A stretch of DNA of 64,000 nt from Anaeramoeba ignava BMAN (GCA_028826165.1 JAPDFW010000096.1:182681-246680), one strand, 5' to 3'. Counted from the first letter of the stretch, positions 1 to 64,000 are shown. Notes: generated from the letters alone by a model not told the origin. Numbers and translations are program-made.

Positions 1-139
1 GAAAGAAAGAAAATAATTTTTAATTGAGAATTTCTTCTTTCATTCTTTTTTTCTTTTTAATTTTTAAAAACAAAAATTTTTTTTTAAAATCATTTCATTT
101 ATTTTTTTGCTTTTTTTAAAAAAGCCAAGTTAAAATAAG

Positions 140-3100
140 ATGGAGAAAAAAAAATTAAATTGTTGGCTTCGATTTACAACAAAATTTGATAAATCTGTTC
201 AAGATAAATTTACGAAATGGACTGCATTTGTATCAAGACATCCCAAAAAAATAATTACAATTATGTTTATTTTATCAATAGGACTTGGAATAGGATTTTT
301 GAATAAAAAAGTGGAGAATGATCTTGATAAAACTTATGTTCCTCAAGATAGTGTGAGTATGAGAGATTTGGATTGGTGGTCTGATGTTTGGGGTTCTCCT
401 CCAAGATATCTTTATTTTCTTCTTGAAACTGAACCAACTGGAAATAATGCTCTTGTTAAAGGTGCTTTTGATATTCTTTGGGAAATTGATTCATTTTTGA
501 GAAATTTAAAAGTTGAATTTAATGGAAATCAAATTGGTTTTGAGGATGTTTGTATTATGAATCCTATTACAAAAGCTTGTGTTGAATGGGGTGTATTTGC
601 ATATTGGAATTTCAATAGAACTTTAATGGATATTTATAATGATTATTATGGAGTTGTTAATGGAGGTATTGATATTATAACTGGTGAAAGACTTCCTTAT
701 GAAAATGCACTTGGAGGAGTTGAACGTAATAATGGAAATATTACATTTGTTAAAGGAATAAGAACATATTATGCTCTTAGTAACGCACCTGAAGAAAAAG
801 AAAAATGTCTTGCTTTTGAAAAAAAAATTTTAGATTGGCTTGCTGATTTTGATTATAGTTCTTCATTTGCAATTGGATATACAACTGGTAGATCAATCGA
901 TGATGAAATTGGTAGATCAACTGGTTCAACACTTGGATCTGTTGCGATAGGATATACAATTATGTTGATCGTTCTTGGAATCACATTAGGGAAAATCACA
1001 AGTCTTTTACATTCACACTTTTTAATGGCACCTATTGGAGTATTAAGTGTTGGATTGGGAATTATTTCAGCTTTTGGTACTGGTTCTTATTTCATAACTT
1101 GGTGCAATATTTGTTCAATTCTTCCATTTTTGATATTAGCAGTTGGAGTAGATAATATTTATATTATTATCAATAATCTTGATAGAATATCATCAATTCT
1201 TTCACCTTTAGAAAGATGTCAAAAAGCATTATCAAGATCAACAAGTATTTTGATGACAGCCATTATTGATACACTTGCATTTTTATCAGGAACTGTAACT
1301 AAATTTCCAGCTATCAAATGGTTCTGCGCATATGGAGCACTTTGTATTTCGATTGTTTTTATTTTCCAAATGACAATGTTTCTTTCATTTTTAACAATGG
1401 AAGCAAAAAGAATCAGAAAAAGAAAACATTGTTTGTTTCCTTGTTATAGATTAAAAGAAAAGTTTTGGATTGATGTTGATACTGAAAAAGAAAGTGAAAC
1501 TGAAATTGAAATGATTGAAAAAGAAAAAACAACTGATAATGAATTTATAACTGAAAAAGAGAAAACAACTGATAATGAATTTAAAACTGAAAAAGAGAAA
1601 ACAACTGATAATGAATTCCAAACTGATCAAGAATTCCAAACTGAAAAAGAAACAACTGAGTCTGAACAAGAATTTAAAAAAGAAATTTTCAAAGAAACTG
1701 AAAGTACAAATGGAGTTTCTTTAATTGATAATAATGAATTTATTGATCTTGATTTAGAAGAAAGTTCAGTTCCACATCATATCAGAATGCAACAACAAAA
1801 AGCAGCAAGAAAGAAAAAACAAAGAGAACAAAAACTCAAAAAACAAGGAAAAATCAATGAAAAAGATGAAACTCAAAGTACAATTTCCAAAAAAAGTATT
1901 GATTCAGGAAGTACAATTATTGCAGAAATTGAAGAAGAAGATTATGATGTTGATTTTGAAGATCTTCCATTTTTACCAAGATTTATTGAGAAATATTATG
2001 GTCCATTTATCACAAAGAAAAATATCAAAATTCTTATTGTTATTATATTTACAATCATGTTTGGAGTTTCAATTTATCTTTCAACACATATCAGAGAAGG
2101 ATTAATTCGTAAGGATGTTTTCCCAGATGATTCACATCTTCAAGATTTTTATCGAATTAGAGAAAGATATTTTGATCCTGAAGGAAGAGATTATTATCTT
2201 GTTTTTGAAACAGGAACACCTTATCATACACTTTATGGAAAAAATGCAGTTTTAGAAACAGCATCAAAAATAAACGAAAGTAAATGGCTAAAACATAATA
2301 TTGAGAATTGGTATCTTGATTATTTACTTTATCTTCAGGCAGCATATAATGGAACAAGTTACCTTGATGAGAATGGACTTCCACAAGATCCTATTAACTT
2401 CTATGTTAATCTTACTAATTTCTTTTCTCAAAGACAATATATGCATTATTTACTTAAACAACATGTTCTTATCAATCCAAATCAAAGTGCACCTTTAGAT
2501 CAAAAAATCATTGCATCAAGAATGCCAATTTATTCAATTGATTTATCCGATACACAAAAGGATGTTGAATCAATGCTTGATTTAAGAGAAATAACTGAAT
2601 CAAGTCAAGTTGATTGTTATATGTTCTATTACTTTCTATTTTTAACAGAACAATATGTTGTTATCAAACAACAAACATTCCAAAGTATTGGACTTGCATT
2701 AGTTGGATTATTTGTTGTTACTATTATTTTTCTTGTTCATTATCGAATTGCTTTTATTATATTAATCACGATTGCATTTATCGATATTGATTTGTTTGCT
2801 TACATGACATTACTTCATATTCGACTTGATGTTGTTGCTTATATTGTTCTTGTTATGAGTATTGGATTTTCATTAGATTATTCAGCACATTTATCACATT
2901 ATTTTGTTATTACACCAGGAAGAAATAATAACAAAAGAGTTATCAAAAGTTTATCAGTAATGGGACTTTCAGTATTTTTTGGAGCATTTTCTACTTTTCT
3001 TGGAGTTTTACCTGTTTTGGTTTTCGCAAACAGTAATTTCTTTAGAACTTTTACTAAACTTTTTTATGGAACAATTTTATTTGCTATTTTACATGGATTA

Positions 3101-3169
3101 TTATTTTTACCAGTTTTACTTTCAACATTTGGACCTAAATATATTGATTCACATAAAAGAAAGAAATAA
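140..3169 (+). CDS. Patched/NPC1-like RND transporter with sterol-sensing domain (12 TM), intronless
   Basis: 1009-aa ORF with 1+5+1+5 TM layout and two lumenal loops; TM4 motif LAVGVDNIYII and TM10 motif SIGFSLDYSAH; C-terminal HGLLFLPVLLS typical of the Patched/NPC1 family. Confidence 0.92.
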   Translation: MEKKKLNCWLRFTTKFDKSVQDKFTKWTAFVSRHPKKIITIMFILSIGLGIGFLNKKVENDLDKTYVPQDSVSMRDLDWWSDVWGSPPRYLYFLLETEPTGNNALVKGAFDILWEIDSFLRNLKVEFNGNQIGFEDVCIMNPITKACVEWGVFAYWNFNRTLMDIYNDYYGVVNGGIDIITGERLPYENALGGVERNNGNITFVKGIRTYYALSNAPEEKEKCLAFEKKILDWLADFDYSSSFAIGYTTGRSIDDEIGRSTGSTLGSVAIGYTIMLIVLGITLGKITSLLHSHFLMAPIGVLSVGLGIISAFGTGSYFITWCNICSILPFLILAVGVDNIYIIINNLDRISSILSPLERCQKALSRSTSILMTAIIDTLAFLSGTVTKFPAIKWFCAYGALCISIVFIFQMTMFLSFLTMEAKRIRKRKHCLFPCYRLKEKFWIDVDTEKESETEIEMIEKEKTTDNEFITEKEKTTDNEFKTEKEKTTDNEFQTDQEFQTEKETTESEQEFKKEIFKETESTNGVSLIDNNEFIDLDLEESSVPHHIRMQQQKAARKKKQREQKLKKQGKINEKDETQSTISKKSIDSGSTIIAEIEEEDYDVDFEDLPFLPRFIEKYYGPFITKKNIKILIVIIFTIMFGVSIYLSTHIREGLIRKDVFPDDSHLQDFYRIRERYFDPEGRDYYLVFETGTPYHTLYGKNAVLETASKINESKWLKHNIENWYLDYLLYLQAAYNGTSYLDENGLPQDPINFYVNLTNFFSQRQYMHYLLKQHVLINPNQSAPLDQKIIASRMPIYSIDLSDTQKDVESMLDLREITESSQVDCYMFYYFLFLTEQYVVIKQQTFQSIGLALVGLFVVTIIFLVHYRIAFIILITIAFIDIDLFAYMTLLHIRLDVVAYIVLVMSIGFSLDYSAHLSHYFVITPGRNNNKRVIKSLSVMGLSVFFGAFSTFLGVLPVLVFANSNFFRTFTKLFYGTILFAILHGLLFLPVLLSTFGPKYIDSHKRKK
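1517..1624 (+). repeat. 36-bp coding tandem repeat x3 (EKEKTTDNEFxT) in the cytoplasmic loop of the Patched-like protein
   Basis: gaaaaagaRaaaacaactgataatgaattY repeated three times in frame. Confidence 0.9.
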
Positions 3170-3190
3170 TCAATCCATCAATTAACTCGA

Positions 3191-3221
<31 letters not shown>

Positions 3222-3345
3222 TTCTTTTCTTTTCTTTTCTTTTCTTTTGAGTTATTTTTTTAATTCAAGATTCAATTCAATTCCAAAAAAAAAATTTTTT
3301 TTAATTTTTTTTTTCATTTTTTTTTTTTCATTTTTTTCTTTTTTA

Positions 3346-5826
3346 ATGGATTCAAAATTAATTACAAATCTTGAACAAAAGCAAATAACATCAATAAACA
3401 CATCAAAATCACCAATCAAAGAATACACAAAAGAGCAACTATTGTTCTTATCAAAAAACGAAACATGTCAAAAAACACCAAAAGAATTGCAAGAACTTTT
3501 CCAAAAATATCCATTTCTTAAAAATAATTTTCTTTATTCTCCAATAAATTTTTTAAATCAAAGAAATATTCCAATTTCTCACAATTTTTATTTAACCAAA
3601 AAAAAATTTGAAACTCCAAATAAAACAGACAAATTTGAATCACATTCACCAACTGGTTTTTTTGGTTTTCCTAAAGTGCAAAAGCATGAAGAACTTTCCA
3701 ATCAAAAAATTCAAAAAAAAATTGATCCATTAACTTTGGATGGAATTGAAACATTGAGTTTAGATGAAATTGAATTAAATTTAAATAATAAAAATAAAGA
3801 ATTAACAACAAAATCAAAATCAAAATTAGAATCAAAATCAAAATCGATACCAAAATCGACACCAAAATCAAAATCAAAATCAAAATCAAAATCAAAATCA
3901 AAATTAGAACCAAAATCAGAATCAAAATCAAAATCAAAATCAAAATTAGAATCAAAATCAAAATCAAAACCAAAATTAGAACCAAAATCAGAATCAAAAC
4001 CAAAATCAAAATCAAAATCAAAATCAGAATCAAAATCAAAATCAAAATCAAAATCTAAATTAAAATCAGAATCAAAATCAAAATCAAAAACAGAATCAAA
4101 TAGCTCAATAATTAAAAAATTTGATGCAGTTGACGAAAAATCTCCAAATCAAAAAAACATTCCTGATGGAACAATTTCGCTTTTAGATCTTGAGGATTTC
4201 ATTGAAAATAATGAGTCAAATGATCCACCACAACCTTTCTATTCTCAAGAAGATATAAACAAAAATATGGCAAATCAAAATGATATTTCTAATTTTTCAC
4301 AAAAAACAAAAAATAGTCCGTTAACAGATTCTATTCCAATATTAGATCTTGAAACAATTGAAAAACTTGAAACAAAAGAAACAGATGAAGCGAATCAATC
4401 ACAAATATTAACTTCAAATTTATTATCACAAAGTCCAAAACCAAAACCAAAACCAAAATTCAAACCAAAACCAAAATCAGCATCACCAAAAAAAAAATTA
4501 ATCAATAATTCACATAAAGAAATGTTATCAAAAAATCAAAAGGATATTCAAAAAAAACTCCAAGAAAGACAAGAATATTTAAAAAAATCTCAACAAAATG
4601 ATGATAATCAACGTGGATCACATTTTTTTCTTCCAATCCAAAATCAATTAAATCAATTAAATCAAAATCAATTAAATCAATCAAATCCAGAAAATCAATT
4701 AAATCAACAAACTCAATTTAATCAACAAAACCTTCAACAAATTATTCCAAAAAACCAATTAAATCAACAAAATCAACAAATTCAATTAAATCAACAAATT
4801 ATTCCAAAAAACCAATTAAATCAACAAAATCTTCAACAAAATCAACAAACTCAATTTAATCAACAAATTATTCCAAAAAACCAATTAAATCAACAAATTA
4901 TTCCAAAAAATCAATTAAATCAACAAAATCAACAAATTCAATTAAATCAACAAATTATTCCAAAAAATCAATTAAATCAACAAATTCAATTAAATCAACA
5001 AAATCAATTTAATCAACAAAACCTTCAACAAATTATTCCAAAAAACCAATTAAATCAACAAATTATTCCAAAAAATCAATTAAATCAACAAAATCAACAA
5101 ATTATTCCAAAAAATCAATTAAATCAATTTAATCAACAAATTCAATTAAATCAACAAAATCAACAAAATCAAAACCTTCAACAAATTATTCCAAAAAATC
5201 AACAAAATCAACAAAATCAACAAATTCAATTAAATCAACAAATTATTCCAAAAAATCAACTAAATCAACAAAATCAACAAATTATTCCAAAAAATCAATT
5301 AAATCAATTTAATCAACAAAATCAACAAAATCAACAAAATCAATTTAATCAACAAAATCAAATGTTTCAACAAAATCAAATGCTTCAATATCAAATACTT
5401 CAAAATCAAATGTTTATGAGGCAAATGCTTCAACATCAAATACATCAACAAAATCAATTAAACCAATTTAATCAAAATCAATTTAATCAACATCAATATC
5501 AAAATCAAAATCAATTTAATCAAAATCAACAAAATCAATTAAATCAATTTAATCAAAATCAAAATCAACAAAATCAATTTAATAAAAATCAAAATCAAAA
5601 TCAAAATCAAAATCAAAATCAAAATCAAAATCAAAATCAAAATTCAAATCAAAATCAAAATTCAAATCAAAAATTTTCATTTTCAGGTTTCGATCCATTT
5701 TCTCAAAAAACATCACAAAAAAATTATTCTCAACAAAAAACTGAAACAAAAAGTATGAAAGAATTAGAAGAACAATTACTTTCCTCTTTAATTTTTGAAT
5801 CACCAAAAGAAGAAAATAAAAAATAA
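3346..5826 (+). CDS. Low-complexity Q/N- and K/S-rich protein with N-terminal eIF4E-binding motif (4E-T-like)
   Basis: First ATG at 3346 (the ORF track starts at an upstream TTG); YTKEQLL at 3424-3444; KS repeats about 3810-4100; IIPKNQLNQQ repeats about 4740-5310. Confidence 0.7.
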   Translation: MDSKLITNLEQKQITSINTSKSPIKEYTKEQLLFLSKNETCQKTPKELQELFQKYPFLKNNFLYSPINFLNQRNIPISHNFYLTKKKFETPNKTDKFESHSPTGFFGFPKVQKHEELSNQKIQKKIDPLTLDGIETLSLDEIELNLNNKNKELTTKSKSKLESKSKSIPKSTPKSKSKSKSKSKSKLEPKSESKSKSKSKLESKSKSKPKLEPKSESKPKSKSKSKSESKSKSKSKSKLKSESKSKSKTESNSSIIKKFDAVDEKSPNQKNIPDGTISLLDLEDFIENNESNDPPQPFYSQEDINKNMANQNDISNFSQKTKNSPLTDSIPILDLETIEKLETKETDEANQSQILTSNLLSQSPKPKPKPKFKPKPKSASPKKKLINNSHKEMLSKNQKDIQKKLQERQEYLKKSQQNDDNQRGSHFFLPIQNQLNQLNQNQLNQSNPENQLNQQTQFNQQNLQQIIPKNQLNQQNQQIQLNQQIIPKNQLNQQNLQQNQQTQFNQQIIPKNQLNQQIIPKNQLNQQNQQIQLNQQIIPKNQLNQQIQLNQQNQFNQQNLQQIIPKNQLNQQIIPKNQLNQQNQQIIPKNQLNQFNQQIQLNQQNQQNQNLQQIIPKNQQNQQNQQIQLNQQIIPKNQLNQQNQQIIPKNQLNQFNQQNQQNQQNQFNQQNQMFQQNQMLQYQILQNQMFMRQMLQHQIHQQNQLNQFNQNQFNQHQYQNQNQFNQNQQNQLNQFNQNQNQQNQFNKNQNQNQNQNQNQNQNQNQNSNQNQNSNQKFSFSGFDPFSQKTSQKNYSQQKTETKSMKELEEQLLSSLIFESPKEENKK

Positions 5827-5997
5827 AAAAACAACAACAGAAATTGTTTCAAACAGTTTTTCATCAATAAAACATTCAAAATTTCAATTTTTATTTTTTA
5901 AATACGTGTTAAATGTTTTGAGTTTTTTTTTTTTAAATTTTTTTTTGTTTTTAAAAATCATTTTTTCTCTCTTTTAAAAAAACAAACAAAAACAAAA

Positions 5998-8900
5998 ATG
6001 ATTTATCTTCTTAAAGATTCTGATTTAACACCCAAAGTGACATTTACAAAAACAGAAACACAAGAAATTATTGCTGATGTTTCACGTTTTGGAAAAACAT
6101 CATTTAATTCTGACATTTGCAATCAAATTGTTTCTTATGAACCAAAAATTCATACATTAAATATTTCTTATAATCATATTTCACGTGAAACAGATATTAA
6201 TTTTATTGTTGATCTTCTTGAGCTTCATGACCTTTATCTTAATACTAATTTTCTTAGTGTTCTTCCTCAAAAAATAACAAATGTATTTTTCAATTCAAAT
6301 TCCCATTTTCAATTTAGATTAAAATTAAAATTCATTTATTAAAATTAAAATTCATTTATTAAAATTAAAATCAAAATTAAAAATTAAAATTAAAAATTAA
6401 AATTAAAATTCATTTATAAAATCAAAATTAAAATTAAAATTAAAATTAAAATTAAAAATTAAAATTAAAAATTAAAATTAAAATTCATTTATTAAAATTA
6501 AAATTAAAATTAAAATTCATTTATAAAATTAAAATTAAAATTAAAATTAAAATTCAAAATCAAAATTTAGTTGACCAAACTTGAAGAAATTGATATTTCA
6601 AGCAATTCTTTCCAACAATTTTCCTTTTTAACAAACCCTCTTCCAAATATCACTCGTTTTAATGCATCATTCAATAGAGGATTAAGAAAATTTCCAAAAG
6701 AATTTGTGAATTTCCCACAATTAAGAATTTTAAATTTAAGAAAATGCTCTATTAATCTTTTAAACGATGAAATTTACAATTTAGAAAATTTAGAAATTTT
6801 GGATCTATCTTATAATCAAATTAATATAGTTCCAAAATCAATAGGAGATTTAAAGAATCTTCAAGTTTTAATGCTTGATCATAATCACATTACAAATTTT
6901 GAAGCAAATTTCACATCTGTAAAATTTAAAAAGAAAAATTATTCAATAACAACTACTTTTCTTATTTTTTGGATTACTTTCAAATTCAAAGGAAAATCAA
7001 TTAGAATATCTTGATGTTTCGGTGAATGAACTCAAAAAATTTCCACTCCAAATCACCAACTTAAAAAAATTACAATATTTGGATTTTTCCTTAAATAAAC
7101 CGGTACTTGAAATACCAAGTTCGATATCTGAATTAGTATCTTTGAAAACTTTAAGATGGAATAGCAATGATATTTCATCACTCCCTCAAAGTCTTGAAAA
7201 ATTAAAATCAACTTTGGTGGAACTGAGAATTAGATTCAACAAAATCAAAACGTTTCCTCTTTGTATTCTTGAATTAATCAATTTGCAAGTACTTGATTTA
7301 TCAGGAAATTTACTGACGAAACTTCCAAATGAATTTTCCAAAAAACTTCCAAAATTGGAAAAGATTTATCTTGCTTATAATGGATTTAAAAGAATTCCTC
7401 CAAATTTGGTGAATTTTCAAAACTTACAAAGAGTTTGGCTTGATGGCAATCCTTTAAAAGGAAAAAGCATGAAAATTGTAGAACAAGGAATGAAACAATT
7501 ACTTCGTTATTTAGCAAATGATAAATCATCTTCAAAAAATCAAAATAATAAAAATAATGAAAATAATAAAAATAATGAAAATGATGATCAAGATGATGAA
7601 ATTAAATGGATTGAATTTGATCCTTTTACTTCTGAGATTGGAGAGAGTTTTAACGAAAACCAAAATATAAATGAACTAGAAATTGGAGAAGATGTTTTAA
7701 ATCAAGCAAACAACGAAAATATAGAAAACAATGAAAACATTGAAAAAATTGGAAATGAAGAAAAACTTCCAACAAAAAAAACTGGTCCAAACATTGAAAA
7801 AGAATTCAATTCCTCAATAATAATGCCTCCAAACTCAACAAAATTAACAATACCAGAACTCAAAGATAAAATATTGGGGACTATTGTTGGCAATTGTGTT
7901 GGGGACGCAGTTGGATTAGCCACAGAATTTCTTTCCAAAAAACAATCAGCAATTCTTTATGATTTCGAGAACTTTGATTATGATAAATTTTTATTAGATG
8001 GACATCGATCCAGATGGATTAGAGGGGATTGGACCGATGATTCAGATCAAATGATATTAATTTTGGATAGTATCATTGCAAATCACGGGGAAATAATTGA
8101 AACGGATTTTGCACATCGTTTGTCTTTTTGGATATCAAATGGATTTCCTGAGCTTGGCGATATTGGAGGAATGGGGCTTGGTGCAACAGTTCCATCTGTT
8201 GTGCGTTCGCCAGGCTTTCTTCAAAACCCTCATTCAGCCTCAAAAACTATTTGGAAGCAAAGGAACAGAAATGCTGCTGCAAATGGAGCTGTTATGCGCA
8301 CTTCTGTTCTTGGAATTCCGAAGTTTCACAATCTTGATATTGTCAGAGAAAACACACTCAAAATCACAAAAGTAACTCATCATGATCATCGTTGTAGAGC
8401 TAGTTCTGTTGCAACTACAACTGCCATTGCTTTAATGCTTCAAGGCGAAAAAGATATCCAGAAAATTATTGATCTTGCTTTGAAAAAAGGAGAGAAAGAA
8501 ATCAAAATTAAGAAGCATGCTCATGAATTTAGAGAGCATTTAGAGGCTAAATCGTGGAGTTCTTTGAGGCTTGATGAACCTCAGAAAATTGGATATACTT
8601 TGAAGGCTGTTGGTGCTGGATTTTATGCTCTTCGATCTTTAGAAACTAGTGATGATTTCTTACAACTTTTAACTGAGATGACTATGGAAGCTGGAGATGC
8701 TGATACAAAGTATATAAATTTGAATATTGAATAATAAATATTGAATATTGAATATTGAATATTAAATATTAAATAATAAATAATGAATATTAAATAATGA
8801 ATATTAAATATTAAATAATGAATATTAAATAATGAATATTAAATAATAAATAATAAATAATGAATAATGAATAATAAATATTGAATAATTAATATTAAAT

Positions 8901-10982
8901 ATTAAATATTAAATATTGAATATTAAATATTAAATAATAAATAATAAATAATAAATATTAAATATTAAATAATAAATATTAAATATTAAATATTAAATAT
9001 TGAATATTGAATATTAAATATTAAATATTAAATATTAAATAATAAATAATAAATATTAAATAATAAATATTAAATAATGAATATTGAATAATGAATATTA
9101 AATATTGAATATTAAATAATAAATAATGAATAATGAATATTAAATATTGAATATTAAATATTGAATATTGAATAATAAATAATAAATATTGAATATTAAA
9201 TAATGAATAATGAATATTGAATATTAAATAATAAATAATAAATATTGAATATTAAATATTGAATATTGAATAATAAATAATAAATAATGAATAATGAATA
9301 ATAAATATTGAATAATAAATAACAAATAATGAATAATGAATAATAAATATTGAATATTAAATATTAAATAATAAATAATAAATAATAAATATTAAATATT
9401 AAATATTGAATATTGAATATTGAATACTGAATAATAAATATTAAATAATGAATATTGAATATTAAATAATAAATAATAAATATTGAATATTAAATATTAA
9501 ATATTAAATAATAAATATTAAATAATAAATATTGAATATTAAATAATGAATATTAAATAATAAATAATGAATATTAAATAATAAATAATGAATATTAAAT
9601 ATTAAATAATGAATAATAAATATTGAATATTAAATATTAAATATTAAATATTAAATAATAAATATTGAATATTAAATATTAAATATTAAATATTGAATAT
9701 TGAATATTGAATATTAAATAATAAATAATGAATAATAAATATTAATATTAAATAATAAATAATGAATAATGAATATTGAATAATAGATATTAAATATTAA
9801 ATAATAAATAATAAATATTGAATATTGAATATTAAATATTAAATAATAAATAATAAATAATAAATATTAAATAATGAATATTAAATAATGAATATTAAAT
9901 ATTAAATAAATAAATATTAAATAATAAATAATGAATAATAAATAATAAATATTGAATATTGAATATTGAATATTAAATATTAAATATTAAATAATAAATA
10001 TTAAATATTGAATATTGAATAATAAATATTGAATAATACATATTGAATAATAAATATTGAATAATGAATAATAAATAATGAATAATAAATAATGAATAAT
10101 AAATAATAAATAGTGAATATTGAATATTGAATATTGAATATTGAATATTGAATATTGAATATTGAATATTGAATATTGAATATTAAATATTGAATATTAA
10201 ATATTAAATATTGAATATTAAATAATAATGAATATTGAATATTAAATAATAAATAATGAATATTAAAAATAACTAAATATTGAATAATGAATATTAAATA
10301 TTGAATATTAAATAATAAATAATAAAAAAATAAATAAATAAATAAAAATGAATATTGAATGATTGAATATTGAATATTGAATATTAAAAATAATAAATAT
10401 TAAATAATAAATAATGAATATTGAATAATAAATATTGAATATTAAATATTGAATAATAAATAATAAATAATGAATAATAAATAAATAAATAAATTAAATA
10501 TTAAATATTAAATAATGAATAATGAATAATAAATATTGAATATTAAATATTAAATATTAAATATTAAATATTAAATATTGAATATTAAATAATAAATAAT
10601 GAATATTAAATAATAAATATTAAATATTAAATATTAAATATTAAATAATAAATAATAAATATCGAATAATGAATAATGAATAATGAATATTAAATATTGA
10701 ATATTGAATATTAAATATTAAATAATGAATATTAAATATTGAATATTAAATATTAAATATTAAATATTAAATAATAAATAATAAATATCGAATATTGAAT
10801 ATTAGATATTAAATATTGATTTAATTTATTTTGATTTAAATTAATTTAGTGGAGCTGTTGTTGGAGCTTTGCTTGGTTGTAGAGTTGGTTTTTCAAAAAT
10901 TCCTTTAGAATGGAGAGAAATGCCTCATGTAAATTGGATCAAATCAAAAGTGGAAAAACTTTTTGAATTAATGGGAATTTAA
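5998..10982 (+). CDS. LRR + ADP-ribosylglycohydrolase (ARH/DraG family) fusion; exons 5998-6282, 6571-6918, 6992-8709, 10850-10982
   Basis: GT-AG joins keep frame; LxxLxLxxNxL repeats followed by GNCVGDAVG, WTDDSDQ, ANGAVMR and, after splicing, GDADTNGAVVGALLG. Confidence 0.9.
8720..10815. repeat. 7-bp satellite (AATAWTR)n filling the 2140-nt intron 8710-10849
   Basis: Nearly continuous aatattg/aatatta/aataata/aataatg units. Confidence 0.95.
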
Positions 10983-11192
10983 TTTAAAATTAATTAAAAG
11001 GAGAAAATTTAATTTAAAATAATTAAAAAGAAGAAAATTTATTTAAAATAAATAAAACGAACTTAAAAGAAAAAAATTTTTTTTTTTGATTTTCATTTTT
11101 TTGATTTTTCTTATTTTGACAAAAGTTTTTAATATTTTTTTTATATTTTTTTTTTTAAAAAAAGAATAATTAAAAATTTTATAACGAAATTA

Positions 11193-14100
11193 ATGAAAAC
11201 AACAGTAAAATTTCAAATTATTGCATCTAATACACTTTTTGGTCAAAGTATTTGTATTACTGGAACAGATCCTTTAGGAAACTGGGATATTAATAAAGCG
11301 ATTGAACTTAAAACAAATCCAACTAAGTATTTTTATTTATTTTTTTAATTAAAATTTTATTTTAAAAACAAAAAAACAACAACACAATTCAAGATCAATT
11401 AAAATTTTTTAATTAAATTTTTTTTTACAAATGGATTTTTTAATTCAAAAGTTCAATTTGATCAAAAAAATTTAACCACAAATAAACATTGAAAATTAAT
11501 ATTAAAATTAAAATTAAAATTAAAATCAAAATTAAAATTAAAATTCATTTATAAAATTAAAATTAAAATTAAAATTAAAATTAAAATTCATTTATAAAAT
11601 AAAAATTAAAATTAAAATCAAAATTAAAATTAAAATTTAAAATTAAAATTAAAATTAAAATTAAAATTAAAATTAAAATTAAAATTAAAATTTAATATTG
11701 AAATCAAAATTAAAATTAAAATTAAAATTAAAATTAAAATTAAAATTCATTTATAAAATAAAAATTAAAAATTTAAATTTAAATTAAAATTAAAATTAAA
11801 ATTAAAATTAAAATTAAAATCAAAATTAAAATTAAAATTCATTTATAAAATTAAAATTAAAATTAAAATTAAAATTAAAATTCATTTATAAAAATTAAAA
11901 TTAAAATTAAAAATTAAAATTAAAATTTAAAATTAATAAGATTTCCTCTTTGGGAAATAGAATGTGAATGTGAAACAAACAAAGAAATCCAATACAAATA
12001 CATTATACGAAATGGAAAAAAATTAATCAAATGGGAATCATTAAAAGAAAATCGAAAATTAATACCAACAGGAGAAAATATGGAAAAAAACGATGGAGAA
12101 TTTGGGAAACAAAAAGAAACAATACAAACAGATTCTGAAACAAAAATCGATTCAGGTTGGCTTATTCAAGATTCATTGATTTGGATCCGATTACAAAAAA
12201 AAAACGGTTATGGATTTACTAATGGATTTTTTTTATATGAAAATGGAGAAAAAATAAACGGATTTTCTGATTCGGAAATTCAAGTCCAAATTACATCCAA
12301 ATCTGATACAGATGAAATAATACCTTGGGCAGCTTATAACATCTCAGGAGTTCATTTCTTTAGTCTTGAACAAGAATCAACAAAGAAAATTAGTTGTCAA
12401 TTCGAATTTTTAAAAAATAAAAAAACAATTGGGAAAGTGGATATTCTTCCCGAACAATTTGAAAAAAACAAGGAAGGCGAAATCACAGAGCCGATAATTG
12501 GAGATGAAAACAGGATAATTGGTCTGGTTTCTTTCTGTTACACAATCGTGACTCCTGTCGATTTATCTGAGAATAACATTGCGGATTTATTCCGCGAAAC
12601 ATGGAGTCCAAAAAAACAGCAAACATATATAGGCCATCGAGGATATGGATCTCGCAGTTCTCGCTCGCCTATTCAAGAGAACACATTACTCGCATTTCAA
12701 ACAGCTGCTAAAAAAGGGGCTAAATATGTTGAATTTGATGTTCAATTAACTCGTGATAAAAAAGTTGTTTTGTCACATGATTTTTTTGTTCCAGTCAAAA
12801 TTAAAGGTCTAGATGAGCAAATGAAGTTTCTTGTATGTCATCTTACTAAGAGTCAATTCACCTCGTTGAGATGTGCGGAATCCCTTAAGTATCATGCTCA
12901 GGATAAGAAGAATAAATCAATTAGAGATGTTTTTTCTCATAAAGAGATTATTCAAAGTGAAGATGAAAAACAACTTTTGGAATGGGATCGGTTGAATTTG
13001 AATGGTGATTCCCAGATTGATTTATCCACTATAAGCAAAAGTTATGATAGAAATTTGAATGAAATTCAAAATCAAATTCAAATTCAAATCCAAAACCAAA
13101 ATCAAAATCAAAATCAATATCAAAATCAAAATCAATATCAAAATCAAAATCAAAATCAATATCAAAATCAAAATCAAAATCAAAATCAAAATCAAAGTTT
13201 GAATTTAAAATCAAAATCAAAATTAAAATCAATATCAAAATCAAAATTAAAATCAATATCAAAATCAAAATCAATATAAATATCAATATCAAATTCAATA
13301 TCAATATCAAAATCAATATCAATATAAAATTCAATATCAATATCAATATCAATATCAAATTCAATATCAAATTCAATATCAAATTCAATATCAATATCAA
13401 AATCAATATAAAATTCAATATCAATATCAAATTCAAAATCAAATTCAAAATTAAAATCAATATAAAATTCAATATCAATATCAAATTCAATATCAATATC
13501 AAATTCAATATCAATATCAAATTCAATATCAATATCAATATCAATATCAATATCAAATTCAATATCAATATCAATATCAAATTCAATATCAAATTCAATA
13601 TTAAAATCAAAATAAAATTAAAATTAAAATTAAAATTAAAATTAAAATTAAAATTAAAATTAAAATTAAAATTAAAATTAAATATTAAAATTAAAATTAA
13701 AATTAAATATAAAATTAAATATAAAAAAATCAAAATTAAATATAAAATTCAAAATCAAAATCAAAATCAAATTCAAAATCAAAATCAAATTATAAAATAT
13801 AAATTAGATGGAATGAAAAATGGAAAATTAAGTAAAAAAAACTCAAATGGATTTTCAAGAATATCAAGTAGTCCTTCACTTGTTTCTTTAGAAAAAGAAA
13901 GTATTCAAGACGAAAATGCAAAATTAATGAATAACATTCCATCTTTATGTGATAAATTTGTTACACTTTCAGAAGTTTTTGAACAAGTTCCTATTGAATT
14001 AGGTTTTAATATTGAAGTTAAATATCCATTTTTTGGAGATGATATTGGAAACCTTAATATAAATTTTCACGATAGAAATACAATTGTTGATTCAATTCTT

Positions 14101-14649
14101 AAAGTTGTTTTTGAAAAAACCTCTTCAAATTCTTTAAGAAAATATCAAAATAATGGAAATAATGGAAATAATGGAAATAATGATAATAATTCACAAAAAT
14201 TTCCTCGACAACGTGGAATTTTATTTTCTTCTTTTGATCCTTTAATCTGTTTAATGCTTTCATTAAAACAACCAAGATATCCAGTATTTTTTTTAACACA
14301 TTCTGGAACAAAAACAAATGGAGATATTTTAGCAGATAAAATTCAGTAATTATTAATTTTTAAATTTTTAAATTTTAATTTTTAATTTTAAATTTTTAAT
14401 TTTTAATTTTTAATTTTTAGATCTGCAATTGAATTTGTAAAAGCTTTAAGATTAAGGGGAATTGTTGCTGAAGCAAGTGGTATTTTAAATGATTTGGATA
14501 TCGTTGAGAGAATTCATCAAGCAAATTTAGTCTTGTTTACTTATGGAGTTCAAAATAATGATCCAGAAAATGTTACAAAACAAGTAAAAGCAGGTGTTGA
14601 TGGAATTATTGGAGATCGTGTTTCTCTTCAAATTCACACTCATATTTAG
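11193..14649 (+). CDS. GPCPD1: CBM20 + glycerophosphodiester phosphodiesterase (GPCPD1/GDE5-like); exons 11193-11326, 11941-13196, 13808-14345, 14421-14649
   Basis: CBM20 motifs (ITG..PLGNW, FPLW, QYKY, KWE..NR); GDPD motifs IGHRGYG, ENTL, VEFDVQLTRD, FNIEVKYP, FSSFDP, TYG..NND, GVDGIIGD; splice phases are consistent. Confidence 0.88.
11500..11935. repeat. (AAAATT)n intronic microsatellite
   Basis: Hexamer array interrupted by ttcatttata. Confidence 0.9.
13060..13800. repeat. (CAAAAT/CAATAT/AAAATT)n array spanning the exon 2/intron 2 boundary of the GDPD gene
   Basis: NQ-coding hexamers continue past the GT donor at 13197. Confidence 0.85.
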
Positions 14650-14995
14650 ATTTCAATTTAAATTTAAATTTTTTTATAAAGCAAACTTTTTCTTTCTCTT
14701 TTCTTTTCTTTTCTTTCTTCTTCTTTTCTTTCTTTTTCTTTTCTTTTTCTTTTCTTTTTCTTTTTCTTTTCTTTTTCTTTTCTTTTCTTCTTTTCTTTTT
14801 CTTTTCTTTTCTTTTCTTTTCTTGTTATTTTAAAAAAAAAAAATTTTTTTTACTTTTTGGGATTTTTTTTTATTAATTCAAAATTAATTAATTTAAAAAA
14901 AAAAATAGAAATAGAAGAATAGAAAAATAAAATTGAATAAAAAATTAATTTTGAAATTGATTTTTCTTTTTTGATTTTGATTTGTTTTTGATTTG

Positions 14996-17900
14996 TTATT
15001 TAATTGATGATTCTGATGGTTGAGAAACTGAAGAGAAAACTTTATGAGATTTTTTACTTGATAATTCTGATGGTTGAGAAACTGAAGAAAAAACTTTATG
15101 AGATTTTTTACGAGGTTCTTTAATCAAAGAATCAGCATATAATTGTTCAGGAGATTTAGCAGGAAGAGGTTGACGAAACAAATTACAAATCTGTTCAACG
15201 GTTTGAAATTTAAAAGTGGATTTTTGGAATTTTTGGATTTCCAAAACAATATTATAAAGAGCTTTTCGTTTAGCAAAATGAATCAAACCATTAATATTAT
15301 TAGGTTTTCCATCAGAAATAAAGGTGATATCAGTTAAATATAGTCCCAAATAAGGGATGCAAGGAGGGTCAGTTTTTTTGATAGTATTTTTATATTGTTT
15401 ATAACTATCGATGCTGCTTGTAAGCTTTTCCATTGTTTCAAAAACTTTCCAATAATTAACAGGAACCTCTGCTTTAGTCAAAGCGAGACGCTTTACAGCA
15501 GGCAAAGTAAGAGCGGCAACAAGTGCCATCAAGCAGTTAAAATTTCTAAATTGAAGTAAATAAGCACCAATTTTGATGAACCGAATCATCTCTTTTGCAC
15601 GATGTTTCGGTTTTGCTGGCTCCATAACAGTCGATGCAATATAGAAGCAAAGTTCGTTGAATTTCTGGGTTGCTAATTTCACATTGGGTGCTAAGTGATG
15701 AAGCTTTGGTTTGGACCAAGCTTGAGTGACAAGCTCGATGGGTTGGATATTTTTGAAAATGGAAAATGTATAAAGTGTTAATTGTCTTGCAAATTCCTCT
15801 TCATTAATGTCCGAGAGCTTGAGATCTCTCGAGAAAATATTCTTGGGAACAATGGGTTTTGTTGCTTCTTTGTCTGAAATATTTTGCTCTTCTTCTTGTT
15901 CATTTATTCCATGTGTTTGTTTTCTTTTGATTTCTTGTTCAATTGTTTTTGCCACTTTGGGATGATCTCGGCTAATGTGATTTGTGATGAATGATTGCAA
16001 TTGTGATATCAATTTCGCATCGAAATCAAGGAAGTAATTTCTGACCCAAAGTAATAAAACTGAGCAAACTCTTTGTTGTATTGTTGCTTTTTTTGTGAGC
16101 CATTCTTTTGGATTTGATTCAATTATATTTGTTGGTATAGTATATCTTTGAATTAGTTTGAATAAAAGCATAACTGGTGTTGTAAAAGTTCTGTATGTCA
16201 TTAAAAAGGCTTCAATATAATTTGGGTCTTAATTTTAATTTTAATTTTAATTTTAATTTTAATTTTAATTTTAATTTTAATTTTGAATTAAATTTTAGTT
16301 TTAATTTTAATTTTAATTTAAATTTTAATTTTAATTTTAATTTTGAATTAAATTTTAATTTTAAATTTTAATTTTAATTTTAATTTTAATTTTAATTTTA
16401 ATTTTAATTTTGAATTAAATTTTAGTTTTAAATTTATAAATGAATTTTACCAATTTCATTCTCAAATGTTAATCTTTCTATTAATTTATTAATATTTGCT
16501 CCAATAACAACATTCAAAAAATTTCTTGAATAATCTCCTAATTTTTGAGAAAGTTCTTCATCGATCATTAAATTTTCTGGATTATCAGAAGGTTCATTCC
16601 AAATAGAAAAATCATTTGCAACTAAAATAATAAAATAAAATTTTAATTTTAAATTTTAATTTAAATTTTAATATTAATTTAAATTACTAATTGATTCAAA
16701 AATAAAATTATCTCCTTCTTGTTTATATCTTGTTCCTTCATCAATTCTTTTATCCCAAAGACGCTCTATATTAATAATCCCTAATCTTAAAAGATAAATT
16801 AATTGAGATTCAGCAGATTCAGATTCTTTTTGAACTAAAAAAATCAATAGAAATAAAATTTATATTTTAAATAAACTTTTTTTTTGGATTTTCTTATTGA
16901 ATAAATCACCATCAATTCCTGTTTGTTCAGTTAATAATTGTGCAATATCAGATCTACTTGAATGTAAATAATGTTGAATTATTAATTTATCTATAATTTC
17001 TTTTGTAAAAATTTCTGGTGATTCTTCAGTTTCACTATAAATATAACGACTAAAAGAAATTTTTCCAAAAATATTTCTTAATTTTTCTCTAATAAAAAGA
17101 ATTTGAGGATATTTTTGAAAAATTTTTGCAACCCAAAGTGCTCTATTTGTTTGTTCTTGAGGTGGCAAACCTAATCAATTTTTCAATTAAATTTTTTCAA
17201 TTTAAATTTTTTCAATTTAAATTTTTTCAATTTAAATTTTTTCAATTTAAATTTACTTTCATTGAATTGAATTGGTTTTTCTTTTCCTTCATTAAGTTCA
17301 ATTACATTATTGATTTGTTTCAATTTTTTTTTCAATTCAGTTAATTTAGTTACAAATTGTGATTCATCTTGTTTTTCTTCAAAAGTATCAAAATAACAAA
17401 GTAATTTTCTTCTTGATCTTCCCAAATGTTGAATTCTATTTTCTAATTTAATATTTCTTTGTTTAAATAATTCTAATTTTTGTTTTTTTGCAAATTTTTA
17501 AAAATAAGAAAGAAAGAAATAAATTTTCTTCTTTTTTTTTTCCTTATAAAATTTAAAATTTAAAATTAGATTTAACAACCATTTTCTTTTAAAAGACTTC
17601 CATAATGAGTTCCTAATTCTTGTCTTAATTTTTCATTTTCTTTTTCAAGTTCTATTCTTCTATTATGAAAAATTTCCAATTTTTTTTGGAAACTTAATAA
17701 TTGATTATTCATTTCTTGCTCTGTTTTTTCTTTATAAATATTTAATTTTTCATCCAAATTTTTTTGTAATTTCTGTTTTTCGAAAATTTTTCAAATAAAT
17801 TTAATTTGAAAAAATTTAAATAAATTTAATTTGAAAAAATTTAAATAAATTTAATTTGAAAAAAATATAAAATACAGAAAATTGAAATTTTAAAGATTCA

Positions 17901-20607
17901 ACTTGACTTCTCTTTCTAATTAATTCTTCTTTAATTTTAGGAACATCTTTTTGTAAATTTTCCATTTCATCTTCATTAACAATTGAATCTTGATTTACTT
18001 GAGCTTGAGAATTAATAAATTCTTTATATTTTTGAATTTTATCATTTAAAAGATCATTTTGATAAGATAAATGTTCAAGAAGTGAAGTATGAATATGTAA
18101 AGCGTCTCTCAATCTTGAATCGGAAATTGCTGTTTAAATATTTTAAAAATTTTCAATGAAAAAAAAAGCAATAAATTTTTTTTAATTTGTTTTTTTTTCA
18201 CAAACTTAGAAAATTTGAATGTGTCATATCTGTAATATCTTCATTTAATGGTTGTAATTGAGATTTTCTAACAAACATTCCATGTTTTGGTTTACAAGAA
18301 AAATAAGGAATTGATTCAACCGAACCATCACATTTTCCAGCTTTTTTATAAATAATTTTATAAATAATTTTATAAATAATTTAATAAATAATTTTATTAA
18401 TAATTTTATATATAATTTTATAAATAATTTTATATTTAATTTTATAAATAATTTTATAATTAATTTAATAAATAATTTTATAAATAATTTAATAATAATT
18501 TTATATTTAATTTTATATTTAATTTTATATTTAATTTTATAAATAATTTTATAAATAATTTTATATTTAATTTTATATTTAATTTTATATTTAATTTTAT
18601 AAATAATTTAATAAATAATTTTATAAATAATTTTATAAATAATTTTATAAATAATTTTATAAATAATTTTATAAATAATTTTATAAATAATTTTATATAT
18701 AATTTTATAAATAATTTTATAAATAATTTTATAAATAATTTTATAAATAATTTTATAAATAATTTAATAAATAATTTTATATTTAATTTTTTATATTTAA
18801 TTTAATAATTAATTTAATAATTAATTTTATAAATAATTTTATAATTAATTTTATATTTAATTTTATATTTAATTTTATATTTAGTTTTATATTTATTTTT
18901 ATAATTAATTTTATAAATAATTTTATAAATAATTTAATAATAATTTTATATATAATTTTATAAATAATTTAATAAATAATTTTATAATTAATTTTATAAA
19001 TAATTTTATAAATAATTTTATAATTAATTTTATTAAATAATTTTATAAATAATTTTATAAATATTTTTATAATTAATTTTATAATTAATTTTATAAATAA
19101 TTTTATATTTAATTTTATAATTAATTTTATAAATAATTTTATATTTAATTTTATATTTAATTTTATATTTAATTTTATAATTAATTTTATAAATAATTTT
19201 ATAAATAATTTAATAAATAATTTTATAAATATTTTTATAAATAATTTTATAATTAATTTAATAATTAATTTTATAAATAATTTTATAAATAATTTTATAA
19301 ATAATTTTATAATTAATTTTATAAATAATTTTATAAATAATTTTATAAATAATTTTATAAATAATTTAATAAATAATTTAATAAATAATTTTATAAATAT
19401 TTTTATAAATAATTTTATAAATATTTTTATAAATAATTTTATAATGAATTTTTATATATAATTTTATAAATAATTTTATAAATAATTTTATAAATAATTT
19501 TATAAATAATTTTATAAATAATTTTATAAATAATTTTATAAATAATTTTATAAATAATTTTATAAATAATTTTATAAATAATTTTATAAATAATTTTGTA
19601 AATAATTTTATATTTAATTTTATAAAATAATTTTATAAATAATTTTATAAATAATTTTATATTTAATTTTATAAATAATTTTATAATTAATTTTATAATT
19701 AATTTTATAAATAATTTTATATTTAATTTTATAATTAATTTTTATAAATAATTTTATAAATAATTTTTATAAATAATTTTATAAATAATTTTATAAATAA
19801 TTTTATAAATAATTTTATATTTAATTTTATAATTAATTTTATATTTAATTTTATAAATAATTTATTAAATAATTTTATAAATAATTTTATAAATAATTTT
19901 TATAATTAATTTTATAAATAATTTTATAAATAATTTAATAAATAATTTTTATATTTAATTTTATAAATATTTTTATAAATAATTTTATAAATAATTTTAT
20001 AAATAATTTTATATATAATTTTATAAATAATTTTATAATTAATTTTATAAATAATTTAATAAATAATTTTATAAATAATTTTATATTTAATTTTATAAAA
20101 TAATTTAATAAATAATTTTATAAATAATTTTATAAATAATTTTATAAATAATTTTATAAATAATTTTATAAATAATTTTATAAATAATTTAATATTTAAT
20201 TTTATAAATAATTTAATATTTAATTTTATAAATAATTTTATATATAATTTTATAAATAATTTTATAAATAATTTTATAAATAATTTTATAATTAATTTTA
20301 TAAATAATTTTATAATTAATTTTATAAATAATTTTATAAATAATTTAATATTAATTTAATAAATAATTTTATATTTAATTTTATAAATAATTTTATAAAT
20401 AATTTTATAAATAATTTTATAAATAATTTTATAAATAATTTTATAAATAATTTTATAATGAATTTAATAATAATTTTAATTACTTGGAGTCATTAATTCT
20501 ATTCCAACCCAAGTTCCTGGTGCGAATTGAGTTTCTCCAATATATCTAACAGTACAATAAAAATCTTCAAATTTGCATTTTTCTCCAATACGAATATCAA
20601 AAGACAT
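14996..20607 (-). CDS. RasGEF with N-terminal CAP-Gly, coiled coil, LisH-like motif, REM and CDC25 domains; exons 20607-20484, 18340-18206, 18129-17876, 17772-17580, 17472-17257, 17170-16910, 16834-16688, 16621-16451, 16227-14996
   Basis: All 8 GT-AG joins are in frame. CAP-Gly VRYIGET.FAPGTWVGIEL..PTGKCDGSV...YFSC.PKHGMFV; LisH-like IIDKLIIQHYL...RSDIAQLL; REM FLMTYRTF; CDC25 ARQLT, NFN, PCIPYLGLYLTD. Confidence 0.9.
18347..20475. repeat. 12-bp satellite (TTTTATAAATAA)n filling the 2143-nt intron 18341-20483, which splits the CAP-Gly domain
   Basis: Continuous 12-mer array with minor variants. Confidence 0.95.
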
Positions 20608-20944
20608 TTTAAAAAAGAAAAAAATGAAAAAAAAATTAAGAAAAAAAAAATTGAGAAAATAAATTAAAAAAAATAAAAGCAAAAAAATAAAGTAGAGAAT
20701 GGTGTTTTGTCATTTATTTTCTATTTAAAAAAACAAAACAAACAAACAATCCAAAAAATGGAAAATAAAAAAAAAATAAAAGAAAAAATAAAAAATGGAA
20801 AATAAAAATTATCAAAATTATAAATAAAAATAATGACATTACAACTAAATTAGATACAATTAAAATGATGACGTGTGAATCTAATTAAATTTTTTTTAAT
20901 TTTTTCATTTTTCATTTTTTTCATTTTTTTTTTTACAAATAAAA

Positions 20945-21879
20945 ATGTCAGATGGACTTGATTTATATGATCAATTAGATTATCAAGAAGATAATCAAGA
21001 ACAAAACACACAAACACAACCAGAAAACGAGATACAAGAAGATAAGCAAGAAAATCAATTTAATGAAAACCAAGAAAATCAATTTAATGAAAACCAAGAA
21101 AATCAATTTAATGAAAACCAAGAAAATCAATTTAATGATAACCAAGAAAATCAACTTAAAGAAAATGAAAAAGTCAATGATAATCAAAATGTTAAAGTCA
21201 ATGATGATGAAAATGTTGATGTTAACGGAAATGAAGATGAAAATGAAGATGAAAATGAAAATGAAGATGAAGATGAAGATATTGAAAAAATGAAACAAGA
21301 TTATAAAAAGCAAAAAAAAAAACTCAAGAAAGAAACAAAAATCAATAAGAATCTAATGAAACTTCGACACAAATCAGATAAATCAATTAAAAAAATGAAT
21401 AAAGAAATGGAGAAATTACAAAAAAAAGGAGAAAAAAAAGATTCACAAAAAAAATTCCAAAAATTCAAAAAGAAAATGGATCAAAAAATGTTGAAATTGA
21501 ATAAAAAGATTTTAAAACAAGAACCAGATGTTAAATCAGTTGAAAGACCTGAATTTGCAAATCATTTAGTACAAATTAGAACCAAATTAAAAGAACCAGA
21601 AGAAAAGTATCGAAAAATTCAAGAAGAAAGAGAACAAAAAAGATTAGAAAAGAAAATGAAAATGAAAATGAAAATGAAAATGAAAATGAAAATGAAAAAG
21701 AAAATGAAATGAATGAAGAAAAAAAAGAAAATGAAAATGAAAATGAAATGAATGAAGAAAAAAAAGAAAATGAAAATGAAAACGAAATGAATGAAGAAAA
21801 AAAAGAAAATGAAAATCAAAATGAAAATCAAAATGAAAATCAAATGAATCAAGAAGATAATCAATTGAATGATAATTAA
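20945..21879 (+). CDS. Acidic/lysine-rich low-complexity coiled-coil protein of unknown function; probable 1-nt frameshift near 21650
   Basis: The ORF track gives 20945-21712 ending in KMKMKM. The shifted frame continues ENENE...NQEDNQLNDN* to a TAA at 21879, matching the composition of the N-terminus. Confidence 0.6.
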
Positions 21880-22211
21880 GAAGAAAATCATAAATTAATC
21901 ATTTAAACAATTAGCTAATTCAGATATTGGAAAATTTTCCATTTTTTACTTTACTTTACTTTACTTTTTTTTTTGAATCCAAATTAAAATCAATCAATTT
22001 CAAATGTTTTTTTTGTTTTTTTTGTTTTTTGTTTTTTGTTTTTTTGTTTTCCAATTTGATCAAAATCACTTTTTTTCTTCAAATTTTTTATTTTTAGATT
22101 CAAAAAAAAAGAGAAAGAAAATTTGATTATTTCTTTTTTTCTGGAACTTTTTTTTTTTAGAAGGAATTTTTTGTTAGAAATTTTTTTATAAATTGAATTT
22201 TATAATTTTTT

Positions 22212-22679
22212 TCAAAGCTTCTTTTTAATAGATTCATCAGTAGCAAGATCACCAGCAGTTTTTCCATGTTTATTGCGTAAAGTTTTATCAGCACCATGAG
22301 AAAGTAAATAATCAACAACTTTTGCATGATTATTAGTAGCTGCTTTATGAAGAGGAGTTTCTTGGTCTCGATCAATTGCATTTACATCAGCTTGTGCTTC
22401 AATTAGTAATTCAACAACAGATAATTCCCCAGTAAAACAAGCTCTGTGAAGAGATGTCTGTTCAGATGGCGTTCGGAAATCTACTTCTGCTTTGTAACTT
22501 AGAAGCAATTTTACAACCTCAACTTCCCCACTTCGTGCTGCATAATGAAGTGCAGAATAATTTGCTTCATCAACTCGATTCACATTTCCTGGGTTTCTTA
22601 CTAGAAATTTTCGCACGGCTTCAAGATCTCCAATTCGTGCAGATTCAAATAAACCAAGATCCAAACCAGAAAGATCCAT
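22212..22679 (-). CDS. Small ankyrin-repeat protein (about 4 repeats)
   Basis: SALHYAA, TSLHRAC and TPLHKAA ankyrin motifs. Confidence 0.92.
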   Translation of the reverse strand: MDLSGLDLGLFESARIGDLEAVRKFLVRNPGNVNRVDEANYSALHYAARSGEVEVVKLLLSYKAEVDFRTPSEQTSLHRACFTGELSVVELLIEAQADVNAIDRDQETPLHKAATNNHAKVVDYLLSHGADKTLRNKHGKTAGDLATDESIKKKL

Positions 22680-22751
22680 TATTATAAAAGTAAAAAAAAT
22701 GAAAAAATGAAAAAAAAATGAAAAAATTTAATTTCATTTTTTTTTTTCTAA

Positions 22752-24392
22752 ATGCAAGATTCTTTAACAGATAAATCATTATCCCCTTTTCTCCAATTTA
22801 TTAAAAATGAATCTTATAAAGAATTGGGATTTCTTCTTATTTATAGCCCAACAATTCTTATTCCTTCTGAATATTCACTTAAATCAATTAAATTAACTAT
22901 TCCTTTTATTGAAACACATATAATTTTCGTCAACAAACAGAAAAACGAACAATTTGTAACAGCAAATGGTGCTCTTGGAATAATTTCTAAGAAATATCAC
23001 AAAAGATTTTTTGAAGTTTTGAAATCTCCACCAAAAATTATAGAAAAAAAAAATTACCAACTCATTCAAAATAGAAAATATAGGGAATTTTTTGAAATTA
23101 ACCAAGCGGCTTTCAAGAAAAAGCCCAAGGAAATTATTGCAAAATGCTACTACATGAAAAAAACCACGTTTCAATTTAACCCAAAACTTCCAGAATCAAC
23201 AATTATCTTTGTTTCTCAACCACTTGTATTTTCCAAGTGCTTTTGGGGACAAGTTGTTTATGAGAATTTCCTCACAAAAATGTATCAATTCCACGTACAA
23301 TATCTAAGCCAATCACAGAAAATATCAAAGAAAAGAATTTTATCTGAAGAGGAGTTTGAAAAATATATTGAAAATAACAAAACATCCCAAATAAGCCATG
23401 AAATATTGCATTTCATCATAGGATTTCCTTCAAAGAAATCAACTCAGAAAACTTACACTTCTTTAATAGAAGGTTTTTTGCAAAATTTTACTGAGAAGTT
23501 CTCTTCATTTCCATTTCTATCCTCATTAAGTACTGAAAATTTACCAAATGAAAATATATCAAACACTGAAACAGAAGCACCGAAGAAAAGCATAAATACT
23601 GAAGAATTATATCATGTATCAAAGCAATTTATCATGAAAAGACTCCACGAAAAGCTTTTCAATGTTAATTTGGAAGAGAATTCCAATTTGGATTCTCGCA
23701 CACACTTAAATTTTTCTCGCTTGCAATTTCTTTCATTAAAAAACTTTCGAGTTCAACTTGAGCAGAATGAGTATGAAAAAATATCTAGTGCGCAAGAAAA
23801 ACTCAGCGAAATCAATCAAAAATTGACGCCCAATGATAAACTTGATTGCATTGTTGAAACATGCAAAAATCTGATGAAAATGACAGACAATTCATTTCTC
23901 ATCCAAAATCGCAGACATTTTTCAACTCTTTTATCTTATGTGATTCTGAAAACAAATCCCGAAAAACTGTATTCAAACATTCGCTTTATTCAAAACTTCG
24001 AAGATCCGCAAGCACTAGAGATATCTGGAAAGGGATATTTCCTTTCCTTATTTCTACAATGTGTTACTTTCCTTGAAAAAACTGCCAAACATTTCTCTTC
24101 CCATTTTGATCTCCATGAATCAAATGATCTTCGTGATGAATCCACTGTTTCAGAAGAATGTCTTCATCGATTTACTCTTCTTTCTCAACATCTTGAAAAT
24201 GCAAAAAAAATTTTATTATCTCGAAATAATGAACTTATTAATCGATCTATTTTTGATATACCTATTATTCTTGCACAACGTTCTTCTTTAGATGAAATAA
24301 CTATGAAAGAAGTGCCTTTGCTATTAAAAGAATATCAAAGTGTTGTTAAACTTTTATCATTTCTTCATGAAAGATTAGAATTTCAAGATTAA
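22752..24392 (+). CDS. VPS9-domain Rab5/Rab21-family GEF with VARP-like N-terminus
   Basis: AQEKLSEIN...PNDKLDCI, LLSYVILKTNPEKLYSNIRFI, GYFLS..LQCVTFL match the VPS9 fold. Confidence 0.8.
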   Translation: MQDSLTDKSLSPFLQFIKNESYKELGFLLIYSPTILIPSEYSLKSIKLTIPFIETHIIFVNKQKNEQFVTANGALGIISKKYHKRFFEVLKSPPKIIEKKNYQLIQNRKYREFFEINQAAFKKKPKEIIAKCYYMKKTTFQFNPKLPESTIIFVSQPLVFSKCFWGQVVYENFLTKMYQFHVQYLSQSQKISKKRILSEEEFEKYIENNKTSQISHEILHFIIGFPSKKSTQKTYTSLIEGFLQNFTEKFSSFPFLSSLSTENLPNENISNTETEAPKKSINTEELYHVSKQFIMKRLHEKLFNVNLEENSNLDSRTHLNFSRLQFLSLKNFRVQLEQNEYEKISSAQEKLSEINQKLTPNDKLDCIVETCKNLMKMTDNSFLIQNRRHFSTLLSYVILKTNPEKLYSNIRFIQNFEDPQALEISGKGYFLSLFLQCVTFLEKTAKHFSSHFDLHESNDLRDESTVSEECLHRFTLLSQHLENAKKILLSRNNELINRSIFDIPIILAQRSSLDEITMKEVPLLLKEYQSVVKLLSFLHERLEFQD

Positions 24393-24846
24393 AATTCCAA
24401 AAAATCAAAAACCAATCAAAAAACAAAAATCAATTAAAAATTCAATTAAAAATCAAAAATCAATCAAAAATCAATCAAAAATCAATCAAAAATCAAAAAT
24501 CAAAAATCAATTAAAAATTAAAAAATCAAAAATCAAAAATCAATCAAAAATCAATCAAAAATCAAAAATCAAAAATCAAAAATTTGTCAATAAAAAGAGC
24601 GTAATTTTGGCGTTTTTTTTAGTCTTCAAGATTTTAAAAAAAAAAGAAAAGAAAGAAAAAAGAAAAAACAGAACCAAAAAAAAAATTCTAAAGTTGTAAG
24701 AAGAAACCATAAAAAAACCCCAAATTTGCAAGTCACACTCTTTCTGTAAAATCAATTGATTAAAGATTTAGGAATCAAAAAATCAAAAAATCAAAAAATC
24801 AAAAAATCAAAAAATAGAAAAATCAAAAAATCAAAAAAAGAAAGTT

Positions 24847-27800
24847 TCAGATATCAAACTTGCGATCAGGATCTTGTGCATCATCTGGATACATATCCAT
24901 TTCATTTTGAAAATTCATATCCGAATCTTGTGAGAAATAAGTAGAAATAATTTCAGAAGCTTTTTCATAAATTTCTTCATTTGGATGTTTTTGTAATTCT
25001 TCAATTTTTGGAACAACACCAAGTTCCTCAATTATAACTGCATATGCATTTTCAGGATCAGGTGATTCATCACCAACTTCAAGAATAGATTGAAGAGCAT
25101 CTAAACAAACACTTATTATATCAGCATTATTACTTGAAGTAAGAAGATTACAAATTGGTTCTATTGAATCAAGTTCAACAATATATCTAACAAAAGAAAA
25201 CAAAACAAAAAAAAAAGAAAGGATTAAAATTAGGATCATTTTTAAATTTGAAAATGAAAAGAAAACAAACCGAATTTGTTGAGATTTTGCTCCTGTAATT
25301 GCATTAGAAACTGTCCATGCTGCTTCTTTTTTAACTTCTAAATCATCATTCTTTAAAATGTTAATTACTTTTTCCATTAAATTTGGAACATCAAGAACTT
25401 GTTGTATTTGAGTTTCAATTCCAGCAGTTATATTAGAAAGAATCCAACAAATTTCTTTGCGAATAGCTTTTCGTGGATTATCTAAGAAAGTGCATAAATT
25501 TTCTAGTGGTTTATAATTAAGAACAAGTTCTGTTTGATTATCTGTTCCAGTAACAATATTTCCAATTGCTCTAAGAACAGGAGTTAAAAGTTTAAGGTTG
25601 TCACTCCTTTTTTAATTTTATAAATTAATTTTAATTTTAATTTTAATTTTAATTTTAATTTTAATTTTCAAAATGAATTTTAATTTTATAAATGAATTTT
25701 AATTTTAATTTTATAAATTAATTTTAATTTTAATTTTAATTTTAATTTTAATTTTAATTTTAATTTTAATTTTAATTTCAATTTTAATTTCAATTTTAAT
25801 TTTAATTTTAATTTTAATTTTAATTTTAATTTTAATTTTAATTTTAAATTTAATTTTAATTTTAATTTTAATTTCAATTTTAATTTTAATTTAAATTTAA
25901 ATTTTATAAATTAATTTTAATAATTTATAGAAATTAAACCTGAGTAAACTAATAAGTGTGGGTACAATTCCAGAGTTTACACATTCTTCAATTTCATCAT
26001 CATTTCCATTTGTAAGATATGATAATGCCCAGCATGAATCAATAACTGTATCTATATTACTACTATTAATTAATCTTTCTAAAAATGGAAGAGCTATCGA
26101 AACCTAAAAGAATTAATTTTAATTTTGATTTCATTTTTGATTTTTAAGATAAATTTAATTTGATTTCATTTTTGATTTCATTTTTGATTTTGATTTTAAA
26201 TATAATAATTACACTTTTAAAATCTGGTTTTGGTTTTCCACGAGAAAGATTAGAAATTGCCCAAGCAGAATTTTGAATAATTCCTTCATTTGTAGTTACT
26301 CTTAATATTGTAAGAATTTTTTCCATTGTTCCTAAATTAAGAAGTTCATCTCGATATTTAATTTGATCTCCTGCAATATTTCCAATTGCCCAAATTGACT
26401 TTTTAGAAATAAAATTTTATAAATAATTTTATAAATAATTTTATAAATAATTTTATAATTAATTTTATAAATAATTTTATAAATAATTTTATAAATAATT
26501 TTATAAATAATTTTATAAATAATTTTATAAATAATTTTATAAATAATTTTATATTTAATTTTATAAATAATTTAATAAATAATTTTATAAATAATTTTAT
26601 TAATTTTATAAATAATTTTATAAATAATTTTATAAATAATTTTATAAATAATTTTATAATTAATTTTATAAATAATTTTATATTTAATTTTATAAATAAT
26701 TTTATAAATAATTTTATAAATAATTTTATAAATAATTTTATAAATAATTTTATAAATAATTTTATAAATAATTTTATAATAATTTTATAATTAATTTTAT
26801 AAATAATTTTATAAATAATTTTATAATTAATTTTATAAATAATTTTATAATTAATTTTTAATTTTATATTTAAATAATTTTTAAATAATTTTATAAATAA
26901 TTTTATATTTAGTTTTATAAATAATTTTATAAATAATTTTATAAATAATTTTATAAATAATTTTATAATTAATTTTATAAATAATTTTATATTTAATTTT
27001 ATATTTAATTTTATAAATAATTTTATATATAATTTTATAAATAATTTAATAAATAATTTAATAATTAGTTTTATATTTAATTTTATAAATAATTTTATTA
27101 ATAATTTTATAATTAATTTTATAAATAATTTTATATATAATTTTATAAATAATTTTATAAATAATTTTATAATTAATTTTATATATAATTTAATAATTAA
27201 TTTTATATATAATTTAATAATTAATTTTATATTTAATTTTATAAATAATTTAATAAATAATTTTATTTTACTTGTTCTTGGACATCTTCATCAGAAGAAG
27301 AAAGTAAATTAACAAAAATTGGAATTGCACCTTCTTTTACAACAGTTTTTGTTTGTTCTTTTGTACCTGAAGCTATATTTGTTAAGATCCATGCAGCCTC
27401 AAACTAATTTTTTAAAAAAAAGTTTATTTTTTCAATTAATTTGGACTTAAATAAATTTTTCAAATTAATTTTTACTAAAATTTTTGGATCTTCTGAATGT
27501 TTTAATAATTGAACCAATCTTGGTGTTATTCCAATATCTACAATTTGTTTTATAGGTGGTTGGTTTTCAACAGAAATAAGTTTTCGTACTTTAACAAGTG
27601 CTAATTTTAAATCATTTTCATTATTTCCATTAATTGCTTGAGCATATTGTGGTAATAATTGTAACTATCAATCACAATTTTATTATTTAATTTTAATTAT
27701 AATATAAATTTTAATTTCAATTTTAATTTTGATATTAATTTTAATTTTAATTTTAATTTTAATTTTAATTTGAATTTTAATTTTAATTTTAATTTTAATT

Positions 27801-28858
27801 TTAATTTTAATTTTAATTTTAATTTTATAAATGAATTTTAATTTTAATTTTAATTTTAATTTTAATTTTAATTTTAATTTTAATTTTAATTTTAATTTTA
27901 ATTTTAATTTTAATTTTAATTTTAAATTTTAATTTTAATTTTAATTTTAAAAATTTTTTTTAATTTTAATTAATTTCAATTTTTAATTTCAAGTTTTTAA
28001 TTTTAATTTTAATTTTAATTTTAATTTTAATTTTAATTTTAATTTTGATTTTAATTTTAATTTTAATTTTAATTTTAATTTTAATTTTAATTTTAATTTT
28101 AATTTTGAATTTCAAATTTTAATTTTAATTTTAATTTTAATTTTAATTTTAATTTTAATTTTAATTTTAATTTTAATTTTAATTTTAATTTTAATTTTAA
28201 TTTTAATTTTAATTTTTAATTTTAATTTCAAAATTATAATTTTAAAATTTTAATTTTTAATTTTAATTTCAAATTTTAATTTTAATTTTAAATTTTAATT
28301 TTAATTTTAATTTTAATTTTAATTTTAATTTTAATTTTAATTTTAATTTTTAATTTTAATTTTAATTTTTAAATTTTAATTTTAATTTTAATTTTAATTT
28401 TAATTTTAATTTTAAATTTTCAAATAAATTTTAATTTTATAAATGAATTTTAATTTTAATTTTAATTTTAAATTTAATTTTAATTTTAATTTTAAATTTA
28501 ATTTTAATTTTAATTTTAATTTTAATTTTAATTTTTAATTTCAAATTTAATTTTAATTTTATAATTGAATTTTAATATAAATATAAATTCGAAATTGAAA
28601 TTATTCGAATTTGGATTGAGATCTAAAAAAGTGATATATAAATACATGTTGATCAATAAATTCTTGATCATCAATGTCATCTGAATCACTAGATTCGTCT
28701 TTTCTAGAATGAAAAAATCTTTTTTTCATAAGTTGTTGTTCTCTTTTATCTTTACTTATCTGAATTGACATTTGCAATCTTTTTGTTCTAGATTCTGAAA
28801 AATCTATTTTTTTTTTATAATTTCCTTTTCTTCTTGAAATTCTTTGTATATAACTCAT
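24847..28858 (-). CDS. KPNA: Importin-alpha; exons 28858-28646, 27664-27476, 27403-27272, 26398-26213, 26103-25940, 25606-25271, 25186-24847
   Basis: IBB domain ([12 protein letters not shown]); ARM motifs [57 protein letters not shown]; all splice joins in frame. Confidence 0.95.
26415..27265. repeat. 12-bp satellite (TTTTATAAATAA)n in importin-alpha intron 26399-27271
   Basis: Same unit as the 18347-20475 array. Confidence 0.93.
27690..28570. repeat. (TTTTAA)n in importin-alpha intron 27665-28645
   Basis: Hexamer array. Confidence 0.92.
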
Positions 28859-29193
28859 TTTATTTATGTTTTTGTTTTTATTTTTGATGTTTTTATTTTG
28901 ATGTTTTTATGTTTATGTTTTTATGTTTTTGTTTTTTTTGTTTTTGAAATGTAAAAAAAAAAATTTGAAAAGAAAAAAAATGAAAAAAAGGATTTTGAAT
29001 TTAATTTAATTAATTTTTTTATTTTTTTTTTATTAAAATAAAAAGGAAAAAAACAAAAGGAGAAAAAAAAATTTTTTTTATTTTTTTTAAATTAATTAAT
29101 AAAAAAGAAAAGGAGAAAAATAATTTTATTTTTTATTTTTTATTTTTTATTTTTATTTTTCATTTTTTTCTTTTCAAATTTTGTTATTCTTAA

Positions 29194-32140
29194 ATGGTAA
29201 ATAAAATAAAATAAAATAAAATAAAATAAATAAAATAAGCAAATTTTTTTTTATATTTTTTTTTGAAAATGAAAAAAACTAACCAAATAATTGCGCATAA
29301 ATTTAATATGTCCTCAAATAATAGGCACAAAAACCAAAAGATATTCCACTTGATGAAAGACCAGATGATGATGGATTTAAAGCACCTCCAAAAGTTGCTA
29401 CAACTGAATTAATTGACAAAGATAAAGATGATGAAAGTTTAAACAAATGGAAATCTTCTTTGCTTGGAAATGTTAAGTTGGATGAAGATCGTAAATTTTG
29501 CTTTCTTTTCTTCTTTCCTTTCTTTTTTTTTGCTTCCTTTGTTTTCACTTTACAAATTACAAACTACAAAATATAAAATACAAATAATAAATTAAATTAT
29601 AAATTAAATTATAAATAAAATTATAAATAAATTATAAATAAAATAATAAATAAAATAATAAACTAAATAATAAATAAAATTATAAATTAAATTATAAATA
29701 AAATAAATAAAATTATAAATTAAATTATAAATAAAATTATAAATAAAATTATAAATAAAATTATAAATAAAATTATAAATAAAATTATAAATAAAATTAT
29801 AAATAAAATTATAAATAAAATTATAAATAAAATTATAAATAAAATTATAAATAAAATTATAAATAAAATTATAAATAAAATTATAAATAAAATTATAAAA
29901 TTAAATTATAAATTAAATTATAAAATTAAATTATAAATTTCAAATTATAAAAATAAAAAAATTATAAATTAAATTATAAATTAAAATTATAAATAAAATT
30001 ATAAAATAAAATTATAAATTAAATTATAAATAAAATTATAAATAAATTATAAATAAAAATTATAAATAAAATTATAAATAAAATTATAAATTAAAAATAA
30101 ATAAAATTATAAATTAAATTATAAATAAAATTATAAATTAAATTATAAATTAAATTATAAATTAAATTATAAATTAAATTATAAAATAAAATTATAAATT
30201 AAAATTATAAATAAAATTATAAATTAAAATTATAAAATAAAAAATATAAAAAAAAATTAAAAATTAAATTATAAATTAAAATTATAAATTAAATTATAAA
30301 TTAAATTATAAATTAAATTATAAATTAAATTATAAATTAAATTATAAATTAAATTATAAATAAATTATAAATAAAATATAAATTAAATTAAATAAATTAA
30401 ATTATAAATTAAATTATAAATTAAATTATAAATAAAATTATAAAATTAAATTATAAATAAAAATTATAAAATAAAATTATAAAATAAAATTATAAATAAA
30501 AATTATAAATAAAATTATAAATAAAATTATAAATAAAATTATAAATTAAATTATAAATTAAATTATAAATTAAATTATAAATTAAATTATAAATTAAATT
30601 ATAAATAAAATTATAAATAAAATTATAAATAAAATTATAAATAAAATTATAAATTAAATAATAAATAAAATTATAAATAAAATTATAAATTAAATTATAA
30701 ATTAAATTATAAATTAAATTATAAATTAAATTATAAATTAAATTATAAATAAAATTATAAATTAAATTATAAATAAAATTATAAATTAAATAATAAATTA
30801 AATTATAAATTAAATTATAAATTAAACAGCAAATCTTCCACATGTTTCAATTATGGAATTAAGAGTTTTAATACCAGGAAGAGATGATATTGTTCTTCAT
30901 CTTGATAAAAAAGAAGAAATTGAAAAATTACCAAAAAATCCATTCGTTTTAAAAGAAGGAACATCATATCGTTTCCAACTCAGATTTAAAGTAAGAAGAG
31001 AAATTGTTGTTGGATTAAAAAGCATGACTTTTGTTTACAAAAAAGGAATTCGAGGTAAATTATAAATTAATAATTTTAATAATAATTTTATTAATAATTT
31101 TAATAATAATTTTTATAATAATTTTAATAATAATTTTATAAATAATTTTAATAATAATTTTATAAATAATTTTAATAATAATTTTATAAATAATTTTATT
31201 AATAATTTTATAAATAATTTTATTAATAATTTAAATAATAATTTTATTAATAATTTTATAATATTTTTAATAATATTTTTATTAATAATTTTATAATAAT
31301 TTAATTAATAATTTTAATAATAATTTTATTAATAATTTTATAACAATTTTATTAATAATTTTATTAATAATTTTAATAATAATTTTAATAATAATTTTAA
31401 TAATAATTATAATAATTTTAATAATAATTTAATAATAAATTTAAGAATAATTTTAATAATAATTTTATAATAATTTAATTAATAATTTTTATTAATAATT
31501 TTTATAATAATTTAATTAATAATTTTATTAATAATTTTATAATAATTTAATTAATAATTTTATTAATAATTTTATTAATAATTTTATAATAATTTTATTA
31601 ATAATTTTATTAATAATTTTTATAATAATTTTAATAATAATTTTATAAATAATTTTAATAATAATTTTATAAATAATTTTAATAATAATTTTATAAATAA
31701 TTTTATTAATAATTTTATTAATAATTTTATAAATAATTTTAATAATAATTTTAATAATAATTTTATAAATAATTTTATAAATAATTTTAATAATAATTTA
31801 ATTAATAATTTTTATAATAATTTTATTAATAATTTTAAATTGATTCTTTTTTTTAAGTTGATAAATCTGAACAAATGATTGGTTCTTATGGTCCACAACA
31901 AGACTTACATAGTTTTACTTATCCTGAAGACACAGCACCAACAGGAATGCTTGCTCGTGGTCATTACAAAGCAAAATCAAGAGTAAAACTTTATTTTTAA
32001 ATTGAAAAAAATTTCTTTTGTTTTATTTATTTATTTATTTATTTTATTAGTTCATTGATGATGATCTTACAAATCATTTAGAGTTCAGATACACATTTGA
32101 TATCAGAAAGAAATGGCCTGAAGAAGAGAAAAAGAAATAA
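29194..32140 (+). CDS. ARHGDI: Rho GDP-dissociation inhibitor; exons 29194-29196 (ATG only), 29325-29490, 30830-31054, 31858-31982, 32051-32140
   Basis: DKDDESLNKWKSSLLG, FVLKEG..Y, EIVVGLK, MIGSYGP, APTGMLARGHY, FIDDD. Confidence 0.95.
29570..30825. repeat. 12-bp satellite (TTATAAATWAAA)n in RhoGDI intron 29491-30829
   Basis: Continuous array; source of the spurious IYNL/IYNF ORF. Confidence 0.92.
31070..31840. repeat. 12-bp satellite (TTTTAWTAATAA)n in RhoGDI intron 31055-31857
   Basis: Continuous array. Confidence 0.9.
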
Positions 32141-32275
32141 ATAACAAAAATTTTTTCAATTCAATTAAAACAAATTTCTTTCAATTTTCAATTTTCTTTT
32201 TACTTTTTTTTCCTCTTTTAATTTCAACTCATTTTTTCAATGAGTTTTTACTTTTACTTTTTTTTTGTTCCGTTT

Positions 32276-32308
<33 letters not shown>

Positions 32309-32352
32309 TTCCATAATTAAAATCTCATTCCAAAAATTTAATTTGATTTTTT

Positions 32353-35300
32353 TTATTTAAATTGATTTTTAATTGATTTTTGAATAAATTTAGAATAAAC
32401 TGAAATAACTTCATTTGTAATTTTAGGATAATTCATTCCTTTTGGAAGTAAACTTTGTAAATTTTTAGATTCAAAAAATAAAGAATCAGGTAAAAAATCT
32501 TGTTGGAAAAAAACAATAAAAGGTCGAAGTGGATGTTTTTCATCTTCAATTTGTAATAATTTCCTACGAAATTGAAAAAGTGGAATTTTCTTGATTTGGA
32601 AGTTGTCATTTTTAATCAAACAATCCAAAACGAACCAAAGTGAAGATTCAAATGGATTTGATAAATGAAAAGCAGAAAAAGAAAACAATTTATTAGAAGG
32701 GTTTTTTAAAGTGATCTCGCAAACAGCTTTTGCACAAAAATCAACAGGAACAAGATTCAGTTTCATATCTTCGTCGGGTGCATAGCCCAAAAGCGCAAAT
32801 CCAGTGATAAGCATATTATTCATATCTTTTGGATTTAAAAAACCAGTTAAAGTGGAACAAAATACACTTGCAGGTCGCCAAATTGTGATCATTGGATTGT
32901 AAGCTTTTTTGAATTGATTAACCAAATTCTCAGCAACCCATTTTGACTGTGTATATCCTTGTTGCCCGTTTGGCACATCTTCAAAGGGGTTTGTGTCCTC
33001 ATTGAGCATTTTTTGTTTCTTACTTCTTGAGTATAAATACGAACTAAAAAAAACAGAAACAGTCGAAAAATAATGTATTGGAGTTTTTTGCTCAGGAATA
33101 AGCGAAAGTTTAAGCACTTCAATTGTCCCTAGAACATTTGGCGCGCGTAGAATGGAATAGGGCAGGAATGAATCCACTAATGCTCCACTGTGAAAAATAA
33201 CATCAATTTGATTTCCCAATTCAAAAAATTTTGCTTTTGCTAGTCCAAAATTTGGAAGAGAAAGATCGCCTGGAATAATGCTAATTTTTTCTTCATAATC
33301 CTTCATTAGTGGTGATTCTAATCCCGCAGTTTCCAAAAGCCCTCTCACTCGATCCAGTCCGCTTTCCTCATCCTTGCAACGAATAAGACAAGCAACACTC
33401 TTCACAAAATCTAATTGCACAAATTCCCAAAGGAGATGGATCCCAATAAACCCTGTGCATCCTGTTAGGAATATTCGCTCGTTTTTGAGATGTTTACTGA
33501 TCTCGCTCAATTTTTTGTCAGAATCAATATAAGCAGAAAGATCAGTTTCTTTTGACCAATCAATTTGTTCATTTTTTTGGAATCCCGAATACAAATCCGG
33601 ATTGCAAATGAACGTGATCAGATCTTCAAGAGGTTTGTAAAGAAGATTTTGAGGGAGATCAATGTGATATTTATTGCTTATTGTGGATCTAAGACGTATT
33701 ACACTTAAGGAATCTGCGCCTTGATCATAAAAGGAAAGATTGGGTAAAATTTCTTGAACAGAAAGAATAGATTTGATCACGGAAGTCACTTCTTTTCGGA
33801 TTTTTAATGATGGGTCAATGAAATTTGATTGATTTTCCGTATTTTCGTGATTTGAATTGAAATCCAAATTAAATGATAAAGGATTTGATTCAAGATCTTT
33901 GTACATCTTGTCGATAATTTCCTTGTAATAACGCTCAATATTGGGTCTATTGACTTTCAAAGAAGGAGTCAAAAGCCCATTTTCGATTGAAAATAAAGTG
34001 GTTGAGTCAATGTGAACTGCTCGTGGGATTTCATAAGGTTGAAGTTTTTTTTGCTGAGCCAACTCTCTAAAAATTTTCTGACAAGCAAAAAAATCCACTT
34101 TATTTTGCCTTCCAACTTCGGACAAAATTACAACTGAAACGACATAATCTTTTCCTGGAGAAGCATGAATATAAACATAATTAAAAAAAGGAGAATCAGA
34201 AAAAACAGACTCTAAATAAGTTGGACTAACAAAGGTTGCTTGAGCCAATTTGACAATGTTTTTTTTTCTGTCTATCAGAACAAAACGCTTTGCAGAAACA
34301 CGGCGACCAATGTCTCCAGTGCGGAAATAGCCATCAGAAGTAAATGCCTTCTTTGTTTCTTCTGGGTTATTGAAATAGGAGTCGATCATGTTCTTTGTTT
34401 TGACACAAATTTCTCCCGTTTCCTTCCCATCATAACCGAGTTCCTCACAAGGCTCCAACTTGACTTCAACATCATCATAAAGCTCAGTATCGCCAGCAAT
34501 ATCGCCGGCCTCAGTTGTACCAAAAGAGTCTGTAAAGAGACTCTGGTCAAAAGTTTTCTTGAGAAAGTCCTTCGTTATCTGGCTCAACATCGCTCCACCA
34601 CTAATAATCATTTTCACTCTTGATCCTAATTTTTTCGAAAATTTTTTCCTCAATTCATTTTCAATTTGTGATTTTTCTTGATCAGAAGAAACATTTTTTG
34701 CCAGTCCAAATAATTCATTTTCAAACTCAATCCGAATAACATCAAAAATGCGAGGTGGAGCAGAAAAAGAGATGGGATTTGTGATCTGTAAATCCTCGAA
34801 AAGATGATCCACACCACGTGATATTGCTACTCGTCCTCCCATAAACGGAACCGTAATGCCTGATGCGCGATCCATCATCTGTGAAAGTGATGAAAATGCG
34901 AGAATAACAATTGGCTTGAAAAAATCTTTATGGCTGTCGAATTTCTGGCTCCACATCTCGTTTGTGAAAACTGCACCTTTTGGAGATCCTGTTGAACCAG
35001 AAGTGAAAACGATTGTGAAAATTTTTTTTGGATCGCGGATTATTGGTTCGAATTGATCGAAAAAAAGATTTATTTTCTCAACAAAAAACGGTTTTTTCAC
35101 TTTTTCGATTTGGTAAATTAAATTGTTTTTTTCAAGTTGATTTGTTTCGTTTTTGAGTTTCTGTTTCAAAATGCGGATTTTCTTGCGAATTTTTTCTGGA
35201 TAAATTGGATTGATTCCAATTTCTGATTTTTCATCAAAAGAAGCAATTTTGAATTTGATATCAATTTTCTCTTTTTCGAAAAAAAGCAGAATATCATTGA

Positions 35301-35877
35301 AACGGGGAATCAAACTTTCCTCAGTGACTACAAGAATAGGATGGGTTTGTTGAATGATTTGAATGATTTTTTCATTGGAAGAAGTATGATGAATAGGAAC
35401 AGTAGAAAGACCAAGTAAAACACAAGCGAAATCTGAAATATACCATTGGAGACAACTTCGACCACAAATAACAACAAAAACATTTTCTGAAGATTCGCTT
35501 GGCAAAGATTCACCGCACAATTTTTGGAAAAGACTCACAGTTGTCAATATTCTAAAGAAAACTTCTCGAAAACTTATCCAACTTAAATTCCCCTTTTTAT
35601 TGAAAATTCCAAAACATTGACGAGTTGAATATTCTTGAAAAATTGCCACATAACAATTTGATAGTGATTTTTTTGCTCTTAAAATGATATTTTCTTGATG
35701 TGTATAATCGTGATATCTGTCTTTATACATTATATGATTATGACCAGTTTTTTTAAAGCATTCGGGACATAAATCAAAATTTTCACATTCAGAACAATGA
35801 TATCTTAATTGTCCTTCTTCTATTTCTTTTCTACATAAATCACAAAACCAAAAAAATTGAGTTTTTGAAAAATCCAT
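32353..35877 (-). CDS. Carboxylic acid reductase-like NRPS-like enzyme: ZZ zinc finger + adenylation + carrier (PCP) + thioester reductase domains; intronless
   Basis: ZZ CDLC...RYHCSECENFDLCPEC...H.H; A domain FTSGSTGSPKG, FGTTEAG, FRTGDIG, DRKKNIVKLAQ, NGLLTPSLK; PCP QGADSL (Ser723); R domain LTGCTGFIG, GDLS.PNFGL, NVLGT, GYTQSKWVAE. Confidence 0.92.
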   Translation of the reverse strand: MDFSKTQFFWFCDLCRKEIEEGQLRYHCSECENFDLCPECFKKTGHNHIMYKDRYHDYTHQENIILRAKKSLSNCYVAIFQEYSTRQCFGIFNKKGNLSWISFREVFFRILTTVSLFQKLCGESLPSESSENVFVVICGRSCLQWYISDFACVLLGLSTVPIHHTSSNEKIIQIIQQTHPILVVTEESLIPRFNDILLFFEKEKIDIKFKIASFDEKSEIGINPIYPEKIRKKIRILKQKLKNETNQLEKNNLIYQIEKVKKPFFVEKINLFFDQFEPIIRDPKKIFTIVFTSGSTGSPKGAVFTNEMWSQKFDSHKDFFKPIVILAFSSLSQMMDRASGITVPFMGGRVAISRGVDHLFEDLQITNPISFSAPPRIFDVIRIEFENELFGLAKNVSSDQEKSQIENELRKKFSKKLGSRVKMIISGGAMLSQITKDFLKKTFDQSLFTDSFGTTEAGDIAGDTELYDDVEVKLEPCEELGYDGKETGEICVKTKNMIDSYFNNPEETKKAFTSDGYFRTGDIGRRVSAKRFVLIDRKKNIVKLAQATFVSPTYLESVFSDSPFFNYVYIHASPGKDYVVSVVILSEVGRQNKVDFFACQKIFRELAQQKKLQPYEIPRAVHIDSTTLFSIENGLLTPSLKVNRPNIERYYKEIIDKMYKDLESNPLSFNLDFNSNHENTENQSNFIDPSLKIRKEVTSVIKSILSVQEILPNLSFYDQGADSLSVIRLRSTISNKYHIDLPQNLLYKPLEDLITFICNPDLYSGFQKNEQIDWSKETDLSAYIDSDKKLSEISKHLKNERIFLTGCTGFIGIHLLWEFVQLDFVKSVACLIRCKDEESGLDRVRGLLETAGLESPLMKDYEEKISIIPGDLSLPNFGLAKAKFFELGNQIDVIFHSGALVDSFLPYSILRAPNVLGTIEVLKLSLIPEQKTPIHYFSTVSVFFSSYLYSRSKKQKMLNEDTNPFEDVPNGQQGYTQSKWVAENLVNQFKKAYNPMITIWRPASVFCSTLTGFLNPKDMNNMLITGFALLGYAPDEDMKLNLVPVDFCAKAVCEITLKNPSNKLFSFSAFHLSNPFESSLWFVLDCLIKNDNFQIKKIPLFQFRRKLLQIEDEKHPLRPFIVFFQQDFLPDSLFFESKNLQSLLPKGMNYPKITNEVISVYSKFIQKSIKNQFK

Positions 35878-36024
35878 AAAATAAAATTTTTTTTTTGATT
35901 TGATTTGAATTTTTTGAAAGAAGAGAAAAATGGAAATTAAAAAATGAAAATTGAAAAAAGGGAAAAAAAAATAATTTGTTTTTTAAATTTTTTAAAATTT
36001 TTAAAATTAATTTTTTAAAATCTT

Positions 36025-37242
36025 TTAAAAGTCTGGATCAAAAAATTCACCAGCAAGTTCTAAAAGATCACAAGTAACGTCAACAAACCAAGATCGTTTT
36101 TCCTCTTTTTTCTGTTTTTTTTCTTCTTTTTTCTTGTGTTTTTTTTCAATTTTTTTCTGTTTTTTCAATTGTTTTTTTTTGTCTAATTCTTTTTGGGTTT
36201 TTTGGTTTTGATTAATATTTTGAAATTGATTAAAATTCATCATTTGGTTTTGGTTTTGATTTACATTTGCATTTATATTCATATTCATCATTTGATTTTG
36301 CATCATTTGATTTTGATTTTGATTTACATTCATATTCATCATTTGATTTTGATTTTGATTTACATTCATATTCATCATTTGATTTTGATTTTGATTTTGA
36401 TTTTGATTTTGATTTTGATTTTGATTTTGATTTTGATTTTGATTTTGATTTTGATTTTGATTTGGCATTTGCATCATTGGATTTTGATTTTGATTTGGCA
36501 TTTGCATCTCGGGATTTTGCATCATTTGATTTTGATTTGGCATTGGCATTGGTGTTTGGTAATTGGTTGTTGGCATTAATCCAACATGTTGAAGTTTCAA
36601 CATCACTTGTTGATGAAAAACAGCAATTTCTTTAAGCATTTGGAAAATTGGAACAATGAATTTTGCATAACGATTGTTGATAACTTCATTCATTTCAAAA
36701 ACAGTTTCCATTTTAATTTGATTGTATTTTTGAGTTGCTTCTTCTTCTCTTTTTTGCGCTTCTTCTAGTTTTTCTGTTTCCGTTTTTTTCTTTTCAAGTA
36801 ATTTCAAACGGTCTTTTTGGGCCATTTGAAGATCCAAAGCAATTGAGTTTCTGTTTTTAATTTTCTTATTAACTTGTGCTAACAAAGCAATTTCTTTTCG
36901 AATCTGGTTTTCTTTGAGTTGATCCTCAACAATTTTCTTCAGTTCCTTTTCGATTTCTTTAATTTGCAACCCAAAAACATCTGCAGTTGTTCCTAAAGAA
37001 TGATTTTTATGACTTTTTTTGATTTGTGAATTTATTGTTTGAACTGTTTGTTGGATTTCTAAAAGCTGTTTTAAATAATCATGAAATAAACCATAAGCTT
37101 GAGTTGCATTTTTTCCAATCTCAATATATTGTTTATGAACTACATCATATTCAGGATCTTCAAACTTAGATTTTCCTCCAACAGCTTGAAGTGTTTGTTC
37201 CTTTTTTTTTGCGATTGAATGTTTTAATTTTTTCCAACTCAT
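36025..37242 (-). CDS. N-BAR domain protein (amphiphysin/Rvs161-like) with Q/N/M-rich C-terminal region
   Basis: N-terminal amphipathic MSWKKLKHSIAK...FEDPEYD, about 220-aa helical region with KIKNRNSIALDL, then NQ repeats. Confidence 0.75.
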   Translation of the reverse strand: MSWKKLKHSIAKKKEQTLQAVGGKSKFEDPEYDVVHKQYIEIGKNATQAYGLFHDYLKQLLEIQQTVQTINSQIKKSHKNHSLGTTADVFGLQIKEIEKELKKIVEDQLKENQIRKEIALLAQVNKKIKNRNSIALDLQMAQKDRLKLLEKKKTETEKLEEAQKREEEATQKYNQIKMETVFEMNEVINNRYAKFIVPIFQMLKEIAVFHQQVMLKLQHVGLMPTTNYQTPMPMPNQNQMMQNPEMQMPNQNQNPMMQMPNQNQNQNQNQNQNQNQNQNQNQNQNQNQMMNMNVNQNQNQMMNMNVNQNQNQMMQNQMMNMNINANVNQNQNQMMNFNQFQNINQNQKTQKELDKKKQLKKQKKIEKKHKKKEEKKQKKEEKRSWFVDVTCDLLELAGEFFDPDF

Positions 37243-37458
37243 TTAAAAACAAAAAAAATTTAAAAGAAAAAAAATGAAAAAAAATATTTTCTAAAATTTT
37301 TTATTATAAAAAAAAGCAAAAAAAAAGCTATTTAACATAAAAAGAAAAAAAGAAAAAAAAATTCTGTTCAAAACTAATTCACATTAACTGTTCAAAAGTG
37401 AAAAAAATTCTATTCAAAACTATTATTCTGTTCAAAAAAAAAAATTTCTAAAAAAATT

Positions 37459-38819
37459 CTAAAACTTTTCTATATCAACTAAAACTTTAAAAACTTCTTC
37501 AATAGAAACCTTTTGGATTCCTTTCAATTCCAAATCTTTAATTTCTTTTTCTTTTTCTTTTTCTTTTTCTTTTTCAACAAGAAAAAAATCATTTGAAACT
37601 AATTGGTTTTTTTCAATTATCGTTCCTTTTGAATTTTGGATAATTTTTCCCCAATCTTTTTTCCAAGAATCTGAACCGATTAAATAAAATCTAAATGATT
37701 GAAGAGTATTTTTTTGTTTTTGGAATTTTGTTTGATCAAAAATTTGGAAAGATTCAAAAGGAAGAAGTTTTTTTTGACTAACGGATTCTGAAACGAAAGA
37801 AAAATGAAGAAAGGGAACATTTTGAAGGATTTGTTTGAGGATATTTTGCGGAATTTGATGGATTTGATGTTTAGAAAAATTTGTCAAAATAATTTTCTGA
37901 TTATCTTTTTGGATTGATTCATTATTAATAATTTTTTCATTATCTTTTTGGATTGATTCATTATTAATAATTTTTTGATTATCTTTTTGAATTGATTCAT
38001 TATCAATAATTTTTTGATTATCTTTTTGGATTAATTCATTATTAATAATTTTTGATTATCTTTTTGAATTGATTCATTATCTTTTCCAATAATTGTTAAT
38101 TTATCAGATCCAAAAGAAAAAATTAATTGTTGAAGTGTTCGAGTTATTTGAGACTTGAAAAATTCATCTGTATTAGGAGAAAACAATAAAAAAAAACTAA
38201 AAGGGGTAAAAATATTTTTGATCTGTAAGTCTTCATTAATTGGTGAATTTTTTTGACTTGGATTTAATTGATCACTTGGATCAGAATTTTGATCTTCAAA
38301 AACTTGATTTGTATCTTCAGTTGCTTTTCTTCTTGCACTTCTTAGAGAAGCATAACATTTGTTACAAATCCATTCGCCTGTTTTTTTTTCTGTTGCCCAT
38401 TGAGGAAAATGTCTCCATTGAGATGTACTTGTTGAATTGCAAAGACAGCATTGCAAAGCATTTCTTTTTTTCTTTTTTCTTTTTGTTTGTTTTTTATTAT
38501 TCAAAAAGATTTTGTTTGTTGTTTTTTGTTCTTCTTTTTCTTTTTTTGCTTGTTCAACGTTTTTAACTTCTTTTATTTCTTTTATTTCAGTTATTTCAGT
38601 TATTTTTTTTTGCTCTTCTTTTATTTCTTTTATCTCTTTCATTTCAGTTATTTTTTTATTCTTTCTTAATTTAGATCTCTTCTTTTGTTTTTTAACTTCA
38701 TCTTCTTCTTCTTTTTTGATCAATGTTTTTTCTTCTGTGTTTTTTGTTTGTTTTCTTTTTTTCATTCTGGAAGTGAAAATATTAACTGCTTTTATAAATT
38801 GAGGATCTAAAAAAGACAT
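37459..38819 (-). CDS. GATA-type zinc finger + tandem BRCT protein; a single A missing at about 38050 joins ORFs 38031-38834 and 37459-37887
   Basis: C..C.STSTSQWR...ICNKC; BRCT-like IFTPFSFFL...VPFLHFSFVSESV..KKLLP and LQSFRFYLIG...WGKII...VSIEEVFKVL; the first 39-bp repeat copy has 5 A where the next copy has 6. Confidence 0.7.
37890..38082 (-). repeat. 39-bp coding tandem repeat x5 (NESIQKDNQKII[ND])
   Basis: aatgaatcaatYcaaaaagataatcaaaaaattatt repeated. Confidence 0.9.
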
Positions 38820-39526
38820 TCTTATAAATTTCAATGTTGTTTTTTTTATTATTGAAGTTTCAAAAAAAAAAAAATTAAAAAAAGATAAAAAAAAGATAAA
38901 AAAAATGTGTAAAAAGAAAAATAAAAATTGTTTTTGTTTGAAAATTTTTTTTTTTTAACTAAACAAAGAAAAATTTTTTTTTTAATTTAGATCTCTATTC
39001 AAAAAAGAAATAAAATAAGGGAGAATAAGATAATAAGAAAAAATTAATGGAAAAAACAAATGAGGGTTTCCTTTTTGATTTTATTTTTGTTATTCTTATT
39101 TGCTTTAAAAAAAAGAAAAAAAAAAAGAAAAAAAAAAAAAAGAAAAAAAAAAACAAAAGGGGATAAAGATCAAAAAAATTAAAAAACATGGATCAGTAAC
39201 TTTTTCTTCTTATAATTTGATTCAAAAAATTGAAAATCTACAGATCTTTTCTTCAATTTATTTAATTATAATTGAAAAATTTGTTTAATTTCCAAATCTG
39301 ATTAAAATTTATGAAAAATTACTAAAAATTATTTTAAATAAAAAACAAAAATAAAAATAAAAATAAACATAAAATGATCAAATAAACAACAAAATCAATT
39401 TAATTTAATTAATAATTAATTAAAATTTTGATTTAAATTTTTTGCTTATTTTTAAATTAAATAAAAAAAAAAAAGATCAATTTGATCATTTAAAAAATAA
39501 TTGATAAATAATATTAATCAATTTTT

Positions 39527-40300
39527 AATATTTATTTAAATTTAATTTTAAACACTTTCCAATTTTTGATTTAATTTTTTATTAATAAAATCTTTAATTA
39601 AATTTAAATTAAAATGATCAACAAAAAATAAATAAAATAATTTAAAATCAATTTTTTATTTAAATTATTAATTAAATTAATTTAACTTTTTCCAATAAAT
39701 ATTTAATTAAATTTAATTTTAAACACTTTCTAATTTTTGATTTAATTTTTTATTAATAAAATCTTTAATTAAATTTAAATTAAAATGATCAACAAAAAAA
39801 AAAATAAAATAATTTAAAATCAATTTTTTATTTAAATTATTAATTAAATTTATTTAACTTCTTCCAATAAATATTTAATTAAATTTAATTTTAAACACTT
39901 TTTTAAATTTCGATTTTATTCTTTTTTTTATTTTTCCAAAATAATTTAAATTAAAATGATCAACAAAAAAAAAAATAAAATAATTTAAAATCAATTTTTT
40001 ATTTAAATTATTAATTAAATTTATTTAACTTCTTCCAATAAATATTTAATTAAATTTAATTTTAAACACTTTTTTAAATTTCGATTTTATTCTTTTTTTT
40101 ATTTTTCCAAAATAATTTAAATTAAAATGATCAACAAAAAATAAATAAAATAATTTAAAATCAATTTTTTATTTAAATTATTAATTAAATTTATTTAACT
40201 TCTTCCAATTAATATTTAATTAAATTTAATTTTAAACACTTTCCAATTTTTGATTTAATTTTTTATTAATAAAATCTTTAATTAAATTTAAATTAAAATT
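39527..40300. repeat. 171-bp intergenic tandem repeat, about 4.5 copies
   Basis: The anchor TGATCAACAAAA starts at 39615, 39786, 39957 and 40128, exactly 171 apart. Confidence 0.93.
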
Positions 40301-40330
40301 AACTAAAAATTTGAAAATTCTATTCATGTT

Positions 40331-43300
40331 TTATTTACGAAGTGGCTTTATACCTAAACGAATTCTTATTTGATTTTGTCTTTCAATTTCATCAAGATCG
40401 TCTTGTTCTTTTTGATTTATATTTTTTTTATGAGATTTTTTAATTTTTTCTTTTTTTGAAAGTTTCCATTTTTCTTTTTTTCTTTTTTTTTTCTTTGATT
40501 TTGGAATTTGATTTTGATTTAAATTTTGATTTATATTTTGATTTTGATTTATATTTTGATTTATATTTTGATTTTGATTTTGATTTTGATTTTGATTTAT
40601 ATTTTGATTTTGATTTTGATTTTGATTTTGATTTATATTTTGATTTTGATTTTGATTTTGATTTTGATTTATATTTTGATTTTGATTTTGATTTTGATTT
40701 TGATTTTGATTTTGATTTTTGATTTTTGATATTTTGATTTTGAATTTTCATCAATAATTTTCAACATAAATTAAAGAATAACCATTATTTTAATTTTTGA
40801 TATTCAGAATATAATTTTTCAAATATAAATATCCTGGTTTTCCTATTAATCGATTAAAAAATTTGAAGAGGATTATATTTTGAAATCTTCGTTTCGAAAT
40901 AAATTCAAATTTTCAAGAGTAATTTCATTTTTAAATTCGAATTCTTTTAGGAATTCTAGGAAGAGAAGTATCACAAGAAGATTCAGAATGAAGAAGTTCA
41001 TCAATAAATTCATCAACATAAATTAAAGAATAACCATTATCAGTTAATTTTTTAAGTCTTCGAAAATCAGAATATAATTTTTCAAGTTCAATATAAATAT
41101 CAATTGGTTCTCCTATTAATCGATAGTAAAAAGCTCCTAATGCACGTACATATTTGAAATCTTCGTTTCGAATAAATTCAACTGTGATTTCTTTGGGTAT
41201 TTTTAATTCAATCATTTTTGTTACTAAACACAAGAAATTCGTTGGTTTTCTAATTCCTCCATATGTTCCTCCGATATGATCTAATTCCATAGCTTTTTCT
41301 AATAATGTTTTTGCTAATTTTATTTAAATTTAATATAAATTTAATATAAATTTGATATAAATTTTATTTAATTTGATTTAAATTTGATATAAATTTGATT
41401 TAAATTTAATATAAATTTGATTTAAATTCGATATAAATTTGATTTAAATTTGATATAAATTTGATTTAAATTTGATATAAATTTGATTTAAATTTGATAT
41501 AAATTTGATATAAATTTGATTATAAATTTGATTTAAATTTGATATAAATTTGATTTAAATTTGATATAAATTTGATATAAATTTGATTTAAATTTGATAT
41601 AAATTTGATATAAATTTGATTTAAATTTGATATAAATTTGATATAAATTTGATATAAATTTGATATAAATTTGATATAAATTTGATATAAATTTGATTTA
41701 AATTTAATATAAATTTGATATAAATTTGATATAAATTTGATTTAAATTTGATTTAAATTTGATTTAAATTTAATATAAATTTGATATAAATTTGATATAA
41801 ATTTGATTTAAATTTGATTTAAATTTAATATAAATTTGATTTAAAATTTGATTTAAATTTATTTAAATTTGATATAAATTTGATATAAATTTGATTTAAA
41901 ATTTGATATAAATTTGATATAAATTTGATTTAAATTTGATTTAAATTTAATATAAATTTGATATAAATTTGATTTAAATTTAATAAATTTGATATAAATT
42001 TGATTTAAATTTTGATATAAATTTGATATAAATTTGATATAAATTTGAATAAATTTGATATAAATTTGATTTAAATTTTGATTTTTAAATTTGATATAAA
42101 TTTGATTTAAATTTGATATAAATTTGATTTAATTTGATTTAAATTTGATTTAAATTTGATATAAATTTGATATAAATTTGATTTAAATTTGATTAAATTT
42201 GATTTAAATTTGATTTAAATTTGATATAAATTTGATATAAATTTGATATAAATTTGATATAAATTTGATTTAAATTTGATTTAAATTTGATTTAAATTTG
42301 ATTTAAATTTGATTTAAATTTGATTTAAATTTGATATAAATTTGATTTAAATTTGATATAAATTTGATTTAAATTTGATTTAAATTTGATTTAAATTTGA
42401 TATAAATTTGATAAATTTAAATTTGATATAAATTTGATTTAAATTTGATTTAAATTTTTGATTATAAATTTGATTTAAATTTGATATAAATTTGATATAA
42501 ATTTGATTTAAATTTGATATAAATTTGATTTAAATTTGATTTAAATTTGATTTAAATTTGATATAAATTTGATATAAAATATAAATTTGATATAAATTTG
42601 ATTTAAATTTGATTTAAATTTGATTTAAATTTGATATAAATTTGATATAAATTTGATATAAATTTGATATAAATTTGATTTAAATTTGATATAAATTTGA
42701 TTTAAATTTGATTTAAAATTTGATTTAAATTTGATTTAAATTTGATTTAAAAATTTGATATAAATTTGATATAAATTTGATATAAATTTGATATAAATTT
42801 GATATAAATTTGATTTAAATTTGATTGATTTGATATAAATTTGATTTTTAAATTATATAAATTTGATATAAATTTGATATAAATTTGATTTAAATTTGAT
42901 ATAAATTTGATATAAATTTGATATAAATTTGATTTAAATTTGATATAAATTTGATATAAATTTGATATAAATTTGATATAAATTTGATATAAATTTGATA
43001 TAAATTTGATTTAAATTTGATATAAATTTGATTTAAATTTGATTTAAATTTGATTATAAATTTGATATAAATTTGATATAAATTTGATATAAATTTGATT
43101 TTTTGATTAAATTTGATATAAATTTGATATAAATTTGATTTAAATTTGATTTAAATTTGATATAAATTTGATATAAATTTGATATAAATTTGATTATAAA
43201 TTTAATATAAATTTGATATAAATTTGATTAAATTTATATAAATTTGATATAAATTTGATTTAAATTTGATATAAATTTGATTTAAATTTGATATAAATTT

Positions 43301-44043
43301 GATATAAATTTGATATAAATTTGATATAAATTTGATTTAAATTTGATTTAAATTTGATATAAATTTGATTTAATTTTGATTTAAATTTGATATAAATTTG
43401 ATATAAATTTGATATAAATTTGATTTAAATTTAATATAAATTTGATATAAATTTGATTTAAATTTGATATAAATTTGATATAAATTTGATTTAAATTTGA
43501 TATAAATTTGATATAAATTTGATTTAAATTTTGATTTAAATTTGATATAAATTTGATTTTATAAATTTGATATAAATTTGATTTAAATTTGATATAAATT
43601 TGATATAAATTTAAATTTGATTTAAATTTGATATAAATTTGATTTAAATTTGATTTAAATTTGATTTAAATTTGATTTAAATTTGATATAAATTTGATTT
43701 AAATTTGATATAAATTTGATTTAAATTTGATTTAAATTTGATATAAATTTAATTTAAATTTGATATAAATTTGATATAAATTTGATATAAATTTGATATA
43801 AATTTGATATAAATTTGATATAAATTTGATTTAAATTTGATTTAAATTTGATTTAAATTTGATATAAATTTGATTTAAATTTGATATAATTTTGATTTAA
43901 ATTTGATTTAAATTTGATTTAATTTTTAATTTAGGGAATATTTTACTATCTAATCCAAAACAATGTTCTTTCCAATATCTACATTCTACAATTTTATGAA
44001 GAACAATTTTTTCAAGAAATTTTTGAGCAAATTTAATTGACAT
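40331..44043 (-). CDS. PRP38: Pre-mRNA splicing factor PRP38; exon 44043-43947, intron 43946-41314, exon from 41313; 3' part disrupted in this assembly; KS-rich tail and HIND-like C-terminus
   Basis: EKIVLHKIVECRYWKEHCFGL/TKTLLEKAMELDHIGGTYGG..KPTNFLCL..KM, EDFKYVRALGAFYYRL, VDEFIDELL; ends EIERQNQIRIRLGIKPLRK*. Confidence 0.88.
41330..43920. repeat. 11-bp satellite (AAATTTGATWT)n filling the 2633-nt PRP38 intron
   Basis: Mixed aaatttgatat and aaatttgattt units, roughly 235 copies. Confidence 0.95.
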
Positions 44044-44129
44044 TTTTAAAAAGAAAAAATGAAAAAAAAATGAAAAAAAAAAAATTTTTTAATTTAATTT
44101 TCCATTTTTTTTCTTTTTTTAAAACAAGA

Positions 44130-46981
44130 ATGAAGTTAATTTTGGTTTTATTCGTTTCACTTTTATTTGTTTTCGTTGAATTGAATTCATTTGATTGTGA
44201 TACTGTTGTGTCTCCAGGAGATAGAAGAAGAGATAAAAACAAATTAAGAGTTTGCTCTTTCAATCCAGAATATCTTTTGTTTGTGTTTTTTTTTTAATTT
44301 TTTTTTAATTATTTTTTTAATTCCAAATCATTTCCAAATAGATTTAGATTTTTAATTCAAATTTTAATTCAAATTTTAATTTTAATTTAATTTTTAATTT
44401 TAATTTTATTATTTAATTTTAATTTTAATTTTAATTTTATAAATGAATTTTAATTTTAATTTTATAAATGAATTTTAATTTTAATTTTATTATTTAATTT
44501 TCATTTTAATTTTAATTTTTTTTTAATTCCAAATCATTTCCAAATTGATTTATTCGTTTTTTTTTGTTTCAAATTTTAATTTTATTTTAATTTTAATTTT
44601 AATTTTATAAAAATTTTAATATCTTTTGTTTTAATTATTTTTAATTTTAATTCCAAATTTTAAAATTTTAATTTTAATTTTAATTTTAATTTTAATTTTA
44701 ATTTTTATTTTAATTTATTTTTTAAATTAATTTTAATTTTAATTTTAATTTTAATTTTAATTTTTTAATTTTAATATTAATTTTAATTTTAATTTTAATT
44801 TTAATTTTAATTTTAATTTAATTTTAATTTTAATTTTAATTTTAATTTTAATTTTAATTAATTTTAATTTTGATTTTATAGTGATGGTGTTGATGATTCA
44901 AGTTCTGGATGCCCATGGGAAACATCAAGTGCAGCAACAAAACATCTTGAAAAAGTGGCTCAAGTTTTAGAAGCAATTGATTGTGATCTTATTTCACTTT
45001 ATGAAGTTGAAGATTGTGAAATGTTATCAAGATTAAACGATTTATTGAGTGGTTATGATTATCATTATTACATTATGAAAGGAACAGATACATCAACAAG
45101 ACAACAAACATCAATTTTAACAAGAATTGATCCAACTCCTTTAAGGTATTTGCAAAATCAAATTCATTTATAATTTTAATATTTAATTTTAATTATAATT
45201 CAAATTTTAATTTTAATTTTAATTTTGAATTTAATTTTAATTTTTAATTTTGAATTTTAATTTTAATTTTAATTTTAATTTTAATTTTAATTTTAATTTT
45301 AATTTTAATATTTAATTTTAATTTTAATTTTAATTTTAATTTCAATTTTAATTTTAATTTTAATTATAATTTTAATATTTAATTTTAATTTTAATTTTTT
45401 TAATTTTAATTTTAATTTTAATTTTAATTTTAATTTTAATTTTAATTTTAATTTTAATTTTAATTTTAAAATGAATTTAAATTCCAAATCAAAATTATTC
45501 TTTATATATTTTTCCAAAATAAAAAGTGCTTCAACAGCATTATTAAGATCAGATGAACGTGTTTGGTTCCCAGTTAGTGGATCAAATTGTGGATATACTG
45601 GATCAGGTTCTTCATATGGAGTTTCTAAAAATCATTATGCAGTATTTGAAATGAACGGATTAGAAATTCTTTTAATTGGAGCACATTTAAGAGCATTCCC
45701 AACATCAGCAGAACCTTGTAATTTAATTTTAAATTTGATTTGAATTTTAATTTTAATTTTAATTTTAATTTTAATTTTAATTTTAATTTTAATTTTAATT
45801 TTAATTTTAATTTTAATTTTAATTTTAATTTTAATTTTGATTTTAATTTTGATTTTAATTTTAATTTTAATTTTAATTTTAATTTTGATTTTAATTTTAA
45901 TTTTAATTTTAATTTTAATTTTAATTTTAATTTTAATTTTAATTTTAATTTTAATTTTAATATTAATATTAATTTTGAATTTAATATTGATTTTAATTTT
46001 AATTTTAATTTTGATTTTGATTTTAATTTTAATTTTAATTTTAATATTAATTTTGAATTTAATATTGATTTTAATTTTAATTTTAATTTTGATTTTGATT
46101 TTAATTTTAAAAAAAAGGTGCAAGAAGAGAAGCTCAAGCATTAGTTCTTCGTAAATTAGCAGAAGATGAAGGATTTTCAAAAGGAAGAGAAGTTATTGTT
46201 ATGGGAGATTTAAATGTAAATCAAATATTAAAAATATTTCAATATAAAATATAAAAATATTTCAATATCAAATATTAAAAATATTTTCAATATCAAATAT
46301 TAAAAATATTTTCAATATCAAATATTAAAAATATTTTCAATATCAAATATTAAAAATATTTTCAATATCAAATATTAAAAATATTTAAAATAAAATATAA
46401 AAATATTTCAATATCAAATATTAAAAATATTTCAATATCAAATATTAAAAATATTTCAATATTTAAAATCAAATATTTAAAATCAAATATTTAAAATCAA
46501 ATATTAAAAATATTTAAAATCAAATATTGATATAAAATATTTAAAATAAAATATTTCAATATAAAATATAAAAATATTTAAAATATTAAAAAATATAAAA
46601 TATAAAAATATTTATATAAAAATATTTCAATATATAAAACAGGATTATTCAGATATTGATCCAGATATCAATTCAGATCAACCATTATCAAGAGTGTTGA
46701 GATTTATCAGAGAAGGTGAATCATCAAGTAGCGATTTATTGATTAATACAGCATCATTAATGTCACAAGATATGAGATATTCTTGTTGGTGGGATAAGAA
46801 CTATAACGATTATGAAAATTATCCTGAAGAAGATACTCAAATTGACCATGTTTTAATGTCACAAGGTCTTATTAATAAAGTTTCTAATGCTTACATCTAT
46901 CATTCTATTGATGTCTCTTATCCAGAAACTAATTTCAATGGTGATCATTATCCTGTTGTCGTTGATTTGGAATTCAATTAA
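44130..46981 (+). CDS. Secreted endonuclease/exonuclease/phosphatase (EEP/DNase I-like) family protein; exons 44130-44278, 44882-45145, 45527-45717, 46118-46215, 46643-46981
   Basis: Signal peptide MKLILVLFVSLLFVFV; SFNPEYLF, DLISLYEVE, GAHL, VMGDLND, IDHVL, GDHYPV; splice phases are consistent. Confidence 0.88.
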
Positions 46982-47522
46982 GATTTTTTCATCTTTTTTT
47001 TTCAAATCATTTTTTCCTTTTTTTTCATTCAAATTCCACTTTTTCCTTTTTACTTTTTTGTCAAATTTCGAAAGAAACAAGAAAAACAAAATTTGAAACA
47101 CAAATTTCTTTTTAATTTTTTTTAATTTTTTTTTTTAATTTTTTTTTTGATTTTGATCTTGATTTGAAATTTGATTTTGATTTTGATTTTGATTTGAATT
47201 TGATTTTGATTTTAATTTTGATTTTGATTTTAATTTTGATTTTGATTTTGATTTTAATTTTGATTTTAATTTTAATTTTGATTTTGATTTTGAATTTGAT
47301 TTTGAATTTGATTTTGATTTGAATTTGAATTTGAATTTTAATTTTAATTTGATTTTGATTTATATTTTGATTTTGATTTGAATTTTGATTTTGATTTTAA
47401 TTTTAATTTGATTTTGATTTTGATTTTAATTTTAATTTTGATTTAATTTGAATCCGAGGAAAATGAATTTTGATTTTGATTTTGATTTTAATTTTGATTT
47501 GAATTTGATTTTAAATTTGATT

Positions 47523-50500
47523 TTAATTTGAATCCGAGGAAAATGAATTTGATTTTGATTTATATTTTGGTTTTGATTTATATTTTGGTTTTGATTTTTG
47601 ATTTCGAGGAAAATGAAATCGAGATGGATTTTGATTTTGGTTTTGATTTGGAATTTGATTTGGACTAAAATGAAATCGAGATGGATTTTGATTTTGGTTT
47701 TGATTTTGGTTTTGATTTGGAGGAAAATGAAATCGAGATGGATTTTGTTTTTGGTTTTGATTTTGGGATTTGATTTCGAGGAAAATGAAATGGAGATGGA
47801 TTTTGATTTTGGTTTTGATTTGGACTAAAATGAAATCGAGATGGATTTTGATTTTGATATCGATTGGATTTAGTTTCAAAATTCATCAAAATTTTCTTTC
47901 CAAAATCTTGAATTTCTTTGTTTTTAGAAAAATTAATCATTGATTTTTGGATGAGTTCAATTCCATTTAATTCTTTCATTTCATTTTGATTTACTTTTTT
48001 ATTTTAAAATTAAAATTAATTGATTAATTAATTTAATTGAATTCAAATTTAAATTTAAATTTAATTAAATATTTACTTAGGTTTCTAAATAAAATACTCA
48101 CTAAAGCTTTACATCCATTTTCTTGAACATTCTCATTTGTTGAAAAATTATTCATTGATTTAATAATTGTTTCGATTCCTTTCTTTATTCTAATTTCATT
48201 TTGATTTTCTTTTTTTTATTTTTTTTGAATTTAAAAATTTAAAATCATTTATTAAATCAAATTAAATTAAATTATAATTTTGATTTAAATTTTTTTACCT
48301 TCACTAAAATAACATAAATTTGATAAAGCTTTAAATCCTTCTAATTGGATATCTTCATCATTTGAAAAATTAATCAATGATTTAATAATTGTTTCAATTC
48401 CTTTCTTTTCTCTAATTTCATTTTGAATTTCTTTTTTTTCAAGATTTAATTTGAATTTAATTTTGAATTTGATTTAATTTGAATTTAATTTTGATTTAAT
48501 TTTGATTTAATTTAATTTAATTTGATTTTGATTTTGATTTTGATTTTGATTTAATTTTAATTTTGAATTTAATTTTGATTTAATTTTGATTTAATTTAAT
48601 TTAATTTTGATTTGATTTGATTTGATTTAATTTGATTTTTGATTTAATTTTAATTTTGATTTGATTTAATTTTGATTTGAATTTGATTTTGAATTTTGAT
48701 TTTGATTTTGATTTTGATTTTAATTTTAATTTGATTTTGATTTTGATTTGAATTTATTTACCTTGATGTCTAAAAGTAAGATTCATTAAAATTCCATATC
48801 CTTTTAATTGAATAATTTTATTCTTTGGGAAATTATTCATTGATTTAATAATTGTTTTAATTCCTTTGTTTTCTTGAATTTCAGATTTCTTTCCTTTTTT
48901 TAATTTTTAAATTTTTAATTTTTGAATTTTGAATTTTTAATTTTTAATTTTTTAATTTTAAAATGCTACTTGGATCACTAAATGAAATATTTGATAATTC
49001 TTTAAATTGATTTTCTTGAATCTTTTCATTATCTATTGAATCATTCATTAATTTTAAAATCTTTTCAATTTCAGTTTGATTATCTTTTATAATTTTTTTA
49101 AAATTAAATTAAATTAAATTTAATATTGTTTATTAATTATTGGAATTTAAAATTATTTAAAGTTACTCTTTCTTTTAAATGGAGAATTAGATCTAGAATT
49201 AGATGGAGAACTATCAATTTGTTGAATATTCTCTTTATTTATGAAATTATTATTGAATTTTGAATTTTGAATTTTGAATTTTGAATTTTGAATTTTGAAT
49301 TTTGAAAATTTACTTTGATTATCTGATGAAATATTCTTTAAAAGCTTTGATCCATTTTGTTGAATTTCTTTGTTTTTTGAAAAATTAATCATTGATTTTT
49401 GGATGAGTTCAATTCCATTTAATTCTTTCATTTCATTTTGATTTACTTTTTTATTTTAAAATTAAAATTAATTGATTAATTAATTTAATTGAATTCAAAT
49501 TCAAATTCAAATTTAATTAAATATTTACTTAGGTTTCTAAATAAAATACTCACTAAAGCTTTAAATCCATTTTCTTGAACATTCTCATTTGTTGAAAAAT
49601 TATTCATTGATTTAATAATTGTTTCAATTCCTTTCTTTATTCTAATTTCATTTTGATTTTCTTTTTTTTTATTTTTTTTGGATTTAAAAATTTAAAATCA
49701 TTTATTAAATTAAATTAAATTAAATTATTGTTTTGATTTAAATTTTTTTACCTTCACTAAAATAACATAAATTTGATAAAGCTTTAAATCCTTCTAATTG
49801 GATATCTTCATCATTTGAAAAATTAATCAATGATTTAATAATTGTTTCAATTCCTTTCTTTTTTCTAATTTCATTTTGAATTTCTTTTTTTTCAAGATTT
49901 TGAATTTGAATTTAATTTGATTTTAATTTGATTTTAATTTTGAATTTGATTTGATTTGATTTTAATTTGATTTTGATTTAATTTTTTGATTTGATTTGAT
50001 TTTTGAATTTGATTTGATTTTTTGATTTTTGATTTTGATTTTTTGATTTGATTTTGATTTGATTTTGATTTGATTTTGATTTTTTGATTTGATTTTGATT
50101 TTGATTTTTTGATTTTTTGATTTTTAAATTTTTTGATTTTTGATTTTGAATAAATTTGGAATTTGATTTTTGTTTAATTTTTGATTTTTATTTTGATTTT
50201 TCCTTTTTGATTTTTAATTTTAATTTTGATTTGATTTAATTTTAATTTTGATTTGATTTTGATTTAATTTGATTTTGATTTGATTTTTTAATTTTTTTTT
50301 TGATTTGATCAATTTTTGATTTTGATTTTGATTTTTAATTTTTAATTTATTTTTTTTGATTTTATTTTTATTTATTTATTTTACCTTGAAAATTAAAAGT
50401 AAATTCATTAAAATTGGAATTTACATCCTTTTTAATTGAATAATTTCTATTCTTTTTGGGAAATTATTCATTGATTTAATAATTTTTAATTTTGTTTTCT

Positions 50501-53500
50501 TGAATTTCCTCAGATTTCTTTCCTTTTTAATTTTTTGAATTTTTAATTTTTTAATTTTTTAATTTTGAATTTTTGATTTTTAATTTTTTAATTTTAAAAT
50601 GCTACTTGGATCACTAAATGAAATATTTGATAATTCTTTAAATTGATTTTCTTGAATCTTTTCATTATCTATTGAATCATTCATTAATTTTAAAATCTTT
50701 TCAATTTCAGTTTGATTATCTTTTATAATTTTTTTAAAATTAAATTTAATTAAATTTAATATTGCTTATTAATTATTGGAATTTAAAATTATTTAAAGTT
50801 ACTCTTTCTTTTAAATGGAGAATTAGATCTAGAATTAGATGGAGAACTATCAATTTGTTGAATATTCTCTTTATTTATGAAATTATTATTGAATTTGAAT
50901 TTTGAATTTTGAATTTTGAATTTTGAATTTTGAATTTTGAATTTTGAATTTTGAAAATTTACTTTGATTATCTGATGAAATATTCTTTAAAAGTTTTGAT
51001 CCATTTTGTTGAATATTTTTATTATTTGAAAAATTAATCATTAATTTAATAATTATTTCATTTCCATTTGTTTTCGTGATTTCATTTTGATTTTCTTTTT
51101 TATTTTAAAATTAAAAATTAATGAATGAAAAAAATGAAAAAATGTAAAATTAATGATTTCGTTTTTTAGATTGAATTTACCTTGATTATTAGAAGAAATT
51201 TTTGATAAAGCTTTAAATCCATTTTCTTGAATATTTTCATTTGATGAAAAATTAATCATTGATTTAATAATTGTTTCAATTCCTTTCTTTATTCTAATTT
51301 CATTTTTATTATCTTTTTTTTTTGAAATTTTAATTATTTTAAATTGATTTTTTATTTTATTTGGAAATGTTACCTTGATTATTAGAAGAAATTTTTGATA
51401 AAGCTTTAAATCCTTCTAATTGGATATTTTCATTATTTGGAAAATTAATCAATGATTTAATAATTGTTTCAATTCCTTTCTTTTTTCTAATTTCATTTTT
51501 ATTATCTTTTTTTTTGAAATTTTAATTATTTTAAATTGATTTTTTATTTTATTTGGAAATGTTACCTTTGTTGTTATATGAAAGACTTGATAACGATTCA
51601 AATCCATTTTTTTGAATATTTTCATTATTTGGGAAATTAATCATTGATTTAATAATAATTTCAATTCCATTAAGATTTCTAATTTCATTTTTATTCTCTT
51701 TTTTTTTGGAATTTATTTTGAATTTGAATTTGATTTGAATTTTATTTTGATTTTGAATTTTATTTGGAATTTTACCTTTATTTTTATATGAAAGATTTGA
51801 TAAAGCTAAACATCCATTTTCTTGAATAATTTTATTATTTGGGAAATTAATCAATGATTTAATAATTGTTTCAATTCCTTTCTTTATTCTAATTTCATTT
51901 TGATTTTCTTTTTTTTAAGAAGAATTTGAATTTTTTTGATTTTGATTTTGAATTTGAATTTGAATTTGAATTTGAATTGATTTATTCATAATTTTACCTT
52001 TATTTTTATATGAAAGATTTGATAAAGCTAAACATCCATTTTCTTGAATAATTTTATTATTTGGGAAATTAATCAATGATTTAATAATTGTTTCAATTCC
52101 TTTCTTTATTCTAATTTCATTTTGATTTTCTTTTTTTTAAGAAGAATTTGATTTTGATTTTGAATTTGATTTTGATTTTAATTTTGAATTTGAATTTGAA
52201 TTTGAATTTAATTTGAATTTGAATTTGATTTTAATTTTGAATTTGAATTTGAATTTGATTTTGAATTTTGAATTTTGAATTTGATTTTTTTATCTTTTTA
52301 ATTTTGAATTTGATTTTGATTTTGAATTTGATTTGAATTTTGAATTTTGTTTTTTGAATTTGATTTTGATTTTGAATTTGAATTTGAATTTGATTTTTTG
52401 AATAATTTGATTTTAATTTTAATTTGAATTTGAATTTTCTTTTTGAATTTGATTTTGAATTTGAATTTGATTTTTGATTTTTAATTTTGAATTTGAATTT
52501 GGGAAATTTACCTTGATTATTTGTTGAAATACTATATAAAGCTAAACATCCTTTTTCTTGTATATTTTCATTATTTAGGAAATTAATCATTGATTTAATA
52601 ATTGTTTCAATTCCTTTAAGATTTCTAATTTCATTTTGATTTTCTATTTTTTTTAAGAAGAATTTAAATTTGAATTTAAATTTGAATTTGAATTTGAATT
52701 TAATTTTGAATTTGATTTTGATTTTGAATTTAATTTTGATTTTGATTTGAAATTTTGAATTTGAATTTTAATTTTGATTTTGATTTTGAATTTGATTTTG
52801 ATTTTGATTTTGATTTTGAATTTGAATTTAATTTTGAATTTGAATTTGGGAAATTTACCTTGATTATTTGTTGAAATACTATATAAAGCTAAACATCCAT
52901 AATTTTGAACATTTTGATGAGTTGAGAAATTAATCATTGATTTAATAATTGTTTCAATTCCTTTCTTTATTCTAATTTCATTTTGATTTTCTTTTTTTTA
53001 AAGATTTTGATTTTGATTTTGAATTTGAATTTGAATTTGATTTTAATTTTGATTTTAATTTGGGAAATTTACCTTGATTATTTGTTGAAATACTATATAA
53101 AGCTAAACATCCTTTTTCTTGAATATTTTCATGATTTAGGAAATTATTCATTGATTTAATAATTGTTTCAATTCCTTTAAGATTTCTAATTTCATTTTGA
53201 TTTTCTATTTTTTTTAAGAAGAATTTAAATTTGAATTTGAATTTTTGAATTTTGAATTTGAATTTGAATTTGATTTTGATTTTAATTTTGATTTTGATTT
53301 TGATTTTGATTTTGATTTTGAATTTGAATTTGAATTTGATTTTGATTTTGATTTTGAATTTTTTGATTTTGATTTTGAATTTGATTTTGATTTTGATTTT
53401 GATTTTAATTTTGATTTTGATTTTGATTTTGATTTTTTGAAATTTTGATTTTGATTTTGATTTGATTTTTGATTTTGATTTTTGAATTTTAATTTTTAAT

Positions 53501-55051
53501 TTGATTTTGATTGAAATTTTGGAATTTGAATTTTGATTTTTTTGATTTTCTTTTTAAAATTGATTTTGATTTTGAATTTTTTGAATTTGATTTGAATTTG
53601 ATTTTAATTTGAATTTTGAATTTGATTTTTAATTTTGAATTTGATTTTGATTTGAAATTTGATTTTGATTTTGAATTTGATTTTGAATTTTGAATTTGAT
53701 TTTAATTTCATTTTGATTTTTATTTTGATTTGAATTTTGATTTTAATTTTAAATTTTGAATTTTAATTTGAATTTGAATTTTGATTTTAAATTTGAATTT
53801 GAATTTGAATTTTGAATTTGAATTTGATTTTGAATTTGAATTTGATTTTGATTTTGATTTTGATTTTGATTTTTGATTTGATTTTTATTTTGATTTTAAT
53901 TTTGAATTTGAATTTGATTTGAATTTTGATTTTGATTTTGGTTTTGAATTTGATTTTGAATTTAATTTTGAATTTGAATTTGGGAAATTTACCTTGATTA
54001 TTTGTTGAAATACTATATAAAGCTAAACATCCATAATCTTGAATATTTTGATGAGTTGGGAAATTATTCATTGATTTAATAATTGTTTCAATTCCTTTAA
54101 GATTTCTAATTTCATTTTGATTTTCTTTTTTTTAAGAAGAATTTAAATTTGAATTTGAATTTGATTTTGATTTTGAATTTAATTTTGATTTTGAATTTGA
54201 ATTTAATTTTGATTTTGAATTTGAATTTGAATTTGATTTTGAATTTGATTTTGATTTTGATTTTAAATTTGAATTTGAATTTGAATTTGATTTTGATTTT
54301 GATTTTGAATTTGATTTTGAATTTTGAATTTAATTTTGATTTTGAATTTTGAATTTAATTTTGATTTTGAATTTTGAATTTAATTTTAATTTTGAATTTG
54401 ATTTTGAATTTGATTTATTTGGAAATGTTACCTTGATTATTAAATGAAATATTTGATAAAGCTTTAAATCCTTCTAATTGGATATCTTGATTATTTGGGA
54501 AATTAATCATTGATTTGATAATTGGTTTAATTCCTTTCTTTATTCTAATTTCATTTTTATTTTCTTTTTTTTAAGAAGAATTTGATTTTGAATTTGAATT
54601 TGATTTTTATTTTGAATTTGATAAATTTACCTTGATTATTAAAAGAAATATTCGATAAAATTAAACATCCTTTTTCTTGAATACTTATTGATTTTAGAAA
54701 ATTATTCATTAATTTGATAATTGTTTCAATTCCTTTAAGATTTCTAAATTCATTTTGGTTTTCTATTTTTTAAGAAGAATTTAAATTTGAATTTAAATTT
54801 AAATTTGAATTTGAATTTAAATTTAAAATTGATTTTGATAATACCTCTTTTATTTAAATCCATATTAATTAACTTTCTAAGATGTCGTTTTTGAACTCTT
54901 TTCTGAGATATTTGAGAATTCAATAAGTTAATTATCGTGGAAAAGTTCTTTGCTTCTATTTGAAAAAAGAGGAAAAAAAAATTATTTTAATTTTGAATTT
55001 TGCTTTATTTTGCTTTTTTTTTTATCATGATTTAAAAACTTTACTTTCCAT
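47523..55051 (-). CDS. Armadillo-repeat protein with about 22 repeats, each on its own phase-1 exon (mostly 132 nt); C-terminal NPSRFHF/NQ repeats; 3' end uncertain
   Basis: Exons 55051-55045 and 54955-54845, then 132-nt exons starting at 54762, 54563, 54124, 53204, 52990, 52643, 52129, 51907, 51697, 51505, 51312, 51094 and further ones down to 47993; consensus ENQNEIRxxKGIETIIKSMxNFxxxxxIQExGxxALxxIS. Confidence 0.88.
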
Positions 55052-55272
55052 TTTTTGTTTTGATTTCTTTTTATTAAAATTTGTGAAAGAAAAAAATGAA
55101 AAAATAAATCAGACAAAATAAAAATTAAAAAGAAAAAAAGTGGACAATTTTTAATTTCATTATTAATTGAAAAATAAAATTCTTTTCTTTTCTTAATTTA
55201 TTATTTTTTTTTTAAAAGGAAAAAACAAAAACAAAAACAAGAAAAACAAGAAAACAAGAAAACAAGAAAAAC

Positions 55273-57245
55273 CTAAACATGTTTGATAAAAGCTGGTGAA
55301 TTTTTTTTCACATCTAATTTTGAATCACTTGAGAAATCTTTTTTATTTCTAAAAAATTTCTTTTTCTGTTCAGTTAATAAAGAACGTGACTAAAAAATTA
55401 AAATTAAAATTAAATAAAAATTTAAAATTAAAATTAAAATAATTAATAATTACTTCTAATCTTTCTTGTTCTTCTTTATCTAAAGGAGCTAAAGGAAATA
55501 TTTTATTATCAAATTCACTTAATGCTCTTAATTCAAAATAATATTTTGCATAAACACTTGCTGTTACAAGAACATTATAATCAATTAAATTTAATAAAGT
55601 TTGTTCTAATTCATTTAAATCTTGTAAATCAATTCTTGGAAATAAACTTGTCCAATCAACATTTTATTGCAAAATCATTTAATTTTAAACTATTTTTAAT
55701 TTTAATTTTAATTTTAATTTTAATTTTAATTTTAATTTTGATTTGATTTTAATTTTAATTTTAATTTAATTTTATCAAATTTATTTAATTTTTAATTTAA
55801 TTTTAATTTTTTAATTTTAATTTTAATTTTAATTATAATTTTAATTTTAATATTAATTTTAATTTTATTTTAATTTTGATTTTAATTTTAATTTTAATTT
55901 TAATTTTAATTTTAATTTTAATTTTTAATTTTATTTTATTTTAATTTTAATTTTAATTTTAATTTTAATTTTAATTTTAATTTTAATATTAATTTTAAAT
56001 TTTACCTTTTGTTGCTAAAACTAAAGCAGAAATACAAACTCTTCTCCAATTCTTTGGATTAATTATTATTTTTGTATTTTGAATTAATCTCTCAATATAA
56101 ACAAGCATTATAACTAAAATTTCTGGACTTAACTATTTATATTTATTTAATTATTTATTTAATTATTAAATTTTATTTTGAAATTTTAAATAAATAAAAA
56201 ATAAAAAATTACATTTGCTCCTTTAAAAATAGCTGCAAAAAATCTTTGAATAAAATTTTCATTTGGAATATAAAAAGATTTTGGAGGATTTCTCTATTAA
56301 AATTAAAATTTAAATTAAAATTAAAATTAAAATAAAAATTAATTCAAAATTTAAATTAAAATAAATACAGAAATTGGATGAATTTCTTCATTAAAAATTA
56401 AAAATGGATCTTTTTCATTTTCTTTTTCTTTTTCATTTTTTATATAACAAAGAATTGCTTTTGATAAGCATTCAACAACTAAATAAATATCTGGTGATGT
56501 TAAAGTATTATCAACAAATAATGTACTTGTTGAATTTCTTCTGTTTTCTAATTTTTGTAGTTCATAATGTGGTTTATTTTGTGATTTCTTAAATAGTAAC
56601 TTTACGGTTTGTTTATGTCTATTTGATAACATTTCTATATTAATTTTAATTTTTAATTTTAATTTTAATTTTAATTTTAATTTTAATTTTAATTTTAATT
56701 TTAATTTTAATTTTATAAATGAATTTTAATTTTAATTATAATTTTAATTTTAAATTTAAATTTTAATTTTAATTTTTAATTTTATAAATGAATTTTAATT
56801 TTATAAATGAATTTTAATTTTAATTTTAATTTTGATTATAATTTTAATTTTAATTTTAATTTTAAATTTAATAAATGAATTTTAATTTTAATTTTAATTT
56901 TTAATTTTAATTTTATAAATGAATTTTTTAAATAATTTAAAAAGGAAAAAGGAAAAATTTTTATGATTTTATTTTTTTTTCAATTAAAATTATAAAAATA
57001 AAAAATTTACTTTTATTATCATCTTCATCTTCACTTTCAGAAAAAGTTAAAATAGGAAATTGAAAAGAATGTTTTTCTTGTTTTTTTGAATTAGAAAAAT
57101 TATCAACAATATCAATAAAAGTATGATCAACAACATGATCAACATGAAGATCATTGTCATCATCAGAACTAATAATAGTTTCAGTTTCTTCTTCATCAGA
57201 ATCACATAAAAATGTGTCTCTTAACGAATCTACACAAATACTCAT
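55273..57245 (-). CDS. CCNY: Cyclin Y-like protein, multi-exon, with several local sequence errors; stop position uncertain
   Basis: RRNSTSTLFVDNT..SP, IFNE.IHPIS, MLVYIERL, NWRR...SALVLATK, NVD, LNELEQ.LL, SVYAKYYFELR. Confidence 0.82.
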
Positions 57246-57563
57246 TTTTATAATTGTGATCAATTTTAAAAATTTTTCAACTTTTTTTTTTTTTTAAATT
57301 AAAAATTTTCAAATAAAATAAAATAAAATAAAATAACAAGACAAATAATAAAAGAAATAATGGAAAATGAAACAAAAAGAATAAAAATGAAAAATGATTT
57401 TTAATTTATTTTTATTTATTTTATTTTCCACGTATTTAATATTTTTGCTTTTTCTCCTTTTTAATTAAAAATTTATTTTTTTTTTTCTTCTTTTTTTTTT
57501 TCATTTTTTTTTCTTTTTAATTTAATTTTTTTCTAAAATAAAATAAATTTTTCAATAATAAAA

Positions 57564-59891
57564 ATGAATGAAAAGAAAAATCTGTTCTACTTTAAGCAAT
57601 AAACAACAAAAAGAATTGTAGAGAATAAATTAAAAATTTATTTATTCAAATAAGAAAATTAAAAAAAATAAAAATATAAAAATATAAAAAATATAAAAAA
57701 TAGATTTCTTTCAATATTTGGATATTTAGAAGAAAATAATTTTAAAGATGCTGCAAAAGAATTTGCAGTTGAAGCAAAAATTGAAAATGAAAAAAGCTTA
57801 AAAAAGGATTACTTGAAAGAAAATGGAATTCAATTATTCGATTACAAAGAAAAGTATAATGAAAATATTTAAATATTTATATTTATATTTTATATTTAGA
57901 TTTATATTTATTTTTAAAATCTTTATTTATATTTAAATATTTATATTTATATTTATATTTATATTTATTTTAGTATTTTATTTATATTTTATATTTATAT
58001 TTATTTTATATTTTATTTTATTTTTAAATATTTATTTATATTTATTTTTATATTTTATATTTTATATATTTATATTTAAATTTATTTTTTTATATTTATA
58101 TTTTAAATATTTATTTTTATTTTTATTTATATTTTATATTTATATTTTATATGTTTTATTTTTTTTTTCATTTTATATTTATATTTATTTTAAAATTTTA
58201 TGTTTATATTTATATTTTAAATATTTATTTTTATTTTTATATTTAATTTTAAAATATTTATATTTATATTTATTTAAATATTTATGTTTATATTTTTTTA
58301 AATATTTATATTTATTTTAAAATATTTATGGTTTATATTTATATTTATTTTAAATATTTATATTTATATTTATATTAAATATTTATATTTATATTTTATA
58401 TTTAAATATTTATATTTATTTATATTTATTTAATGTTTATATTTTATATTTTATATTTATATTTTTATGTTTATATTTATATTTTAAATGTTTTTATTTT
58501 TATATTTATATTTATTTTAAATATTTTATATTATTTATATTTATATTTTTATTTATATTTTATATTTATATTTATTTTAAATATTTATATTTTTAAATTT
58601 TAAATATATTATTTTATTTTAAATATTTATTTATTTATTTGTTTTTAAATATTTTATATTTATTTTATATTTATATTTATTTTTATTTTTAAATATTTAT
58701 TTTAAAATATTGAAAAGATTGTAGATTTAGAAAATCAAATTACAAGATTACAAGATGATTTAAGTCATACATCATTAGGACAAAAACAAGAAACAAAAAC
58801 AGATTTTTATACCTACATCACCAGCAAAAATAATATTAAAAGGACATAAATCACCTATAATGGCAGTTAAATATCATCCAGTATTTAGTTTAGTTGCTAC
58901 TGTCAGCGAAGATGCAACAACAAAAATATGGGACATTGAATCTGGAGAAATGATTGAATCTGTAAAAGGACACACAAATATTGTTCAAGACATTGATTGG
59001 AATGAAGATGGTAAATTTTTTAGTGACAAGTAGCGCTGACATGAGTGTCAAAGTCTATGATTCACAAAGAGATTGGAATTGTATAAAGACATTGACAGGC
59101 CATGAACACAATGTTTCTGGAGTTGCTTTTGTTCCTAAAAAACCACAAATTATTTCTTGTTCTCGTGATAATACTATTAAGTTATGGGATTTTTCTACTG
59201 GTCTTTGTTTGTTTACTTTTGAGGATCATGATGATTGGGTTAGAAGAGTTGCTGTTAATTCAGATGGAACAATATTTGCATCTTGTTCAAATGATAAAGT
59301 AGATTTTTTCTTTTTAAATTTTTTTGTTCCACTTTTTTTGACATTTTTTTTTATTATTTATTAGACAGCAAGAATTTGGGATTTAGCTTCAAATAAATGT
59401 ATTTCAGTTCTTTCTGGTCATGAAAATGTTGTTGAATGTTTAGCTTTTTCTCCTCAAACAACAAACGAATTTATTGAAATTAAACATGTAAAAATAATAA
59501 TAAAAATAATAATAAAAAAAATTTTTTGAATTAAAACGGATTAAAAATAAAAGGAAAAATTCACCTTTTATAAATAATCCTTTTTCTTGCTACTGGATCA
59601 AGAGATAAAAGTATTAGAATTTGGAATTTAGAAACAAAAGAATGTGTTCTTATTTTATCAGGTCATGAAAATTGGGTTCGTTCAATTGTTTTTCATCCTT
59701 GTGGAAAATTTTTAATAAGTGTTTCTGATGATCGTTCAATAAAAATATGGGATTTATCAAATTCGCGTTGTATTAGAACAATTAATGATGCTCATGATCA
59801 TTTTTGTTCAAGCTTTAGATATGAATAAAAACTTCCTCAAATTGCAACTGGTTCAGTTGATTGCCTTATTAAGATTTGGAATTGCAATTAA
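57564..59891 (+). CDS. PAFAH1B1: LIS1 (LisH, coiled coil, WD40 propeller), dynein regulator; introns at about 57618-57703, 57854-58717, 59299-59364 and 59488-59553; some homopolymer frameshifts
   Basis: [76 protein letters not shown]. Confidence 0.88.
57860..58710. repeat. Degenerate (TTTATA)n array in a LIS1 intron
   Basis: tttata/tttatatt units. Confidence 0.8.
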
Positions 59892-59935
59892 AAAAATTAA
59901 AAATAAAAAATTCAAAATAAAAAATTAAGAACTTT

Positions 59936-61750
59936 TTATTTGCTTTTTTGTTCTTATTTGTTTTTGTTTCTTATTGTTCTTTTTCTTTTGGTTCAGTTAC
60001 TATTTTTGTTGAATCATTTTTGTTCCACAAAAACTCCTATTGTTATAAAAGAAAGTATTATTAAAAGAACTGTAAAACTAAAAGTTGAAATATCAAATGA
60101 ATTTTCTTCAATATCATGAACTTGATTCTTTTCATTTGGATCATTTGAATCTTTTTTAATTGGTTTATGTTTTGATAATAATAAAGGATGAGTTTCTTGT
60201 TCTAAAAATTCTTCATGATCAACAAAACAATGAACTTCAAATCCAAAATGATGTTTTTTTAAAAAGTCTCGAATTTTATGACAACCTTCTTGTTTAAACT
60301 TTAAACGGTCTTCTTTAAGATAAATTACTGGGAGAAGTTCTTGTGTTTTTTGCAAATCAGTTCTAAGATGAGCACCAAACATATCAAAAATAATTTTGCC
60401 AATACTTTTTTTGTTTTTATAACTAGGAACTTCAGAACCAGTTATTAAAATTTCAATAGCAGTTTTTGAGTTATAAACTTTGTTGAAATGATCAATTAAC
60501 TAAAAAAATTTTAATTGAAATTTTTTTAATTGAATTTTTTTAATTGAAATTTTTTTAATTGATTTACAAATTGAATTGAATAATCCATTAATTTAGTTGA
60601 ATTGTTGAATATTGGAGTTCTTCTTTCAAAATAAAGTAAAGATCCAAAACTAATTGTCCAAAAATCTGGATATTTTATTTCTTGAGCATCTCTTATTGGA
60701 TTAAAAACTAAAAGTTGGTTTAACAAAATTAATTCAGCAACAAATTGAGCTTGTTCTTCAACATTCAAATCATAAACAACATCAATATCCAATTTGTCAT
60801 TCTTGATAACAAGTTGATTGTCATTGTAATTGTGGAAAACTAAACCGCCATCTTTAATAAAATCAGCAAACAAATGATCTTTTAATTGGGATATAATATT
60901 TTTAAGTTCCAAATCAAAGAAAACCTTTCATTTTTATCTTTGTGTTCATAAAAAGAAATGAAGCTTTTGGTTTCAACATTATTAATAATTTCTTGTCTTA
61001 TTGATGAAATTTTGGCATATTCTTTAAGTGAAGAAACTGAAACTATTGTTGATAAATTCTTATAAACTTGCTGCAATAATTCCTGTAAATTTGCATTTAA
61101 AAGGTGGATCATTTCTTGCCCAAAATCCTGACATAATTCCATGATCTTTTGGATATTTTCCTGTTAAAAAGTGGTTAATACTGAAGCTGCATCTTGTGAG
61201 AATATTTTTATCTCTTGTTTGGAAATCCAAAAATAACATTTTCATTCATAATTTTGTTGATAAATTCAATTCCTTGTGATTTTTCAAATATCCTTTTCCA
61301 AAAGAAGGAATTGTAATCAATAAATTTGCTCTAACAACATTTGCCAAGTTTTTGAATCAATATCTGAATTAATATCTGAATCAATAATTGAATCAGTAAA
61401 TATTGGATTTAAACTTTCTTTTTCTTCATCTTCATCTGAAATTGGAAATAATCCAATCCAATTTGCTATTTGATTTGTTGCTTGATGTATTGTTGTGTTT
61501 ATTGTTCTTGGTTTCCTATTCCTTTCTTAATCACAATCATACTTGAATCTATAAATAAATCTGTTTATATGTTCAAGTAAAGCATCTCCTGTTCTTTTTG
61601 TGTATAAACTTCTCCATAAATGATTTTGGGATTTCTTCTTTTTCTTTTCTTTTTCTTTTTTTCTTCTGTTGTTGAATCTTGTTTTGAAGTTGAAATTATT
61701 ATTAAAATTAAAATTAAAATTAAAAGAAAAGTTTGTTTTAATTCCTTCAT
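59936..61750 (-). CDS. Type I membrane protein, possibly ATP6AP2/renin-receptor-like V-ATPase accessory; fragmented by frameshifts
   Basis: Signal peptide [20 protein letters not shown] and C-terminal TM FSFTVLLIILSFITIGVFV; segments VRANLLITI, QAQFVAELILL and PDFWTISFGSL loosely recall ATP6AP2. Confidence 0.4.
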
Positions 61751-61829
61751 TTTGATTTGAAAAGAAAAAAATGAAAAATGAAAAAGAGAAAAAAATTTTT
61801 TTTTTGAAAAGATTTTGTTCATAATTAAT

Positions 61830-64000
61830 TAATTGATTAATTAACTTTTGCCCATTCAAATCCTGAATCAAATCCAAGTTCCTTTTTTGTTTGAATTTTT
61901 ATTTTTGATTTTTGTATGATGTCCATGAATCAAAAAGCAATACCAACAATAATAATAATAGTACCAATAGGAACAACAACTGCAATTGTAACAACTTTTT
62001 TATCTAGCTGAATCACTAGCATTTTCTGTTGGAGCTAAGTTTGAATTGATGTTGTTGAATTTATTCCTATGAATAATCATTTGATTCACAATTTGGATCA
62101 GCAGATGCAAATATTGAAATTTCATAATTTATTCCTGTTAAATTTCCTGTTGTTAATTTTAATTTTTTTTCTTTTGTTGATAAACAAACTGATTCAGAAT
62201 TATAAGACAACGAATATCCTTTTTAATCCCTAATGATAATCCCCTAATTGATCCCAAACCATTCAAAACCATAAAAATTATTGAACACAATTAAATAAAG
62301 TAATATTTTCCCTAATTTTGGTTTTTAATTAGAATTGATGAACTAACTAATCTAAATAATCCATTCCACAACTTGGATCAATAATTACATCCTCTTATTA
62401 ATACTTCATATTCATAATTTTCTGGTAATTCCACTTTTTAGTTCCAATAACTTGACTTCCGTTTAATTCAATTGGTGTTTGAAATATCCCCAACTTAAAT
62501 CCATTATTAGTTGAAATTAAATAAGATTTTTGTTAATTTTTTGATGCTCAATGAGAAAATTAGTTCAATTTCTTTAATTTTGGAAATTGAATCCAATAAT
62601 TGAAGGAGCTGGAAGAGGAAGTGTTTTTTTGATGTTGTTGAATTTATTCCTCAATCATTTGTTTTTACAATCTGGATCATGTGAAAGGAGCAAATATTGA
62701 AATTTCATAAGTTAAATCTCCAATTGAAATTTGGAATTGGATAATTTGTCAATGATTTTTGATATGCATATTGATTCAGAATTATAAGATAACGAATATG
62801 CTTCTAAATCTTCTGACCAATTCCAATTTATCCCAACTTCTTCTGGTGGCTCCCATACATCTGCAACATTAAATGAAAGTAACATTTTCCCACTTTGGTT
62901 TAATTGGAATTGATGAACTAGCTAATCTAAATATTGAGTTTCTGCTTGAATCAGTGCATCCTCTTCTTACTTGGAGACTTGATTTCATAATTTCCTGATA
63001 ATCCACTTTTAGGTTCCAATCATTTCAATTTCATTTTGAATAGATTGTTGTAAAAATCTTCCCAATCTGTTTCCATTATTAACTTGAAATCAAAATAGCT
63101 TGAACTCTTGATAATTCAGTGAAGATTATTCCATTTCTTCAATTTTTGAAATTAATTGAATATTTGAAGGAGCTGGAAACATTTTGAGTTGTTATTTATT
63201 GAAATTGAGGAAATATTCCATTCTCCACTTGAAATGCAAGCTGAAACAAAAGATTTGATAGTTTTGGGTTTGGAATTTTCACTGTGAAAAGTTGATTTGT
63301 TTGAAGATGATTGATAAATTCCTGAATCATCATATGAATCTGAAAGATAAAGTCAGTTGTGTGCAAAGGAAGGTAAATAACCAACTTGGGGAGGGGATCC
63401 CCTTTACAATTAATTAATATTGAATCTGAAACATCACATTTCAAGATTAGAAACTTTTCCAAATCCTGTATAAGCTACACTTAGAAACAACTTCTCCTTT
63501 ATCCTTATCCTTGGCATGAATAAGTTCCAAGCCCACATTGAAACAACATTATATGCAAATCCAAAAACTTAAGTTTTAATACAAGGATTTGATGTTTGTG
63601 AAGTGTCTCTGACGTTGAATGTGTAAATACTATTTGTGGAACTGATAATTTGGAAATAAAGAAGCCATATATTGAGCAAATTGAGGAATTCTTCAAATGT
63701 CTCTCGACATTTGGATAGTAATATGCACTAGGCTTTGTGGGGATGATTCTTGCTTCAATCTCAATCAATCAAAATTATTTCAAAGGAATCATCGTGTATT
63801 TATTTAAATCAATGCTTGAAGATAACCATATTTTTCTGTTGGGTAGGTGCGAATTTGATTTAGTTGAATATTCAGCATTCATATTTTCTGGATAAGTTGG
63901 AGATTCCAAATTCTTTTCTCCTTCTATAAAACTTGAGATTTTCAATAACAACCCAATCATCTTGATATTTGATTTGCTGAATTGAGAGGTATCATGTTGC
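61830..64000 (-). CDS. 3' part of a large membrane-anchored protein with internal repeats of about 580 nt; frameshifted; runs off the window end
   Basis: TM segment VVTIAVVVPIGTIIIVGIAF near 61935-61995; gattcagaattataaga.aacgaatat at about 62191 and 62773; broken ORFs 63196-63960. Confidence 0.45.

Follow-up and report, generated by a model that had tools for sequence, protein, structure and literature searches.

Carboxylic acid reductases (CARs) are important biocatalysts, and the described classes are bacterial (type I) or fungal (types II-IV). The bacterial type I CAR/FadD9 enzymes, among them those of Nocardia iowensis, Mycobacterium marinum and Segniliparus rugosus (PDB accession numbers: 5MSC, 5MSO, 5MSP), are proteins of about 1170 aa in which an adenylation (A), a carrier (PCP) and a reductase (R) domain follow one another, and they depend on an Sfp-type phosphopantetheinyl transferase (PPTase). 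Fungal CARs, such as Neurospora crassa NcCAR, and the alpha-aminoadipate reductase Lys2 follow the same A-T-R logic. In NcCAR the carrier Ser and the reductase Tyr and Lys are essential, and alanine replacement at five residues, including the His of the PxxH motif (His237) and the hinge Glu (Glu433), abolishes activity (PMC5826065). Two further systems are relevant to the locus described below. One is the terminal reductase of the myxalamid PKS-NRPS, MxaA (PDB accession numbers: 4U7W, 4W4T), which forms the last domain of an assembly line and has neither a FadD9-type A domain nor a ZZ zinc finger. The other is the ZZ domain itself, a double-zinc fold (CxxC...CxxC...CxxC...HxH) known from chromatin, autophagy or ubiquitin-ligase proteins such as CBP/p300, p62/SQSTM1, Nbr1, HERC2 and KCMF1.

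Within a 64,000-nt window (the whole stretch of DNA analysed) from the anaerobic amoeba Anaeramoeba ignava BMAN, we characterized a single open reading frame in which a ZZ domain leads an A-PCP-R enzyme (Table 1). Pfam recovered ZZ, AMP-binding, PP-binding and NAD_binding_4 in this order, each above its curated cut-off, and the AF2 model of the product had a mean pLDDT of 83.6. A preliminary description had called the gene intronless, and this holds, because the entire protein lies in one continuous frame with no internal stop. There is also no space for a hidden upstream exon, as the spacer between the ATG and the stop codon of the upstream gene (36025-36027) is short and poor in GC.

Table 1. 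Features of the A. ignava gene and its product (positions in the window; residues of the 1174-aa protein).
Feature	Position	Strand	Basis
Complete intronless ORF, ZZ-A-PCP-R, 1174 aa plus stop (32353-32355)	32353..35877	-	ORF translation, Pfam
Spacer, 147 nt, 10.9% GC; presumed promoter and 5' UTR of the ORF	35878..36024	-	sequence
ZZ zinc finger, residues 12-50	35728..35844	-	Pfam PF00569, 31.5 bits (cut-off 21.4); CBP/p300 alignment
FadD9/CAR-type adenylation domain, residues about 83-665	33883..35631	-	Pfam, NCBIfam, PDB alignment, Foldseek
Lys/Asn-rich insert in N-terminal A subdomain, residues 219-264	35086..35223	-	predicted disordered or helical, pLDDT below 50
Gln333 at PxxH histidine position (NcCAR His237, NiCAR His300)	34879..34881	-	alignment
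Ala547-Thr548 at hinge Gly-Glu position (NcCAR Glu433)	34234..34239	-	alignment
Carrier (PCP/T) domain, residues 689-767	33577..33813	-	Pfam PP-binding 696-747, 28.7 bits
Predicted phosphopantetheine attachment, Ser723 in GADSL	33709..33711	-	
Thioester reductase (extended SDR), residues 800-1174	32356..33480	-	PF07993, 185.5 bits; TIGR01746, 222.7 bits, over cut-off
Rossmann motif TGCTGFIG, residues 805-812	33442..33465	-	
Tyr975-x3-Lys979 (YTQSK)	32941..32955	-	

The CAR-like identity given to this enzyme in the preliminary description was borne out by three comparisons. The NCBIfam model NF041592 (carboxyl_red) aligned collinearly (protein residues 132-1098 to model positions 102-1074 of 1160), solved CARs were the best sequence matches (E 1e-79, spanning A-PCP-R), and Foldseek ranked CAR structures of the A domain or of A-PCP first (E 1e-44 to 1e-39, TM about 0.77). 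The protein shares with bacterial CAR/FadD9 enzymes the domain order, the A3, A5, A7, A8 and A10 Lys motifs, the GxDSL carrier serine (Ser723) and the TGxxGxxG and Tyr-x3-Lys motifs, and the A. ignava genome encodes an Sfp-type PPTase. It departs from them in its NF041592 score (390.8 bits, far under the equivalog cut-off of 1300), in its identity of only about 23-30%, in the addition of the ZZ domain and the insert, and in the replacement of the PxxH His and the hinge Glu. Fungal CARs are much more distant, the sole fungal A-T-R match in a word search scoring 62 bits; they carry no ZZ domain, their A domains are NRPS-like whereas that of A. ignava is FadD9-like, and their His237 and Glu433 equivalents are likewise replaced here. 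With respect to fatty acyl-CoA reductases (FARs), a profile search of the protein gave no PF03015 ('Sterile') match, and A and PCP domains are present.

We also considered whether the protein might be a reductase of amino acids, either of the Lys2 type or another NRPS-like A-T-R enzyme. The models for alpha-aminoadipate reductase (TIGR03443), MxcG and AusA do match it, yet these matches are confined to PCP-R (residues 678-1087) and fall far short of their cut-offs, TIGR03443 reaching 169.4 bits against 1030.1 over residues 678-1064 only. The A domain, by contrast, is FadD9/ACSL-like in sequence (DRKKNIVKL, NGLLTPSLK) and CAR-like in fold, and the amino acid adenylation model TIGR01733 reaches only 58.7 of the 317.4 bits that its cut-off demands. 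An amino-acid substrate of this kind is therefore very improbable.

The A domain (AMP-binding match at residues 134-502, 107.8 bits) contains A3 (TSGSTGSPKG, 292-301), A5 (FGTTEAG, 452-458), A7 (YFRTGDIG, 517-524), A8 (DRKKNIVKLAQATFVSP, 536-552) and A10 (Lys641). Its P-loop in A3, Glu456 (A5), Asp522 (A7), Arg537 and Lys543 (A8) and Lys641 (A10) are retained and show little or no variation among family members. These motifs had been described as complete, and DRKKNIVKLAQ (536-546) and ENGLLTPSLK (containing Lys641) are indeed present; the description does not extend to two of the five NcCAR-essential residues, His and Glu, which are replaced by Gln333 and Thr548. The local sequences read SLSQMMDR instead of the canonical PMSHxxGR, and KLAQATFV instead of KLSQGEFV at the xGE(K/F) site. 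Both replacements extend to the three A. flamelloides paralogues, so that the PxxH position is occupied in the Anaeramoeba clade by Gln (A. ignava), Glu, Tyr and Tyr, and the hinge position by Thr (A. ignava), Val, Val and Val, whereas each of the 15 named bacteria, and almost every amoebozoan, keeps both residues.

Taken with the loss of NcCAR activity upon alanine substitution at either residue (PMC5826065), this pattern raises the question of whether the Anaeramoeba-clade A domain has ceased to activate free acids in the manner of a CAR. The protein might then reduce acyl groups loaded by another route (from acyl-CoA or in trans), act on a very different substrate, or be impaired in catalysis. 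Several observations weigh against such a change, which we regard as unlikely. The nucleotide-binding and catalytic-lysine motifs are all intact, and rotifer relatives in which the two positions hold Trp and Gln are expressed and stress-regulated. Other active members of the ANL superfamily have aromatic or other residues at the PxxH-His and hinge-Glu positions. Between A. flamelloides strains, dN/dS was 0.17 and 0.07 for the whole gene and lowest in the A domain (0.10 and 0.04, from small counts); the A domain of the Anaeramoeba clade is thus under purifying selection. As this site is still constrained, its non-canonical residues suggest that the enzyme handles its substrate differently and has not lost its function.

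In the carrier domain, the serine previously placed in GADSL was confirmed as Ser723, and it is invariant in a 40-sequence alignment. The extended-SDR reductase that had been recognized from its GxxGxxG and YxxxK motifs was found as well (NAD_binding_4 match at residues 804-1052), with Thr939 in addition to the motifs listed in Table 1; TGxxGxxG and Tyr975/Lys979 are invariant or nearly so across the family. Taken alone, the R domain found its closest solved relative not in a CAR but in MxaA (4U7W, E 3e-42), no CAR R domain reaching 1e-30, and in Foldseek it matched MxaA R with a TM of 0.86 and the CAR PCP-R didomain with one of 0.67. This R domain is part of a stand-alone acid reductase, in which it differs from MxaA, but its closeness to MxaA means that an aldehyde end product is not assured. 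MxaA is said, in work attributed to Barajas and colleagues from 2015, to yield a primary alcohol. True CAR R domains also reduce aldehydes, depending on the substrate (PMC10168641).

It is thus possible, if on balance doubtful, that the A. ignava enzyme is a four-electron reductase that takes an acid through the aldehyde to a primary alcohol and serves as the cell's stand-in for a fatty acyl-CoA reductase. The genome bears on this in two ways. Besides the protein described here, its only strong NAD_binding_4 proteins are two NRPS reductase copies, so the genome is without a canonical FAR, which favors the alcohol-forming reading. On the other hand, two- and four-electron R domains are indistinguishable by sequence, and no consumer of fatty alcohols was found: a genome search with the FAD-oxidase_C profile (AGPS-type, that is alkyl-DHAP-synthase-type) gave no match while its controls were detected, and a search with PF03007 (WS/DGAT) gave no match with a control that was silent as well. 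A genome search with the FAR profile PF03015 also gave no match, and its control was silent too. Formation of an alcohol is a variant of our main explanation and compatible with it. The proposal that the enzyme supplies an ether-lipid precursor is unsupported in the A. ignava genome, given the result for FAD-oxidase_C. The PPTase whose presence had been put forward as a check is encoded on contig C113 (266 aa; AASDHPPT_N 71.6 bits and ACPS 53.6 bits) and is of Sfp/AASDHPPT type; a lack of PPTase, which would have told against a CAR-like enzyme, is thus not what the genome presents, and dependence on such a transferase is expected for the A. ignava protein too.

The N-terminal ZZ domain is genuine, with a range that ends slightly short of the 35728-35847 first given. 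Its eight predicted zinc ligands (Cys12, 15, 28, 31, 37 and 40, His46 and 48) align in register with those of the CBP/p300 ZZ (E 1.5e-6), the closest of the ZZ domains named above, and its pLDDT is about 90. Asp13, Asn33 and Asp35 sit at the positions of the N-terminus-binding cage, giving a cage that is partly acidic (Asp, Asn, Asp); we take them to correspond to p300 Asn1671, Asp1688 and Asp1690 and to p62 Asp129, Asp147 and Asp149. The zinc cysteines are retained in 59-68 of 69 family members, and the three cage positions are Asp or Asn in 49/69, 41/69 and 56/69. Whereas those ZZ domains belong to chromatin, autophagy or ubiquitin-ligase proteins, this one leads a metabolic enzyme, which would be an unusual use of the module.

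The same architecture proved to be widespread in eukaryotes. A ZZ domain is present in 30 of 38 named eukaryotic relatives, absent from all 25 named bacterial CAR/FadD9 proteins, and found in about 48 of the best 150 representatives. Its bearers include dictyostelids (among them D. discoideum), protosteloid amoebae, Archamoebae, A. flamelloides, bdelloid rotifers, Ancoracysta and Platysulcus. Examples of ZZ-A-PCP-R proteins are A. flamelloides KAJ6252280, KAJ3452360 and KAJ3445781, D. discoideum 'hypothetical protein' P0181, Heterostelium PPL_05336, Pelomyxa schiedti KAH3744291 ('ATP/NADPH-dependent carboxylic acid reductase'), Mastigamoeba 'fadD9' and Philodina roseola AEN94433 ('FadD9'), and annotations throughout the family are hypothetical or generic labels. 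A word-index search of low sensitivity (19 matches, none flagged for ZZ) had suggested that the fusion was unique, and an exhaustive search overturned this. The earlier statement that no characterized ZZ-CAR fusion is known therefore stands in part: our literature search found no paper on such a fusion, nor an assay of any ZZ-bearing member, while the architecture itself is common and not singular. In the rotifer Adineta vaga, a relative forms part of the core response to radiation (PMC12220480).

In an IQ-TREE phylogeny of named sequences, 14 of 15 bacteria fell on one side and 34 of 34 eukaryotes on the other of a branch with SH-aLRT support of 100. The A. ignava gene and the three A. flamelloides paralogues, its sister group, which are also intronless, grouped at 100% support and were nested among amoebozoan sequences. 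Most amoebozoan ZZ-A-PCP-R members differ from the A. ignava protein in retaining the canonical His and Gly-Glu. The A. ignava protein is 34-40% identical even to its closest relatives, which fits the published mean orthologue identity of 37.3% between the two Anaeramoeba species, and only about 30-35% identical to the dictyostelid homologues, which form a separate clade.

This phylogeny, together with the genomic context, contradicts the reading that the gene came recently from bacteria, or is a bacterial contaminant of the assembly, and that its ZZ domain is there by chance or mis-joining. Such an origin might be suspected from the actinobacterial CAR clusters that are nearest by protein language model, and from zero introns in a genome reported to hold 0.74 introns per kb (Anaeramoeba genome paper). 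However, the ZZ domain lies within the same unbroken frame as the enzyme, the closest relatives come from eukaryotes and have a ZZ domain themselves, and in A. flamelloides the orthologues, too, are nuclear genes that lack introns. The gene is flanked on a 246-kb contig by eukaryotic genes (RasGEF, VPS9, GDPD and Patched-type), and its composition agrees with that of the host (GC3 of 25.5%, against 12-24% in the neighbours). We conclude that the gene is native to the host genome and that a bacterial source in the recent past is exceedingly improbable. The supplements of the Anaeramoeba genome paper contain no mention of the gene and no LGT call for it. A lateral transfer with later acquisition of a eukaryotic domain, as proposed in the preliminary description, may fit the origin of the entire eukaryotic clade; it was not an event in the Anaeramoeba lineage, since the gene groups with A. 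flamelloides and nests among amoebozoans.

From these data, we propose that the ORF probably represents, in A. ignava, a family of ZZ-capped acid reductases of the FadD9/CAR type that occurs across eukaryotes, and that the enzyme acts by the following steps, each of which is drawn from homology. The A domain would activate a carboxylic acid with ATP to the acyl-adenylate, an aliphatic or fatty acid being our best guess for the substrate. The acyl group would pass to a phosphopantetheine arm on Ser723, presumably fitted by the Sfp/AASDHPPT-type transferase of the genome, and the carrier would hand the thioester to the C-terminal SDR, where Tyr975/Lys979 and NADPH could release the aldehyde, possibly reduced onward to the alcohol. 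The A site of the Anaeramoeba clade, non-canonical yet constrained, may handle its substrate differently. The N-terminal ZZ appears to be an ancestral part of the eukaryotic family that is under selection. It retains every zinc ligand and the greater part of the polar cage by which other ZZ domains hold a free protein N-terminus, and its likeliest role would be docking of the enzyme to a partner protein, or regulation.

A more far-reaching and tentative proposal, which as a whole we consider rather unlikely, is that the ZZ domain is a functional addition defining a fifth, eukaryote-specific CAR class. In this proposal, the polar cage would recognize a partner's free N-terminus or another primary amine and thereby tether acid reduction or gate it, for instance through direct hand-over of the reactive aldehyde to a downstream enzyme; the gene would have moved from amoebozoans to Anaeramoeba and bdelloid rotifers; and adenylation in the Anaeramoeba clade would have been rewired so as to dispense with the canonical His and Glu.

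The gene points to a large ZZ-defined eukaryotic clade, spanning amoebozoans, Anaeramoeba, bdelloid rotifers and other protists, that we did not find in the literature. Because D. discoideum has a member, the biological role of the family is accessible by knockout, ZZ deletion and pull-down. The Anaeramoeba variants suggest that CAR A domains can tolerate replacement of their 'essential' His and Glu under continued selection, which is relevant to enzyme engineering. In A. ignava, an anaerobe with neither a canonical FAR nor an AGPS-type oxidase, the ZZ-bearing CAR-like protein is the only stand-alone thioester-type reductase.

The gene is contained in a single ORF, and each motif quoted in the preliminary description was found where it had been placed, including the codon of the carrier serine. 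A Pfam scan of its product (the window protein, to which residue numbers refer unless stated) returned four domains, each above its curated cut-off. Because the upstream gene's stop codon is followed by a spacer of 147 nt (10.9% GC) up to the ATG of the ORF, the ZZ finger lies in the same continuous frame and an upstream exon cannot have been missed. The upstream neighbour, for which Pfam gave no match, combines a coiled-coil-like N-terminal half with a long low-complexity tract rich in Asn, Gln and Met (NQNQ... repeats) and a tail rich in Lys and Glu.

Features of the ZZ-A-PCP-R gene and its upstream neighbour (window positions; residues of the window protein)
Feature	Window position	Strand	Residues	Support
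Single ORF, 1174 codons	32353-35877	minus
ZZ			12-50	Pfam, 31.5 bits (cut-off 21.4)
AMP-binding			134-502	Pfam, above cut-off
PP-binding			696-747	Pfam, above cut-off
NAD_binding_4			804-1052	Pfam, above cut-off
Carrier serine	33709-33711		Ser723
Stop codon of upstream gene	36025-36027
Upstream neighbour, 405-aa ORF	36025-37242	minus

The A. ignava BMAN assembly comprises 42,843,398 bases in 147 contigs (Table S1, PMC11550330) with 80.65% A+T (PMC11550330), and the window has 81.3% A+T. Consistent with the published value, GC drops to 4-10% in 2-kb windows at positions 26000-32000 and 18000-20000, on the 3' side of the gene. The neighbouring genes are ordinary eukaryotic ones (a Patched/sterol-sensing protein, an LRR-ADP-ribosylglycohydrolase, GDPD, RasGEF and VPS9), and the GC3 of the gene, 25.5%, is at the upper edge of the 12-24% of its neighbours. 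With eukaryotic neighbours and a GC3 near their range, we rejected a contaminant origin; this is a resident nuclear gene.

The body of the protein aligned collinearly with NF041592, the NCBIfam model of carboxylic acid reductase (CAR), over residues 132-1098, with a score of 390.8 bits that falls far short of the equivalog cut-off of 1300, and it scored above the cut-off of the thioester-reductase domain model TIGR01746. The closest solved structures were three bacterial CARs (5MSC, 5MSO and 5MSP; E ~1e-79), aligned across the adenylation (A), carrier (PCP) and reductase (R) domains. An AlphaFold2 model built from a 40-sequence family alignment had a mean pLDDT of 83.6, with low confidence only at the first six residues (1-6), across an insert (219-264) and in the A-PCP linker (670-687); the ZZ finger was modelled at a pLDDT of ~90, and the helices that connect it with the A domain are also modelled confidently. 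In Foldseek searches, CAR A and A-PCP structures ranked first (E 1e-44 to 1e-39, TM ~0.77), with luciferases and 4-coumarate ligases trailing them by more than 10 orders of magnitude. An amino-acid reductase is an unlikely reading, because the Lys2, MxcG and AusA models matched the PCP-R part only and far under their cut-offs. The preliminary description had also proposed a search for a phosphopantetheinyl transferase (PPTase), whose absence would speak against a CAR; the A. ignava genome encodes one, of the Sfp/AASDHPPT type.

The nearest relative of the ZZ finger is that of CBP/p300 (E 1.5e-6), with 8/8 zinc ligands in register. In the p300 and p62 ZZ domains, cage residues hold the free N-terminus of the ligand, and Asp13, Asn33 and Asp35 of the window protein occupy the places of p300 Asn1671, Asp1688 and Asp1690 and of p62 Asp129, Asp147 and Asp149. 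Across 69 ZZ fingers of the family described below, the six zinc cysteines are retained in 59-68, and Asp or Asn occupies the three cage positions in 49, 41 and 56 of them, respectively. Only about seven ZZ domains were found genome-wide in A. ignava. These features suggest a protein-docking or regulatory role for the cap.

A word-index search with the window protein recovered 19 relatives (best identity 29%), and an exhaustive search gave 27,351 matches, 2,246 of them at <1e-30. Several of the best exhaustive-search matches align from about query residue 10 and therefore run through the ZZ finger. A ZZ-like finger precedes the CAR-like body in ~48 of the 150 best representatives scanned, Pfam confirmed it in 4 of the 8 top matches scanned, and a family-specific ZZ profile detected it in 69 of 275 fetched proteins. 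Among named sequences, 30/38 eukaryotic members carry it versus 0/25 bacterial CAR/FadD9 proteins. Members occur in A. flamelloides (three paralogues), all sampled dictyostelids including D. discoideum, Cavostelium, Protostelium, Clastostelium, Stenamoeba, Mastigamoeba, Pelomyxa, the bdelloid rotifers Philodina and Rotaria, Ancoracysta and Platysulcus, under database labels such as 'hypothetical protein', 'Carrier domain-containing protein' or 'FadD9'. A full-text literature search returned nothing that joins a ZZ domain to a CAR or to an A-T-R enzyme, or that deals with these protist genes. The predicted product is genuinely a CAR-like A-PCP-R enzyme, its ZZ cap is real and the genome has a PPTase, which upholds that much of the preliminary interpretation; the fusion is not singular to this protist but belongs to a widespread and apparently undescribed eukaryotic family.

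One member, P0042 of Mastigamoeba balamuthi (1566 aa), has two identical ZZ fingers (its residues 467-512 and 666-711) within a 900-residue N-terminal extension, perhaps through tandem duplication or as an artefact of assembly or gene model.

We inferred a tree of the A-PCP-R core of 49 named sequences with IQ-TREE (LG+C20+F+G4 by PMSF, quick search). In this tree, 14/15 bacterial sequences are separated from 34/34 eukaryotic ones by a branch with SH-aLRT 100, the exception being one Planctomycetes MAG that pairs weakly with a ZZ-less Thecamonas protein. This pair (P0064 with P0039 of Thecamonas trahens; support 83), on the eukaryotic side, may reflect a second transfer between domains, or the MAG may include a misplaced eukaryotic contig. 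Eukaryotic members without ZZ nest within ZZ-bearing clades, and many ZZ-less rows among the unnamed sequences are merely short at the N-terminus. Most simply, the eukaryotic clade would have gained ZZ once, long ago, and the members without it would reflect scattered losses or truncated gene models.

The window protein forms a group with the three A. flamelloides paralogues (support 100), to which it is 34-40% identical; the published mean orthologue identity of the two species is 37.3%. This clade adjoins Stenamoeba and the dictyostelids (support 95), and the rotifers adjoin Cavostelium (support 96). An AU test rejected a tree holding the 24 amoebozoan rows together (delta lnL 74, p 0.00015), a result that does not single out the outsider responsible and that would fit either gene transfer among eukaryotes or old paralogues that were differentially lost. 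The gene lacks introns in both A. ignava and A. flamelloides, although 0.74 introns per kb are reported for BMAN (PMC11550330); this is compatible with, but does not prove, acquisition before the two species split.

In the Neurospora crassa CAR (NcCAR), alanine replacement of any of five residues abolishes activity: His237 of the PxxH motif (His300 in the Nocardia iowensis CAR), Glu433 of the hinge motif, the carrier Ser, Tyr844 and Lys848 (PMC5826065). The window protein retains the last three (Ser723, Tyr975 and Lys979), together with the A3 P-loop, A5 Glu456, A7 Asp522, A8 Arg537/Lys543 and A10 Lys641; Gln333 replaces the PxxH His and Ala547-Thr548 the hinge Gly-Glu. Departure at these two sites is a clade trait: in the A. 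flamelloides paralogues the His is replaced by Glu, Tyr and Tyr and the hinge reads Gly-Val, in the rotifers the two sites are Trp and Gly-Gln, and His and Gly-Glu are kept in 15/15 named bacteria and nearly all amoebozoans. Such substitutions might mean that the CAR-type activation step has been lost, which we consider improbable. Between two A. flamelloides strains, dN/dS was 0.17 and 0.07 for two paralogues, and the A domain was their most constrained part (0.10 and 0.04, from small counts). We read the A domain as a probably working but non-canonical adenylation site.

The R domain alone had its nearest relative in the MxaA terminal reductase (E 3e-42; TM 0.86), whose product is a primary alcohol, and CAR R domains were more distant. 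True CAR R domains also reduce aldehydes, to a substrate-dependent extent (PMC10168641); for these two reasons, sequence does not decide between aldehyde and alcohol. An ether-lipid role, suggested earlier, found no support in the A. ignava genome: FAD-oxidase_C gave no match while control genomes were positive, and hence there is no AGPS-type enzyme, and, apart from the window gene, strong NAD_binding_4 matches came only from an NRPS terminal reductase present in two copies, and hence there is no canonical FAR. The FAR 'Sterile' domain and WS/DGAT had no genome matches, but their controls were silent as well.

The NRPS is a true multimodular one in an anaerobic protist (G000:C99:2346-10394; loci L014:2346-8333 and L002:982-2958), with a 1995-aa ORF holding two AMP-binding stretches, a PP-binding domain and Condensation domains, then a 658-aa ORF of AMP-binding_C, PP-binding and NAD_binding_4, the terminal reductase. 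Its near-twin lies at G000:C47:405-7211, both near-identical copies being close to contig ends. A further contig carries a tandem cluster of three or more ACSL-like AMP-binding genes (G000:C61:519793-533777; L004, L006 and matches between) with ~30-36% identity to the window protein's A domain and one in-frame TAA each, presumably an intron.

The family is present in aerobes and anaerobes alike, and a 'reductant sink', another role proposed in the preliminary description, is therefore not indicated as an anaerobe-specific function. Our best guess for the substrate is an aliphatic acid, because the A domain is FadD9/ACSL-like. The one functional hint for the family comes from Adineta vaga: its core radiation response includes a gene that has the Thecamonas family member as best match (Core value 4.08; PMC12220480). 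Because two residue-level comparisons and the equivalog score speak against membership in CAR proper, we describe the window protein as probably working like a CAR and place it in a ZZ-capped eukaryotic sister clade of bacterial CAR/FadD9.
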